Below, one piece after another: positions 1 through 64,000 of a DNA stretch of 64,000 nt. Within the stretch, counting starts at the first letter, position 1, and the number at the start of each line of letters is the position of its first letter. This DNA is from Lytechinus pictus (lineage: Eukaryota). The DNA lies in contig NC_087251.1 in NCBI RefSeq assembly GCF_037042905.1, positions 36,892,001 through 36,956,000 of the forward strand, in the 5' to 3' direction. The notes under the pieces were generated by a model that worked only from the letters and a program-made list of their open reading frames with translations, had not been told where the DNA came from and did not search any database. Both the position numbers and the translations under genes were made by a program.

Positions 1-664
1 TGGAAGTTTACTCATTGTGGTTGTGTGATTGTTACTGTTGCTTATATGTTATTTGTTTTTTATTGTGCAGGGCCCCTTGGTAGAGCAGTTTTGTAATTGA
101 AAGGGCTACCCTGTTGAAATAAAACGGAAATAAATAAATCTTGTATTAATTTAATATTCGGATATTGAAAGCGACAGCCAATTCTTTTGTGGGTAGGAGA
201 GACAAAAAGAAAAACAGAGAGGATGAAAGAGATAGGGGAGAATTGGATTGCGACTGCAGTCATTAAAAGTTTTGAAAAAGACGACGCAACAGCATCATTC
301 AAATTAGAAATATATTCTGCATTTATTGAATATTATTTTTAGTACAAGGCAACCACCATTCCAAAATTGCCAGTGTATTTATACAGCTCTAGATTTGTAA
401 TAGTCATCTTTCATTATTGTTAGGTGTATTAATATACATGAAAAAGAATAAACATAATACCCAAGACGAGAATAAGAACAAATCTTTTGCCATCTGCTCA
501 GCTGACATTTTTTGACATTCATGTTCATGTCCTGTCGGTTATGATGTGTGTGTCTTTCTAAGATGTGAATACCATGCCTCAACACAGATCATAATGGACT
601 ATGACGTGTATTCGGAGAGAAAGGATGCCCCTAGATGACGTATTACGGCCAGGCTTGTTGAGTC

Positions 665-782
665 TAATGATACATTCACACCAACGATACCGACTCCAAA
701 TCGACCGATAATATGCCATTGGTAATAAAATTATAGCTTTGATCGGTCTGGAATCGGCTTTGTTGGTGTGACTAGTGCATTA
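665..782. repeat. ~115-bp hairpin MITE family; further copies ~2209-2299, 19391-19504, 27388-27503, 33873-33995, 34005-34113
   Basis: Shared cagtcacaccaacgaaaccgactccaaaccgaccgat ... atcggtc...gttggtgtgactg foldback. Confidence 0.7.
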
Positions 783-899
783 GAACTTGTTGAGACATGG
801 TGCGTCAAACATCGCTACATCAATATAACATAAGCAACATTACAATGCAGAAAGCCAACGGGGCATGATCTTACATCATAGATGTCCAGACAGGGTCAT

Positions 900-1083
900 G
901 GTGGGTGTTTCATAAAGTTGTTCGTTAGTTAAGAGTGACTTAAACAACGACTGGTGATCATTTCATGTGATAAAAATATTCACCATTAAATGTTCATTGG
1001 GGATTATCTAGCGCGTAAGAAGGGTTCACCATTCGTTCTTAAAGTCGCTCTTAACTTACGAACAGCTTTATGAAACACTCACC
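900..1083. mobile_element. Foldback MITE; second copy at ~14270-14425
   Basis: gggtgtttcataaag(t/c)tgttcgt(t/a)agttaaga ... tcttaacttacgaacagctttatgaaac in both copies. Confidence 0.7.
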
Positions 1084-4000
1084 AACTTTATAAAAACTTT
1101 TTATAGTAACAAGATGCACACTTTCTATAAAATCGTGTCGAATGATTTCAATAGCTTTAAACTGGTATTGCAATTTTTAATATTATAACAAGTTTTGCGA
1201 AACGAATCCAGGACAATGTTAATTCTGCCGTGTGGACAAGTTACAATTATTTTTGGAAAGAGGTGTTATATAAATATACTAATGTCATGTGTTTGTTTGC
1301 AGAACGTGTGAAAATAGACCAAAGATGTAATTTATTGAGAGTAACGAGGTGTATTACCATGATTATGCGATTTCATTAATATAAGTGGAGATGTTTATCG
1401 CGCCATGACTCAATAGTCCCTTAGCCTACATTTCGGATGCGTGATGGAAATTCTGATAATTACCGCGCAAGAAATTTCGCAAAACCCCGAAGCGAGCAAG
1501 AAATATGTACCTTTCTTAAAATAAAAATCTAATTGTAAAAAAAAGGTTAATTGTGACATAATATCCAGATAATTATTTCTTATTACCATTTCCCTTTAGT
1601 CTTATTAATTAACCAGTGACTTTTCTATTTCTCAGTCGAGGAACATTATTTATCTTTGGGGGGCAACTGCCCCAAGCCCCCATCTGAAGACAGGAAGCTA
1701 CCAATAAACATCTGTCCTAGAAATTTTAAAATCGTACAATCCTCATTAAAAGTAATGTACGAATCAGTCTAATGTACTTATGTATCAGTGGCATTAACAT
1801 CCCGTAATATAGAACTTGAAATGAATCACAGTCGTCGTAAAATGTCAAAGGCCTTATCACGGATCTTTAGTGCAGACATTCTCCGTGCCCACAGCGCACA
1901 GTTTCTGCGTTACCGTGAAAGCCAGTTGTCGAATTTATTGTAAGACATGAAACAGCACACTTAAACTAGGCGACAGAACGGTGCCTCAAGATAGGCCTTC
2001 TTCGACATATGGATAGATTAGCATCACCAGAATTATCACGCGCGTTCATTCGGAAAATCGGTCATCCTTGTTAATCAGATCTGTTTCAAATTGGTCTCTA
2101 GCTGTAAAAGCATAGCGTCGTGAAAGAGGTCCATGGAAGAAGGTGAAGTGTGGGTTGGTGGAAGAGACATGGTCGCCAAAACTTCGCAAATGTTAATGCT
2201 TCAGCCACGCAGTCACACCTACGAAACGGACTCTAGACTGACATAATTACAAATGGAATATCATCGGTCGGTTTGGAGTCGATTTCGTTGGTGTAACTGA
2301 CACAAGCCACCATATATCATTTTGGGATTAGTGCATTAGTGGTGTTTACACGAAGACATGTCTTGTTAACTTCCAGAACACGTATCTAATTGACATCTCT
2401 GTAAAGAAACATGTCTTAACCTTCTCAAGACTCTTATACGTGGAAACAAAAGTAACCCGTTCGTGACTTGACTTTAAAGTCATTTTCGAGCTGTTCTTCC
2501 ATGTGGATAAAATAAGCTTAGGTGGGGTAGAAGGATGTACAGTCTGATAGGATAGTGTGCAAATTATACAGTCTATAGCATAGGCATACTGTGGTATAGT
2601 TCAAATGTGACGACGTTTGTCTTGCGACTCTGTAGGCCAACCTTTCACTCTTCTACACACGGTTGTAAATGTCACTTCGAAAGCACCCAAGTATTAAAAA
2701 GAAAATCCAAGGCAAGACAAATATTTTCTCCTGAGCCTTTTCATCTTGTTTGTTTTAGATGATAGTAATAAGACAATGCTTGTGTGAAGAATAACCCTTA
2801 TAACATTCGTTTGAGTAATGTAGGCCTACACCGAATAACTGGTTAAACTTCAAGCATTTCGTGTGTCACAACGAAAAGATTTTATTCATGTCCAATGTCA
2901 ATTCCTGTATCTGGAAAGAGAGTCTGCATGACGAATCTTCTAGCATTATTACAAAGTGACGTTTTGGGACATAATAAATATTTCATATAGACCACCTTAC
3001 TTTATTTCTGTGTACCAATGTTTACTCTTTAATCCAAAACGCAGATAAAAGCATCAGAATAAATATTTGGTCGTGTCATTATAATTAGTCCCGATCATCT
3101 ATTAAGAAAGAGAGTATATCAATCAAGCTTTGATTAAGTGTAACCCTGTGACCAATTGCATTCCTTCTGTCTAATCTTGGAACTGTTGTCCTCCTGAGAA
3201 ACACATTAGACCGGCCCTTTCATGGTCGGCTTTTGATAGAAACTTAAATAACCTCTCTTGATTAAGTGTCTTGTTTGTTAATTGCATTCGCTTTCCCCCC
3301 CCCCCCCTTCTCTCTCTCCCCCTCCACTCTCTCCCTCTCGCACTCATTGTCTCTCCATTTGTCTGACCCTTTCTCTCCCTTTCTCTCTATTTACTGTGAC
3401 ATCTGAATTAATGAAACGAGAATCAGAAGTCAAAATCTAAACTGAATTTTCATTTATCCAAAAGCAACGCGTTCGTGTAACAAAACAAATAAACAAGGAT
3501 GATGGTACTAAATTGAGTTTTAGGCCTATAATGTTGATCCCAATTCTGGGTTTGCCTATAAGTGTAACACTCCCACCACACCCTGGGTAGGTAAATGTTT
3601 GAAAGAGGGCATAACTGGATTTTGAAATCCCCTTTTGGGCTTTGATATTGAGTTAGAATCGGATTATACCAATGCAATTTCAGAAATCAGTCTTCAGGAA
3701 GGACTGAATGTGGATACCCTTGGCAAAGATTATGAATATTACCACATTTTCTCATTAGCAAATCACTTATATATATTGACAAGGAATGTATGAAGCCAGT
3801 GTGATATCCCATTGATAATTACCAGGTACATGCAAGTAAGATCATTACCATCCTCATGCAACGAAGCTTAGTTTGTCACTCATGCAATAAATTTTCATTT
3901 CGCAAATGGGCGTTGAATGATATCACGCCCGATGAACAATACTGCATTGAAACGTCTTCTCTCTTGATAAATTATACTTGACTGGGAGATGGGTATTCAA

Positions 4001-7000
4001 GAAGCTAATTTTCCATCATATTTGCAATGCTAGGATTATATAGTCTAAATATTACCCAGTAATTATTATGTGAGTGCGTTTATGTGCTGGTTGTGTGTGT
4101 ATGTTTCTTTCCTTTTCTCACCATTTTTTTCTTTTACCCACACTCTTTACCTTACCCACATCCTTACATACATATAAACACACACCTTCACATATACATA
4201 AACACACACGCACACCCTCATATCATCTTTAAAAAAAATCATCAGAATTTCAGAAAACAGGTCTTACATGACACACATCCTCACCCTCGTACACACTTTC
4301 ATTCTCTGTGGACTCCGAACAATATAACATTAATTGGTAAATTGTTCTATAGAAATGAAAGACTTAAATTCAGGGCTGTGGATGAATGAATACTTGTCAT
4401 TATATTAACCTTTTCTCATGTTTGTCTGCCTATTTTAAAAAAATAAAAGCTTTTGGCTAAACAAGCTCGATTTGTCTTCTTTTATTCAACATGTCTGAAT
4501 GTACATGTACACCAAGAACATCCGATAATTTATGGCAAATGAACATACTAATGAACTAACCACAAGAAAAAATGTTTTTATGCAATAGTTAATGGATGAA
4601 AGTGAATAAATAATGCCGACACGTGTCAGTGTTGTGTTTTATCAGTTTCTTCGCTTTGCAAATTTTCCAAATCTTTTTGATAATTCAGAAGTTTTATTGA
4701 GGAAGGAGGATAATAATAAAATGAAATAGTATCAGCAAAAAATGGTATATTAGGAAAGGGAAGTCAGCAGTATACTCTAAACCATTGAAGCTAAATCAAT
4801 TTATCTGTCATTAGAAATCCTCACCAATTTTTGTGTCAGCCAAATACACCAAAGAGTGACGGGGTGGATGTATTACACAGAGTGGATAATGGTCATGTTC
4901 GACTATTGTCATCGCATACATTGATCATGTCTTTACGCAGCGCTAAATTGAATATGATCGTTCGCTCATAACTCATTATAGATTCAATTATTAACATGCT
5001 TGGCGTCTGTCAAGGAACGAACTTGAAGGGTATTCAAAATGGTTGCTAATCGGCATGCATCTATACGCATATGTAATGATAAATGATGAATAAAAATACA
5101 ATATATTCATGTGAACATCACAGAGCGTATCAATAACATTAATCTTTCAGATAATTTATTATTTATTATATAAGATACTTACAAACAAAAATCGATCTAC
5201 TTATCTTTTATACAAATATTCAAAATGGCGGCTTATCGGCATCAACAGGCATGTAAGAGTTCTGATGATAATAAATGTTAGCTGTTTTGTGGGACAAAGT
5301 TTTATGAGCAACCGCCGTCTGTTATGATAGATGATGAATAGAACTGCAATAAATGATCGATAAAATTAATCTTTCAAAATTAATTCATGGCACTTATTGT
5401 GTAACATACTTATAAACACAAATCGATCAACTTAATATTTTTTCCTATGCTTTGTCATAGTGTGCAGTGATGAAAAAAATAGACCAGAACATTAACAAAC
5501 AACTAAACTGAATACTAGTAGGCCTATATTAAATTTAGATACTTATATTCATTCGTTGCGATGCATTTATATATTGGCTGAGATAGAAACTGTCAGGAAA
5601 ATAGCCGTAGGCCTACTGATTGCTAGCTATTTTATTCTCGCATTGAAAAATATACCAGCATAAATAGATGTTTTATGTATTACATATTCTTGCGATATTT
5701 TTATAAAAAAATGTTTCCAGGGTAAAAATAACCTGAGACTACCAGCAGAATTTACGCCATGGTTTCATGTAAAGTATTCGATGGATATCATTAATGTTTA
5801 TCATCAAGCTATCTCAAGTATTCTCATAACAGAATCATAACCAGATTACATCAATGATGAGCGCCTATAGTTTCTTTAAAGTTCAAAAGCCTCTGATGGA
5901 ATAATGTAAAGAAATTCTATTCACCTTTCGAGAAATATGAGATTCGGATCACAAAAATGTTGTTTTAAATCAATGCGATTTCATTTCAATACTCTGCGAT
6001 ATAGGTATTTCAGATAATGGCATGTTCAAAGGGTTATGGGAAAATTTTGGAAGAATACATGTTCAAAAGATCTTTATATTTACAGCAGACAAAAAACTGT
6101 GGTAGGTTAAATGTCCTCCATAGAAATTAAGTAGAGCATAATAATTGGAACGTTTGAATAGTAAACATGACTTGCTGTTGCACATTGTCAACAACGCCCA
6201 AAATATTCGAATGCCTACAGACATAATCTTTAGACCGCACAATAAATTCTGGTATTATTCAAGGTTACATCAATATTAACATCTAATTGTTTCACTTCTC
6301 CTATTGATAAGCGAACGTGCGAATGATCAATTCATCCAAATTAAACCTCATGGTCATTATCATAATAATATTGCAAGTTCGTACGGTACATGGCGCCCAG
6401 TAATAATTAAGGCTAAGGCCTATGCCCGGTATGGGCAAATAAAGGTGATTTTGATATCAGGTATGTGATCGTGGGTGTAGCATTTAGAGTTCGGGTAAAT
6501 TCAAACGCTATGTGAAAATGAATATAGCAAATATATTTTTTCCAATGAAGTCAAGTAAAAAAATCTAATGTATTATGTTTTGAGTGTTGTTTGTGTATAT
6601 GCTATCGGGTCATGCGTTCCTAGCCGTGTGGGTGTGCATAAGAAATTAGGCCTGAATGGTGTGTGTGTGTGTGTGGGGGTGTGTGTGTGCAGGATGTGTG
6701 AGGGTGTGTGAGATTATTCATACAACATCAGGCCTGGGATGTGTGGGGTGTGGGTGTATGAGGATGTGTATAGGACACCGAGCCTGGATGTTTGTGTGGA
6801 AGTGGGTGTGCATAGGACATTAGGTCTGCATTATATGTGTTGTGGGTGTGTGTGTTTGTGTATGTGTGAGGTATTACATATGGATTGTGCGTGGGGTATG
6901 AGGGGCGTGTTTGTGAGAGTGTGCATGCATATTACACTAGGCTTTGGATGTGTATGCTCATGTGGTTATCGTAAACTTGGTATAAAACTATAAGACTATA

Positions 7001-8989
7001 ATAAAAAACATGAAAACAAGATCCCTCTATATTAATGTACACACACGCGTGTACACGCCTATGCCCATGCTTGAGAATATAAATTAAGCAACCTAACCAA
7101 ATCATGAAATGTGTGTTTTTACAGGGATAATTATATGAATTCATAGCATAATATTATTATAAAAATGGCAAATTTGCTCTTGTGACTAACGAATGGTAAA
7201 AACATAAATTTGGCTCTCGGTCTTTGCGTATTATGAATATTTGTTTTAAATCGAATTCATCCAATTATGTTTCTCCCAGTGGCTTATAATAAGTCTTTGC
7301 CGTGAGCAGATGACTAGCAACAGGTTTTGTATTTACACAGCAGGTCATATAGAAGAATCATTTTCCAATATTAACCTGCCTTCATTAGTTGGCGTGAGGT
7401 GCTGCGGAGAGCAGGTGTATTTCACTGGCACTTAAGTCGTATACGGTGGGTAGTATTACACCTTGCGATGGTTATATCGCCAGTTATTGGAGCTCTCTCT
7501 TGCTATATAGAGGACAGGGTGTTTCAAGATGATGACGTTAATATTTACCTATCTAAACCGTAATTTTTTTCAAAGCGAATTTTATTTATTTATCATTTAC
7601 TGATGTCAAAGAAATTCAATGTTTTAAGAACAGATTGTTGATAATGAATTTATTGTTCACGTTATACCATTGTTAAATGGAATATCTCTAGAGGCGTACT
7701 GTGATCAGAACTACATGGTTATATTTATGATAACATAATTCATTGACCTTTTAATTATAGTCATGAGGCGATAAAAGTCATGAAATTGTTCGAAAGGTTG
7801 CGCCGGAGAGAGTTAAAATGCATAAACACCATGCAGTAGGTGTATTTGAGCCCCTCGCAGTTGCGACAATTGTAAATGTATTCAACAACCATCCTGGGGC
7901 CTAAATGTAAGCTGAATGGGGCCCCCTTCTCCAAAAAGGTAACCAATTGAAAATATGTCTCGTATTTTATCCCCTGCTTGGGGTATGCATGAAACCATGA
8001 ATTATTGACCAAATTTGACTCTCTTCAGACCTGGCCATGTGATGGTCTATTGATGACATTTTACATTTTTAATGATTTTAGAATATTTTTTTTTGTTTTT
8101 CATTAAAAATTCAACATAGAAACTGTTCATGATTATACGTAAGCCAGCAAAAAGCGTGAATTCATTTTCTCTTTGTAATGTGTGAACATTTATCTCAACA
8201 ATTTTTTGCGTAGATTAGTTAACCTGTAACCGGTGATTGCAGTTTAAAAAAAAAGTCGCTGAAGGAAATTCTCCCTCATTTCATGATTACTGAAACTATT
8301 TCCCGAACATTGTGATATAGGCCAAGTCGCGTACCTACAAAGAACATTGTCAGCTATAGAGGGGCAGACATTTTCCGAAGAGCCGAACAAAAAAAAAATC
8401 AAAATTCTATCAGTGGGCACTTTGCCCCAATCCCTTCCGCCATTACAATTTGCAAGCATATTAATTCAATATTAACTAATCGTATTTGCCTGAATGTGCT
8501 CACAATCCAGTATTATTTCCATACACAACGACTGAATACTATTTTCTTATACCGTCTAACCCCCTTTTAATATGACCTCAAGTGTAATGCATTACGTGAC
8601 TTGTTAAAATGAATTTTGAAACCAATCGAGTGTTAACTCATTGGGAGCAGGTGGTTTGGCTAATACAGTGGTATTGTTACCAAGATTATGTTTCCTTTTA
8701 ATTGATGAATGTGTCTGACCTATATAACTATGCACCCAGTGTTTTATTACTATTGTTTGGGTTCCAAGGCGAGTAATCAAAATAATTTAAAAAAGATCCC
8801 GGTATAAAAATGTACATTTTTTTGGTGTACTTTTACAGTGCCTTGTGTTTTAGTGCATTAAGTGCTTGGGAGAGTGCGTTCGAGGTGTAAGATTGGTCAG
8901 GGAAAATGAAAATGGTAAATATTCCTCCATCACAGCAATGGCATTAAAATGTTTATGTATCACGATCTATGAATAATAGGGAGATTTAT

Positions 8990-9595
8990 GGGACCCGTTG
9001 CATAAAAGTTACTATTATATAAATTTTGCCATTCAATGGTAACTTCCATGAAATCTTTGACTTTGATTGGCTGTTGAGTAACGTTACTATGGTAGAGAAG
9101 CGTATCCTCTTCAAAATCCCCGTCATAACATTCAAGAGCATCCAAGGAAAGTCCCCTTCATACATCGCGAGCATGATCAACACCTACCAACCCTTCCAAT
9201 CACTTCGGTCATCCAACAAGAATCTTTTAGTTGTTCCCAAGGCAACCTCCCACATCCATGGCGACAGAGCCTTTTTCAGTTGTGGCTCCAACACTCTGGA
9301 ACTCCTTTAAACGAGCTCTTAAGACATATCTCTTCTGTAAATAGTATGATTTTTACAGTTAATATGTCCATAGTTAAGTTGGTATTTTAGATATGTAAGG
9401 TAGTTACGTTTGATGTTTAGTTATGGAAGGTAGTTAAGTTGATAAGTGAGTTTATTTTATTAAGTTAAGTAGTTAGGTTTCGTGATGTAAAGCGCTTAGA
9501 TAAATTTTGATAGGCGCTATATAGATATTTAATTATTATTATTATAGTTACCATTGGATGGCAAAGTTATAATTTTAACTTTTATGCAACGGACC
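8990..9595. mobile_element. MITE (ccgttgcataaaagtta termini) split by the L2 insertion
   Basis: Left ggacccgttgcataaaagtta...tttgccattcaatggtaact and right agttaccattggatggcaaa...taacttttatgcaacggacc are inverted repeats. Confidence 0.7.
9096..9544 (+). mobile_element. 5'-truncated L2/CR1-group LINE 3' end, inserted inside a MITE
   Basis: RILFKIPVITFKSIQGKSPSYIASMINTYQPFQSLRSSNKNLLVVP...GDRAF resembles the L2 ORF2 C-terminus; tail tgtaaagcgcttaga...ggcgctatata...(att)n. Confidence 0.8.
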
Positions 9596-12500
9596 GCTAT
9601 CAATTTTGATACAGATAACCAATGACTATGGTTTGATCTTTATTCAATATTTTATCAGTATTGATGATCTTCAAGGGCTCTCATTAGTACGGTTTTCCAA
9701 ACGATCATTACGGGTCACTCCACTGAGTGGCATCAGGTGTGTGTTTAGTCCTTGATAAGGCTGCTTTGATGAAGGTAGATTTAAGTTCATTTGTTTTTTC
9801 TCAGATAATTTTGTACCATAGACCCAACACTATGTTGGGTCTATCAAGTCGACATATCAACTTGGCATATCAAGTGTACCTGATATGCCAAGTTGGGGGA
9901 AATGATGCTTTTGACTACTTCCAACATCGTCAAACACTTTTAAATTTCACTTCCTTTTCTATTAACTTGCTCCTCTTCCCTCTCTGACATGTGTGTCTAT
10001 CTTCACCGCACGGACATACAACGTACACACACACACACACACACTCTCTCTCTCTCTCTTATTTCATCTCTTCCTTTCTCTAACTTGCCCATCTCTGTCT
10101 CCATCTTTCTAATCATACACAAACCCACACGCACACCCACCCAAACACTCACTTCCTCTCTCTTCTCTCTCCATATATATTCTCCCTTATCCCTCTCTTC
10201 TCCCCCCCTCCCCATCTTTCCTCCCTCCTCTATCTCTTTCTCTCTCTCTCTCTGCTTCTCCATACCCCCTCTCTTCTCTATTCTACGATCAACCTCCTAT
10301 GGCTGACCTTACCTGTCAATGCTCTTGAACCTGGTTTGTCTATCGAAACGAGCAGACGATAAACATAGGCCTATCTCACATATTTGGCGGGAATGGCATT
10401 TCATGCTAATGAATGTTACGCCAGCCGAGGACAGCTCTCATAAAGGAGGGCTTTGGTGAAGCATCAGGCCTCAAGATAATGCGCAGGTCCCGCCGGGAAA
10501 TGAATTTACGACTGAGGGGGTAATGTGTTCATCCCTGAAAGGCATTCGGGTTTCCATTTTGTCTTTATATTCGGGCTGGTTATTCCCTACATTGTACTGG
10601 TAGGCCTATATACTTTCAATTTTGTCCGAGGGATGTGCTGTTTTATCTAGAGTGTAAAATACGGGTGAGACGGCATCAGGGTCGGGCCTGTGCAAGGCTA
10701 GGCTGATAAAGAGGATAAATTGAGAGTCAGGGGACTTCTTTCCCATCAGTGTAATGCAGCCACGATAAAGCACTCATGGAAACCGAAAAGAACCAAAGCC
10801 TTGAGAGCTATTAAATGTGTTCAAAATTTGGCTTTAATACGGCCTACACCCCTGGCGCCACTTTCCGTCAAATATGCCTACACTCTAGGTGTTGTGTTGG
10901 TGAACCGTTGTGTTTATCTCCTTTGCTCATTATTTTGTTTGATTCGATATGAATTCACACATTTCCGGTTTATGGTTATTTCTATCATTTTCTTTAAGCA
11001 CTATGTCTGCAGAACACAGTAATTAAAACTCATTTATTTAGAAGCATATATATAAGTGGGTCTACAATTAACATTAATTATCCTGTATCACGATGTCAGG
11101 TAGCATGTACTCTACCCATCATTAAGTTCACAGAAAAACGACAATTTTGAACGAAAATTTAGATGATGCCTTCAGTCTACTCATGACAACACTTGGAACG
11201 GGCGATGAAGGGGGGGGGGGAATGGCCATGTGTAAAAGATGAATTAGATTTTCCCTATTACCATTATACTAAAGCAGTGGCACATGGCTAAAATTTAACA
11301 ACTTTTCAACTGCAACATTTCATGTTTTGTAACAAACATTGCATCATGTCATCAAGCTGTCTATAATTGCATAGAACAAGATAAAATGGGCGATATATTG
11401 TCGGCGTTTCAAAAACACATTCGATAAAAAGGCCAATATTCTTTTTCATTGAAAAATATATAATATACCAGTTTATCGAAATTGACACAATCTTAATGAA
11501 ATCTGTATACTAGCCGACAAGGGAATATGACTTGTAGTCATTCGCAAAGTAAGGACTTGGCTATGATCCAGTGAAATATTCTTACCTGTTAACATTTTGG
11601 GTTGTTTATTTTTTATTCTAAAAGTAAATCACTTTGAAAGATGGGGGTCACCGGCCTCGGTTTTTATAATGAAGTGCTATCAAAATAGAGCGTTGATTAT
11701 TCTAGTATCGTAGCTGTAATGTAAGTGGATTATGAAGAGCAGCTGGGATTGGAGCTGGGTATATTAAGATATACAGTTGGTATGCCAAGACTTGTAAGAA
11801 GTGGGACAAGGCTGTCATTTATTAGTGCTGTAAAAACCACGCAAAAATTATCTCAGATAGTGCGCTGACCTGTATGCTGCTAAAGCATGTCTTGATTGCA
11901 GTGTACTTTTACAGCTTACATTTATGATTGTTGAATAAAATATGCATAGTATGTTTTAAGTTGGTGTGATTTTATAGTTTACATGCAAGAAGGTTGAAGT
12001 TAGTCAATCAGTAATACAAAAGCAGCGCCATTTATATCCTTGTTATAACATCTTTGTTCATTTCAAGACAAATTGCGAATTATTTCCCTCTTTTGCTATC
12101 TTAAATTATGGTATGAGTCTGAAAAGTAGCAACTGATAAAATACTTTGGGAAAACATTGATGAAGTTTCGGGTGAAGGAACGTCCCGACTTGCTTTGATC
12201 TTGAGGATGTGCTCTACAAAAAAGTAACAAGTTTCAAGTTTTCTTGTCAATTGAAATTCATCACATTCGCAGAGGCTTTACATGCAAAGAGAAAAAAACA
12301 TGTAAATCCATCTTCTTGTGATGCCTTTATCATATTTTCTCGACAAGTCTAATAATCTTTAATCAATGCTCATATCTGTAGACTATGTTCAACATACAAT
12401 CCTTTATTTCAACTACCGTATCTGTCTGTCTGCCATATGGCACATTGGAAGTCGAACATCTTTCAATCTCTGGCAGCGAGACATGACCTGATGTTACATG

Positions 12501-15081
12501 AGAACCCGTCAAGATGCAGTTATCAGATTCAATTATTTCAGACTCCCGACAGATTCCAAGAACACTATACCATCTATTGCGTTCTAACATCACTTTCATC
12601 GACATCCAAGGATGAACAATGATTTCTAAACCATGTGGCAATGACATTGACATGATCAGATCACATAATGTTGTCATATCTTTGCATGGCAAATATGTTA
12701 TTCTTGAATCATGAATAGCATCTCCAAGCGTCGATTGTGAAATGGATACCTATACCAATAATGAAAGAGCCAGGTGCTCTGTCTGTATGAAAATATGAAT
12801 GTAACACAGGAGCTATATAACAAGAAAATTATTCCTCGAAACTCAAGAGTCACTTCTTATAATTTAAACTTTCCGCAATGGTTAAGATAAATAAAGCGGA
12901 AAGAAGTCCTCAAGAAAGCGAGAGGGTCGAATGGAATAGATAAAATGTATTTTAGGTCGTCAGTTCGCAGTGTGTTAAAAGCTTACCTACAGAGGCCTAC
13001 ATGTAGATTAAATCCCTGAATAATTTGACAAAGATATTAAAGCATTTCGGAGAAAGTGCCCATAAATATTCAAGATATATTACTATAATAGTGTCTTTCA
13101 CCCATAGATGTATACATATACGATTTGGTTTCGTTTTATAAGGTACAGGTAAGGTATAATATCTTTAAGCATGCTTATTATTTTTGAAATCCAGTATCGA
13201 GGTCGCACATTCCTCTCAAGATTCAGGTTACCACGTGAACTGAGTTATTTTTGACGTTTCCGTCAATCACATGACCCAACCCACGTGTTATTCTAAAATG
13301 GATGAGTGTCAGGTTTACAGAGCGTCTTAACATCTAAAAATACTATTTTTGTTGCACCCTCGCCGATCCAATGCACCCTTGCGCCCTTAGGGGTTTCCTT
13401 ACACGGGTGTCGCAGCCGAATTGAGGGTGAAATATTGCTTTCATAGCTTTACTTATCGTGACGTCATTGTTTAATATACTTTCCTGGGTAATAAACGGGG
13501 TTCTCAGCTATACTTTCTTATCGTGATGATATAGCGCACTCCGCTCTCACACGCCATCTTGAAGTTATGGATGGGTTAGGTAAACAACATAAATTGCTTT
13601 GTAGCTTGCTAAGGATTTAGGAGCACGGATAAAGTTGACAGATTTACATGATCACACTCTGGGAATGCTTTAAGTAATGCTGCATAGGTCTATGCTTTCT
13701 AGGATTTTTAATTTTGAATATGCCCTATTGCCCAAATTTTTAATAAATTTACCACTTTTTGTCAAAAATTATGAAAATGATATCGAGTTGCAAATGAACT
13801 TTACATTTCGAGACAATGGTAGTCGATTGTATATTGATTACAATATCGTTATCTATTCGATGGCTACCATTAAAGATCCCCCCGTCTTACGCTTTGAGTT
13901 AGCAATGAAAATAATGAACTTCTTCAAAGAAGTAGATAAGTAGCATTAAACCTGTATTTTGGGTATACTAACACGCACAAAAACGGGCTTCTGGCGCCAT
14001 TCCGTTACGGGTCATATAAATCGCTTGACATTAGGTCCTTATTAGCGACTATTTCTGGTCAATCGCAATACTGTCACATCAAAATCTATCACAACGGACC
14101 TTACTTTGGATTTGCGTGTCATTACTGACCCGAAACGGGATGTGACGTGACACATACTGACCCGGGATTTTGTTTTAACAAAGAGCAGAAGGGTCTCTGT
14201 CCCTATACTTGATCCCTAGCAATGATAGAACCGTCAACATGGAAACAACTTTCTAAATAGTGACCTGATGGGTGTTTCATAAAGCTGTTCGTAAGTTAAG
14301 AACGACTGGCGAACCTTTCTTACGCGCAAAATAATCACCAATGAACATTTATTGGCGAGTATCATTTACCACGATAAAGGATCACCAGTCGTTCTTAACT
14401 TACGAACAGCTTTATGAAACGGCCCCCTGAATCATTAACTGAACACCAGTACCTTTGTCCTCAGAGACGTGCAACATCGCCACCTTCACAACTAACCCTG
14501 ACAAAGTATCAAGAAATCTTTCGCCGCTGTTTATATGCAAAAACGCCATCCATACTACCATTACCACCATCATATATATTAGTACTATGAAAACATGGAG
14601 AAAGGGGTTGTTAATACAACTCTTAGAAAAATGATGTTGATTGCATCCTTTTCTTCTCGCGATTGGAACCTTATACGGTTGTTTAAAGAATCTGAAAATT
14701 AACATATCAGGATAAATAAAAACAAGTCTTTATCCAATATTAATCAACATCTCTACCTGTATTGGACTACTATTATGTTTCATTAGTTAAATCATTTTAC
14801 AAAAAGGAATGTCTTCAAAAGGGTTGGATACAGAAACAGAAATGGATTTTAAAGCAGTGTCTGCCTAACAATATCAGACAAGTTCTTCCGATACTCAACA
14901 GAGGACATTTTGAAAGAACTGGCACCGTAGAGAAGAAGAATAATATTTTGAAATTACCCAAAGAGATTTGTTGTTTGGTCTTAATTTCAATGAGGAACCT
15001 ACTGGGTTTGGGGGGTAAGAGTGGAACAAACCTCATTGACCAACTCTGCTTAATATTGCCCATCTCTGTTTCCATTTTCAG

Positions 15082-15329
15082 ATTAAGCTTGGTGGACTCG
15101 CAGGGCTTCTTCTAAGATGGCGGGCCAGTGTGTACAAACTCCTGTGGCGAGAGATGATAGTATTCATTTTATTCTACACCATAGTCAGTCTTATCTACCG
15201 CTTCGCGTTCGAAGGATCCAGTATAGTCAAGGAGAACTTCGAAAAGCTGGCCATTTACGCTTACGATTATACCAAAGTGTTCCCTATAAGTTTCGTCCTG
15301 GGTTTCTATGTTACCGTTGTCTTTGATAG
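15082..15329 (+). CDS. BEST: Bestrophin, first recognisable coding exon (TM1, TM2/neck); phase-0 start, N-terminal ~11 codons missing
   Basis: ttttcag acceptor, AG|gtaagt donor. Translates IKLGGLAGLLLRWRASVYKLLWREMIVFILFYTIVSLIYRF...FPISFVLGFYVTVVFDR, matching bestrophin WRGSIYKLL and PISFVLGFYV motifs. Confidence 0.96.
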
Positions 15330-15379
15330 GTAAGTGAGAAATATAACATTTGCTTTATAAACTGTTACCTTTCCTAAAT

Positions 15380-15890
15380 TAATAATAATAATAATCCGCT
15401 TTTATATTGCTCTTAATACTTTGGAACGACGTCTCTAAGCGTTTTGCAGATGGGTTCCATAAAATAACCAACCTTTTTGTACGTCCGACCCCCATTTTTC
15501 TCAAGTCATGCTTCACTTCATAAACTGACCAGTCATGGTCCCTTGAGAACATTACAGACTCTCAAAAGAACAAGAAATCAGAGACAGAAAATTTCATGAA
15601 GGCCCCACATATAGGTGGGGGGGGGGGGTCGGACGTACATATTTATGGAATTGCCCAGATATATTATTACCCCGGTCATCGGATCCTGGCATGCTCGAAC
15701 ACAATGTATATATTTTAATCACTCCCTGTGGAGCATCCAAACAAGGCTTCCAAGACTCAATTGCGAGGCATACTATGTAGGCTTTTGCATCCTACCGGGT
15801 ATCCATTTAACACCTGGGTGGAGAGTGGCAGAGTGTAGATTAATGCCTTGCCAAAGGATACTCTGCCGAGTCAGAACCGCTACACCATGA
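15380..15890 (-). mobile_element. SINE (minus strand, L2-type tail) interrupted by a small DNA element
   Basis: (aat)n tail plus ctctaagcg at 15380-15450; body attaccccggtcatcgg...ccgggtatccatttaacacctgggtggagagtggc resumes at 15657. Confidence 0.65.
15452..15656. mobile_element. Small DNA element with 4-bp TSD (Sola-like)
   Basis: Termini GGG..TTCCATAAA / TTTATGGAATTGCCC, inner tgtacgtccgaccccc / gggggtcggacgtaca; TSD agat at 15448-15451 and 15657-15660. Confidence 0.6.
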
Positions 15891-17866
15891 CGCTTCCTCA
15901 GTATATAATTGTACCAATAACTGCATGTTCGTAGACAATTCATAATTTTGATATATCCAAGCGTTCTTATTCTGGATAATCCCTCCCACGTGTTATTTTT
16001 TTTGTTCCATACGAGATTTTCCTTGGGGCGTCGGAATGGGGTTTATTCAATCAAAGGCTACACCCACTAATCCGCATTCTATCAGAATAAGTGGCTACAT
16101 CCCATGAGTAACTCGTTAACATGGCGCAATGTGATTATCCTTGTGCATAAAATGGCAAGGTTATGAAATTGAATCCCAGAATGGGCAAGAAATTAATTTT
16201 AACATTTTCTCTTTTTTTTAATTCAAACTAAGGCGAATCTTTATCTCTGGCTACAAGTCTATATGACTTGTATCTGGCTACAAGTCGATGAGTTGTAGAT
16301 TTCAAAACGGGTAACGGATATAAAAAATGAGAGAATAATCGTAGGATTAACACGTTCGCCTCCCGTGTTCGTCTCATCTCCTTGATTTCAAATTCTAATT
16401 TTAAAGTGGATATTCTTAAAAAGGAATCTTTATAAATTAATGCATGACTGATTTCATATATTTTCTGAATGTACTCATGTTGCCCTTGGTTTTTCTTTTG
16501 AGAAGTTAATTCTTTCACGATGCAGAATGATTGGATGATGACCATGATGGCGTGAGGCACAATGTTAATTGCAGGTCTTCCAGTGGTATTTTGGTACCCA
16601 TTGAAATGACATTCCCTCTAACTCTTTATTTATACGAATTTCAATAGATCCTCTATTATATATCAGTAAATAATATCCGTACACCCCCATCCCTTCTGCC
16701 CTTTACCTACTTTCATGTTGTTTCTATTTTATAAAGAAATTAGTTGTAACTGCCTCAAGAACAATATGGATAGCAGTGTGTCAACGAGTTAAAACTGTGT
16801 CAACCGTCAAGTACAGCTGCATTATCACGGCATGATCACACTCGCCTACACAAAAAACCTTCCGCGCTGTGCACTACATGTTGTTTGTTGCTAATAGAAG
16901 GAAATAAGTTTAATATCTAATAGCGAATCGTATTACATTGCACAAATACTATAATATTTCAGATATACGCTGGAGTCTGCAATTAATACGAACATGAAGG
17001 TTAGGTTTAAGTGAGTGCACATTATGTTGTGCACTATGCATCTGGGTTTTTTTTCGTCTTTTATTCTCGGGTTTTTATTGTGGTCTTTGACGAAATTCTA
17101 GTTGGTATTTACGTCTTTTTGTCAAACCTTGCTACTGCAGCTGTTGTTAGGTGAACATGAATTATATCAACGCAGAACCATATGTTTATGTTGGTGTAAG
17201 ATGAAACGTCTGACATTTAGGTTAATTGTGAAAAATGCTCTCTCGTTATTTTTTGCACAATAAACATTTGGTACAATGGTTGTAATCGTTTGAAGTCCAC
17301 CCTTCCACCCTCTTGAATGAGCTCCCATAAACAATTAGAATAGAATTTAATATATTTCTAAAGAATATTTCATTTCATAAGATTTTATTCCTCCTTTGTT
17401 GGTTTATATTTTATTTATTTATTTTTTTTTTTGGGGGGGGGGTCCTCTCATGAGTAACTTCTTAACGCTGGGGACAATGAAGGACCAATTGATAGCTATG
17501 TCAACAAGTTTGCCAACTATTTTTGAACTACAATAAGGTCTATCAGTTTTCAGATTCGCTGAATAACAGGATAATAATTTTTTTTCTCCAAATTATCACT
17601 TGGTCTCTATATGGGTCCTTTACTATATTTCGGACTATTTTGACTGGCCAGAGAATAATTTTCGTCGGTTTTTTTTAAGGTCTGAAATATGTGCTTGCTC
17701 GTTGGCATGTCTTTCTCAGAGACATGTTTAGAACTGTTGGTTGCAGTTGAAGTAGTACATTATTCCTAAATAAGTTTTAAAATTGGATGAACCCCTGCTA
17801 CATTGAAACGAGGAATGTATTCTTGAATATACTGGCCATTGAAGAATTGTAGGAGATGTCTCTTAA

Positions 17867-18461
17867 AGGGGAATCCAACCCAAATAAAAACTTGTTTTTA
17901 TAAGGATATGAAAAATCAGACAAGTTGATATGTGAAAGTTTGAGCAATATTAGACACACAACAAGAAAGTCATGAATTTTTAAAAGTTGTAAATAATGGT
18001 AATCACTATACTCATGGAGACTTCAAATTGGCCGCATATGGGATGTCATAGTGATGTAAGGCAAGGACTACTCTTCCATGTACTCCACTTTATATTATGG
18101 CTAAAATGTAATTTTTCCAAAAATTTTTATTTCAAATTATATTTTTCTTTCATGAGGACATTAAACAATATACTACCTGGGTTATATTTTGATTACTGCC
18201 CCAGGGGAATGGGTACTTAGGAGAAAACCACAAATCCCTGATAATAAAGTACATGGCCTGTGGGAAAGTTGTCCTTGCCTCTTGTCATAATTTACTTACC
18301 CAGTTGCCAATTTGAAATCTACATACTATTAGTGATCCCAATTTTAAAGCAGCTATAACTTTCTTATTGCTTGTCCGATTTCTTTCAAATTTTCACCATT
18401 CTGTTTTATTTATTTTTCTCCTTCCCAACACAACGTTTTATGGCCAAGGCTGGATTCCCCT
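17867..18461. mobile_element. Kolobok-like MITE
   Basis: TTAA|AGGGGAATCCA ... TGGATTCCCCT|TTAA. Confidence 0.8.
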
Positions 18462-20283
18462 TTAATGTGCTCTAATTTGATGAACGAGACAAGATAGAGC
18501 TAAAAATAAACAATAGGACACCAAAACGATTCCCATACGGTTCGTGTAATCCCACACCGTGTGTTTATTGCAAGTCAGCATGGCTGTTAATTCCATATCA
18601 CCTTAACGACACCAAACCTCGCAACACACACCAGTTCGTATGCGTTACATTATCACCTTCTTCCAACTGCTTTCGGGCATATTCTCCTCCGCAACAACAT
18701 GCTAGACCCGGAACTCAACTATAAACTTTTAAGTAAAGTAATTCCGTGCCGTCAGTAGATGCAGCCATCACGCTTCGCATGGAGAGGGGGACTCCGTGAT
18801 GGACTGGGGTATTTACATTTCACATTATGTCGAACAGCAGGAGAAGCTTTCAGACGACTGCTCGATCTGACCTCTCTAGGTGGAGTAGAAGGAATTGAAC
18901 AACCGCTTCACTCGTCGTCTTTACGTCATCCTAAGATGTTGTCTGATGTCATATTGGAGACCCAGTACTTTGCAATATGCGACTGTGCATAAATTTCGCC
19001 ATCAAAAAGTCAGTTGATGGGACTACGTGTATGCCACATGCCTTATAATGATCTCAGTGGCGGATCTACGGGATTGGGGTTTACCCCCCCCCCCCGGGCT
19101 ACCAAGTAAAAAAAAAGTAATCACCTACATATTAGAGCCAACCCCTAATTACCTTCATTTTATAGTGAACTTTTATTTCCTGCTTGTCAAATTTCGCGGT
19201 CAAACCCGCTCCTTGGAAAAGGGCTACATCTGCCCCTTGATCTATTCTGGGGCCCGTAACACAAAGCTTAGCAATCATTGTAGAATATATTTTTAATGAT
19301 TGATTGCATTGACTAAAACGTATTAGTAATCGTAAAAATCCATCGTACAGTATTAATCGCGAACATTTGTTTTACAGGACCCTGATGTTCGATGCTACCG
19401 TCACATCAACAAAATCGATTCTCGACCGATCAACTCTTTAAGTTATTTCGAATGACTTACTATCGGTCGGTTTGGAGTTGGTTTCGTTGGTGTGACTGAG
19501 TATTGGATAGAGTCAGTAGAAATACGATTTTCAGCAACACTGTGTTTAACTTCGTCATCTAGTCGTTGTTTGGTCAAGCCACCAATGATTGTCAACACTG
19601 CTTGGCATATGTTGACCAAATTGATATACATCGGGGTCAAATAGCTTTGACAGGCATCACTTGAAAAATAAGCAAAGATATAAACAATCCTTTCAGTTAT
19701 AACTGAAACCAAATATATGCCCAAGTTTATGGATGATAAAGTCCAAATAATACCATATGAACAACACTCATTTATAGCCAGAATTTTTCAATCTACCTAC
19801 ATGCGCTTTATAGGCGTTTTACAGAATGTAACAATGTTTTCTCTCAAATTACTGTATCCGTAATTCCATTCGTATGATTCGTTAACTCCCTTGTTGTGTA
19901 CAATAGTATTTGGTGTAAGTGTAGATAATAAAATTGTCAAGGAATTGTGTTCAATATTTCATTTTGATTGCAAGTGATACCATCACTCTTGTGACACCTA
20001 ACACCTACACTCACCCTAGTGCATGTCCTCACTCTACCCCTGGTGTGTGTGCGTATATGTGTATGTGTGTTCCATTGAGCTCTTCGTCAAGTACGCACGA
20101 CTTTACGCGCGACTGGAACAAAAATCCCTTTAAACACTAACCCTGTTTCTTAAGATAAATCTTCATTATATTTTTTTACGAGAGCAATTATTATCAGAGG
20201 AGCAAATATCTGGGCACCTTTATATCACATTTTTAAAAGTATAGGCCTATATATTATTCATAATTTTTGTCTTAAATTTCCAG

Positions 20284-20489
20284 ATGGTGGATGCAGTTCA
20301 AATCAATACCATGGCCCGACCGGGTGGTGTATAACGTCTCCGCCCACGTCCTTGGGAACGACGAAGAAGGGAGGATAATAAGGAGAACATTAGCCCGTTA
20401 CGTCAACCTCGCAGCTATACTTGTATACAGGTCCGGTAGCAAGCGGGTTAAAAAAAGGTTCCCAACTCTTGCTCATCTTGTGGAGGCAG
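20284..20489 (+). CDS. BEST: Bestrophin exon (RWW...PWPDR...RFP motif)
   Basis: tttccag acceptor, G|gtatga donor, phase 2 in and phase 1 out fit the neighbours. [13 protein letters not shown]...[10 protein letters not shown]...[14 protein letters not shown]. Confidence 0.97.
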
Positions 20490-22075
20490 GTATGACGTCA
20501 TGTATAGAGAAAAATGTACACTCTTAATACGATTGGTCAAGGCAACCATCAGGGGAGTGTTTCATGAAAGGACTTGTCAGTTGTTTTATCCGACAAGTAC
20601 TGTTTTATCCCACAGTTACTATGGTAACATTGCCACTAAGCCAATCATAATCAAAGAAAGTTGTCAGACCCGACAACTTGTCGGACAAAAATGATGGTGA
20701 AACGCTCCCGTGTTGGTGAATATGTGTCCAGTTGACCGATGAAAAAGGTAAATAAAATTCTGGTGGACAAAAATCTATAAATTGGATGAAATTGTCTGGA
20801 TTGTCAGTCGGGCAAATATTCATCAACACTTTGATTAGTTTAACCAATCATTTCAGAGTGTATAAAAAGCTAAAGGGGGTAGGGGGTCAAGTCAGGCGTT
20901 GAGGCGATATTCGCAAAACCAACGTCCGTAACTGGAATTGAGGCTGGTGTTGAGATTGACGTCAGTCAAGTAACAAACATATTTTTCAAGGGCTCAGTTT
21001 GGCAGCCTGATTCACGACTTTCACGCCAGCATCAACACCAAATTAAAATAATCCATTTTACTTTAGACTTGATAGTTGTTGCATTGAGAATAAAAAAGTG
21101 TAGGGGTGTCGGATAAAGTAATGTAGATGACAAAACTATAAATCCTAGTGAAAGTTAGCACTCCCATTTGAACACAGTATTTTTCCTCCTTTAAGGGTAC
21201 ACTAAGAAACAAACCTTGTACCAATAACAAACTCAAATGTTTATGTGAAAACCGGGAAGACAAGACGTATGCTGAAGGGCATTGAGTCAGAAGTTCTCTC
21301 AAAACCATATAGGAAGAATTGGTTTTGAAACACCAACACTCATGCCTGCCTCCGAACTACTTCCGGGCACAAGTTGCTATGCCAGAGGGTAAAAAACTGT
21401 GTTTGATATACTTGTAGAACCCAAGTTAGAAATAAATGACTATGAAAGCAGCACCCAAGCCGAATCCACATTTTATAATGAAATTTATTCACATCGGTTG
21501 ACAAGCATGTCGTTGCGTTAAGGAGATTTTTCATACAGCAAACAAAGGTTAATAGCTTAATAAATTTCTTTTATTCAAGGTCCGATAGAAATGCACTATG
21601 TTACTACATGTATCTACTACTGATATCAAACCCACGTTCTGTTTAACATACCCCCATACTTTTTTCAAAATTATTATAAGGCACAATTATGATATAGTAT
21701 AAAAGAACTCTCTTTGACATAGCCAGCAACATTATGTTGTCTTTAAAGATAATATTCTCATGATATCCGTCATACACTAACTTGCGATCTACTTCTGATA
21801 TCAAGCCCATGAGTTTCCCACTTTGATTAATATCTTTATCTGACACAATCATAGTGAAGAAGAATTTTCGAGTACTCGTAATTGTAAATAAAGGTGTTTT
21901 TTTTTTCAAGTGAGACAAAGCCATATACAAGATCTTGCATTGGAGCCGATAAGCATACACACAAATATACAATCTACTGCTGATATGAAGTTAGTGAATT
22001 GACTCCCATTTCCCCCTTTCTATGTTTTAAGAGTAAAAAATATTCTTATACTGTAAATAAAACGTTTGGTTATAT

Positions 22076-24788
22076 GGTTCTAGGACAACTACCCCCTGGA
22101 CAATCACCCCCCGGACAATTACCCCCGGACAATTACCCCCCGAGGACAACTACCCCCCGAGGACAATTACCCCCCGGACAATTACCCCCCGGACAATTAC
22201 CCCCCGGCCAATTACCCCCCGGACAACTACTCCCCGGACAATTACCTTCAGAAAATCCCCCCTTCTCTCCAGCATCAATGTTAGAATAAGGCGGGACCCA
22301 TTGTAAGTTTTGGTCGGTGGCACAGGTTTCCGAAATATTTTCTACTTTATCTTACGTTAATAACTTTTTCTTTCTCTTTTATATTGCTCTTTCTCCTGTT
22401 CTCTCACTTTCTTCTTTTTTCCCTTTTTGTTTTTGTTTAGCGGCGCCATCTTCATCATGAAAAATGGGGGGGGGGGGGGCTTGCACCCGAAACCTCCCGT
22501 TTGGCTATGCATATATACATCAGAAAATTTGTAAACTGGCCCTCATTCTAAGTTTTCATAGAACAATTGAACACGATTAGTCATAATAATCACATATGCT
22601 GGATATCCCTGATTCCAACTGATCTGATTTTTTTTAATATTTATTTTGGGTTTAATTTCAGGTAAGAAATCAGGCAAATAGATAAAACGTTAAAAAACAC
22701 CTTTATAGGTAGAAAAATTGAAAGTCGATAACTCAACTATGAACACTAACATTGTCAAGTAGACCTATAAATCTGTTTTTTTTAACAGTTCAACTAACAA
22801 GAAGCTAAGAATTATGAAACAATTGGTGCACATTCCAGATTAAGATGTGGCTTTATAACTTAATACAGTTAGCTAAAAAACTTTATGCAAAGATAATACA
22901 CACAAGAACACCTTGCAAATTACAAGGTGTTTTTGTGTGTATTATTCTTGGGTGAAAGCAATTAAACATTAAAGAAGGAAATTAAGTACCAAATTTACTA
23001 AATTGTAAACAATATGACATAATCAAATACAGTGTTTTTTCTATACAAATTGGCAATCATGATATTATACAATTCGTTTAAGGTGCATTTTAAGGACGGT
23101 TTGTAAGAATTTATAAAGAAGTAGGCCTATGCAAATCAAATAATGCGACCGAGCACCGTGAGCTGAAATATTAATATTTAGACCATAAAACGGACATTTT
23201 ACAGAGCACTTGAAAAATCAATTTGTAAATTAAAAAATAATGAAAGCTCGATATCCGAGATGAAATATGTTTTGTTTATTGACTTCGAAACTTGATATTT
23301 TAAGCTCCATATCAGCCTTTATTGAGCAAGATATTAATCTCATCGAAAAAGCAATGCGAGCGCGAAGCGCGAGCGGAAAATACTTGATATTCCGGTATGA
23401 AAATGGTGAATTTGAGCACTATCTAAAGCATTGTGTATGGAAATTGTGAAGTGGGTGTGGAAAGCACTTAATAAATGATGCGAGTGTGAAGCGCGAGCTG
23501 ATATCTTCATTATTATTTTGACCTAGGACCTGGACATTCTAGGACTAAGGACATTTAGTCATCATATGAAAATGATGACAACTTTCTTATTCCTCTTCCT
23601 GAGCGCGATATGAAACATATGAAACTGTGATATTGTCGATATTCTTTTCTGAAAAGGGACAATTTAGTCATTAAGAATTCATGAAAATTTTATTATCATA
23701 TTTATTAATGTAATAAGCCTAAATGAGTGAGTAAAATGTGTTGACACTGAGGCCTGAAAACTGGATATTTTAAGCACTTTTGTAATCATGAATAGGATTT
23801 GTGAGTTGATATATTTTTAACAAAAATGCGAGCGCAAATCGTGAGACGAAATTTTTGGTAAACTGTCATAAAAGGGGGGTTTTAAGTAGTTTGTTATATA
23901 ATTTAGCAAATCAAATAATGCGAGCGCATAGCGCAAGCTGCAAGTTATATTCACACCATAAAACGGACATTAAACAGAGCACTTAAAAATCAGTTTGTAA
24001 ATCAAACAAAATTATGAATAATGTCCGAGCTGAAATATGCTTTGTAATATCGACTTCAAAACTTGACATTTTAAGCTACATATCAGCCTATTTAGCAAGA
24101 TGTGTATCTCATCGAACAGGCTATGCGAGCCCGAAGCGCGAGCGAAAAAATTAATATAGTGACATGAAATATATTTTTTAATCATTTTCCAAGTCATCCC
24201 CTGACCTTTTTTTTTCACTCGTCTCCCTCTTATTTTAACTCTTATTTTTCCTCCTTTCTTTCCCCTTCTTTTTCTTTTTTTCTTTCTTTCCCCCTTTTTT
24301 TCTTCATTTTTTTGCTCTGCCGATAGGGGGGGGGGGGGGCGGGCCCCTCGCCCCCTGGATCCGCCTATGGATGGAGCTCAATTTTACAGCTTTCTTACGG
24401 CGTATGTTTGAATCCAAGATACTCGAGAATGCCTTGAGTACTTCTTACGTCAAACGTACGGCCGACGTATGACTCTGTGCACTCCCTTTGTCTAGGGGGT
24501 AATTGTCCAGGGGGGTAGTTGTCCGGGGGGTAATTGTCCGGGGGGTAGTTGTCCGGGGGGTAATTGTCCGGGGGGTAGTTGTCCGGGGGGGTAGTTGTCC
24601 GGGGGGTAATTGTCCGGGGGGTAGTTGTCCGGGGGGTAATTGTCCGGGGGGTAGTTGTCCGGGGGGTAGTTGTCCGGGGGGTAATTGTCCGGGGGTAATT
24701 GTCCAGGGGGTAATTGTCCTCGGGGGGTAATTGTCCGGGGGGTAGTTGTCCGGGGGGTGATTGTCCAGGAGGTAGTTGTCCTGATACC
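22076..24788. mobile_element. Foldback (TU-like/MULE-like) non-autonomous transposon with subterminal 15-bp tandem arrays
   Basis: Termini GGTTCTAGGACAACTACC / GGTATCAGGACAACTACC(rc); (GGACAAYTACCCCCC)n at 22083-22247 and inverted at 24495-24782; 9-bp TSD tggttatat at 22067-22075 and 24789-24797. Confidence 0.88.
23140..24369. repeat. Internal repeat with dispersed GCGAGCGCGAAGCGCGAGC motifs and a GGATCCGCCTATG end, nested in the foldback element
   Basis: Motif recurs at ~23356, 23480, 23920, 24125; ~770-bp internal duplication (23140-23380 vs 23915-24150). Confidence 0.6.
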
Positions 24789-26243
24789 TGGTTATATTCC
24801 CAATTTTTAACCCTCAAGCCTACTCATATAGTTTTCTTATTGAATAAAGTCCTAGTTAAAATCCATCCATATTATCCAACAAGTACCGATGCGCTTGAAA
24901 GTGGCTTTGAAAGGTTGGGGCAAGATAAGATACATTTCGCTAATTCACAATTGACATGCCAACATTGTGTACTGCCAGATTCGGCCTAATAAAGACATCA
25001 AGATAGGTATAACGACAACCCCACACTCTGAATTTCAAAGATTTAAGATAAATCCAGATCGGCTGTGAATAGTGTCCGACCGAATATTGGATTTAAATAA
25101 ATCTTAAGGATCAAATTCTAAATCTTCAAAGATTTCACAGATCTGGATGGATCTTAAATCCTTGGAATTTAGAGTGATCAGATAATCGTCTTACAACAAG
25201 AATCTCACCAACGGCAAATTGGCAATGGAGCAGTTAAAAGCAATGGCTCTACCAAAGGGAATGCGAAATTTATCAAGTGAGGATATGCGTCCGTGTATCA
25301 TAAATTACATCTTACGTGCGCTTGAGGGTGCCTTCCAAGGGAAGTCCTCCCATACAAGCACATTCTATTGATTACGTTCACCCTTCTCGTGGAACGAAGA
25401 AAACCTCTTTGTGGCGTGTGTTTTATTGATATTGAACATGAAGTTCAATTGATGAGGTGTATTCATGTGCAATAATAGAAACATCAACTTTCAATATGCT
25501 GTTCTAGATTGAATATGATATATGAAAATGATCATATTGCTTAACCCTATATAGTCCTTGTACAATTGTATGCCATTTCATCCTTAAGTAACGAGGTTTT
25601 ACTATACAAATATTTACCTCTGATTGACGCAATATATTTTTACTATTGCCCGAATAAAAGAGCAGTCATTAATCGTGTTATATACCGATTATTTTCAGCA
25701 GGGCAACAGTTTTTACTATTGCCCTGTTAAAATCATGCCAAACGGTATATTACACATGCTATTGTCAGATACACTTAACACAGCTTATTGAATGGCATGT
25801 AATTCGAGTGTTTTATCCCAGTGAATCCCGACGTCCGTAAATGTAACAAACGCGATTCGTTTGAACGAAAACTACATAATACTTCATCGAAAATAGAATG
25901 ATTGATCATTTTGGAAGATGTACCCTTATTTGAATGATGGTCAGCATCATATTCGTAATAAGCCATACATAATTGGCATGTGGCATATTGCACAAGTTGA
26001 TGGATACGTTTCTACCATGCACTAAAATAACAGAAAAGAATGGCTGGGTTTAAATGTTGTTTTAGTCATATTTGACTATTTTCTAGTCAGATTCTACTAT
26101 AGAACGAGGTCATTTAAGGATACAAAATAATAGGAAATGGCACCAGACGTATCCGTAATTGTACCCAGTTGACTTCGGTTGGCTGCTATTCATAATCATA
26201 TTCGTCTTTAAATACTGTCGGTTTTTTTTTTTCTATTCGTTAG

Positions 26244-26398
26244 GTTTAATGACTGATGATGAGAAGGATATATTCAAGAACCTGGGGACAGAAAATCCTA
26301 AATACTGGGTACCTTGTGCCTGGTTTGTCAATCTATGCAGAATGTGTCGCAAACAAGCCCGTATTGTCAGTGATCCGGCCATGAAAACGGTCATAGAT
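26244..26398 (+). CDS. BEST: Bestrophin exon (155 bp, cytosolic region including aperture loop)
   Basis: tcgttag acceptor, GAT|gtaagt donor. GLMTDDEK...KYWVPCAWFVNL...RIVSDPAMKTVID. Confidence 0.96.
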
Positions 26399-26576
26399 GT
26401 AAGTATGAACAGTTTTGTTTGGGGTATTCATGAATGAGTTTGTGCTAGCACAGAGTTGTTGTTGGTGGTGTTCTAGGTGGTAGTGGTATAGTAGCTGGGT
26501 ATAGTAGGTATAATGCTGCTGATGGTGATGGTGATGGTGGTGGCGGCGGCGGCGGTATGGATGTTTTAGTCCTTAA

Positions 26577-27161
26577 AGGAGAATGAAACTCTTGGAGCAA
26601 GTTAGCTTTTGCGAAAGCATAAAAATCAAAGAATAAGATCAACAAAAGTTTGAGTAAAATAGGACTAGCAATAGAAGAGTTATGAGCATTTGAATGTCGA
26701 GATCACTAATGCTATGGAGATCCTCCCATTGGCAATGCGACCAAGATCTATGATGTCACAGATGAACAACTCTTCCCTTTTGGACACTGAAAATATACCC
26801 CAAAACATCTCTTTTTGCTCATTCTAATCATATGACAAACGATTCATCAATGATATAATGTTGTGAAACCTCTGTACTTGTCTTCTCATAAGGGAGAACA
26901 CCTCACCTTGTGATAGACTCTTTAAAAGTGAGAATATAAGTGAAATAAGTACTTAAGTTATGGGGGAGTTGTACGTGTGTGACATCACAGATCTTGGTCG
27001 CATTGCCAATGGGAGGAACTACATGGCATTAGTGATCTCAATATTCAAATGCTCATAACTTTCTTATTATTCATTCAATCTTCCTCAAACTTTCAACAAT
27101 ATGTTTCTTTGATTTTTCTCTTTGATATGGATTCAGCTGGTTTCAAGGGTTTCATTCTCCT
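26577..27161. mobile_element. Kolobok-like MITE
   Basis: TTAA|AGGAGAATGAAAC ... GTTTCATTCTCCT|TTAA; long internal inverted arms (ctcccattggcaatgcgaccaagatct). Confidence 0.82.
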
Positions 27162-28114
27162 TTAATTAGCTCCCTGTGAAGTATAAAAATTACCAAAGCA
27201 TGTCAGGAAGCTAAACTCTTTGGCACTTCTGATATATATAAATCACCTTATTAGCATACACCTTAGGATGCTAGAAGGCTTTCCGTATTTTGTGTAAACT
27301 GTATTAACCATTGCTGTATGTAGGCTAAGTGCAATTGGCTTAATGGAGTTAGTCGCTATTTCTTCACATTACCTTCTTACCTCTTTACCGCTTCAGCCTC
27401 ACCGACGAAACCGATATCAGGCCGATATAATCTCTAACGTTATTAGCAATGTCAAACCATTGGTCGGATGGGAATCGTTTCTGTTGGTGTGCCTGCAGCC
27501 ATTTAGCATCACTTAATTCTAGAGGAGTAACGGACAATCCCAGTATTTAGGAATAAGTCGCAAGTTGGATGATGAATCAATCCGTCTATTTACCCAAGCA
27601 CTTTAATGGACCTTACTAATGACAAAGATCGATCGAATGGCCAACCTTTCAAAGTCAGACCAGCGATACACTCGGGTCATCCTGACCAAATGAATCGCCC
27701 CTAGTTGAAGAAGTCACTCATCGTTCGTAATTTCCGCCAATCATAACAAGCCAAAAAAGCCTCTCCCTCTTCCAAGATGTTCTCCATTTCCGTATGAGAT
27801 GCATGGTCGAAAGAATACCAGTGACCTTTGTGTTATTATTACTGAATGGCCTTGTAGTCCACTGAGATGTGTCCGTAGTTACTGGCCGATAGGCCTATAC
27901 TTTCTATTATATGCATATTATCTTAACCCATTTGTTTTTTTTTTCTTTTACCAACACCAGAATTTATCTCGTGTTTATCTTCTTCCCTTTTCTTCGTTTT
28001 CTCTCAGTGACATGACCTGCTCTCATATTTTAATTATATTCTATTTCGTAGCCGTATAAAATAAAATTATACTATTTCAAGGTTGGGATGGGGTCAAGGA
28101 CACGACACGACGTA

Positions 28115-28353
28115 CACAGCAAAAACTGCGGTGTTAACCGGTGTACATAGAGGACCACACCAGTGATTTTACACCGGTGTTAAATTGACAGTGTTAGTTT
28201 AGCACCTATAGGTGTTATTGTAACACCTTTGGTTGTTACATGTACACTCTTTGGTGTTATATTCAATCTTTAGGGTGTAATTTTAACACCAGAGGGTGTG
28301 GTCCTCTATTAACACCCACTGGTGTTAGTTTTAACACCACAGTTTTTACAGTG
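28115..28353. mobile_element. CAC-ended MITE (EnSpm/CACTA-like), aacacc-rich
   Basis: TA|CACAGCAAAAACTG ... CAGTTTTTACAGTG|TA. Confidence 0.65.
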
Positions 28354-29251
28354 TAAATACGCCCAAAAGAATTTCCCAATCATCAGTGAAAAAACAATAG
28401 AAAGGATTTACAAGGGGTAATTTTGTTATGGTTAATATACTTTCCTGTATGTTGTAATCCTCTCTCATGAAGTGTAGTGACGCATTAGAACATTTTGTTC
28501 TTTTAAATATTAATATAGTTATCCGTCTTCTCGGCTTATTTCATCTTCTCTTTATTTTCCTGCAAAATATTTATATTCTCCTTTCACATTTTCATTCGTA
28601 TTACATGCCCTTATATTGTATCTTAACTTTATATTACCGTACTTACAAGAAGTCAAGGCTGCAACAGGCCAATTCCTCTTTTACTTACTTCAAACCCAAC
28701 GAGAATGCCAAAAATAGATACAACGTTATAAGAAGACATATTTTCCTGATAGCAGCATGGTATATAAGAGCATGTAAACCTTTCTTCGCCTGTCATCTGA
28801 TTTAATCAAGAGTGGACATCGGCATTTTATTCTCCAGAGATTTCTGATGGAAAGGATCCATTTGGATCGGAATGGCAATACCAGTTACATGGTATATACC
28901 AGAAAGCTTAAATGGTATAAGATAAAATTAAATGCTCAAAAGAATGAAATGGGGAAAATGGACATTGGTGTCGTCATTTGTCAAGTTCACCATTTGCAGT
29001 TGGTCATAATTATGAACACGTGAACAATTCTTGATCATGTTATACATGTATATAACAGTTACAATCAATGAATAAACTGTGAGTCTATGAGGAAAAGTGT
29101 AAAAAGAAGTTAGAATTGAACATCGTAGATCTTAGTTGTATTTAGGAGCGGGCACTACAATGAATTCTCAAAACGTAAATTGGGAAAAAAGGGATAAAGG
29201 ATTGGTCAGAATGAAGATAGAAGTGTATCTAAAGGCGAATACTTGAAGGTG

Positions 29252-29469
29252 CACAGTAAAGAAAATTATACAACGCTGTTTACTATATGAACCTTACAGT
29301 AATTGTTTAAACAGTTTAAACAAGTGTTTAAATCTTAAGCAACAAAATTTAATTTTCAATACCTAATTTTCAATAAATTAAACATGATTGTTTAAACGAT
29401 TAAACAAATACTGTAAGGTTCATATAGTAAACAGTGTTGTATAAAATCTTAAACAGCGTTTTTACTGTG
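29252..29469. mobile_element. CAC-ended foldback MITE
   Basis: TG|CACAGTAAA ... TTTACTGTG|TG; inverted arms tactatatgaaccttacagta / tactgtaaggttcatatagta. Confidence 0.65.
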
Positions 29470-32400
29470 TGTAACTCCCCTATTTATTGAGTAAAAAGGC
29501 GTTAGCCTTAGGTTGCACCCCCTCGTAAAAAAAAAGAAAACTTGGCACCACCCCTGCTTATTTTATCTCACTATGTTATACATGTATAGAGTCGGTGTAT
29601 TTTTTTTAACTGTGTATTAACACAGTACCTGTCGCCAAAGGCTTGATAGATTTGATTTCAAGTTTATACGTAATATATACTCAAGCTCATGTCATAATTA
29701 CGATTCTTTTTCAGCACAGTTGTTCCATATATTGACAAAAAAAATTAAGGTTCATGCTACGGTAAATGACAGGAAATTCTAAATCATAAATCATGCCACG
29801 CTGTCATCATGATGCAAATAGCAAAAAAACGAATGACTACATAAACAATCCAAGAACACCAAAGTTCATGTCTTGGCTAAATTGAGTTGAATATGGGATA
29901 TTGTTGCTTATACATAGGCCCATCTAGTGTTTAATTCATATCATACACTTCCACCTCGAAGTACCAGGAATGAATGAAAAATTGACAAGAAATCATCATT
30001 GAACTAACAAAATAAATCGTTTATTTTTTCTTAATTTACTCGAATTGAACCTCTGGACTTGGGTTTTTCTTATACCCATTATACACAAATCAATAAATGT
30101 ACGCAACGTTCAACCGGAGGGCTGGTAGTTGATAAGAGGTAATTTCCGGCCTCGATTTGAGCTCCTTGACAATAAGAGGAGTTTTCATGAAGACCGAAGT
30201 AATACACTGAGACACAGTGATTTAAATAATGATAGATGGATTATTGAAACACAACTTTGCTAGGCCCATATTTAGAATTATTAATAATATTAGAGGATTA
30301 AAAAATGATTTGGCTTATTTACTTCACTTTCCTTCGTTATTTGATATTCCATGCCTGAAACATTTATTTTTTATTTAAACATTATATGCCTACATACAAA
30401 GCAGGTCAATCAGAAATGTCGGATATAATATTTCTGACAGCTTTAAGTTCATTTTTGTATTTTGCTTTAAAGATAACCATGTTATGATTATATGGCTTGT
30501 CGTCTAGTTACACCCCACCTCTCTCTCTCTCTCTCTCTCTCTTACACAATACTCACCCACACAACCGCACACAATCCATCTCTCCCTTTTCCCCTCATAC
30601 TGTCATTGATCCAACGTGGGCAGAGAATAGCCGATGGAAATCACCGTGGCCGTGCAAATGAGATTCCCTTTTTGGTAATCTCATTTCCCGAAATCTAACC
30701 CGGTGCTTTTTGTCTCACTTTGAGCGTCATTTCCCTCCGTAGCCCCTCTCTCCGGGACTCGTTTCTGTACCGAGATGTCTCACGTTCCTTTCCCTCATCA
30801 AACCCAGGAGCGGCACTGCAAGGGGCGGGAGGGGCGACGCCCCCATTATTTTTCAAGTAGTGGAGAAGGGGGAGGGGGTAGAAAACAAGCAAATGAGGGG
30901 AAAGGGAAAAAGGGAGACTAAAAAAAGTATATGTCGTGCAACTATATAATCCCTGTAAGGCAATTGAGAAAAACATTACGTTATTTTTAGGTCGTCGTAC
31001 GCCCCCACCTTATTTTAATACTCCGATGAGCCCATGTTGCAATCATTCTCGACTACTTTTTCTTCTCCCGGTCTTCTTGTCGCTGTATCTTAACAGGTTT
31101 CAGTTTTAACTGCATGTATGTTTCCTGCTTCCTGCATTTTATTTGTGTTGTTAAGGATTACTTGGATGCTAAAGTTCCTCACTGTTTTAAAATTAAAAGT
31201 TCGGAATCCTCGCCTTTTTATCTATTTTTTTTTTTTTTTGGAGGGGGGGGGGGACATATTACCAAATCCATGAATAGCAATATTGGTGGGATATGAACAA
31301 GATTGGTGTAAGAAATGGCAGATCCACTGAAAGAAATAAAATAGCAACTATCAAAATACTTTGTAAATATTTTTTTCAGCTTTCGCTTAATAACTTTCCA
31401 TCATTACAATTGCTTATTTATTTTAGTCATATATTTTTTTTAAAACAAAGTTTGTGAGAAAAATGAATGGCCATCAAAAGAAGAAAAATTGAAAAAAATG
31501 ATGTCATCTTTTAGGTGACATGAGCAAAATACACAAATATTTCCCCTAAGTTATGACACCTCTATGTACCCTATCCTCAGCAAGCCAAGAGCACCTAGAG
31601 CAAGAGTTTCCTATCGCATCTGTAATTGGTTCGATTTGGCTCGGATATCGACAACTGAGATGCAATTAGGCGAAGGGCGATTCTCACCATTTAGAAAACA
31701 TGAAATAGATTGGAGTGTTTCCATCAGGGGCACGTCCGAGGTCACCATGGGCACATTTTATCCCTCTATCTGCCACTATTTCGCCGGAGGCGCCCCTCCC
31801 ACGCGGGAACCATTTAAAGATTTTTGTTGCATGCTTGCAGAAGGTTTCACACTGATAAACACCCCCCCCCCGAAACATCCAATGAATCGATTAAAATTGA
31901 CGCGTTTATTTGTAACCTATTTATTTTGAGGATATATAATCACTGGTGTAACGGTTGGCACGTGCTCCTCTCCCACCCCCCCCCCCCCCAAAAAAAGGGG
32001 AAAAATTGATAAATAAATAAATAAATAGATAGATAAATAAATGAATAGAAATAGAAAAATAAATGAATATAAATGCAATTAATAAAAGTTAATTGAAATA
32101 TTAGCATGCATAAAAAGAGGGAAGGGGATAAATAGGAGATTGCACTGTGAAATATGATTAAATGTTTCTTGTCGGCGAACCCTTTAGGCTCAACTTGTCG
32201 GTCGCTCACTTCATTCGCTTGAAGAAGCAACATAACTCTGGATAGCGAGAAATGGCTAGAATAATTATTCAGCAGATATATCAGCAGATAATATTTGTTT
32301 TGCTTAGTAAGTTTTTAAATGTCTCGAAGACAGTTATGTATTTCTTTTATTATTTTCATTATTTATTTATTAATGAACCTGTCTATCTTTTCTGCAATTA

Positions 32401-34149
32401 TTGACACATTATACTTTTTTTTTGTTTTTTTGTTCTGAACCGCTTCACGTAAGTTGCGTCGCAAGTATAAAGCTGCCATTTATTTTGGTTCTTCCGGCAA
32501 TGCACAGCAGCTTACTGCAGTTTCCTCTCTCTCATTACATATAAATTCACCAAAATACGTCTTCAAAAGTCAGTAAAAGGAATCTTCGTTCCCATTTGAA
32601 AGATGATAGAGTTTATAACAATTTCACGCTCCTTGAAACTGTTCTTAAAGCGTAGATATGCGAAACTGCTGCAAACGTCCTTGTTGTTAGAGGCTTTCTA
32701 AGCCATCACACGTCTTGATTTATTGCTCGTTCTCTTGTAAGTCTTTTTGACGCTTTGAAATATGAATCTGTATCCTATTTGTATTCATTTGATGAGACGT
32801 TGATGTGGGTGGAAGGAAAGTAGGGCACGTCCAAATTGGAAAATGACAAAACGGTAGAATCGAGATAACGGGGATGGTCTTAAATAAAAGAAGAGGAGAA
32901 ATGAGAATAGGGAACGAGAGAGGGTGAGATTGAAGGGGGGGGGTGAAAAAAAAAAGTATAGTGAAGGGGAAGCAATGAGAAAGGGAAATCAAACCACTGT
33001 ACATCACCAAGATATGCAGTAGTAGGGGTCTTCCCGCGAGGCTGGTTATGACTCTCGTCTTTTCAATCTGAGGGACGTGGGTTCGATTCCAAGCCATGAC
33101 GTGGTCTCCTTAAGTTTAAACTTAAGAATAGGCTAAGCCGAAAGTTTTCAATTGACGCGGACAAACATCTTGATGAAAGAAAATACATTATGAGAAAATC
33201 TGCCTCCTGGATCTTCCGGCTATCGACATGTTAATGGTGATTGTGTTAATAATAGTTTTGGATATAATATCTTTTTCATAAAAAAGTAATAAAAGTCAAT
33301 GTGTCAATGCATTTTAGCCAATCAGAATTAGTTTCCCATATTTATTTTTCATGATTTCATGATTAAAGACGATAATTTGGATAATGATTTTAAATGAGGT
33401 CTATGTATTGACTCATTGGCTTGTATTATCCATCGTTTCTCATGTCAATCCATGGACTTTTTTCAGATGTCTTTTTCAACATATTCGGTGAAAAGGCATA
33501 TTCTCGTTATGTCTGAATATGCCATTTTCGTAAACCAGTCGATACAAATCAGTCACTCTACCTCGGCACTTACGGTTCATCCTTGAAATTGAAACACGTC
33601 ATGATCGTGACGGCTCCAACCAGATGACTTATTCATTGACATACTTGACACATTTCATTGATGAAACGAACCAAATCCCCCTAAAGTAATCCATTCCCAT
33701 CGGTGCCACATAAAAAAGATAATGTTTAGAACATTATTGGCCATGAGCCCCTGGATGCGATCCAGGATGATGCTAATGTTCATCTGAGAAACATGGATGT
33801 GACTCAGACGTGAATCATCATGTTCTATTCAGAAGGTTTTCCAACATTTCTCTAAAATACTTTTGAATTAATTAAGCTACAGTCGCACCAAAGAAACCGA
33901 CTCCAAACCGACCGATGATATGCCATTTGATATATCGTATGAGCTTTGATCGGTCTGGGGTCCATTCCCTTGGTGTGGCTGACTACTGTAGCGTTAGTTT
34001 CTTATAAAGCAACAGTCACACCAACGAGACCGACCGATGATAAGCCATTCGATATATCATAATCGCTTATTTCGATCTTGGGTTGGTATTTGATCGGTGC
34101 GACTGTCGCTTTATCGCATTTGGCGAGGCGCCGTGGCCGAGTGGTCTAG

Positions 34150-34564
34150 AGGCCACCGCACACCTTACGACTGTCCGCGATCCGATTTTGGAACAAATCG
34201 CATTTTGCTCATTTTCTGAAAATGTGAATGGAACATATCATTTTATTTGAGGTTAAAATTGATTGAAAGAATGCTAATATAACCATTTTGAAAGATTGCA
34301 AGCCTTTATTTTGGAGTAAAGGCCAAATTAGTTTCAAATCGTAGCCAATCGTACGACTGCTATGACGTCATTACGACTATATATTAAATTCGCTTTTATT
34401 CTAAGAAGGATGATAGCTTAGTCACAGATTTGAACATAGGTATTCGTAAGATGATTTAGAACATTACATAGTAAGATATTCCAAGTCTCGATATTAGCAT
34501 CAAATTCTACTACATTTTATTCTGAAATCGGGTCGCAGACCAATCGTAAGGTGTGCGGTCGCCT
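34150..34564. mobile_element. PIF/Harbinger-like MITE inserted into a tRNA-derived SINE head
   Basis: ~44-bp TIR AGGC(C/G)ACCGCACACCTTACGA; 3-bp TSD tag/taa; flanks rejoin as gccgtggccgagtggtctaaggcgcc...ggggttcgattc. Confidence 0.78.
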
Positions 34565-34774
34565 TAAGGCGCCGAAATACACCATAATAGTCCGGGGTTC
34601 GATTCACGGCATAGTCTTTGATCAAGATATTTTTTTATCTACATCGCTCTTTTATCTTACATCAAATAAATGAAAATGGTTTATGCATTATTGATACCAA
34701 CGCATGCACGAGTTTAAAAAAATTATCGTGCAATATCAACTAAAATCATTTTTACTCTCGTTTATCTTTTGCAG

Positions 34775-34852
34775 GAGCTGAACAACTTCCAAAATAAATG
34801 TTTTGAGCTCTATGGCTACGACTGGATTGTAGTCCCACTAGTTTATACTCAG
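34775..34852 (+). CDS. BEST: Bestrophin exon (78 bp); not in the ORF track
   Basis: tttgcag acceptor, CAG|gtaaga donor. [26 protein letters not shown] (YDWISIPLVYTQ motif). Confidence 0.97.
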
Positions 34853-36735
34853 GTAAGAAGGTGAAATAATCTGTCCTTTTCAACAACGTCTTCCATTTGA
34901 AATATATCCATGGTTCAAATTCATCCATCTGTTCTAATTGGAAAATAATTATTTAATTTAAACTGGGTCTGTGCCATTAAGACTTACAAATGAGGCAACT
35001 TTATTTTGACTACCATGGAAACCTTGATTGTTATTGGCTGCTGAGCCCTGCCTGTTACCATGGTAGTTACTAGTTACTATATATTTTTTTTTTTGGGTAA
35101 AACAGACCATGAAGTATCGATGATATCTTCATAATTATACATTCATAGCAAGAATGGGTAAGAATTTTTTTCTTTCCCTTCGACACTTATGGTTTTATGA
35201 ACGTTTTCGCCACCTTTTAATACCAATATGATAAGCAACCTGAGATCTCTTCGTATCTACTTTAATCAACTTCTTTTTTTTCTCTGCACGAATAACAAGC
35301 GTATTCTGTAATTTTTATAAAAGTTATGAAAATCATTTGAATTTATTTTAAGCCCACAAATAATTTATAAGGGAAATGAAGTTATTAACAAAACGAACAA
35401 ATCATTATACAATCCACCTAGATTTAAAAAATAAATAACAAGAAGCATCAGATGATTATGAAACGAGAAAATCTCCTCTCTCCGTATTTATCTTCTCCTC
35501 AATACGTAGGTTAAAACACACGTCTCTAAAGAATTCCATCTTGTATGATAAAACTATAATGTTAAAAATATATTAGGTTCTATTCACCTAACCACGAATC
35601 TAATGTACGTAATATAAAAATATAGCAATTCATTGCTATAGAAACAGTTTTTATTACATGTTTTGATATTCTATAGCTTGGAAGATATTGACTTAATGGA
35701 TTTTAAGCATTATAGCCACCTAGTTTCATAAACACATTTTACACTTTGAATATTCTAATATCACGTTTTACAAAGAGACTTACTCAATGATGAAAAATCG
35801 TTAACTATGAGGCGTAAACAAAGACTATTATTTTATGGTGCGATGGACATCATGCTGTTTTCGCGGTGTGTTTGACATCATTTATAAAGAAAAAAAAAAG
35901 AAAAGGATATTCTGCAAAGAAAAACAATTTGATTTCAATTCAGTGTACATGTACATATAATTTTAGGTATTTTGTTTTAAGAATATGTTTTGAAACTGCA
36001 AAAAAAAAAACAATATCGAGGTAAAATCTTCCATTCTAATTTTTTGTTACATACAAAGAGTATCTATTTTTGCAAGTTGGTCCTCATTATCAAGATAAAT
36101 AAAATGCAGTTTAAAACAATATTATCCCCGACGGACCATTTAATATTAGATCAATTACCATAGTATCATTGCCATTATCATGATTGTGATACATCACCAT
36201 GGAAACTACTGAGCCATGTTACCATGGTTGTTATCATATCGGCTTTGTAATAAGTCCTTTATGAGACGAGTCCTAGGCTTGAATAGGGAATACATATTAT
36301 CAATATATCTTGTAACATATTCTCTATCATGATCCACTCTTCTTTTTGAAATTGTCTATTTTGATAAATTTCCCTCGAATTTTTAATGAAAATGTACTGT
36401 AGTCCTTTTTTTTACTTTCATGAGCCAATACGACCGTGGTGCATGCATTAAGCAAATTACATTAATAACAGAAATCGCACATGCAGGTTGTTGATAAAAC
36501 GCCATTATCCTAAACCAAATTACTAGATGGTCGGCAAAATATTAAAGGAATAAGTGGAGTCCCTCTCTCATAATTAGAAATAATATGGTGACTAAGGACC
36601 ATTAGGATTCACTTTATAAATTCCAAAATACGTGTATAAAATAAGTTATAAATATCAATGTAGTAAAAACAGCATCTCTTTGTAGTTGTGATTATAAGAT
36701 ACACCCCTTTTCTTACGTATTTTGTTTATACACAG

Positions 36736-36888
36736 GTTGTTACCATAGCAACATATAGTTACTTCCTCGCCTGTCTATTTGGTCGCCAGTACTTAGATCC
36801 TAAGATGGGTTATGACGGTCATACCATAGATGTTTATGTACCTGGGTTCACCGTCTTAGAATTTGTCTTCTATGTTGGATGGTTAAAG
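36736..36888 (+). CDS. BEST: Bestrophin exon (153 bp, TM3-TM4)
   Basis: acacag acceptor, AAG|gtgagt donor. [22 protein letters not shown]...[17 protein letters not shown]. Confidence 0.97.
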
Positions 36889-37050
36889 GTGAGTATTGTT
36901 GGCTTGTTCCATTCCATCGGGTCGGGTAGGATCGTCGTGGACACCGACTTTCCGTGAAACTGCCCTGCCGATTCCCTAAAGATCAAATTTTACATTCGGT
37001 AGATATAACACCTTCATCTAAAAAAATGTTCAGTCTATAAATGTTGTGCA

Positions 37051-37128
37051 TTATTATAATTATTATCATTATCATTTTTGTCATTATTGTTATTATTATT
37101 ATTACTATTATTACTACTGCTACTACTG

Positions 37129-37179
<51 letters not shown>

Positions 37180-37238
37180 TTACTACTACTTCTACTAATA
37201 CTACTATTACTATTATTATTATTATTATTATTAATATT

Positions 37239-37270
<32 letters not shown>
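37051..37270. repeat. Compound (ATT)n/(ACT)n microsatellite
   Basis: Direct reading. Confidence 0.95.
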
Positions 37271-37287
37271 CTCTATACTCCCTGCAG

Positions 37288-37368
37288 GTGGCAGAAAACC
37301 TCATGAACCCTTTCGGCGAAGATGATGATGATTTCGACATGAACTGGATTGTTGATAGAAATATTGAG
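37288..37368 (+). CDS. BEST: Bestrophin exon (81 bp, Ca2+ clasp)
   Basis: cctgcag acceptor, GAG|gtaaga donor. [27 protein letters not shown]. Confidence 0.98.
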
Positions 37369-37601
37369 GTAAGATTGAATCATTCATCAAAAGAGCATTC
37401 AATCAGAAATCACATATTCTATCAACTTTGTAAAATTGAACTTTGGTCACTGAGAATATCATAAACGTATTAATAACTAATTGTGAGTCTTTTGATTTTT
37501 TAAGTTGTCCTGCCTCACGCATGCCTCGATTTATCTTCACTCATTCGCAAACCAGTTTTTATATATAGGCCTGTATGCTGTATTTTCATATTAATTGTAC
37601 C

Positions 37602-37971
37602 CAGGGGCGGAAATCTCTCCCAAAAGGTAGGGGGGACAAGGGGCTGGAAAATTTGACAAGCATAAAAAAGGGTTATCACCCAAAATTTAAGGTCATTTCA
37701 ACGAAAATAAATTTGACAAGCAAAATAAAAAGGTTATCACCCCACATTTAAGGTCATTTCGACGAAAATCAATTTGACAAGCAAAAAAAAAAAAGTTATC
37801 ATCCCAAAAGTAAGATCATCTCGTCCTAAAATACATGTTTTATTTCGATTTTGAATGATGTATTGCTTAACATCATAAAAGGCCACAAATAGTAGGGGGT
37901 ACATTTGATAGTGTGTCCCCCCTACTATTTTGAGTAGGGGGGACACTTCCCCCCTGGGATTTCCGCCCATG
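37602..37971. mobile_element. hAT-like MITE
   Basis: TIR CA(G/T)GGGCGGAAATC; 8-bp TSD attgtacc at 37594-37601 and 37972-37979; three internal ~60-bp tandem units. Confidence 0.82.
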
Positions 37972-38223
37972 ATTGTACCTCAAGGTTTGCTGCTTCATTA
38001 GAATAATACAACGAACAGGCATATACACTTGCTTTGGTTTACTTTGGTGTTGAGGCTTGAAGCTTCTGCTTCATATATATAAGAAATTAGATAAATGCAA
38101 ACAACTTGTGGCAACTCTCTTGTAAATAATAAACAGTGAAAGAAATTGAAAATTCGAGAATAATAGATGCGAAGTTTCACTCAAGGTGCCTCAGAGCTGT
38201 CATCGATTCTTATTCAAAGGTTG

Positions 38224-38229
38224 AAAAAA
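38224..38229 (-). terminator. RNA polymerase III terminator (T6) of the tRNA-like gene
   Basis: aaaaaa on + strand immediately adjacent to the discriminator base. Confidence 0.65.
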
Positions 38230-38301
38230 TGCCTCCGCCGGGAATCGAACCCGGGTCCCTGGCTCTGAACGCCAATGCCTTAACCACTAAACCACAGAGG
38301 C
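38230..38301 (-). tRNA. tRNA-like gene with TCA anticodon (opal-suppressor-like; not the long-arm tRNA-Sec type), carried in a foldback repeat
   Basis: Minus strand GCCTCTG TG GTTT AGTGGTTA AGGC A TTGGC GTTCAGA GCCAG GGAC CCGGG TTCGATT CCCGG CGGAGGC A folds into a full cloverleaf with A and B boxes; followed directly by T6. Confidence 0.7.
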
Positions 38302-38481
38302 GGGCCAGCAGTTAGGCTAGACCGAGTTCAATTAACCGGCAGGCAAATTTCCAACAATGGATGACAGCTCTGAGGGACCTTGAGTGAAGCTACGCATCTA
38401 TTATTCTCTCATTTTCATATCTTTCACTATACATATATACATATATGTGTAAAGTTATACATGTACAACAGCTTTGGCAAC

Positions 38482-38486
<5 letters not shown>

Positions 38487-38549
<63 letters not shown>

Positions 38550-38588
38550 ATATACATGTATATATATTAGTATATACTGTATATATAT
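38487..38588. repeat. (TA)n microsatellite; others at 39325-39514 and 48554-48684
   Basis: Direct reading. Confidence 0.9.
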
Positions 38589-39324
38589 CCCATCACTCCT
38601 TCCATGCGTAAATATTGTTGTTACATCACTCTAATTCAGATTGAAAATTTATTTCTGTCTCGTAATGTTTATTCGATCCTAACTAATGGTCATCATCATC
38701 GGAGCGAGCAGAATATAAAGTGACAAGCAAGTCCATTTCTATAATCATTATGATAGCATTACACAATATGATATGATGTGATGTGATTTAAGTGACAGAC
38801 AGGAAAGAAATATTGAGGACCGCATCATTGCAGATGTACTATCTTTATGTAATGACGAAAATATAAAATATGATAGCAGTCATGTCCAATAGATTTTAAT
38901 AGGCGAAAATTGGAAATGTAATTTTACCTTATTAAAAAAAATCTCCTACACACGCACAATAGGTTTTTTTATATTTGATATGATTTTTCATTTTATTAGA
39001 TTAATTTACCAGCAAAAGTCACATGTTTACATGTTAATGAAACACATGCAAGAAAAATATGAAATTATGAACTTCCAACCAACCGAGCCAACACACCGGT
39101 GTTGCCCACAGAGTAACAGTTTATGCAGTGTAGTTGTATTATAGGCCCTCTTAAATTATAACACACTTATTCACTATACTCATTACATTCTGTCAATAGT
39201 TTTGGTATACCAAGTAACAAAACAGATACCTTCCTCTCAAAGACATTCTATTTTCTATTTTCTCTATACAATAAACTTATAGGCTAATTCTTCCTCTGTA
39301 TTATTAGTAGTTATCTAAAAAGGT

Positions 39325-39363
<39 letters not shown>

Positions 39364-39436
39364 ACACACACACACACATATATATATATATACATATATT
39401 TGTGTGTGTGTGTGTGTGTATATTATGTATATACAT

Positions 39437-39474
<38 letters not shown>

Positions 39475-39482
39475 TTATACAT

Positions 39483-39514
<32 letters not shown>

Positions 39515-40591
39515 CAAGACTACCCATTTATTACACGGTAAATTAGTGTCAATATACAATGTTGGACAGTTCGATTCCCTTTTAAGCCCTCCGTTTTGGT
39601 ATATAAGCAAAACAATGCAAATGGCGACAGCCATGAGGTGTTTCACTGAATCAAAACATGACAAAAAATAAATTATTGCAGTTCTTTAGCTCCATCCAAG
39701 TCATGCATACATGGAATGGACATTAAAAAATGGATTTTAATTATGTTTATGTGACGTACTCTTTGACTGCATGCACTCTCGTCAACGTTACGTATCACGA
39801 CGTCATTGGTGATGAATAGGTTTATACCCCAGTAATGCGGGAAAATCCTTCGCAGATTTTGGCGGTGCGGTCGTTGTGATGAGCTCGCAGCGCCTGTATT
39901 GTAATTTAGGAGGCAAAGCTATATCTCTTGTACATAAAGAGAGGGCAGGCTTTCTTACGGCTATCCCAGATGTGCTTTATTAGCTTGGGAGGGGGATTTG
40001 GGAAGGATTGTCGCCTTCTCGATGTAAGAACACTCAAGCTTCAAGGTTACCAAACAGTGCATTCCTCTAAGATGAGACCTAATGCAATAAGGTCTATGGA
40101 AAAACAACAACCCAAGTGGGATTATGTGTGTTGCCGTTCACACAGAAAAAAAAAAACGTGTTTGCTCACAAAGAATGGTGTTAGGTGTGAACAAAATCTG
40201 TTAATTCTTGTCTCTTTTTTGTGATACTCATGATTATTTGCAAATTTATGACTCAAAATGATAAACAAAATGATAATTAAAAACCAAATAGTAAACAGTA
40301 TTGCGATAGACAAAGATTATTTTCCTTAAAAAAAAAACTGTCATGCTAAAGCACGATGCTTAACATTATATCAAGTTAACGTCATGCAGTGTGATGCAGC
40401 ATTGATGTAATCTTTTGTGGATATAATCAACGACTGGTATTCAGAGGAGCGTATTCGAATACGAAAAAAATCTTTCTAAAAACACATACATGTACAATCA
40501 TGTATTAAATGCCAAGATGCCTCTGGAATATCTCTGAATATGTCAGATGTAATATAAGTGTGAATTTTCAACATTTTCTCTCTGTTTACAG

Positions 40592-40743
40592 ACAAGTTTC
40601 ATGGTTGTTGACGAGCTATACGAGGTGAGCCTTCCTATAGTTCGAGATCGTCACTTCTCAACACGGCACCCCGATATACCTTATACAAATGCTGCAGTAA
40701 AGAAGAAAGGGAAGCCATGGTTAGGTTCAGCTAGTAAAGTCAA
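40592..40743 (+). CDS. BEST: Bestrophin exon (152 bp, proximal C-terminus); not in the ORF track
   Basis: tttacag acceptor, AA|gtgagt donor. TSFMVVDELYEVSLPIVRDRHFSTRHPDIPYTNAAVKKKGKPWLGSASKV (VDE, PYT, F/WxGS motifs). Confidence 0.93.
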
Positions 40744-41561
40744 GTGAGTATATACAATAGTTCCCAAAAAAGAATTGTCTCTCGATGAGAAAAATGTCAG
40801 CCAGAGTGGGGGGGGGGGGATTTTTTTTCTCCTGCTGTAAGTCTACCAATTAATGTTTTTCGACAGTTAAACATCATACTATCTGCTTAATTGGCATTGC
40901 GAGATCTTTTGTAGAAATTCCATTTAAACGGAGATCTGTTTTCCTTCCTTTTTTTATATTCTATGATTCTTTTTATTTCATTTGTTCAGATTTGCTTGAC
41001 TAGAATAGTTTCTATCTATATCACAGTCTCATAATTATTACTGAATCATCAGTCATACACTTTTATTTCTTCAGAGTCAAATTTGATTCGGAATGATGCC
41101 AGCTTGGGGTCATCTTTATTCCCAGTCAAGTGACTCAGTTTATAATTTAAAGTGACTAGGAATATGGCAGCTGAAAATCACTTCATTCCGAGTCAATTTT
41201 GTTTGAGTCAAAGTGACTACCTTGCGAGTTACTTGCCTCTAAACAGGGTTTACTCCAAATTTGACTCTTTAGCAATATGAGTGTATATTACTAGAAATCT
41301 ACGATATCGGTATTGTTGCTCATTATAACTGCTTTGCCTGTGATAATCGTCTGCATCAACAAAAACGATGCCTGGGGAGCGTCGAATGTTTTATTCGAGA
41401 AGTCCATTTTTTCCAACAGTTACAATAGTAACAGTGTTCTCAGCCAATAAAGATCAACTAAATTCGTCAGATCCGATAACTTGTCGGACAAAAATTTGAA
41501 TGAAACGCTCCCCAGAAATAATGTGTAAGACTAATCGGCGGTTATTTCATATCTTCCTTAG

Positions 41562-42444
41562 ATTATCACGTCAAGAGATGGCGTTTACCAATATGCCAAA
41601 CAAGGTCTTCACTGAGGATGACGAGTGCATCACCAGTCGTCTCTCGTCCAAGAAGCGAGGAGAAACCACGGGCAAGGGCGGCGGGACTAATAACGGAAGT
41701 TTGAGCAAAGTGAGCAAAAGCGGCGGTGGAAACAACCACGCGTCTTCGAGCAACAACCACGGCTTGGAAGAAAAACGAAGTAGAAGTAGCAGTAGAAACG
41801 AAGGCTCCACTCCTAGAGTGGTACACAGGACAATGAGTCAGGAGGACTCGCAGTATGACCACTATGCATCCATTCCCAACACACCACAAATACCTCAAGC
41901 CGACTATGAATCCGTCACCCGACGGGGGCAGTCATCGGCGACGCGCGGCAGTAACCATGGCAACAAGTACACTAGTGAACCGGAAGTACATCGCAGACTC
42001 AGTAAATCAACAGAGGAGCGAAAGCGATTGGCGAGTGACCGACAGCACCCCTCGAGACATCATAGAAACACTCAGTCTCTTGAAAAAGAAGGGAACTATA
42101 GCTCGGGACATGAAAGGGCTGGTAGTAGTGCTGGCAGCGGTAGTGGCGGCGGCGGTAAAAACAGTGGTGGTGACAGGGGTAAAGGTAGTGGTACCGGAAA
42201 TGGTGGCAGCGGTGGGAACTACCACCGATCCAGTAGTCAAGAGAGAGGAGGCAACTATCATGCAACACATGAACGAAATAGTAACTACCACAATGGGTAT
42301 CATTATGATGATTACCAAGGCACCGGGAGTAATGAAGGTCGTCAAGTACCGGACGACGTCAAGGAATGTCGTGATCGGGATGACGACGGCGTGATCGATG
42401 CGAGAGATGTCGACATCAATGCTCTCAACGAGTCCATCATTTGA
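41562..42444 (+). CDS. BEST: Bestrophin terminal coding exon: ~293-aa G/S/N/R-rich disordered tail ending ...NESII*
   Basis: ttccttag acceptor in phase 2 joins the previous exon (AA+A = Lys) into the long ORF 41500-42444; TGA at 42442-42444. Confidence 0.88.
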
Positions 42445-45400
42445 CAACGTGTGCGTCGCGTGACTAGGGACTATATTCTGATTTAATATTACATACAAGT
42501 GTGTGAGGAAAGAAAGAAGGCAGCTCTCAAAAGAAGTATAAACGATTTCTGGAAGATCATCATTCATTTGAGGACACACAAAATGGGGAAAAGGGTATAA
42601 TGTAAAAAAAAAAATTATGGTATTAAAATTAAAAAGCACGAAGCGATAAAATATAAACATGTATACTCTGCAGGCTTGATATACACAATATTCAAATATT
42701 GCAAACTCTATATACTCAATAACTGTTTATAGTCATCCCTTGGTCGTGGTCGTTACATCATTACAAAAATTAACGTCAAAATGTTTCATCAATTTATTAT
42801 GAAAACTTACGGCTATAATTCAACCAATTGTTCCATTTTTGTGCAGGTCTGACTCGATCTTTCATGTCAAAATGTACATTTTCTTCCATTTGTTTTTTTC
42901 TTACGAAATTTTTATGAAAAACAGCACCGCGAAACAAAAATCGTTATTTGCCTGCATTTGGACGGGATCGCAAACGAGAAGGGAAATTGGCCCTACATTG
43001 GGCGCTAGTGAACGTAGAGGGCGTCAACACAGCCACTTAGAAATTCGAAGTGATGAAAAGTTGGCATCACTTGAAATGAGTATATAGCCAGAAGAAAGAA
43101 GTATTGACAAGGAGATATCAGACTAGTTATGCGATGTGCACATTGTTCAATCAAATTGATATTTTATAGAATTGATTTGCATTATTATTATTTTTGTCTT
43201 GTTGTATACGGTGCAAAATGATTTAAGGTGCGATGATTATGTTATGATTTTAACTTTGCCATTATTTGTCTAGACCTAGCAATTTGAAGTATCTCATTAA
43301 GTTTGATGTCATTTATCACGTGTTAGTATTCATTGTGTTGATGACACTCGTGCATTTTTATTATAATTGATTTCGAATTGCAACGATCTTTCTCGTATTG
43401 TCATTCAATGTGATAATACATCATTCTTGACCGTCCAGCGCTGATAGGCCTATATTTATTTTCTAAAAATATACCTGGTAACAATACATATATTCGAATC
43501 CCTCCCATTGAAATAAACACATGCATGCTAAAGCAAGAAATGAAATGAAGACATATTTAGGAGGATAATAAATCTTAAAATCTAACTGTGGCAACGTATG
43601 TAGTATAGTACAAACAGTTACTTGGATTATGTACAATAACGGGTACTGGTGTAGATTGCGTAAATTATTGTGAAAAAATAAAAAAATATGTAGTACAAAA
43701 TGCTAAAACTTTGGAATAGTTTTTTGAGCAGTGGCTTGTGATGTGAATTTTCAATATCAATATTTCATTAATAAAATGCCTGTATGTGATAATAACATCG
43801 ATAATAGAGCATAACAATCCATGCTGGCAGTCAGCTTTACAGATTTATCTTTGTACAAAATCTATTCAAATTAAATGACATAAAGTATTCTATATATTGA
43901 TATACAACCCAATCTTTACTTGTTTAAAAACGTCATCTAGTACTATTCCTAATTTTCTCAGAAAATGCACGGAAAGAATGCACCAAACTCATTTCTTTAT
44001 AACACTACATAGGCCTTTGCAAAAGCTCGGTCGCTTTATTCTCTTGCTTTCTTCCTTTTTTTAATATGCTACGTATCCCCCCACAAAAAAATATTCATGA
44101 TCGTAAACTCAATCCCTTAACTTTCCCGCGTTCACATCAATTTTTTTTGCATATTTTACATACTCTGGTCCCTCCTCCCCTCCACTAAAAAAAAATAATA
44201 AAATAAAATAAATCATGTGTATGTGCGGCCATGCAGGTAAGTGAATATGTTAATCATAATCAGAAGATGAATGTTGGTGTAGGCCTTGCTTAAACCATGC
44301 AAACAAATCCCAAGCCTCAAATCCGTTGTCGCCTGCATTTGCTCTGTGCTTTCTGCAATATGATAGCATCGAACATGTCAAAAATAATCTATGTCGAACA
44401 TTTACTGATTGAATTTTATTGATTGACAGAATGAGCAAACAACCGTCTATTCTTCCTTCACGTGTTGCCATTATTCTATAGAATAGAGTGGGTATCAATA
44501 TATAGAACCTTTCTCGCATATAAACATGGAGAAAAAAGTACCGCAGAATCTTTCATATCTAATATTTTATTCTCTAATAAAATAAGTAATGTATACTTGT
44601 CTCGTGTAACAATGCATCGTCATAAAAAGAAATTCAAACAATAAATTTGCTATCGTATATTCTATATTCAAAAGGACATATATTATGTATCAATATAATG
44701 ACGATGAATATACCCCACTCAACCCATGATTATTGCAAATATACAGTTTTCGAAATCTTCTGAATATAGTTTGATCATACAGCTTTACAATATAGGATTT
44801 ATGATGCCCTCCAGTTTAGATTATCATAATAATAATAACAATTTTATATACCGAAAATTCACAAATTGCCTCTAAGCGGTTAAGAGAAAGGAAATATGAA
44901 GTATAAAGGAAATAGAAATAGAAATACTTTGCACAACAAAATGTATCAAAACTAATTTTACAATTTACGACTTTTTCTCCCCAGATCATGAATAAAGAAA
45001 TACTATCAAATGGGCCAATAAACATGTAATGATCAATTTAAGATTTAAAAAGATGAGTTTTAAGCATAACTTTAAACAGTTAGCGTTGCGAATTCGTTGG
45101 GGGGGATTGTTCCAAAGAAATGAAGCTGCATAAGAAAAAGAACGTTGACCGTATTGTTTGTAAGAAGTATGAGATTGTCATGCAAAAAGCGATATATATA
45201 CCCACTGTGTGACTTACAAATAAATGAAGACACAAAAACAATATAATATGTTACAATTATGTTTTCATTTACAATTCTTCCAAATTTCGACTACTTTTTC
45301 AAAGAAATAACTCATTTGTTTGAGTATGATTATGTAATATATAAACCGTCGGAGATGTATGAAAATATGAAAGATGGATAATAATCTTCCCTCTCATGCA

Positions 45401-46108
45401 GTGAATCAATTTCTTATAAAAGTAAGGAAGTTATCGTGGATACAGAATTAAATTAAGCAATTCAAAATGGAGATGAGTATGATATTGTTGCTATGACAAT
45501 GAATCAAATGTCAACGTTATTGGGTATCATTACAAACCACTTTATCTCTATGCAATAGTATTTCAGCATCCAACTCAATGCTCCTCTCTTTTAATTTCGA
45601 GTGTCTGTGTTTAAAATATTCGAACTTCAACAGCGATTTGATGAAAATTGTGAGAATTAATTAATACATTTATTTAAGAACATATCAGGTTGTCAATAAT
45701 AATATTTTATTTTTCAAGGAGAGAAATTGTATTACCTGTTATAGTTTTGTCTCGAACTTATCTGATTTGTCATCAACAATTCAGATGTTCTAAATCATTG
45801 CTACAAAATTGTATACGTTTGAATTAATGTTAAGCAGTCTTTTCAAGTCATGTATTTGTGTATATGGATTAGAGTAATGAATTTAAAGGGTTTTAAATCA
45901 TCACTGAAATATTGTTAGATTTTGTTTTAATTCTCCAATATCATACCCCTGATGTGTGTGTTATATTTTACCACTATGGTTGATGTGTAGAAGAGAGACG
46001 TTTGGAATTGATTATGTGCAAGAAGGTTACAAAACCCTTTAGTTGGGGGTCTTTGTAAATGTGAATGTTTAGTTTACTGATCCGAATTATGAGTCGGACT
46101 CCGTTCCT

Positions 46109-46289
46109 ACACTTTAAAAACGTTACATGTTAAGCAACCCTGTTTAAACCCTTCACTCTAACAACTATTGTTTAAAGTTTTAAACAAGTTGTTTTAAAAA
46201 GTTTAAACAATTGTTTAAAAGTTTAAGCAATAGTTGTTAGAGTGAAGGGTTTAAACAGGGTTGCTTAACATGTAACGTTTTTAAAGTGT
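46109..46289. mobile_element. Near-perfect palindromic MITE
   Basis: About 62-bp perfect arms acactttaaaaacgttacatgttaagcaaccctgtttaaacccttcactctaacaactattg and its reverse complement. Confidence 0.8.
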
Positions 46290-47456
46290 TATAGTATCAC
46301 TTTAATCTTTATCAACTGATTCCAACCTGCACTCGACGCAGGTGAGGTAAATGGGTAGGCCTACAGGCAGGAAGTAATTCCTATAAAAAAAAAAAAAAAA
46401 GCTGTGAGCACCGGAATCGGTAGCCGAGCTTAGCCGGGGTAATAAATTATAGGATCGCCTCGAGCACCTATCAAGTTGAATACGTGCGCTAAACAAATAC
46501 CTCCCTATATCATCATTCCTTTCTAAATATCGGAAATGAAAATAAAGACATAATTCAGGCATATTGACTCAAGAGCATCGGGTCCGTTGGTGCCACACCC
46601 CGTTCCGATAAAAAAAGGAAAACACCAGTTCCATTGTGACACAGAAAAGATCCGACTCTAAAATACATCGGGCCATATCCCGGTTAATTCATGACCCGGA
46701 AAGGATGTGTACCAACAGACCCAGTTTCCGGATCAAATTGACTCGCATTTTTTAGAGTGTATATATTTTTCAATTTATGAAATATTTGTAGTCCAAGTGT
46801 AATTTTTATTAGGCTCGAATTAATAGCATACTGATGCTGTGGATGATCATGAAGATTTATGATGAGAGTACTATTATTCTTTATTGAAGGCAATTGTGTG
46901 GTATAATGATAGCGAAAGATTAATCTAGACCTGGGGTAGTATAGTGTCCATCTTATTCATCAAATACCAAATATTTCAACCCTGTCGTGAATGGCTGTAA
47001 AATATGTTATTATTATTATTCAATGAAGTTGGAAGAATTTTTTTTAATAATGATGATAAGAATGACACAATAAATGTCAATTAGTTTGGTCCAGTAGATC
47101 TGTTTTGAAGAGTGAAGATAGGCCTACTAGCATTCCGATAGAAGGTGGATTAAAATACTTGTAGTCTAGAGTTAAACTTGACTTTCATCATAAGAATACA
47201 AAAACAATTTGGTTTCAGGTATTGCTGAAGATAATGTTGGATAAGTTCAGTCAAATAAGTTTTCTTCATAAGTGGAAGTAATAAACCTTTATATTCTAAA
47301 GTTCTAAACAATATTCTACAGTATAGCAACTTTACAGCTGATATTTCACGATATGCATAATATTGTCCATGTAATAAAAATGAAAATTATATATTTATGT
47401 ATAGAAAACCGTCCTGTCAACGCAACCTTTGAAAAAAATGTTTGTCACTTCAAACC

Positions 47457-47710
47457 TATAGTACCGAAGTGTGACGTCAGTTGCCATGGTGTCATTGGGG
47501 GCTGTTTCTAAACAGAGTCGCAACTGACGATTGTCTGTACACATTTGTATGACTTTGGTACGTCTGAAAAATAGGTTGCAAGCGATCAAATTTCAATAGC
47601 AGACATTTTGTCCTATGGGAAACACACGCTTTTATTCGACGGGTTCATTTGTTTAGAACCAGGCCGCCCTGACACCATGGCAACTGACGTCATTGCTTCG
47701 GTACTCTATA
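47457..47710. mobile_element. MITE with ~35-bp TIR
   Basis: gtaccgaagtgtgacgtcagttgccatggtgtca / tgacaccatggcaactgacgtcattgcttcggtac. Confidence 0.65.
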
Positions 47711-48001
47711 GGGGTACGATGACTCCGAGTGTGGTTTAACAATACGCTGTAAGACTTGCATTGTTGTGTATGAAATAAATAAAACATAGCTCATCGTGAT
47801 CGTTATCCTTGTGTGATGTAATCGTCTTCATTATCTCTCGAAATGATGAAGAAAAAAATCCTTGTAAGATGCATTGAAACAAAATAATACTTGCACAATG
47901 TACTACAACGATACAAATAAAAAATAACCTCCTTTATTATATTCAAATTATCGATGTCTCTTATTTCTTTTTATTTTTAATTGAGTCCTTAATTTACAAT
48001 A

Positions 48002-48253
48002 CACTCTAAAAAATATTGGGCAAAAGTGTTTCATGGGGGTAATCATGTGTCCAACCAACATTGGGCATTTCTTTTGGGCATTTTTATTTATCCAGTGTGA
48101 TGAAAATGTTGCCCATTCTAAAGCTATTGCTGCTCATTTTACCTTACTGGACGGTATGCTTCCCGCATTGGGTAAAATACTGCCCCGAAGTGGTTGGACA
48201 CAGTCATTATTACCCTCGTCGTGGTAAAAATTTTACTCAATATTTTTACAGTG
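48002..48253. mobile_element. CAC-ended MITE
   Basis: CACTCTAAAAAATATTGGGCAAAA ... TTTTACTCAATATTTTTACAGTG. Confidence 0.6.
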
Positions 48254-48580
48254 CATGATATATAAAACCTTTACCCATGTGCCATACAGATAATTCAGAA
48301 TTGTATCATTATTTATGAATTTTTATATATTTTTTTATATATTTTATATGTTATATTATTATTGTAGGCTATTTAATACATCAGGGGCGGATCCAGGATT
48401 TTTCCAGGGGGGGGGCATTTTTGTAAGGGAGAAATTTGACAAAAAAGTCTTCACTTGCATGACATATTCCCGTTAAAAAATAAATATATTATTTTATTTA
48501 ACTGACACAAGACCTCTGATATTTTCGGAATGGTCATATTTAGTTATCTCTGTATATATAAATATATATATATACATATA

Positions 48581-48685
<105 letters not shown>

Positions 48686-49738
48686 TATATTATCTATAAC
48701 TAACACAAGACCTCTGTTATTTTTGGTACGGATATTCAGTTATCTCTGTTTCTATGTGGATTTATTGACAAAAAAAAATCGAATGGCATTGTTGGCTTCC
48801 TCGTGTCTATTAAAGTGTCCCAAAGAAATACTCAAGTAATGATAATGAACCTGCATGGTTATCTAATGAATTTTATATCATAAGAATGAAAAAAAATATA
48901 TAGCCCTCGTTTTTCACAATTTACCCATGCTGGTTGCAAATTGTGATCAGATATGCAATCAGTGATTAAGAATCATTATATTTTCAGATCTTTATGTGTT
49001 CATTGAATCATTGTTCACAATACCCCCAAAGATTATGACCTATTTTTTTTATTTCCGAGAAACGGGATTACATAAATTCTGATACTTTCTTGTTGTATTT
49101 TGACAGGACATGAATATGAAAAATAATTAAATAATAACCCCTATTAAACATATATGTGACTACAGCAGCCAAACAAGCAGCTAAAGGAAAAGCTTTTGCA
49201 AAAGGAATAATACCGATTTAAGTACAATAGAATTTATTTATATATTCATAGGGATAGAATATGGTTTCTTTTGAGATTGATTTCTGTAACGTGTTTTGTT
49301 TCAATGATTTTGACAAAAGTAATTCTGATTAAAATACAAAGGAATGTATTCTATATCAAAGGGAAGCATAATTATCATCTCATCTATCGGGTAACATAAA
49401 AGTCAACACGCCAATCCGTTCCCTACCCGTTCCCCCACCATTCAGTACAGCTAACGGAACGGTTTTGAAAGTGGGGGGGGGGGGGGCTGATCCGTGCAAA
49501 AAAAAAATCACAATCAGATGGTTATTTATAATTTTTTTTGTACAAGGTTGTGGAAAAGAGTAGGGGTTGAAGCCCCCCCCCCCAGTTCCGCTTCAAATGT
49601 TCATCTTATCAGTTTGAATATTAAAGTTAATTCATTAGAATCTATTTGATTTTTTTTTTCTTTAACTTGCTATTTACTGTCGTTCGTTATTAGGCCTTTC
49701 TGGCACCAGTAAACTGAAACTAAAACTGAAAAAGTCAA

Positions 49739-49756
49739 CAGCGCCACCTGTTGGTA
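49739..49756 (-). promoter_or_regulatory. CTCF-like motif
   Basis: Reverse complement reads CCAACAGGTGGCGCTG, close to the CTCF core CCASYAGRKGGCRS. Confidence 0.35.
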
Positions 49757-49994
49757 TCGTGTGACACTAAAATAGATTTAAAAAAGAAGGGCGCTGATTT
49801 TAATAAACACCCATCCTGACCGCGTTCATCATGTTTATGTGAAGTATTATTTGATTATTACAGTTCCGAGCATATTTTATTGTGTCAGAAGTGAAAGTGG
49901 CTGTTTGTTGTGCAATTCGTGATGGCAAATATGAAGAATTATTAGCAAGCGAAGATTCCTGAGGCTGAGGCAGTGAGGGTGACTGAGTCTGAGG

Positions 49995-50605
49995 TAACCC
50001 AGAGAGCTCCAGCCCGCGTAGCGGGCTGGAGCCCAGACGCTCAGTGTGCAAACGGGCATTCAGGTGAGAGTACCGTGAAGTTTGGTCAAAATAATTTTGA
50101 TAATACATAATTAAAACAGAAATTAAGCACTTACCACGATTGTATGGATGATAGTCTAACGAGTGGCAGTTTCCTGACATCGAGGCACAGACTGGAACCT
50201 CAAAAAACGATCAGTTCTGTCGCGGTAGCTCTCTTTCAGAATTCAACACAAAATGGCCGATCGAGACCGAGGCTAGTATAGCACTAGCGCATATAGACTT
50301 TGTCAAATTCGCGCATGCGCCCTACACCCTCTCGAACGGCCATTTTGCTATGAATTTTGAAAGAAGGAGAGCCACCGCGACAGAACTGATCGTTTTTTGA
50401 GGTTCCAGTCTGTGCCTCGATGTCAGGAAACTGCCACTCGTTAGACTATCATCCATACAATCGTGGTAAGTGCTTAATTTCTGTTTTAATTATGTATTAT
50501 CAAAATTATTTTGACCAAACTTCACGGTACTCTCACCTGAATGCCCGTTTGCACACTGAGCGTCTGGGCTCCAGCCCGCTACGCGGGCTGGAGCTCTCTG
50601 GGTTA
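49995..50605. mobile_element. MULE/Mutator-type palindromic MITE (611 bp)
   Basis: 232-bp inverted arms, identical as far as I can read (49995-50226 / 50374-50605); 9-bp TSD agtctgagg at 49986-49994 and 50606-50614. Confidence 0.9.
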
Positions 50606-50794
50606 AGTCTGAGGGAGTTGCATCTTCGTCAGGTGACCGGAAATACCAGGCTTGAAAATTACATTCGTTATAAATTATAGCCTCACTTTGCAAGCTAGAG
50701 CATTGCAGTGATGGAAGTTGCAGAAGAGCTGGATTTTGGAGAAATGTTCCGAAAGCATGGTCAATGAAACTAGACAGGAGTCAAGTGACTCAAG

Positions 50795-51180
50795 GGAGGC
50801 AGTGTAGCTCAGTCGGTTAGAGCGCCTGTTCCGGATAAGATCGTAGATCTCAACGTGCGTGGGTTCGAGTCCCGCAGCATGCCGGAAGACGTCTAACAAA
50901 AAAAACTGATGCTAGCGTTGTGTGTTAACGTGCCTCACCGCTGTGTTCAGTGTGGGTGTGAATGCAGTTGGAAAACACTCCGTCCATCGGAAAGGACGCA
51001 AATGTTGGTCCCGTGTATAGGAGAGTCACAACCTATGCACGTTAAAACCAATACACTATTCGTCAAAGAGTAGGGTGTTCACCCGGTGTATTGCACCTGC
51101 CGGTCCCCGGTACTACAATACTGCAAGAATCTTCAGGATTGAAGGAGGCAGTGTAGCTTGAAGAAGAGAAGAAGAAGAAC
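50795..51180 (+). mobile_element. tRNA-derived SINE with Deu/Nin-like central domain
   Basis: A box TAGCTCAGTCGG, B box GGTTCGAGTCC; body gtccatcggaaaggacg...ggtcccgtgt...cacgttaaaa...cactattcgtcaaagagtagggtgttcacccggtgt resembles the recalled DeuSINE core; (GAA)n tail. Confidence 0.75.
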
Positions 51181-51689
51181 TTCAGCCCAACACCAATCTT
51201 TCAATCATTGGTGTCTATGTGTAGTATGTCTAGTATGACTATGAGTATGAAAAAGGTGATTTGTACAAACAAAATTATTTAGGCCGGTCTAACAAGTAAC
51301 GTTTCTGTACTATCTGTTGACGTACAATCACCAGCATCTGGTTGTCGCGTACGTTTGATCTAGATTCTAACACGTCAGGCCTATTTTTATTCTTATATAA
51401 GTTAGATCTAACGTTACTCGTTAGATATAACTCTAAATGTAAGAACGTTGAATGATATCACTCTTTAGTCTTTAAAAAATTGATTTTTGTCTCTGACTCT
51501 GTGTCTGCGACCTGCGTTCGTTTCAACCACGATTGCACTTTAGCTTGCAGTGCCAGAGACAGAAGCTTTCCCATTCAGCTACTCTATACCTACCTTCCTT
51601 CTCTTAAAGACTTGCCCGGTAGACTTGTCTATCCCATAATTTATGCATGTGATTTGCGTTTGCCTTTTCCCCTTAACAACAACACCCTC

Positions 51690-52450
51690 TTTCCATTTTC
51701 ACCCATTTTTTTTCTCTTAGTGATTTAGTCTTTTATTTCCTGCATCCCTTTTCTTCTCCTTCTCTTCTTCCTCTTTTTCTTCTGTTTTCCCGTCTTCATC
51801 GTCCTGCTTCTGTTTCTTGTGCATCTTCTTTTTCTTCTACATCTGCTTTTTTGTTTTTTCTCTTCCTCCCCCTCCTTTTTCTTATGAATCTTCTGCTTCT
51901 GTTTTTTTCTTCTTCTGCATCTTTTGTTTCTTCTTCTACTTCTTCTTTTTCTGCTTTTTTATTTCTGCTTCTTGTTTCTTCTTCTACTACTTCTTTTTTT
52001 CTTCTACTTCTTCTAATACTACTACTTCTCCTTCTTTGGTGTCTTATCATTCTTCTGCTTCTTCTTTTTCTTCTGCTTCTTGTTTCTTCTTCTGCTCCTC
52101 CTTCTCTTTAGTGATTTAGTATTTTTTTTCTTCTTCTTTGGTGTTGTATTATTTATTATTCTTCTGCTTCTACTTCTGCTTTTAGTTCTGCTTCTGCTCC
52201 TTCCTCTTTTTCTTCTACTGCTTCTTCTGTCTCTTGTGCTTCTTCTTGTTGTGCTTCTTCTACTACTTCTGCCTCTGTTTCTTCTCCTCATTCTTCGTCT
52301 TATTGTTCTTCTGCTTCATATGCTTTTGCTTCTTATACTTCAAGCTGCTCCTCTTCTGCTCCTTCCTCTTCACTCCCCCTTCTTATTTTCTCCTACTTTT
52401 TCTTCTCCTTGTACGTTATTCTTCAACTATTTTTTTCCTTCTAGTTATCT
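51690..52450. repeat. Degenerate (CTT)n pyrimidine-rich low-complexity tract
   Basis: Direct reading; anchor tagtgatttagt repeated at ~51718 and ~52108. Confidence 0.85.
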
Positions 52451-54173
52451 AATCTCTGCACTGTATTGTTTATTTGATAATTTGTTTTGTAATACAAATA
52501 AATTTTCTTGTTGAAATTTGACAATAAAGCATGTCATGTGGAAATTTAACTACAACTTAAAACAGATCTGGATGTTTTGAGTAACCCTGTCATTCCCATG
52601 TCTTTCCCACTTTATCTCATTCTTTCCTTGCTGTACTTGTCTCCTAACCATTCACCTCTTATTTAATTTTATATCGGATCCTAAACACAGTTCCCATGTT
52701 CCTGACAGCTTTACCTTCTACCCTCATTTCCTCTTTGATTCATTCCAATTACGGTATCAGTTGTACATGATCTGGCAATCAACATTGGGATTATTCTTAC
52801 TTTTGTTATTTTGGAATTGCATAATTTGTGTTTTTCAATACCTGTGACTAATAACTTATGAGATAAATAAAACTATCACAAAGAATATGACATAACATCA
52901 ACAAATTCTCCTGAATCATAAATCAAGAATTCTTTAGCCTAGGTATCAAGATCTATCATGATTGGGATGCATGTCATAATTTAATACATGTATGCATCCC
53001 CAACATCAACATGATAAACAGCCTTCCTATGTGTTTTAATGTTTGTTATGATGTAGAATTCTTGTAAATTGAGCTTTTTTTATTTGATGTTGAATGTATA
53101 TTTATGTAAATGATTGTAAAGGGTTATGCAATTCGACTTTTTAGCTGCTATAGATACCCTTGTTGTAATAAACCGTAAAAAAAAAAAAAAATGATAATGA
53201 GCATTATCTTGATATAAGGACTTGATTTATGTTTTAGAAGAATTTGTTGATATGTATTTTGGAATAAAAACTTCTTGATTTATGTTTCAGGAGATTTGTT
53301 GATGTCATATTTGATGATTTTTTTTTCTTCAGGAGTTTTCCAGTCAAATTTAGCTTGTTTTTGTCTATGATAGCTCTGCTTACAGTGCAGTGTCATGTGC
53401 TGCCAGAGTTTGTGTCCACGGTTTGCACAGTACAGTAGCTGACTATGCGACATGTAGCTATCTCATTTATGATTGAAACAAATTATAATAATTATAAATT
53501 TTGGTCTACATCATACATGATAACTGATCCACAGTGTGCTGCACTCAACCCAGGTGAGGTAAATGGGTACCGGTAGGAAGTAATTCCTTAAAAAGCTGTG
53601 TGCGCTATGAACGTCTAGCTTAGCCGGGTAATATAGGAGCGCCTTGAGCACCTAACAAGGTGGATATGTGCGCAATATAAATACCCTATATTATTATTAC
53701 ATGTACATTTGTATACCGGTAATTGCCATAGTCAATGCAATAGACGGTGCTATCGCAGATTTTCACAAAATGTCTATTTGTATACCGGTACATAAGCGAA
53801 AAGCTTTCACAGGGACTAGGGGCAATTTTGCCCCCGAAATGCTCAAAAGAGACCTGAAAATGGAAAAAGAGCCCCAGAATGTCCCCATTCACTGCAATGG
53901 TAAAGCTTATCCAATGAATCATCTTTAGGCAGAAGATTTCGAAAAGTAGTTCCGGAAAAAAAAAGAAAAAAAAATTTGGCCTAGAGTAAGCTGTCCACAT
54001 CCTGATGACAAGACATCCTGGATTTTAAGGGACAGTAAGTTCACCATTTTGGCCTTTGCCCAGTAATAGTATGTTACTGCACAGGATGCTGTTTTGTCCT
54101 GGATTTCATGATTTTAACACATTTATGTGAGAATATGCAGGCATTTCCATTTTTCTCATGAGTAGAATACTAA

Positions 54174-54560
54174 AGGCGGTGCTGCACTAGCTCAGGCTAA
54201 ACAAAATAGTTGTTTGGTGGATCAGGGAAATATTTGTTAAAGAAATGGTGTTGCACCAACTCTAGCTTTTGTTCATTTGAGATAAATTTTCACATTTAAC
54301 AACCTAACCCTGAAAAGGTCAAGTACTGTACTTGTGCATGGTTTATTAAGGGCTAGTACACTGTGCAAAAATGCATGCTATTTCTTACCAAACCTGCACA
54401 CCAGCTTAATTTTATTTTTCTTATAAAAGCCTAAGATGACTCCAGCTGGGATTTCAGGCAAACGGATGAGCAAAAAGCAATATCTCCTCTGATAGGGGCT
54501 AAATCATCAGATCACAACAACCCATTACTTAAAAAAGCTTGAACTAGTGCAACACCACCT
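54174..54560. mobile_element. MITE with ~25-bp TIR
   Basis: aggcggtgctgcactagctcaggc / gcttgaactagtgcaacaccacct. Confidence 0.55.
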
Positions 54561-54742
54561 ACAAACAAAAATATATAGTACAATCAGACCCCCAAAACAT
54601 TAAAAGGGTAGCTCATGATGAAATATTACATATTTGAAAAACTTTCTTAATTGAAATCATCTGTGAAACCTACTTTGTAAAGAAAAGGTTTGTTATCAGC
54701 AGTAGATATGAACGTAGTGTGTGTACGTGCGTGCCTGCTTGT

Positions 54743-55018
54743 GGGGACATTGTGGTCTAGTGGTTACGACTCTCATCTTTCAATTAGAGGGACATGGGTT
54801 CTATTCCAAGCCATGGTGTGTTGTCCTTCAGCAAGAAATTTACCAACATTTTGCTGCATTCAACACAGGTGAGGTGAATGGGTACCTGGTAGAAATTTAT
54901 TCCTTGAAAGAAGTGTGCGTAACAGCTGCACTGCTAAAGCCAATGCATTACTGATACTCTAGAGCACTTCTGATATATCGCTCTATAAGAAAGTTTCATT
55001 ATTTGTTCATTATTATTA
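54743..55018 (+). mobile_element. tRNA-derived SINE; related fragments at ~33040-33110, 46321-46512, 53530-53700
   Basis: tggtctagtggtt A box, gggttc(g/t)attcc B box, core gctgcactcaacccaggtgaggtaaatgggtacc, (att)n tail. Confidence 0.7.
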
Positions 55019-55861
55019 TTGTGTACATATAGAGCAGCTAGTGCCTATGGCAACATGTGTTACTTCACAGCTGGGGGAGGTATGTTATTTAAATTTAAAA
55101 TCAACGCCATTAATACCAGAGATACAGTTTTCATTGACAAAAATGTCACAAACTACATTAAGAAAGTACAATGTAGATGGCATGAGTGGCTTTTTAACCG
55201 ATACATTTTGCATATATATGTTTGGCTATGACTTTCCCAATAATACTGACCCAAACGACTTAAGGGCCAATCGGTTTTAATATAATTTACTGCCCATTTA
55301 CTTGCTCGGCTCACTTCCAGCCGTTTCCTGATAAAATGCCTAATTTTTATGTTTTTCTGTAACATGTAAAGACGAAACAACCAAAGTTTTTATCCAAAGT
55401 AATACATGTAAAATGAATCATACATGTAGCTCATGGAAATTAGTAAGACAATAACAAACTGATAATACACATTAACCTTACATGTACGGTATATCATATT
55501 TCGTTATCTACATTTCTTTTCTAAAAAGGAATACTGTATGTCTGCCAGCATCTTGGGCAGCATATGGTGTAAGCTGACATCAAACCATGAATAATGTAGA
55601 TTCTTCTGAACATATAGTTTATTGAATAGTGGCTGTTCTTATTTTCATTTTACCCAAATCATTATTTTCAAACCAGCAGCCCATTTACAACCAAAATGCA
55701 AAATAAGAAAGGGAACAAAATATATTCAATGGAATTAGAAAACAACACTAAATTTACCATTTTACTTTATATTGGGTTGACAATTACTTGTTTTGATTTA
55801 CTGTACATATATATGATAATAATAAAGACATGACTCAATCATGATTTATAGTAATAATTTT

Positions 55862-56800
55862 TAAGTTGCTCTTATTTCCAATTTACCGTTAACACTGCCA
55901 TCTCTATGTGCAGACCTCCGAACATGATCACAAAGTGATCCTCTCCATGTGTGGCTAACCAGGTCCACTGAATTTCTGTGGCAAGGGAGAAGAGTCACTG
56001 ATCAGCACCAAGCACAGTTACTTGACTTGTCCAGGGTTGAGCTGCTGAATTGCAGCCTTGACTGTGTTCATTGAATGTCTTATCTTCGCCACTGAGTGTG
56101 CGCTGTCCACAAATAGAGGCCATTGCCACTGAGTGTACGCTGTCCACACATAGAGGCAAGAGTGATTATGGAAGCAGGTGGAATCACTGCCTTCTGGATG
56201 TTGGCATGGTAGGCAGACCATGGTACCCATTCATCTATGGATTTCTTCTATAGAGTATCTTCTAAGTTGCTGTTGATTTACTTTTAACACTGCCATCTCA
56301 ATGTGCAGACTGTTTAACCTGATCACAAAGTGATCTTTATCGTGTGGCTGGCCAGGTCCACTAAAGCATGGCGGATCAGCAGCAAGTACAGTTACTTGAC
56401 TTTTCCAGGGTTGAGCTGCTAAATCGCAGCCTTGAATACATGGTCATTGAATGTCTTATCGTCGCCACTGAGTGTGCGCTGTCCACAAATAGAGGCCATC
56501 GCCACTGAGTGTACGCTGTCCACAAATAGAGGCAAGAGTGCATTATTTGCGACAGGAGGAATTCCTTGTCCAAGGGCTTGGAGTCGCTGATCAGCACCAA
56601 GTACAGGTACTTGTCCAGGGTTGACTTGCAGCCTTGACTATGGTCATTGAATGTCTTATCGTCGCCACCGAATGTGCGCTATCAACGACTAGAGGCAAGA
56701 GTGAATTAATGGCGGCAGGTGGAATCACTGCATTCTGGGTGTTAGCATGGTAGGCAGACCATGGTACCCATTAGTCTATGGATTTCTTCTATAGAGTATT
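55862..56800 (-). mobile_element. Tandemly duplicated, frameshifted fragments of an Academ-like DNA transposase
   Basis: Minus-strand translation across frameshifts: EWVPWSAYHANIQ...PLFVDSAHSVA(K/T)IRHSMNTVKAAIQQLNPGQV...ADQ.LFSLATEIQWTWLATHGEDHFVIMFGGLHIEMA; present in about 2.5 copies. Confidence 0.7.
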
Positions 56801-58101
56801 TGTCACTATCTTTGTTTTTTACCCTCCTAATCGAGGATTTTATTTACAAATCCAAAGCACGACACAAAGATTGATGGAAAAATTACAATCATGATTTTTA
56901 GCAACAATAACAATTATACAATGAAATGTAATATAACAATCAATATGACAATATGTTATCTTCTCTTTGTCTTGTGTCATTTAATTGTATCCTCTTTTCT
57001 ATCTCTCATGTAAAAAAGCAAACAAGATTTTGTCACTATCTTAATAAGCCAATTGTACTCTTCTTGCACAGAAGCTTTATTCTTTTTCTCAATTGCCACT
57101 ACACCACTGTGAAGTTCATCATTGGAGTGTGATGAATATTGTATTGGGGATATGCCAGTACCATGAAAGGAATCTTTGGCTGTCCGATCTTATGGCCTCC
57201 TTCCTGGCTCTACCTTTGCTAATATTGCAATCTATCAAGAGTTTTGGGGCTTGAGCCCTGGTTGTTTATTCCTGTCATTGAGGGAATTTTGTGTTTTACT
57301 GGTATGCTTTTTTTGTTGTCTGTAGTTCCTCTGGTTTTGAAAGTGTAGGAGACTGCTGATTACTTCTTGTGTCTCAGCCTCCCTCACAGTTTCTCCATCC
57401 TCACCCGTCATTTCTTCAGTTGTTTGACCTCTTCATGGGGTTCCCTGGTCTTTGCTTAATATCCATTTTTGAGGAGTAAGTTTTATTTCCACAATTTATA
57501 TTCAATTCTTGTACTATGGACATGTATAGGGCATATTACATCATACAATGTCTCTTTGATGCACTTCCAAAGGAACCTTTTCTTTGGGTCTTTGTGGGGC
57601 ACGGTTTAGGGTGTCCAATCCTCTTCATTATTTAGTCCTCATTTGTTTCATGTTCCAAGAATCAGTCTTGTCTGGGTCAGTCAAGATTTTTCTCAGTCTG
57701 TTTTTTTCTTGTTTTCAATGCTTTGGGGATAAGTTATGGTGCCCAGCACATGTTCTTATATGATTTGGTGGCATGATGAAGCACTGCCATGATGTTGATC
57801 GCTCCTTCCTTTTTTTCTCATGAACCTTTTTGGCTTGTGAAGGTGATTATAAAGGCTGCTGGCCCCAAGGCCCTCTTGTCTGGTGTCAAGCCACACTGAT
57901 GATCTTGACATGGGGATTATCAGGGTATCAATCCACTCCCATTAATTAAGACACAGAAAATTAGTGTATCTCATTTAGCTCAAATAGTTTTGCACCCTGA
58001 ACTTGGCTAAGGTGCAGAACTGCAGATTATGAAAGTGACGACAATTATGCATGAGAAATGTTTTAATCAAAGACTTAATGAAATATTTTGATTGATTTCA
58101 G

Positions 58102-59556
58102 GAGAGATGTTCTTTACAACATAGTGAGTAATGCATCTGGTCTTGGCCTTCATCTACATGGAGGTAGTGATAATCAGAAGGGCCAGGAATCTTTATTGAC
58201 AAGAGTCATGGAAGGAGTAAACTGCTGAAGGGTAAGCTCACAAAGATATACTCTTGAATAGCTACATAAAAGGGAACAAAGCACTAAGAAACAACAGTAA
58301 AATTTTCTGTAAAAACCAGTAAAATCATTATTTTTTAATGATTAAAAAGTTGATATCAAAGAAGCACATCACTTGTTCTTCTGGTGTTGAGATCACTATT
58401 GATATGGAGATTTTCCATTGACATTGTGAGCATTATGTGTTATGTCACATATGTACAACTTTTAGATTACCGTAATATTGCATTGACTTAAATTGTCCCT
58501 TTTATCAAATTTATTGATGGATCAGGTGTTTTCTTTAGCATAGTTTTCACAGAATGTATCATAAACAAATAGTTTGTACCATCACTAGCATGGCTAACCA
58601 ATTTTTTTGTTATTTATCTGTCCATCAAAGGCAATTCATTGTTGTGTATATATTGCAATTTGTTGGGACAGTGATTCTCTGTTTAAAAAAAATGTTCTTT
58701 TCTGTTCTTATTCACTAATTCCATTAAAACCCTGGTCTGAAATCGATTTTGTCATAGTCAAAATGTACACAGCAGAAACATGAATTCTGTTTCACAAAGG
58801 AAAATCAAAGGAATTTCCATGTGTAAAATAAAGAATCAAAATGGATTTTCCGTTTTCCTAGATTCATTGCTTGTCTTTACAGACTGGCTGAAGAGGAGTC
58901 AAAATTGGCAGCTTCCATGTCCGTCTTAAAGCAGAGAAGCAGGAGAAGCTGGCCAATGTTGCACCCCAGTTAGTCTTTGAAGAAGTACTCTCCCACAATG
59001 CTGTCCTAGAGGAGATTGTGCTGGAAAGTCTTGCAGCAGAACTGGAAGCCTCCTATGACCACGGTGTGAATGAGGAAGAAGCACTTGCCCAGAACATAGG
59101 ACAGTCAGCTGCAAGATTGAAGAGAGAGCTCTGGTAAACTGATTGATTAATTTTATCATTCACAGACAACTCAGATCAGTCCAAAAGACTGCTTTTCACC
59201 AAGTCTGTAATAAACACAAAACAAACATATATACACAGCATACAAAAATTATTTTCATGTAAACCATTGTAAATTTTACAGATGACAAATATTGACATTA
59301 ACATGCATGTAAGACTGCTGTTTCATGCATTCAATTCTTTCTTTCAAAAGGGAATTCACACTGCATTGATTTTTATTTTCATAGGAATTCAACAGAGATT
59401 GCTGTTGTTGTTGGCAACGTGTTAGTGGCTGCTGTCCTTGTTGCATACTATAATACCCCCACCATGCAGCTCATACCATGTGGAGCTTGTCAACTCTTGG
59501 ATAGAAAGGTTAAGGAATTGCATATAACAGTAACAGATGACCTAATTCTTATCAAG
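58102..59556 (+). pseudogene. Unidentified spliced coding region (exons 58102-58231, 58883-59133, 59385-59556), disrupted
   Basis: AG/GT boundaries with compatible phases (AGG|ACT, TG|G = Trp). Acidic helical peptide ...KAEKQEKLANVAPQLVFEEVLSHNAVLEEIVLESLAAELEASYDHGVNEEEALAQNIGQSAARLKRELWNSTEIAVVVGNVLVAAVLVAYYNTPTMQLIPCGACQLL...; TGA at 58226 and 58889 in the continuous frame. Confidence 0.6.
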
Positions 59557-59860
59557 GTACGTAATCATTTTCTTTTATTGGATGGCTCAGAATGGAATAC
59601 CTGGCCCTATTTATGGTATTCCATGAAATAAAACCATCCAATAAAACTACTATTATTTATCCACCCCTCCCCCTGAAAAAAGTTATTGAACAAACCATGT
59701 CACTTATCACAAGTTAATATGGCCTCACTTTATAAGATTTGATCTTAGAAATTATGACTGACCTAAATTGAGGTTATTGAGTATCATTGTGCATTGCTTT
59801 TGCATTGTTGTGCTCGTATAATTTGCACATGCGCAGAAGAATATTTAATAAGGTACTATA

Positions 59861-60823
59861 CAGTGCGTATCAAAAAAAAGTTTACACTTAGAAAAAATCC
59901 TGTAAAATTACACATTTGTAATATCCTGAAGATTTTTCCACATTTTAACATTGGTACAGATCCATTTAAGCAAATGATGATATAACTGTCGAAAAATATT
60001 TCCGCTTGAGTGAGCACCACTTACTTTTGAATAGTGAAAAATTATTTGCGCAGAACTTTGAAATAGGTATGCAAATAAAAGTTGACCTTAATCATGAAGA
60101 ACACGTGGAATTTAGCTAGTAAAATTGATTTGAAGATATCTTTTACCTTTTTTAACTTGTTTCCTTGCCCAAACCACTTCGAGGAGTGCATTGCACCCCA
60201 CCCCACTCCCCCACACACCGAGGCCATCGTGACGATATTTGCTTTACACTGAGCTGTGATTTACATAAAATGGCTTAGGCTTGATTTTCATTTTGTTAAT
60301 CATTGTCAAGCTTGGGAAAAGTGTGGACAAACAAGTATTAAATGAAAAATGAAATGTAAACCCACTTTAAATGATAAAAACTGTCTGATATAAACTTTTG
60401 TTCAGATTCAGTTATGTCCTCAGATCCAGCTGGCACAAAAAGGTAAAGGTTGTGTTTACTAAGTGTTGAAATTTCAATTTTGGTGGCAAAATTGTTAGAA
60501 AATGCTTAAATGTATCCGTTTTATTTCACAATTTACTAAAAGTGCAAGGGAAATGTATGAGAAATGTTTCGCAGGGTAAGTTTGATTTCGCCCTTTCCCC
60601 TTGACACATCGTACAAACGAGCATTTCTGCGCAACCAGATTTCTGCGAGCTTTACAAAAATGGACAGTGCTCACTCAAGTGTAACATTCTGTCAAAACTT
60701 TTACTTTCATTGGATAGAAGAGACCCAAACCAAAGATTATATGTGAAAAAATTACCCACATGTTGTATATTCTTTAATTCCTAGGGCTTTTTCAAAGTGT
60801 AAACTTTTTTTTGATACACACTG
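59861..60823. mobile_element. Tc1/mariner-like non-autonomous element
   Basis: TA|CAGTGCGTATCAAAAAAAAGTTTACACTT ... AAGTGTAAACTTTTTTTTGATACACACTG|TA. Confidence 0.85.
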
Positions 60824-62982
60824 TATATAGAACAGCAAGAATTTTACAGTAGCCTACTAGATATTCATCAGATTCATCTCATACTGCACATGCAAATCAT
60901 GCAGACATCAAAATATGCATTTGAATGCATTGTTAAAACACCCTATATTAATAAGGATTTATTTTATTCTCTTCAATATAGATGTCTTTGTTTTCATTAT
61001 AATTTCTTGAGGATATATCATCTGTGTCGGCAATTGTATTCTCTTAAGCAATTGTAATACTAAAACTTGTAATTACTTTTTTATGTTATTGTTGATAAAG
61101 CTCTCAATATTAGTTGACATTGTTAAGGAAGTCAAACAGTTTAAAATTTCATAGAATGTACCAATTGTACCAATGAAATAGAGAATCATGAATCTCTTTA
61201 ATAATGAAAATAAATTCTTAATAGAATACGGAAATTATGCCGTCACAAATTATTATTTTTTTTTGCATTTCAGTTTTTTTAATACCATACTTCAGCTGGG
61301 CATGATAAAAGCAGAGAACCCTTGTTTGATGGGAATCGGTCCATGGGGGGCCCAAGATATAACCCATGAATACATAGTTATTGGCCTGGTTCATGACATA
61401 AAGAAACCAGGCCAGTAACATGATTAAATAAATCGGGCTCATTATATTGAACAGTATTATTGATAACAAATTTGTATTCCAATGCCAGTGAATTGGTAGC
61501 AAAGAGATGCAGGCCTTGCTCCCTCCCAACAATAAAATAAGAAAAAGAAGGAATATGCTTGCGGGTGGTACCTAGGAAGTTAGGATAACCAGTTGTCCCA
61601 ATTGAGACCAGTTGACCCTACAAAAAGACCTCAATTGGTATCTAATTGGACCCATTGGACCTTTTGAAACCCACTGATACCAATTGAATCCAGATTGAAA
61701 CCAATTGAAAATTCAATGGGTGTCGGGTCTTCAATTGGTCTCCACATTGAATTCTAATGGGACCAGTTGAAACCCATTGATACCAATTGAATCCAAAATG
61801 AAACCAATTGAAAATTCAAGAGGTTTCAATTGGAATTTGTCCTGGGATATATGATAGGTATGTGCCACATGTCGAGACCCCCATTTTCAACCTGAATTTC
61901 TGTTCCAAAGCATCACCAATTTAGAAAGTCATAGAAATAGCTATTTTTTTCCATTTTGGAGAACCTCAAATTTGTGGTTCCTGGTTCATTCCATCATGAA
62001 CTACTCAGCCGGTCGGCATGGTGAGCTTGATAGGCGTTGGGTCGGGCCGCTGAAGCTCCCCGTGCCGCGCTCCGAACCTAGCGCATTAATAGCTCGAAGC
62101 TAGGTAGCACTAGCTCGATCGAAAGAATGGATATTAAGAATAACATGATGCGCATGCACTTCACACGGCTGCTAAGTAGAGATATGTATTGGCTGCTATT
62201 ATCTAAAGGTAATTAGTTCCAAAGACCCTCATTATCTGATGCGGTCAGTTCCAGAGCATTGCATTATTAGCAATTGTTGATCCTAGGGTAGTCAGGAGAC
62301 CACCATTTTAATACCAAGGTTTAGTTCAAGAGCCCCCTATTTTTGTCTTTGGTGTGGCGCATAGGTATCATTTTGTAATCCAAGTGCCCCCCCTTTCCCC
62401 GGAATATGTTATTATCCTGTTCCTGAATTACATTAAACATGGGAAATAATGTTTGATAAATATTCTTCACAAGAATAAAACACAATTGCCAAAGTCGTCA
62501 TACTGCCACATCTTATGAAATTATATTAAGGTCTCTATTCATTTATTCTAATTTGGAGGAGGGTGCACGCCAGGGGATGGGGTATATTATCAAATATTTT
62601 TTTTGTTTTTTTTGTTTTACTTCTCTCCATCTCAACAAGATTGCTACAGAAAAAAGCCCTAACTCTTCTAGCAATATACAAAATGTTTGTTTTGACATAG
62701 TGTAGTAGTACATAAAAGATAATGTAATGACATGTCATGATATACTGATCATTTTCCTAAGAGCCATTTCTCTGTCTTCTTCCCCTGGTGCCCCAGATTC
62801 TGATGTCTTCCCTCAAATATCAACCCAACCTTCGATGCCACTATAATGGGAAATAAATTTATGGCGGTTGAGTATGACAACGACGACCACATCGATTACC
62901 ATGGAACTCATCACACACCCAGGCAGCCAGATTAGCGATGGATACAGAAATGATGAAGGAGGCATATATCTATTTTGTAAAA

Positions 62983-63192
62983 GGGTGTTGCAAGAAACTT
63001 CCAATTGATTGCAAGTCATTTTCAGGTCCCAAAATCATTTGACACGCATTTCATTGCAATTTTGCAATTGATTGATGGTTTCCTCCTTGTATCAACAAAA
63101 TTGATTTGCTTTACTTAAAATTGATCTATCGATTGTCAATATGCATCTGAACTTTGCAATTGATTTATTGTCAGTAATTTCTTGCAACACCC
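62983..63192. mobile_element. MITE
   Basis: gggtgttgcaagaaa ... tttcttgcaacaccc. Confidence 0.6.
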
Positions 63193-64000
63193 CAAAGCAA
63201 TACTGTCAAATCTTCTATTAAGTCCACCCAAGAGGAGCAGGAGAAAGGTGGCCACTAAAGTCAGGTGGTCTTACAGACAGGTTATATCACAAATTCCTTT
63301 CTAATCAGAGACAATTTTTGTTGCCACTTAAGTCAGGTTTTTTATTATACATGAAGATAGGTGGCCACTATGAGAGATTTAACTGTACCTCGAAATGTCA
63401 AAAAATTTACCTCCAATTTTGATAATATTGTCAGTGTTATATTTGTTTGATTTTCTCAAGCTATTTGAATAAACTCATTAATGATTGATTTTATAGACTT
63501 TTAATAGTGAGGGCTTGAAAGTATATCACATTTTGGGGTGTTGCTTGACATTTTGGTTGGGGGTGTAAGACCAACGCATATATCATATTAAAGAAAAAGG
63601 AAAATCCTTCAAAGATTAAAAAAGTTATTTGAATTTTTTTTTAATTTGTGACGTCATATACATGTTTATATATGGCCCATATAAAATGCATGAATTTCAA
63701 TTTTATGACTTTAAAAAATCTTTCAGAAGCGGGTGTGAAATAATTAATCTGTTATACAGATGGTACAATAATATCCATTGGTGGCACGCTATGAATTATC
63801 CAAGAGAGAAAAAAGAAGCATGACATCATCTTTTAAATCATACCCCCCCAAAAAAAAAAAAAAATTACCATAGTGTCACTCCTGAATATTACTCTTTATG
63901 ATTTATTTTCTCTTTGACACTGGTTGCAAATTGATTTTGAAATCTAAATGTTGTACTTGTATACAAAAAAAAAAGCTCTTTCACTGCTCCAAGCCTCGAG

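What the first reader, a model, noticed from the sequence alone, without database searches (positions are those of the whole stretch)
38135..38428. Intact UCA-anticodon (anti-UGA) tRNA gene packaged inside a foldback element in a bestrophin intron
Seen: a 72-nt minus-strand sequence folds into a full cloverleaf with a 7-bp acceptor stem, a 5-bp anticodon stem with loop GT-TCA-GA, a 4-nt variable loop and a perfect T arm. It has A/B boxes and a T6 terminator directly behind it, with no SINE body. It is enclosed by ~74-bp inverted repeats, with a tggcaactct direct repeat outside both arms (38109, 38475) and (TA)n nearby. Known: tRNA-Sec has a long variable arm and extended acceptor stem, so this is not tRNA-Sec. 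Its 3' half matches the Gly(TCC)/Glu type (GACCCGGGTTCGATTCCCGG). Inference: a non-autonomous DNA element that carries and may spread a stand-alone Pol III tRNA-like gene, potentially an opal suppressor or regulatory tRNA mimic. G32 and two G-T pairs in the D stem argue against an efficient translational tRNA.
Basis: partly seen in the sequence, partly recalled or inferred. Interest (0 to 1): 0.72.

Follow-up and report, generated by a model that had tools for sequence, protein, structure and literature searches.

The report
tRNA-bearing repeat joined head-to-head
The stop-codon-reading tRNA look-alike is real, but it is one module of a roughly 400-base mobile repeat, present here as two truncated copies joined head-to-head in a TA run, and nothing shows that it works as a suppressor tRNA.

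Summary
The 72-nt cloverleaf with TCA, A/B boxes, T6 and the 74-bp inverted arms are real and lie in a bestrophin intron. The foldback reading fails. Contigs from four public runs show that the repeat extends about 54 bp beyond the left arm and occurs elsewhere as a head-to-tail unit of 398 bp. The right arm is an inverted, truncated second copy, and tggcaactct lies inside the repeat, so it is no target-site duplication. Tandems, an inverted truncated copy, a one-sided tail and a TA target match Penelope-like insertions; the mobilising element was not identified. Two G-T pairs are decay of this copy; a sister family differs by two two-sided stem changes and shows no anticodon change in the rows displayed. 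Added here: a family-wide 54-nt antisense leader pairs with the whole tRNA except its anticodon arm (8 G-U, 0 A-C), suggesting a two-state RNA. Suppression is untested and unlikely (G32, no fitting identity elements). The scan reported this family several times before on other DNA of this genome; I found no published description in eight searches.

The parts
37288..37368 (+). bestrophin exon upstream of the element (AG/GT bounded)
   Evidence: Pfam PF01062; boundaries read
38073..38081 (.). short (AT)n run at the left end of the insertion; left half of the presumed target
   Evidence: sequence; family contigs begin at 38081-38086
38082..38355 (-). copy 1: about 274 bp of the 398-bp unit, truncated at 38355
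   Evidence: tables 5 and 8: pieces span 38081/38082-38355; joint 38355 back to 38081 with 123 letters between
38082..38134 (-). one-sided extension ('tail') of copy 1, holding the first tggcaactct
   Evidence: covered in 4 of 4 runs (table 2); absent beyond the right arm
38135..38208 (-). left arm: body of the unit downstream of the tRNA
38224..38229 (-). T6, Pol III terminator-like run directly behind the tRNA
38230..38301 (-). tRNA-like gene, Gly/Glu type, anticodon TCA at 38268-38266, G32, A discriminator; A box 38294-38284, B box 38251-38241
38302..38355 (-). 54-nt 5' leader, antisense to D arm, variable loop, T arm, 3' acceptor strand and T6, without a complement to the anticodon arm
   Evidence: 40 Watson-Crick and 8 G-U pairs; 0 of 500 leader shuffles fold as well; part of the family (X7 record 26)
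38356..38428 (+). copy 2: inverted, truncated piece of the same unit (right arm)
   Evidence: 66 of 74 identical to 38135-38208; X6 contigs laid here carry tRNA-end and terminator letters before 38356 (table 7, agreement 0.65)
38429..38450 (.). degenerate TA run at the right end of the insertion
38451..38490 (-). about 40-bp homologue of the tail, holding the second tggcaactct; probably a fragment of a more abundant sister family
   Evidence: aligns to 38084-38124, 0 of 2000 shuffles reach the score; summed depth in X1 about a hundredfold above the arms
38487..38588 (.). (TA)n microsatellite
40592..40743 (+). next bestrophin exon, closing the intron
   Evidence: translation and splice sites read; assignment by resemblance to recalled bestrophin sequence, not scanned against Pfam

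Best explanation
The stretch is an insertion of a non-coding, about 398-bp, tRNA-bearing tandem repeat that is copied through RNA by the reverse transcriptase and endonuclease of a Penelope-like element (PLE) and lands in TA microsatellites. Shown: multi-copy unit, tandem period, element ends at TA runs, inverted truncated second copy, one-sided tail. Inferred: a nick in the TA run primes copying from the RNA 3' end (38082) through the tRNA to 38355; synthesis then turns back, perhaps helped by the leader hairpin whose base lies exactly there, and gives the inverted 73-bp piece with 11 nt missing. The tRNA module is a Gly- or Glu-derived Pol III cassette whose fold is kept at family level; in RNAs that begin further upstream it is predicted to be locked by the antisense leader with only the anticodon stem-loop exposed. 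UCA is an inherited loop change, not a decoding adaptation.
For: Tandem period 398 bp: joint 38355 to 38081 with 123 letters between in X1 (2 contigs), X6 (1), X17 (1), and X17 record 9 holds 38214 at 256 and 38081 at 521. Family sequence covers 38077-38134 in 4 of 4 runs. None of the 32 pieces listed (of 1067) crosses 38355/38356, and opposite-strand joints in X1 fall at varied places. Both ends touch TA runs. Craig et al. 2021 (PMC8557442, passages) describe 5' truncation, partial tandems, an adjacent inverted 5'-truncated copy, a 30-40-bp tail at one end, (TA)n targets and non-autonomous tandem derivatives. Of 10 stem substitutions shown, 8 keep a pair on their own and 9 with the partner change; pairs 6-66 and 28-42 differ on both sides between the two families. 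Leader duplex -68.4 against -50.0 kcal/mol on the other strand. G32 in 0 of 32 ordinary tRNA calls.
Against: No autonomous PLE was found or searched and no shared 3' end was tested; no genome is held. The tail is 54 bp, longer than the 30-40 bp in the paper. T6 inside the unit means Pol III cannot make the whole unit, so the source of the copied RNA is unexplained. No run covers the unique flank 37975-38025, so no empty site was seen and the runs are not shown to be the same species. Only 40 of 109 variant rows were displayed, phase between variants is inferred from matching contig counts, and 25 of 42 possible stem transitions would keep a pair by chance. 123 nt of the unit were not seen. Fold predictions lack modifications: even with no leader the D and anticodon stems are not favoured.
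Confidence: 0.68

Rival explanations
1. A tRNA-containing satellite-like unit spread by DNA routes (rolling-circle Helitron/Helentron-type transposition or circular DNA and recombination), with the inversion made locally by replication template switching at the leader hairpin.
For: Tandem units; junction at the base of a strong hairpin; Helentron-associated non-autonomous elements carry tandem repeats, hairpins and microsatellites (recalled, not tested).
Against: Strand-biased G-U pairing (8 to 0) points to an RNA stage; the combination of inverted truncated copy, one-sided tail and TA target is the PLE signature.
Confidence: 0.17
2. A non-autonomous cut-and-paste DNA element (MITE or foldback) whose 74-bp arms are transposase-bound ends and which carries the tRNA as cargo.
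For: Arms 66 of 74 identical; whole 306 nt folds with z -18.6; TA-rich flanks could hide a TA duplication.
Against: Family homology runs 54 bp past the left arm; relatives continue with other letters after 38355; the arm is an internal part of a tandem unit; tggcaactct is internal.
Confidence: 0.07
3. Whatever its vehicle, the module yields a mature, charged tRNA that reads UGA at a level that matters (opal suppression, possibly serving the element or its PLE partner).
For: Intact A and B boxes, T6, full cloverleaf; family consensus repairs two wobbles; no anticodon change among displayed rows; counts by kind exclude one in X7 (2 contigs) and exclude a change of A36 in X17. Some Naiad PLEs have in-frame UGA, though in spiders and clams and with SECIS elements.
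Against: G32 (0 of 32 controls); no long variable arm for Ser/Leu and no G3-U70 for Ala (identity rules recalled); a leader of 10 nt or more is predicted to break acceptor and T stems; a fixed anticodon follows from common descent alone.
Confidence: 0.06

Closest known systems
Penelope-like elements and their non-autonomous derivatives (Naiad, Chlamys, MRC1; Craig et al. 2021, PMC8557442, abstract and passages seen)
   Same: Truncation, head-to-tail tandems, inverted truncated copy at the 5' end, tail at one end, (TA)n target, no clear target-site duplication, no hammerhead in the part seen.
   Different: Carries a complete tRNA gene with T6 and an antisense leader; no ORF; no shared 3' end with an autonomous PLE tested; the passages seen report no tRNA module.
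Animal non-LTR retrozymes (Cervera and de la Pena 2020, PMC7229834, passages seen; Li, Clavereau and Pollet 2026, 10.64898/2026.07.22.740005, abstract, introduction and part of methods seen)
   Same: Tandem non-coding units of 150-450 bp, highly self-paired RNA, proposed PLE derivatives.
   Different: Defined by a type I hammerhead; Rfam finds none in the 275 bp held.
Helenus and Ajax (Kojima 2024, PMC10886601, passages seen)
   Same: Mobile repeats whose tRNA-like parts are mis-called as tRNA genes, including all tRNA-Sup-CTA calls in some rust fungi.
   Different: Those are LTR elements with primer-binding sites; here a tandem unit with inverted insertion in TA runs.
tRNA-derived SINEs
   Same: Pol III A and B boxes from a tRNA, multi-copy, next to simple repeats.
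   Different: The tRNA is internal, with family sequence upstream and T6 directly downstream; units form tandems and inversions. SINE definition recalled.
tRNA-Sec
   Same: UCA anticodon only.
   Different: 7-bp acceptor, 4-bp D stem, 4-nt variable loop, A discriminator, internal A box.

Membership tests
tRNA-Sec | long variable arm, extended acceptor and D stems, G73 (features recalled) | tested here: not met
   ARAGORN drawing; best Rfam model in the clan is RF00005
MITE / foldback DNA element | inverted repeats form both ends of the family | tested here: not met
   family sequence extends to about 38081 and the arm is internal to a 398-bp unit
MITE / foldback DNA element | target-site duplication directly outside the ends | tested here: not met
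   tggcaactct at 38109 is inside the repeat and 38475 is in a 40-bp homologue of the tail; a TA duplication hidden in the runs cannot be excluded
tRNA-derived SINE | tRNA-like head at the 5' end, read through into a body | tested here: not met
   54 nt seen plus 123 nt inferred of family sequence upstream; T6 directly behind
non-autonomous PLE derivative | head-to-tail tandem copies | tested here: met
   398-bp period in X1, X6, X17
non-autonomous PLE derivative | inverted truncated copy at the 5' end with a tail at one end only | tested here: met
   junction 38355/38356 and 54-bp extension; tail longer than the 30-40 bp described
non-autonomous PLE derivative | insertion in microsatellite | tested here: met
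   TA runs at both ends of this one copy; one X17 contig has a TA run joined to arm sequence (table 7)
non-autonomous PLE derivative | 3' end shared with an autonomous PLE | not testable with these tools
   no genome held
non-LTR retrozyme | type I hammerhead ribozyme in each unit | tested here: inconclusive
   no ribozyme family in Rfam scans of the window; 123 nt of the unit not held
functional suppressor tRNA | pyrimidine at 32 and identity elements for a synthetase | tested here: not met
   G32 against C 21 and T 11 of 32 control calls; identity rules recalled
functional suppressor tRNA | mature, charged RNA that reads UGA | not testable with these tools
   needs tRNA-seq and a reporter
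Helenus / Ajax | LTR pair with primer-binding site | not tested
   whole unit not held

The most novel reading that the evidence does not exclude
A ribozyme-free class of PLE parasites in which a tRNA gene and its own antisense leader form a two-state switch: short Pol III transcripts fold as a tRNA with a UCA anticodon, long transcripts hide the tRNA from processing enzymes while still exposing the UCA stem-loop. Both folds would be under selection, and the many copies could supply a UGA-recognising RNA to the cell.
Probability: 0.2. Interest if true: 0.8.

Novelty: new variant of a known kind. Interest (0 to 1): 0.42.

Why it matters
Practically, it explains spurious Sec or suppressor tRNA calls in this genome, as Helenus does in rust fungi. 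Mechanistically, how PLEs without hammerheads produce their RNA template and their tandem and inverted insertions is open (Craig et al. 2021, passages); a small, multi-copy, tRNA-bearing unit with a built-in hairpin at an inversion junction is a compact test case. If the tRNA-like RNA were charged and read UGA, it would be a mobile stop-codon suppressor in an animal, which is unlikely but would be striking.

Tried and rejected
Whole-genome search: no genome held. Other copies in the window: none by BLAST apart from TA runs; two SINE-like heads at 33043 and 54761 belong to another family. Pattern for the tRNA 5' half: 0 matches in metagenome contigs and 0 in viral contigs, so no full copies could be aligned and no covariance model was built. 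Sequencing runs: no RNA holder listed; X6 and X17 are only guessed to be RNA and are contigs, so nothing is said on expression. I laid 4 of 24 listed runs. Summed depths are not copy numbers. Earlier findings by sequence, near, relatives and by the words for the antisense leader: nothing shown. The family's GTCT D strand and a one-base slip of the Glu loop favour Glu; G1 and a single change at 36 favour Gly. Relaxed ARAGORN calls and miRNA hits below gathering score were treated as noise. Paper searches listed no description of this element; Repbase, Dfam, GtRNAdb and most subscription papers are not covered, and no supplements were read.

Full report
Observation. ARAGORN finds one tRNA in the window, 38230-38301 on the minus strand, anticodon TCA, score 117.5; Rfam gives RF00005 at 56.8 bits. 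The drawing has a 7-bp acceptor stem with one T-G pair, a D stem with two G-T pairs, a 5-bp anticodon stem, G32 and a 4-nt variable loop. T6 follows at once. The arms 38135-38208 and 38356-38428 agree in 66 of 74 columns. Four of five translated pieces hit Pfam Bestrophin, and the element lies in the intron 37369-40591 of this plus-strand gene, antisense to it. It is not tRNA-Sec by any structural feature (features recalled). Earlier notes call the host a sea urchin; I did not test that.

What the element is. No genome is held, so I laid contigs of 4 of 24 listed runs (three organism codes) on 37975-38484 at 80% likeness: 859, 94, 9 and 39 records were laid. No run covers 37975-38025, so none is shown to hold this locus or to be the same species. 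All four cover 38077-38134, left of the left arm. Pieces run from 38081-38086 to 38355 (X7 record 26 spans 38082-38355), and after 38355 relatives go on with other letters. A joint from 38355 back to 38081 with 123 letters between occurs in X1 (2 contigs), X6 (1) and X17 (1); X17 record 9 gives the same period, 398 bp. X6 contigs laid on the right arm carry tRNA-end and terminator letters before 38356 (agreement 0.65). None of the 32 pieces listed, of 1067, crosses 38355/38356. So the window holds about 274 bp of a tandem unit and, head-to-head with it, a 73-bp inverted piece of the same unit. Both outer ends touch TA runs. The first tggcaactct is inside the unit; the second lies in 38451-38490, a direct homologue of the unit's tail (0 of 2000 shuffles), at a summed depth in X1 about a hundredfold above the arms, probably a fragment of a sister family. 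It is not a target-site duplication.

The tRNA across copies. Of 109 variant rows 40 were shown, 14 in the tRNA, 10 in stems. C12 is read in 70, 16, 2 and 9 contigs, and C6 in 29, 15, 2 and 3, so two of this copy's wobbles are decay. A second, much deeper set of contigs in X1 and X17 has A66, C27, C28, A37, T41, G42 and G46. Between the families, pairs 6-66 (C-G against T-A) and 28-42 (T-A against C-G) change on both sides; phase is inferred from matching counts, not seen on single contigs. Eight of 10 stem changes keep a pair alone and 9 with the partner change, but 25 of 42 possible stem transitions would do so by chance, so this is suggestive only. No anticodon change is among the rows shown. 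The counts by kind of change leave no room for one in X7 (2 contigs) and none at A36 in X17; minority changes may be hidden in X1 and X6. G32 occurs in 0 of 32 ordinary tRNA calls from 25 of 110 fetched loci. Gly or Glu ancestry is undecided (a human Glu-TTC sequence with the same T arm was seen in one passage of PMC12217144).

The antisense leader. The palindrome continues inward. The 54 nt upstream of the tRNA pair with its D arm, variable loop, T arm, 3' acceptor strand and T6: 40 Watson-Crick and 8 G-U pairs and no A-C mismatch; -68.4 kcal/mol on the tRNA strand against -50.0 on the other; 0 of 500 leader shuffles fold as well (mean -45.7, sd 3.4). At DNA level 1 of 2000 shuffles reached the alignment score. 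Forcing the cloverleaf costs about 28 kcal/mol. The leader has no complement to the anticodon arm, which stays paired (probability 0.89). With 5 nt of leader the acceptor stem holds (0.94), with 10 nt it falls to 0.28. Variants at 38313/38282 and 38317/38277 would change both sides of two leader pairs, but they do not always occur in the same runs. The G-U bias was counted on a fold chosen on that strand, and unmodified tRNAs fold poorly in this model, so the two-state reading is an inference. The junction at 38355 lies at the base of this hairpin; turning back there would copy from 38219, and the window lacks 11 of those bases.

Mechanism. Craig et al. 2021 (PMC8557442; abstract and passages) describe PLE insertions as 5'-truncated, partly tandem, often with an inverted truncated copy at the 5' end, a 30-40-bp tail at one end and, for Naiads, (TA)n targets and no hammerhead; they also note non-autonomous tandem derivatives. 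The window fits each structural point, with a 54-bp tail. I took the PLE lead from earlier notes and tested its structural points. I put 0.68 on a PLE-mobilised, tRNA-bearing tandem element, 0.17 on DNA-level spread of a satellite-like unit, 0.07 on a MITE or foldback, and 0.06 on suppression that matters. Not shown: the autonomous partner, the source of a full-length RNA despite T6, an empty site, expression.

Comparison and novelty. It works like a non-LTR retrozyme (PMC7229834, passages; 10.64898/2026.07.22.740005, first quarter of the text) but no ribozyme was found in the part held, so it is not filed as one. Helenus (PMC10886601, passages) is the precedent for repeats that yield false suppressor tRNA calls. 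Eight paper searches listed no description of this element; repeat databases and supplements were not seen and may hold it. The scan's own notes report the same or sister families at least eight times in this genome; these are unchecked and are not counted as support. The antisense leader did not come up in a word search of those notes, whose summaries alone are visible to me.

Verdict. Real sequence, wrong vehicle, function unproven: a new variant of a known kind, interest 0.42.

Noticed in passing
window 37602-37972: MITE-like element in the same intron: short inverted ends, an 8-bp direct repeat (attgtacc) on both sides as in hAT elements (rule recalled), and 2.8 internal copies of a 61-bp unit.
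   Followed up: partly
window 33043-33114 and 54761-54831: Two 83% identical decayed tRNA-derived heads with A and B boxes; the one at 54750 continues into a body recalling Deu/Nin-type SINEs (recalled). Unrelated to the finding.
   Followed up: partly
window 22082-22246 and 24488-24781: Arrays of a 15-bp unit in opposite orientations about 2.2 kb apart, resembling the outer domains of a foldback element.
   Followed up: no
window 46108-46290: Long near-perfect hairpin (inverted repeat of about 70 bp) that scores against plant miRNA models below their gathering scores; probably a MITE.
   Followed up: no
window 49800-50210 and 50390-50680: Two open frames begin with the same 70-odd residues, 590 bp apart, which points to a recent direct duplication.
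   Followed up: no
window 41500-42444: Long Gly/Ser/Arg-rich final coding stretch of the bestrophin gene with no Pfam match.
   Followed up: no
window 9023-9390: Short frame resembling the 3' end of an L2/CR1-type LINE (resemblance recalled), with inverted 50-bp ends at 8995 and 9592.
   Followed up: no
loci L001-L080: Most matches of 58 letters gave no tRNA call and sit near contig ends; they look like one abundant tRNA-derived SINE family from animal host DNA in those metagenomes.
   Followed up: no
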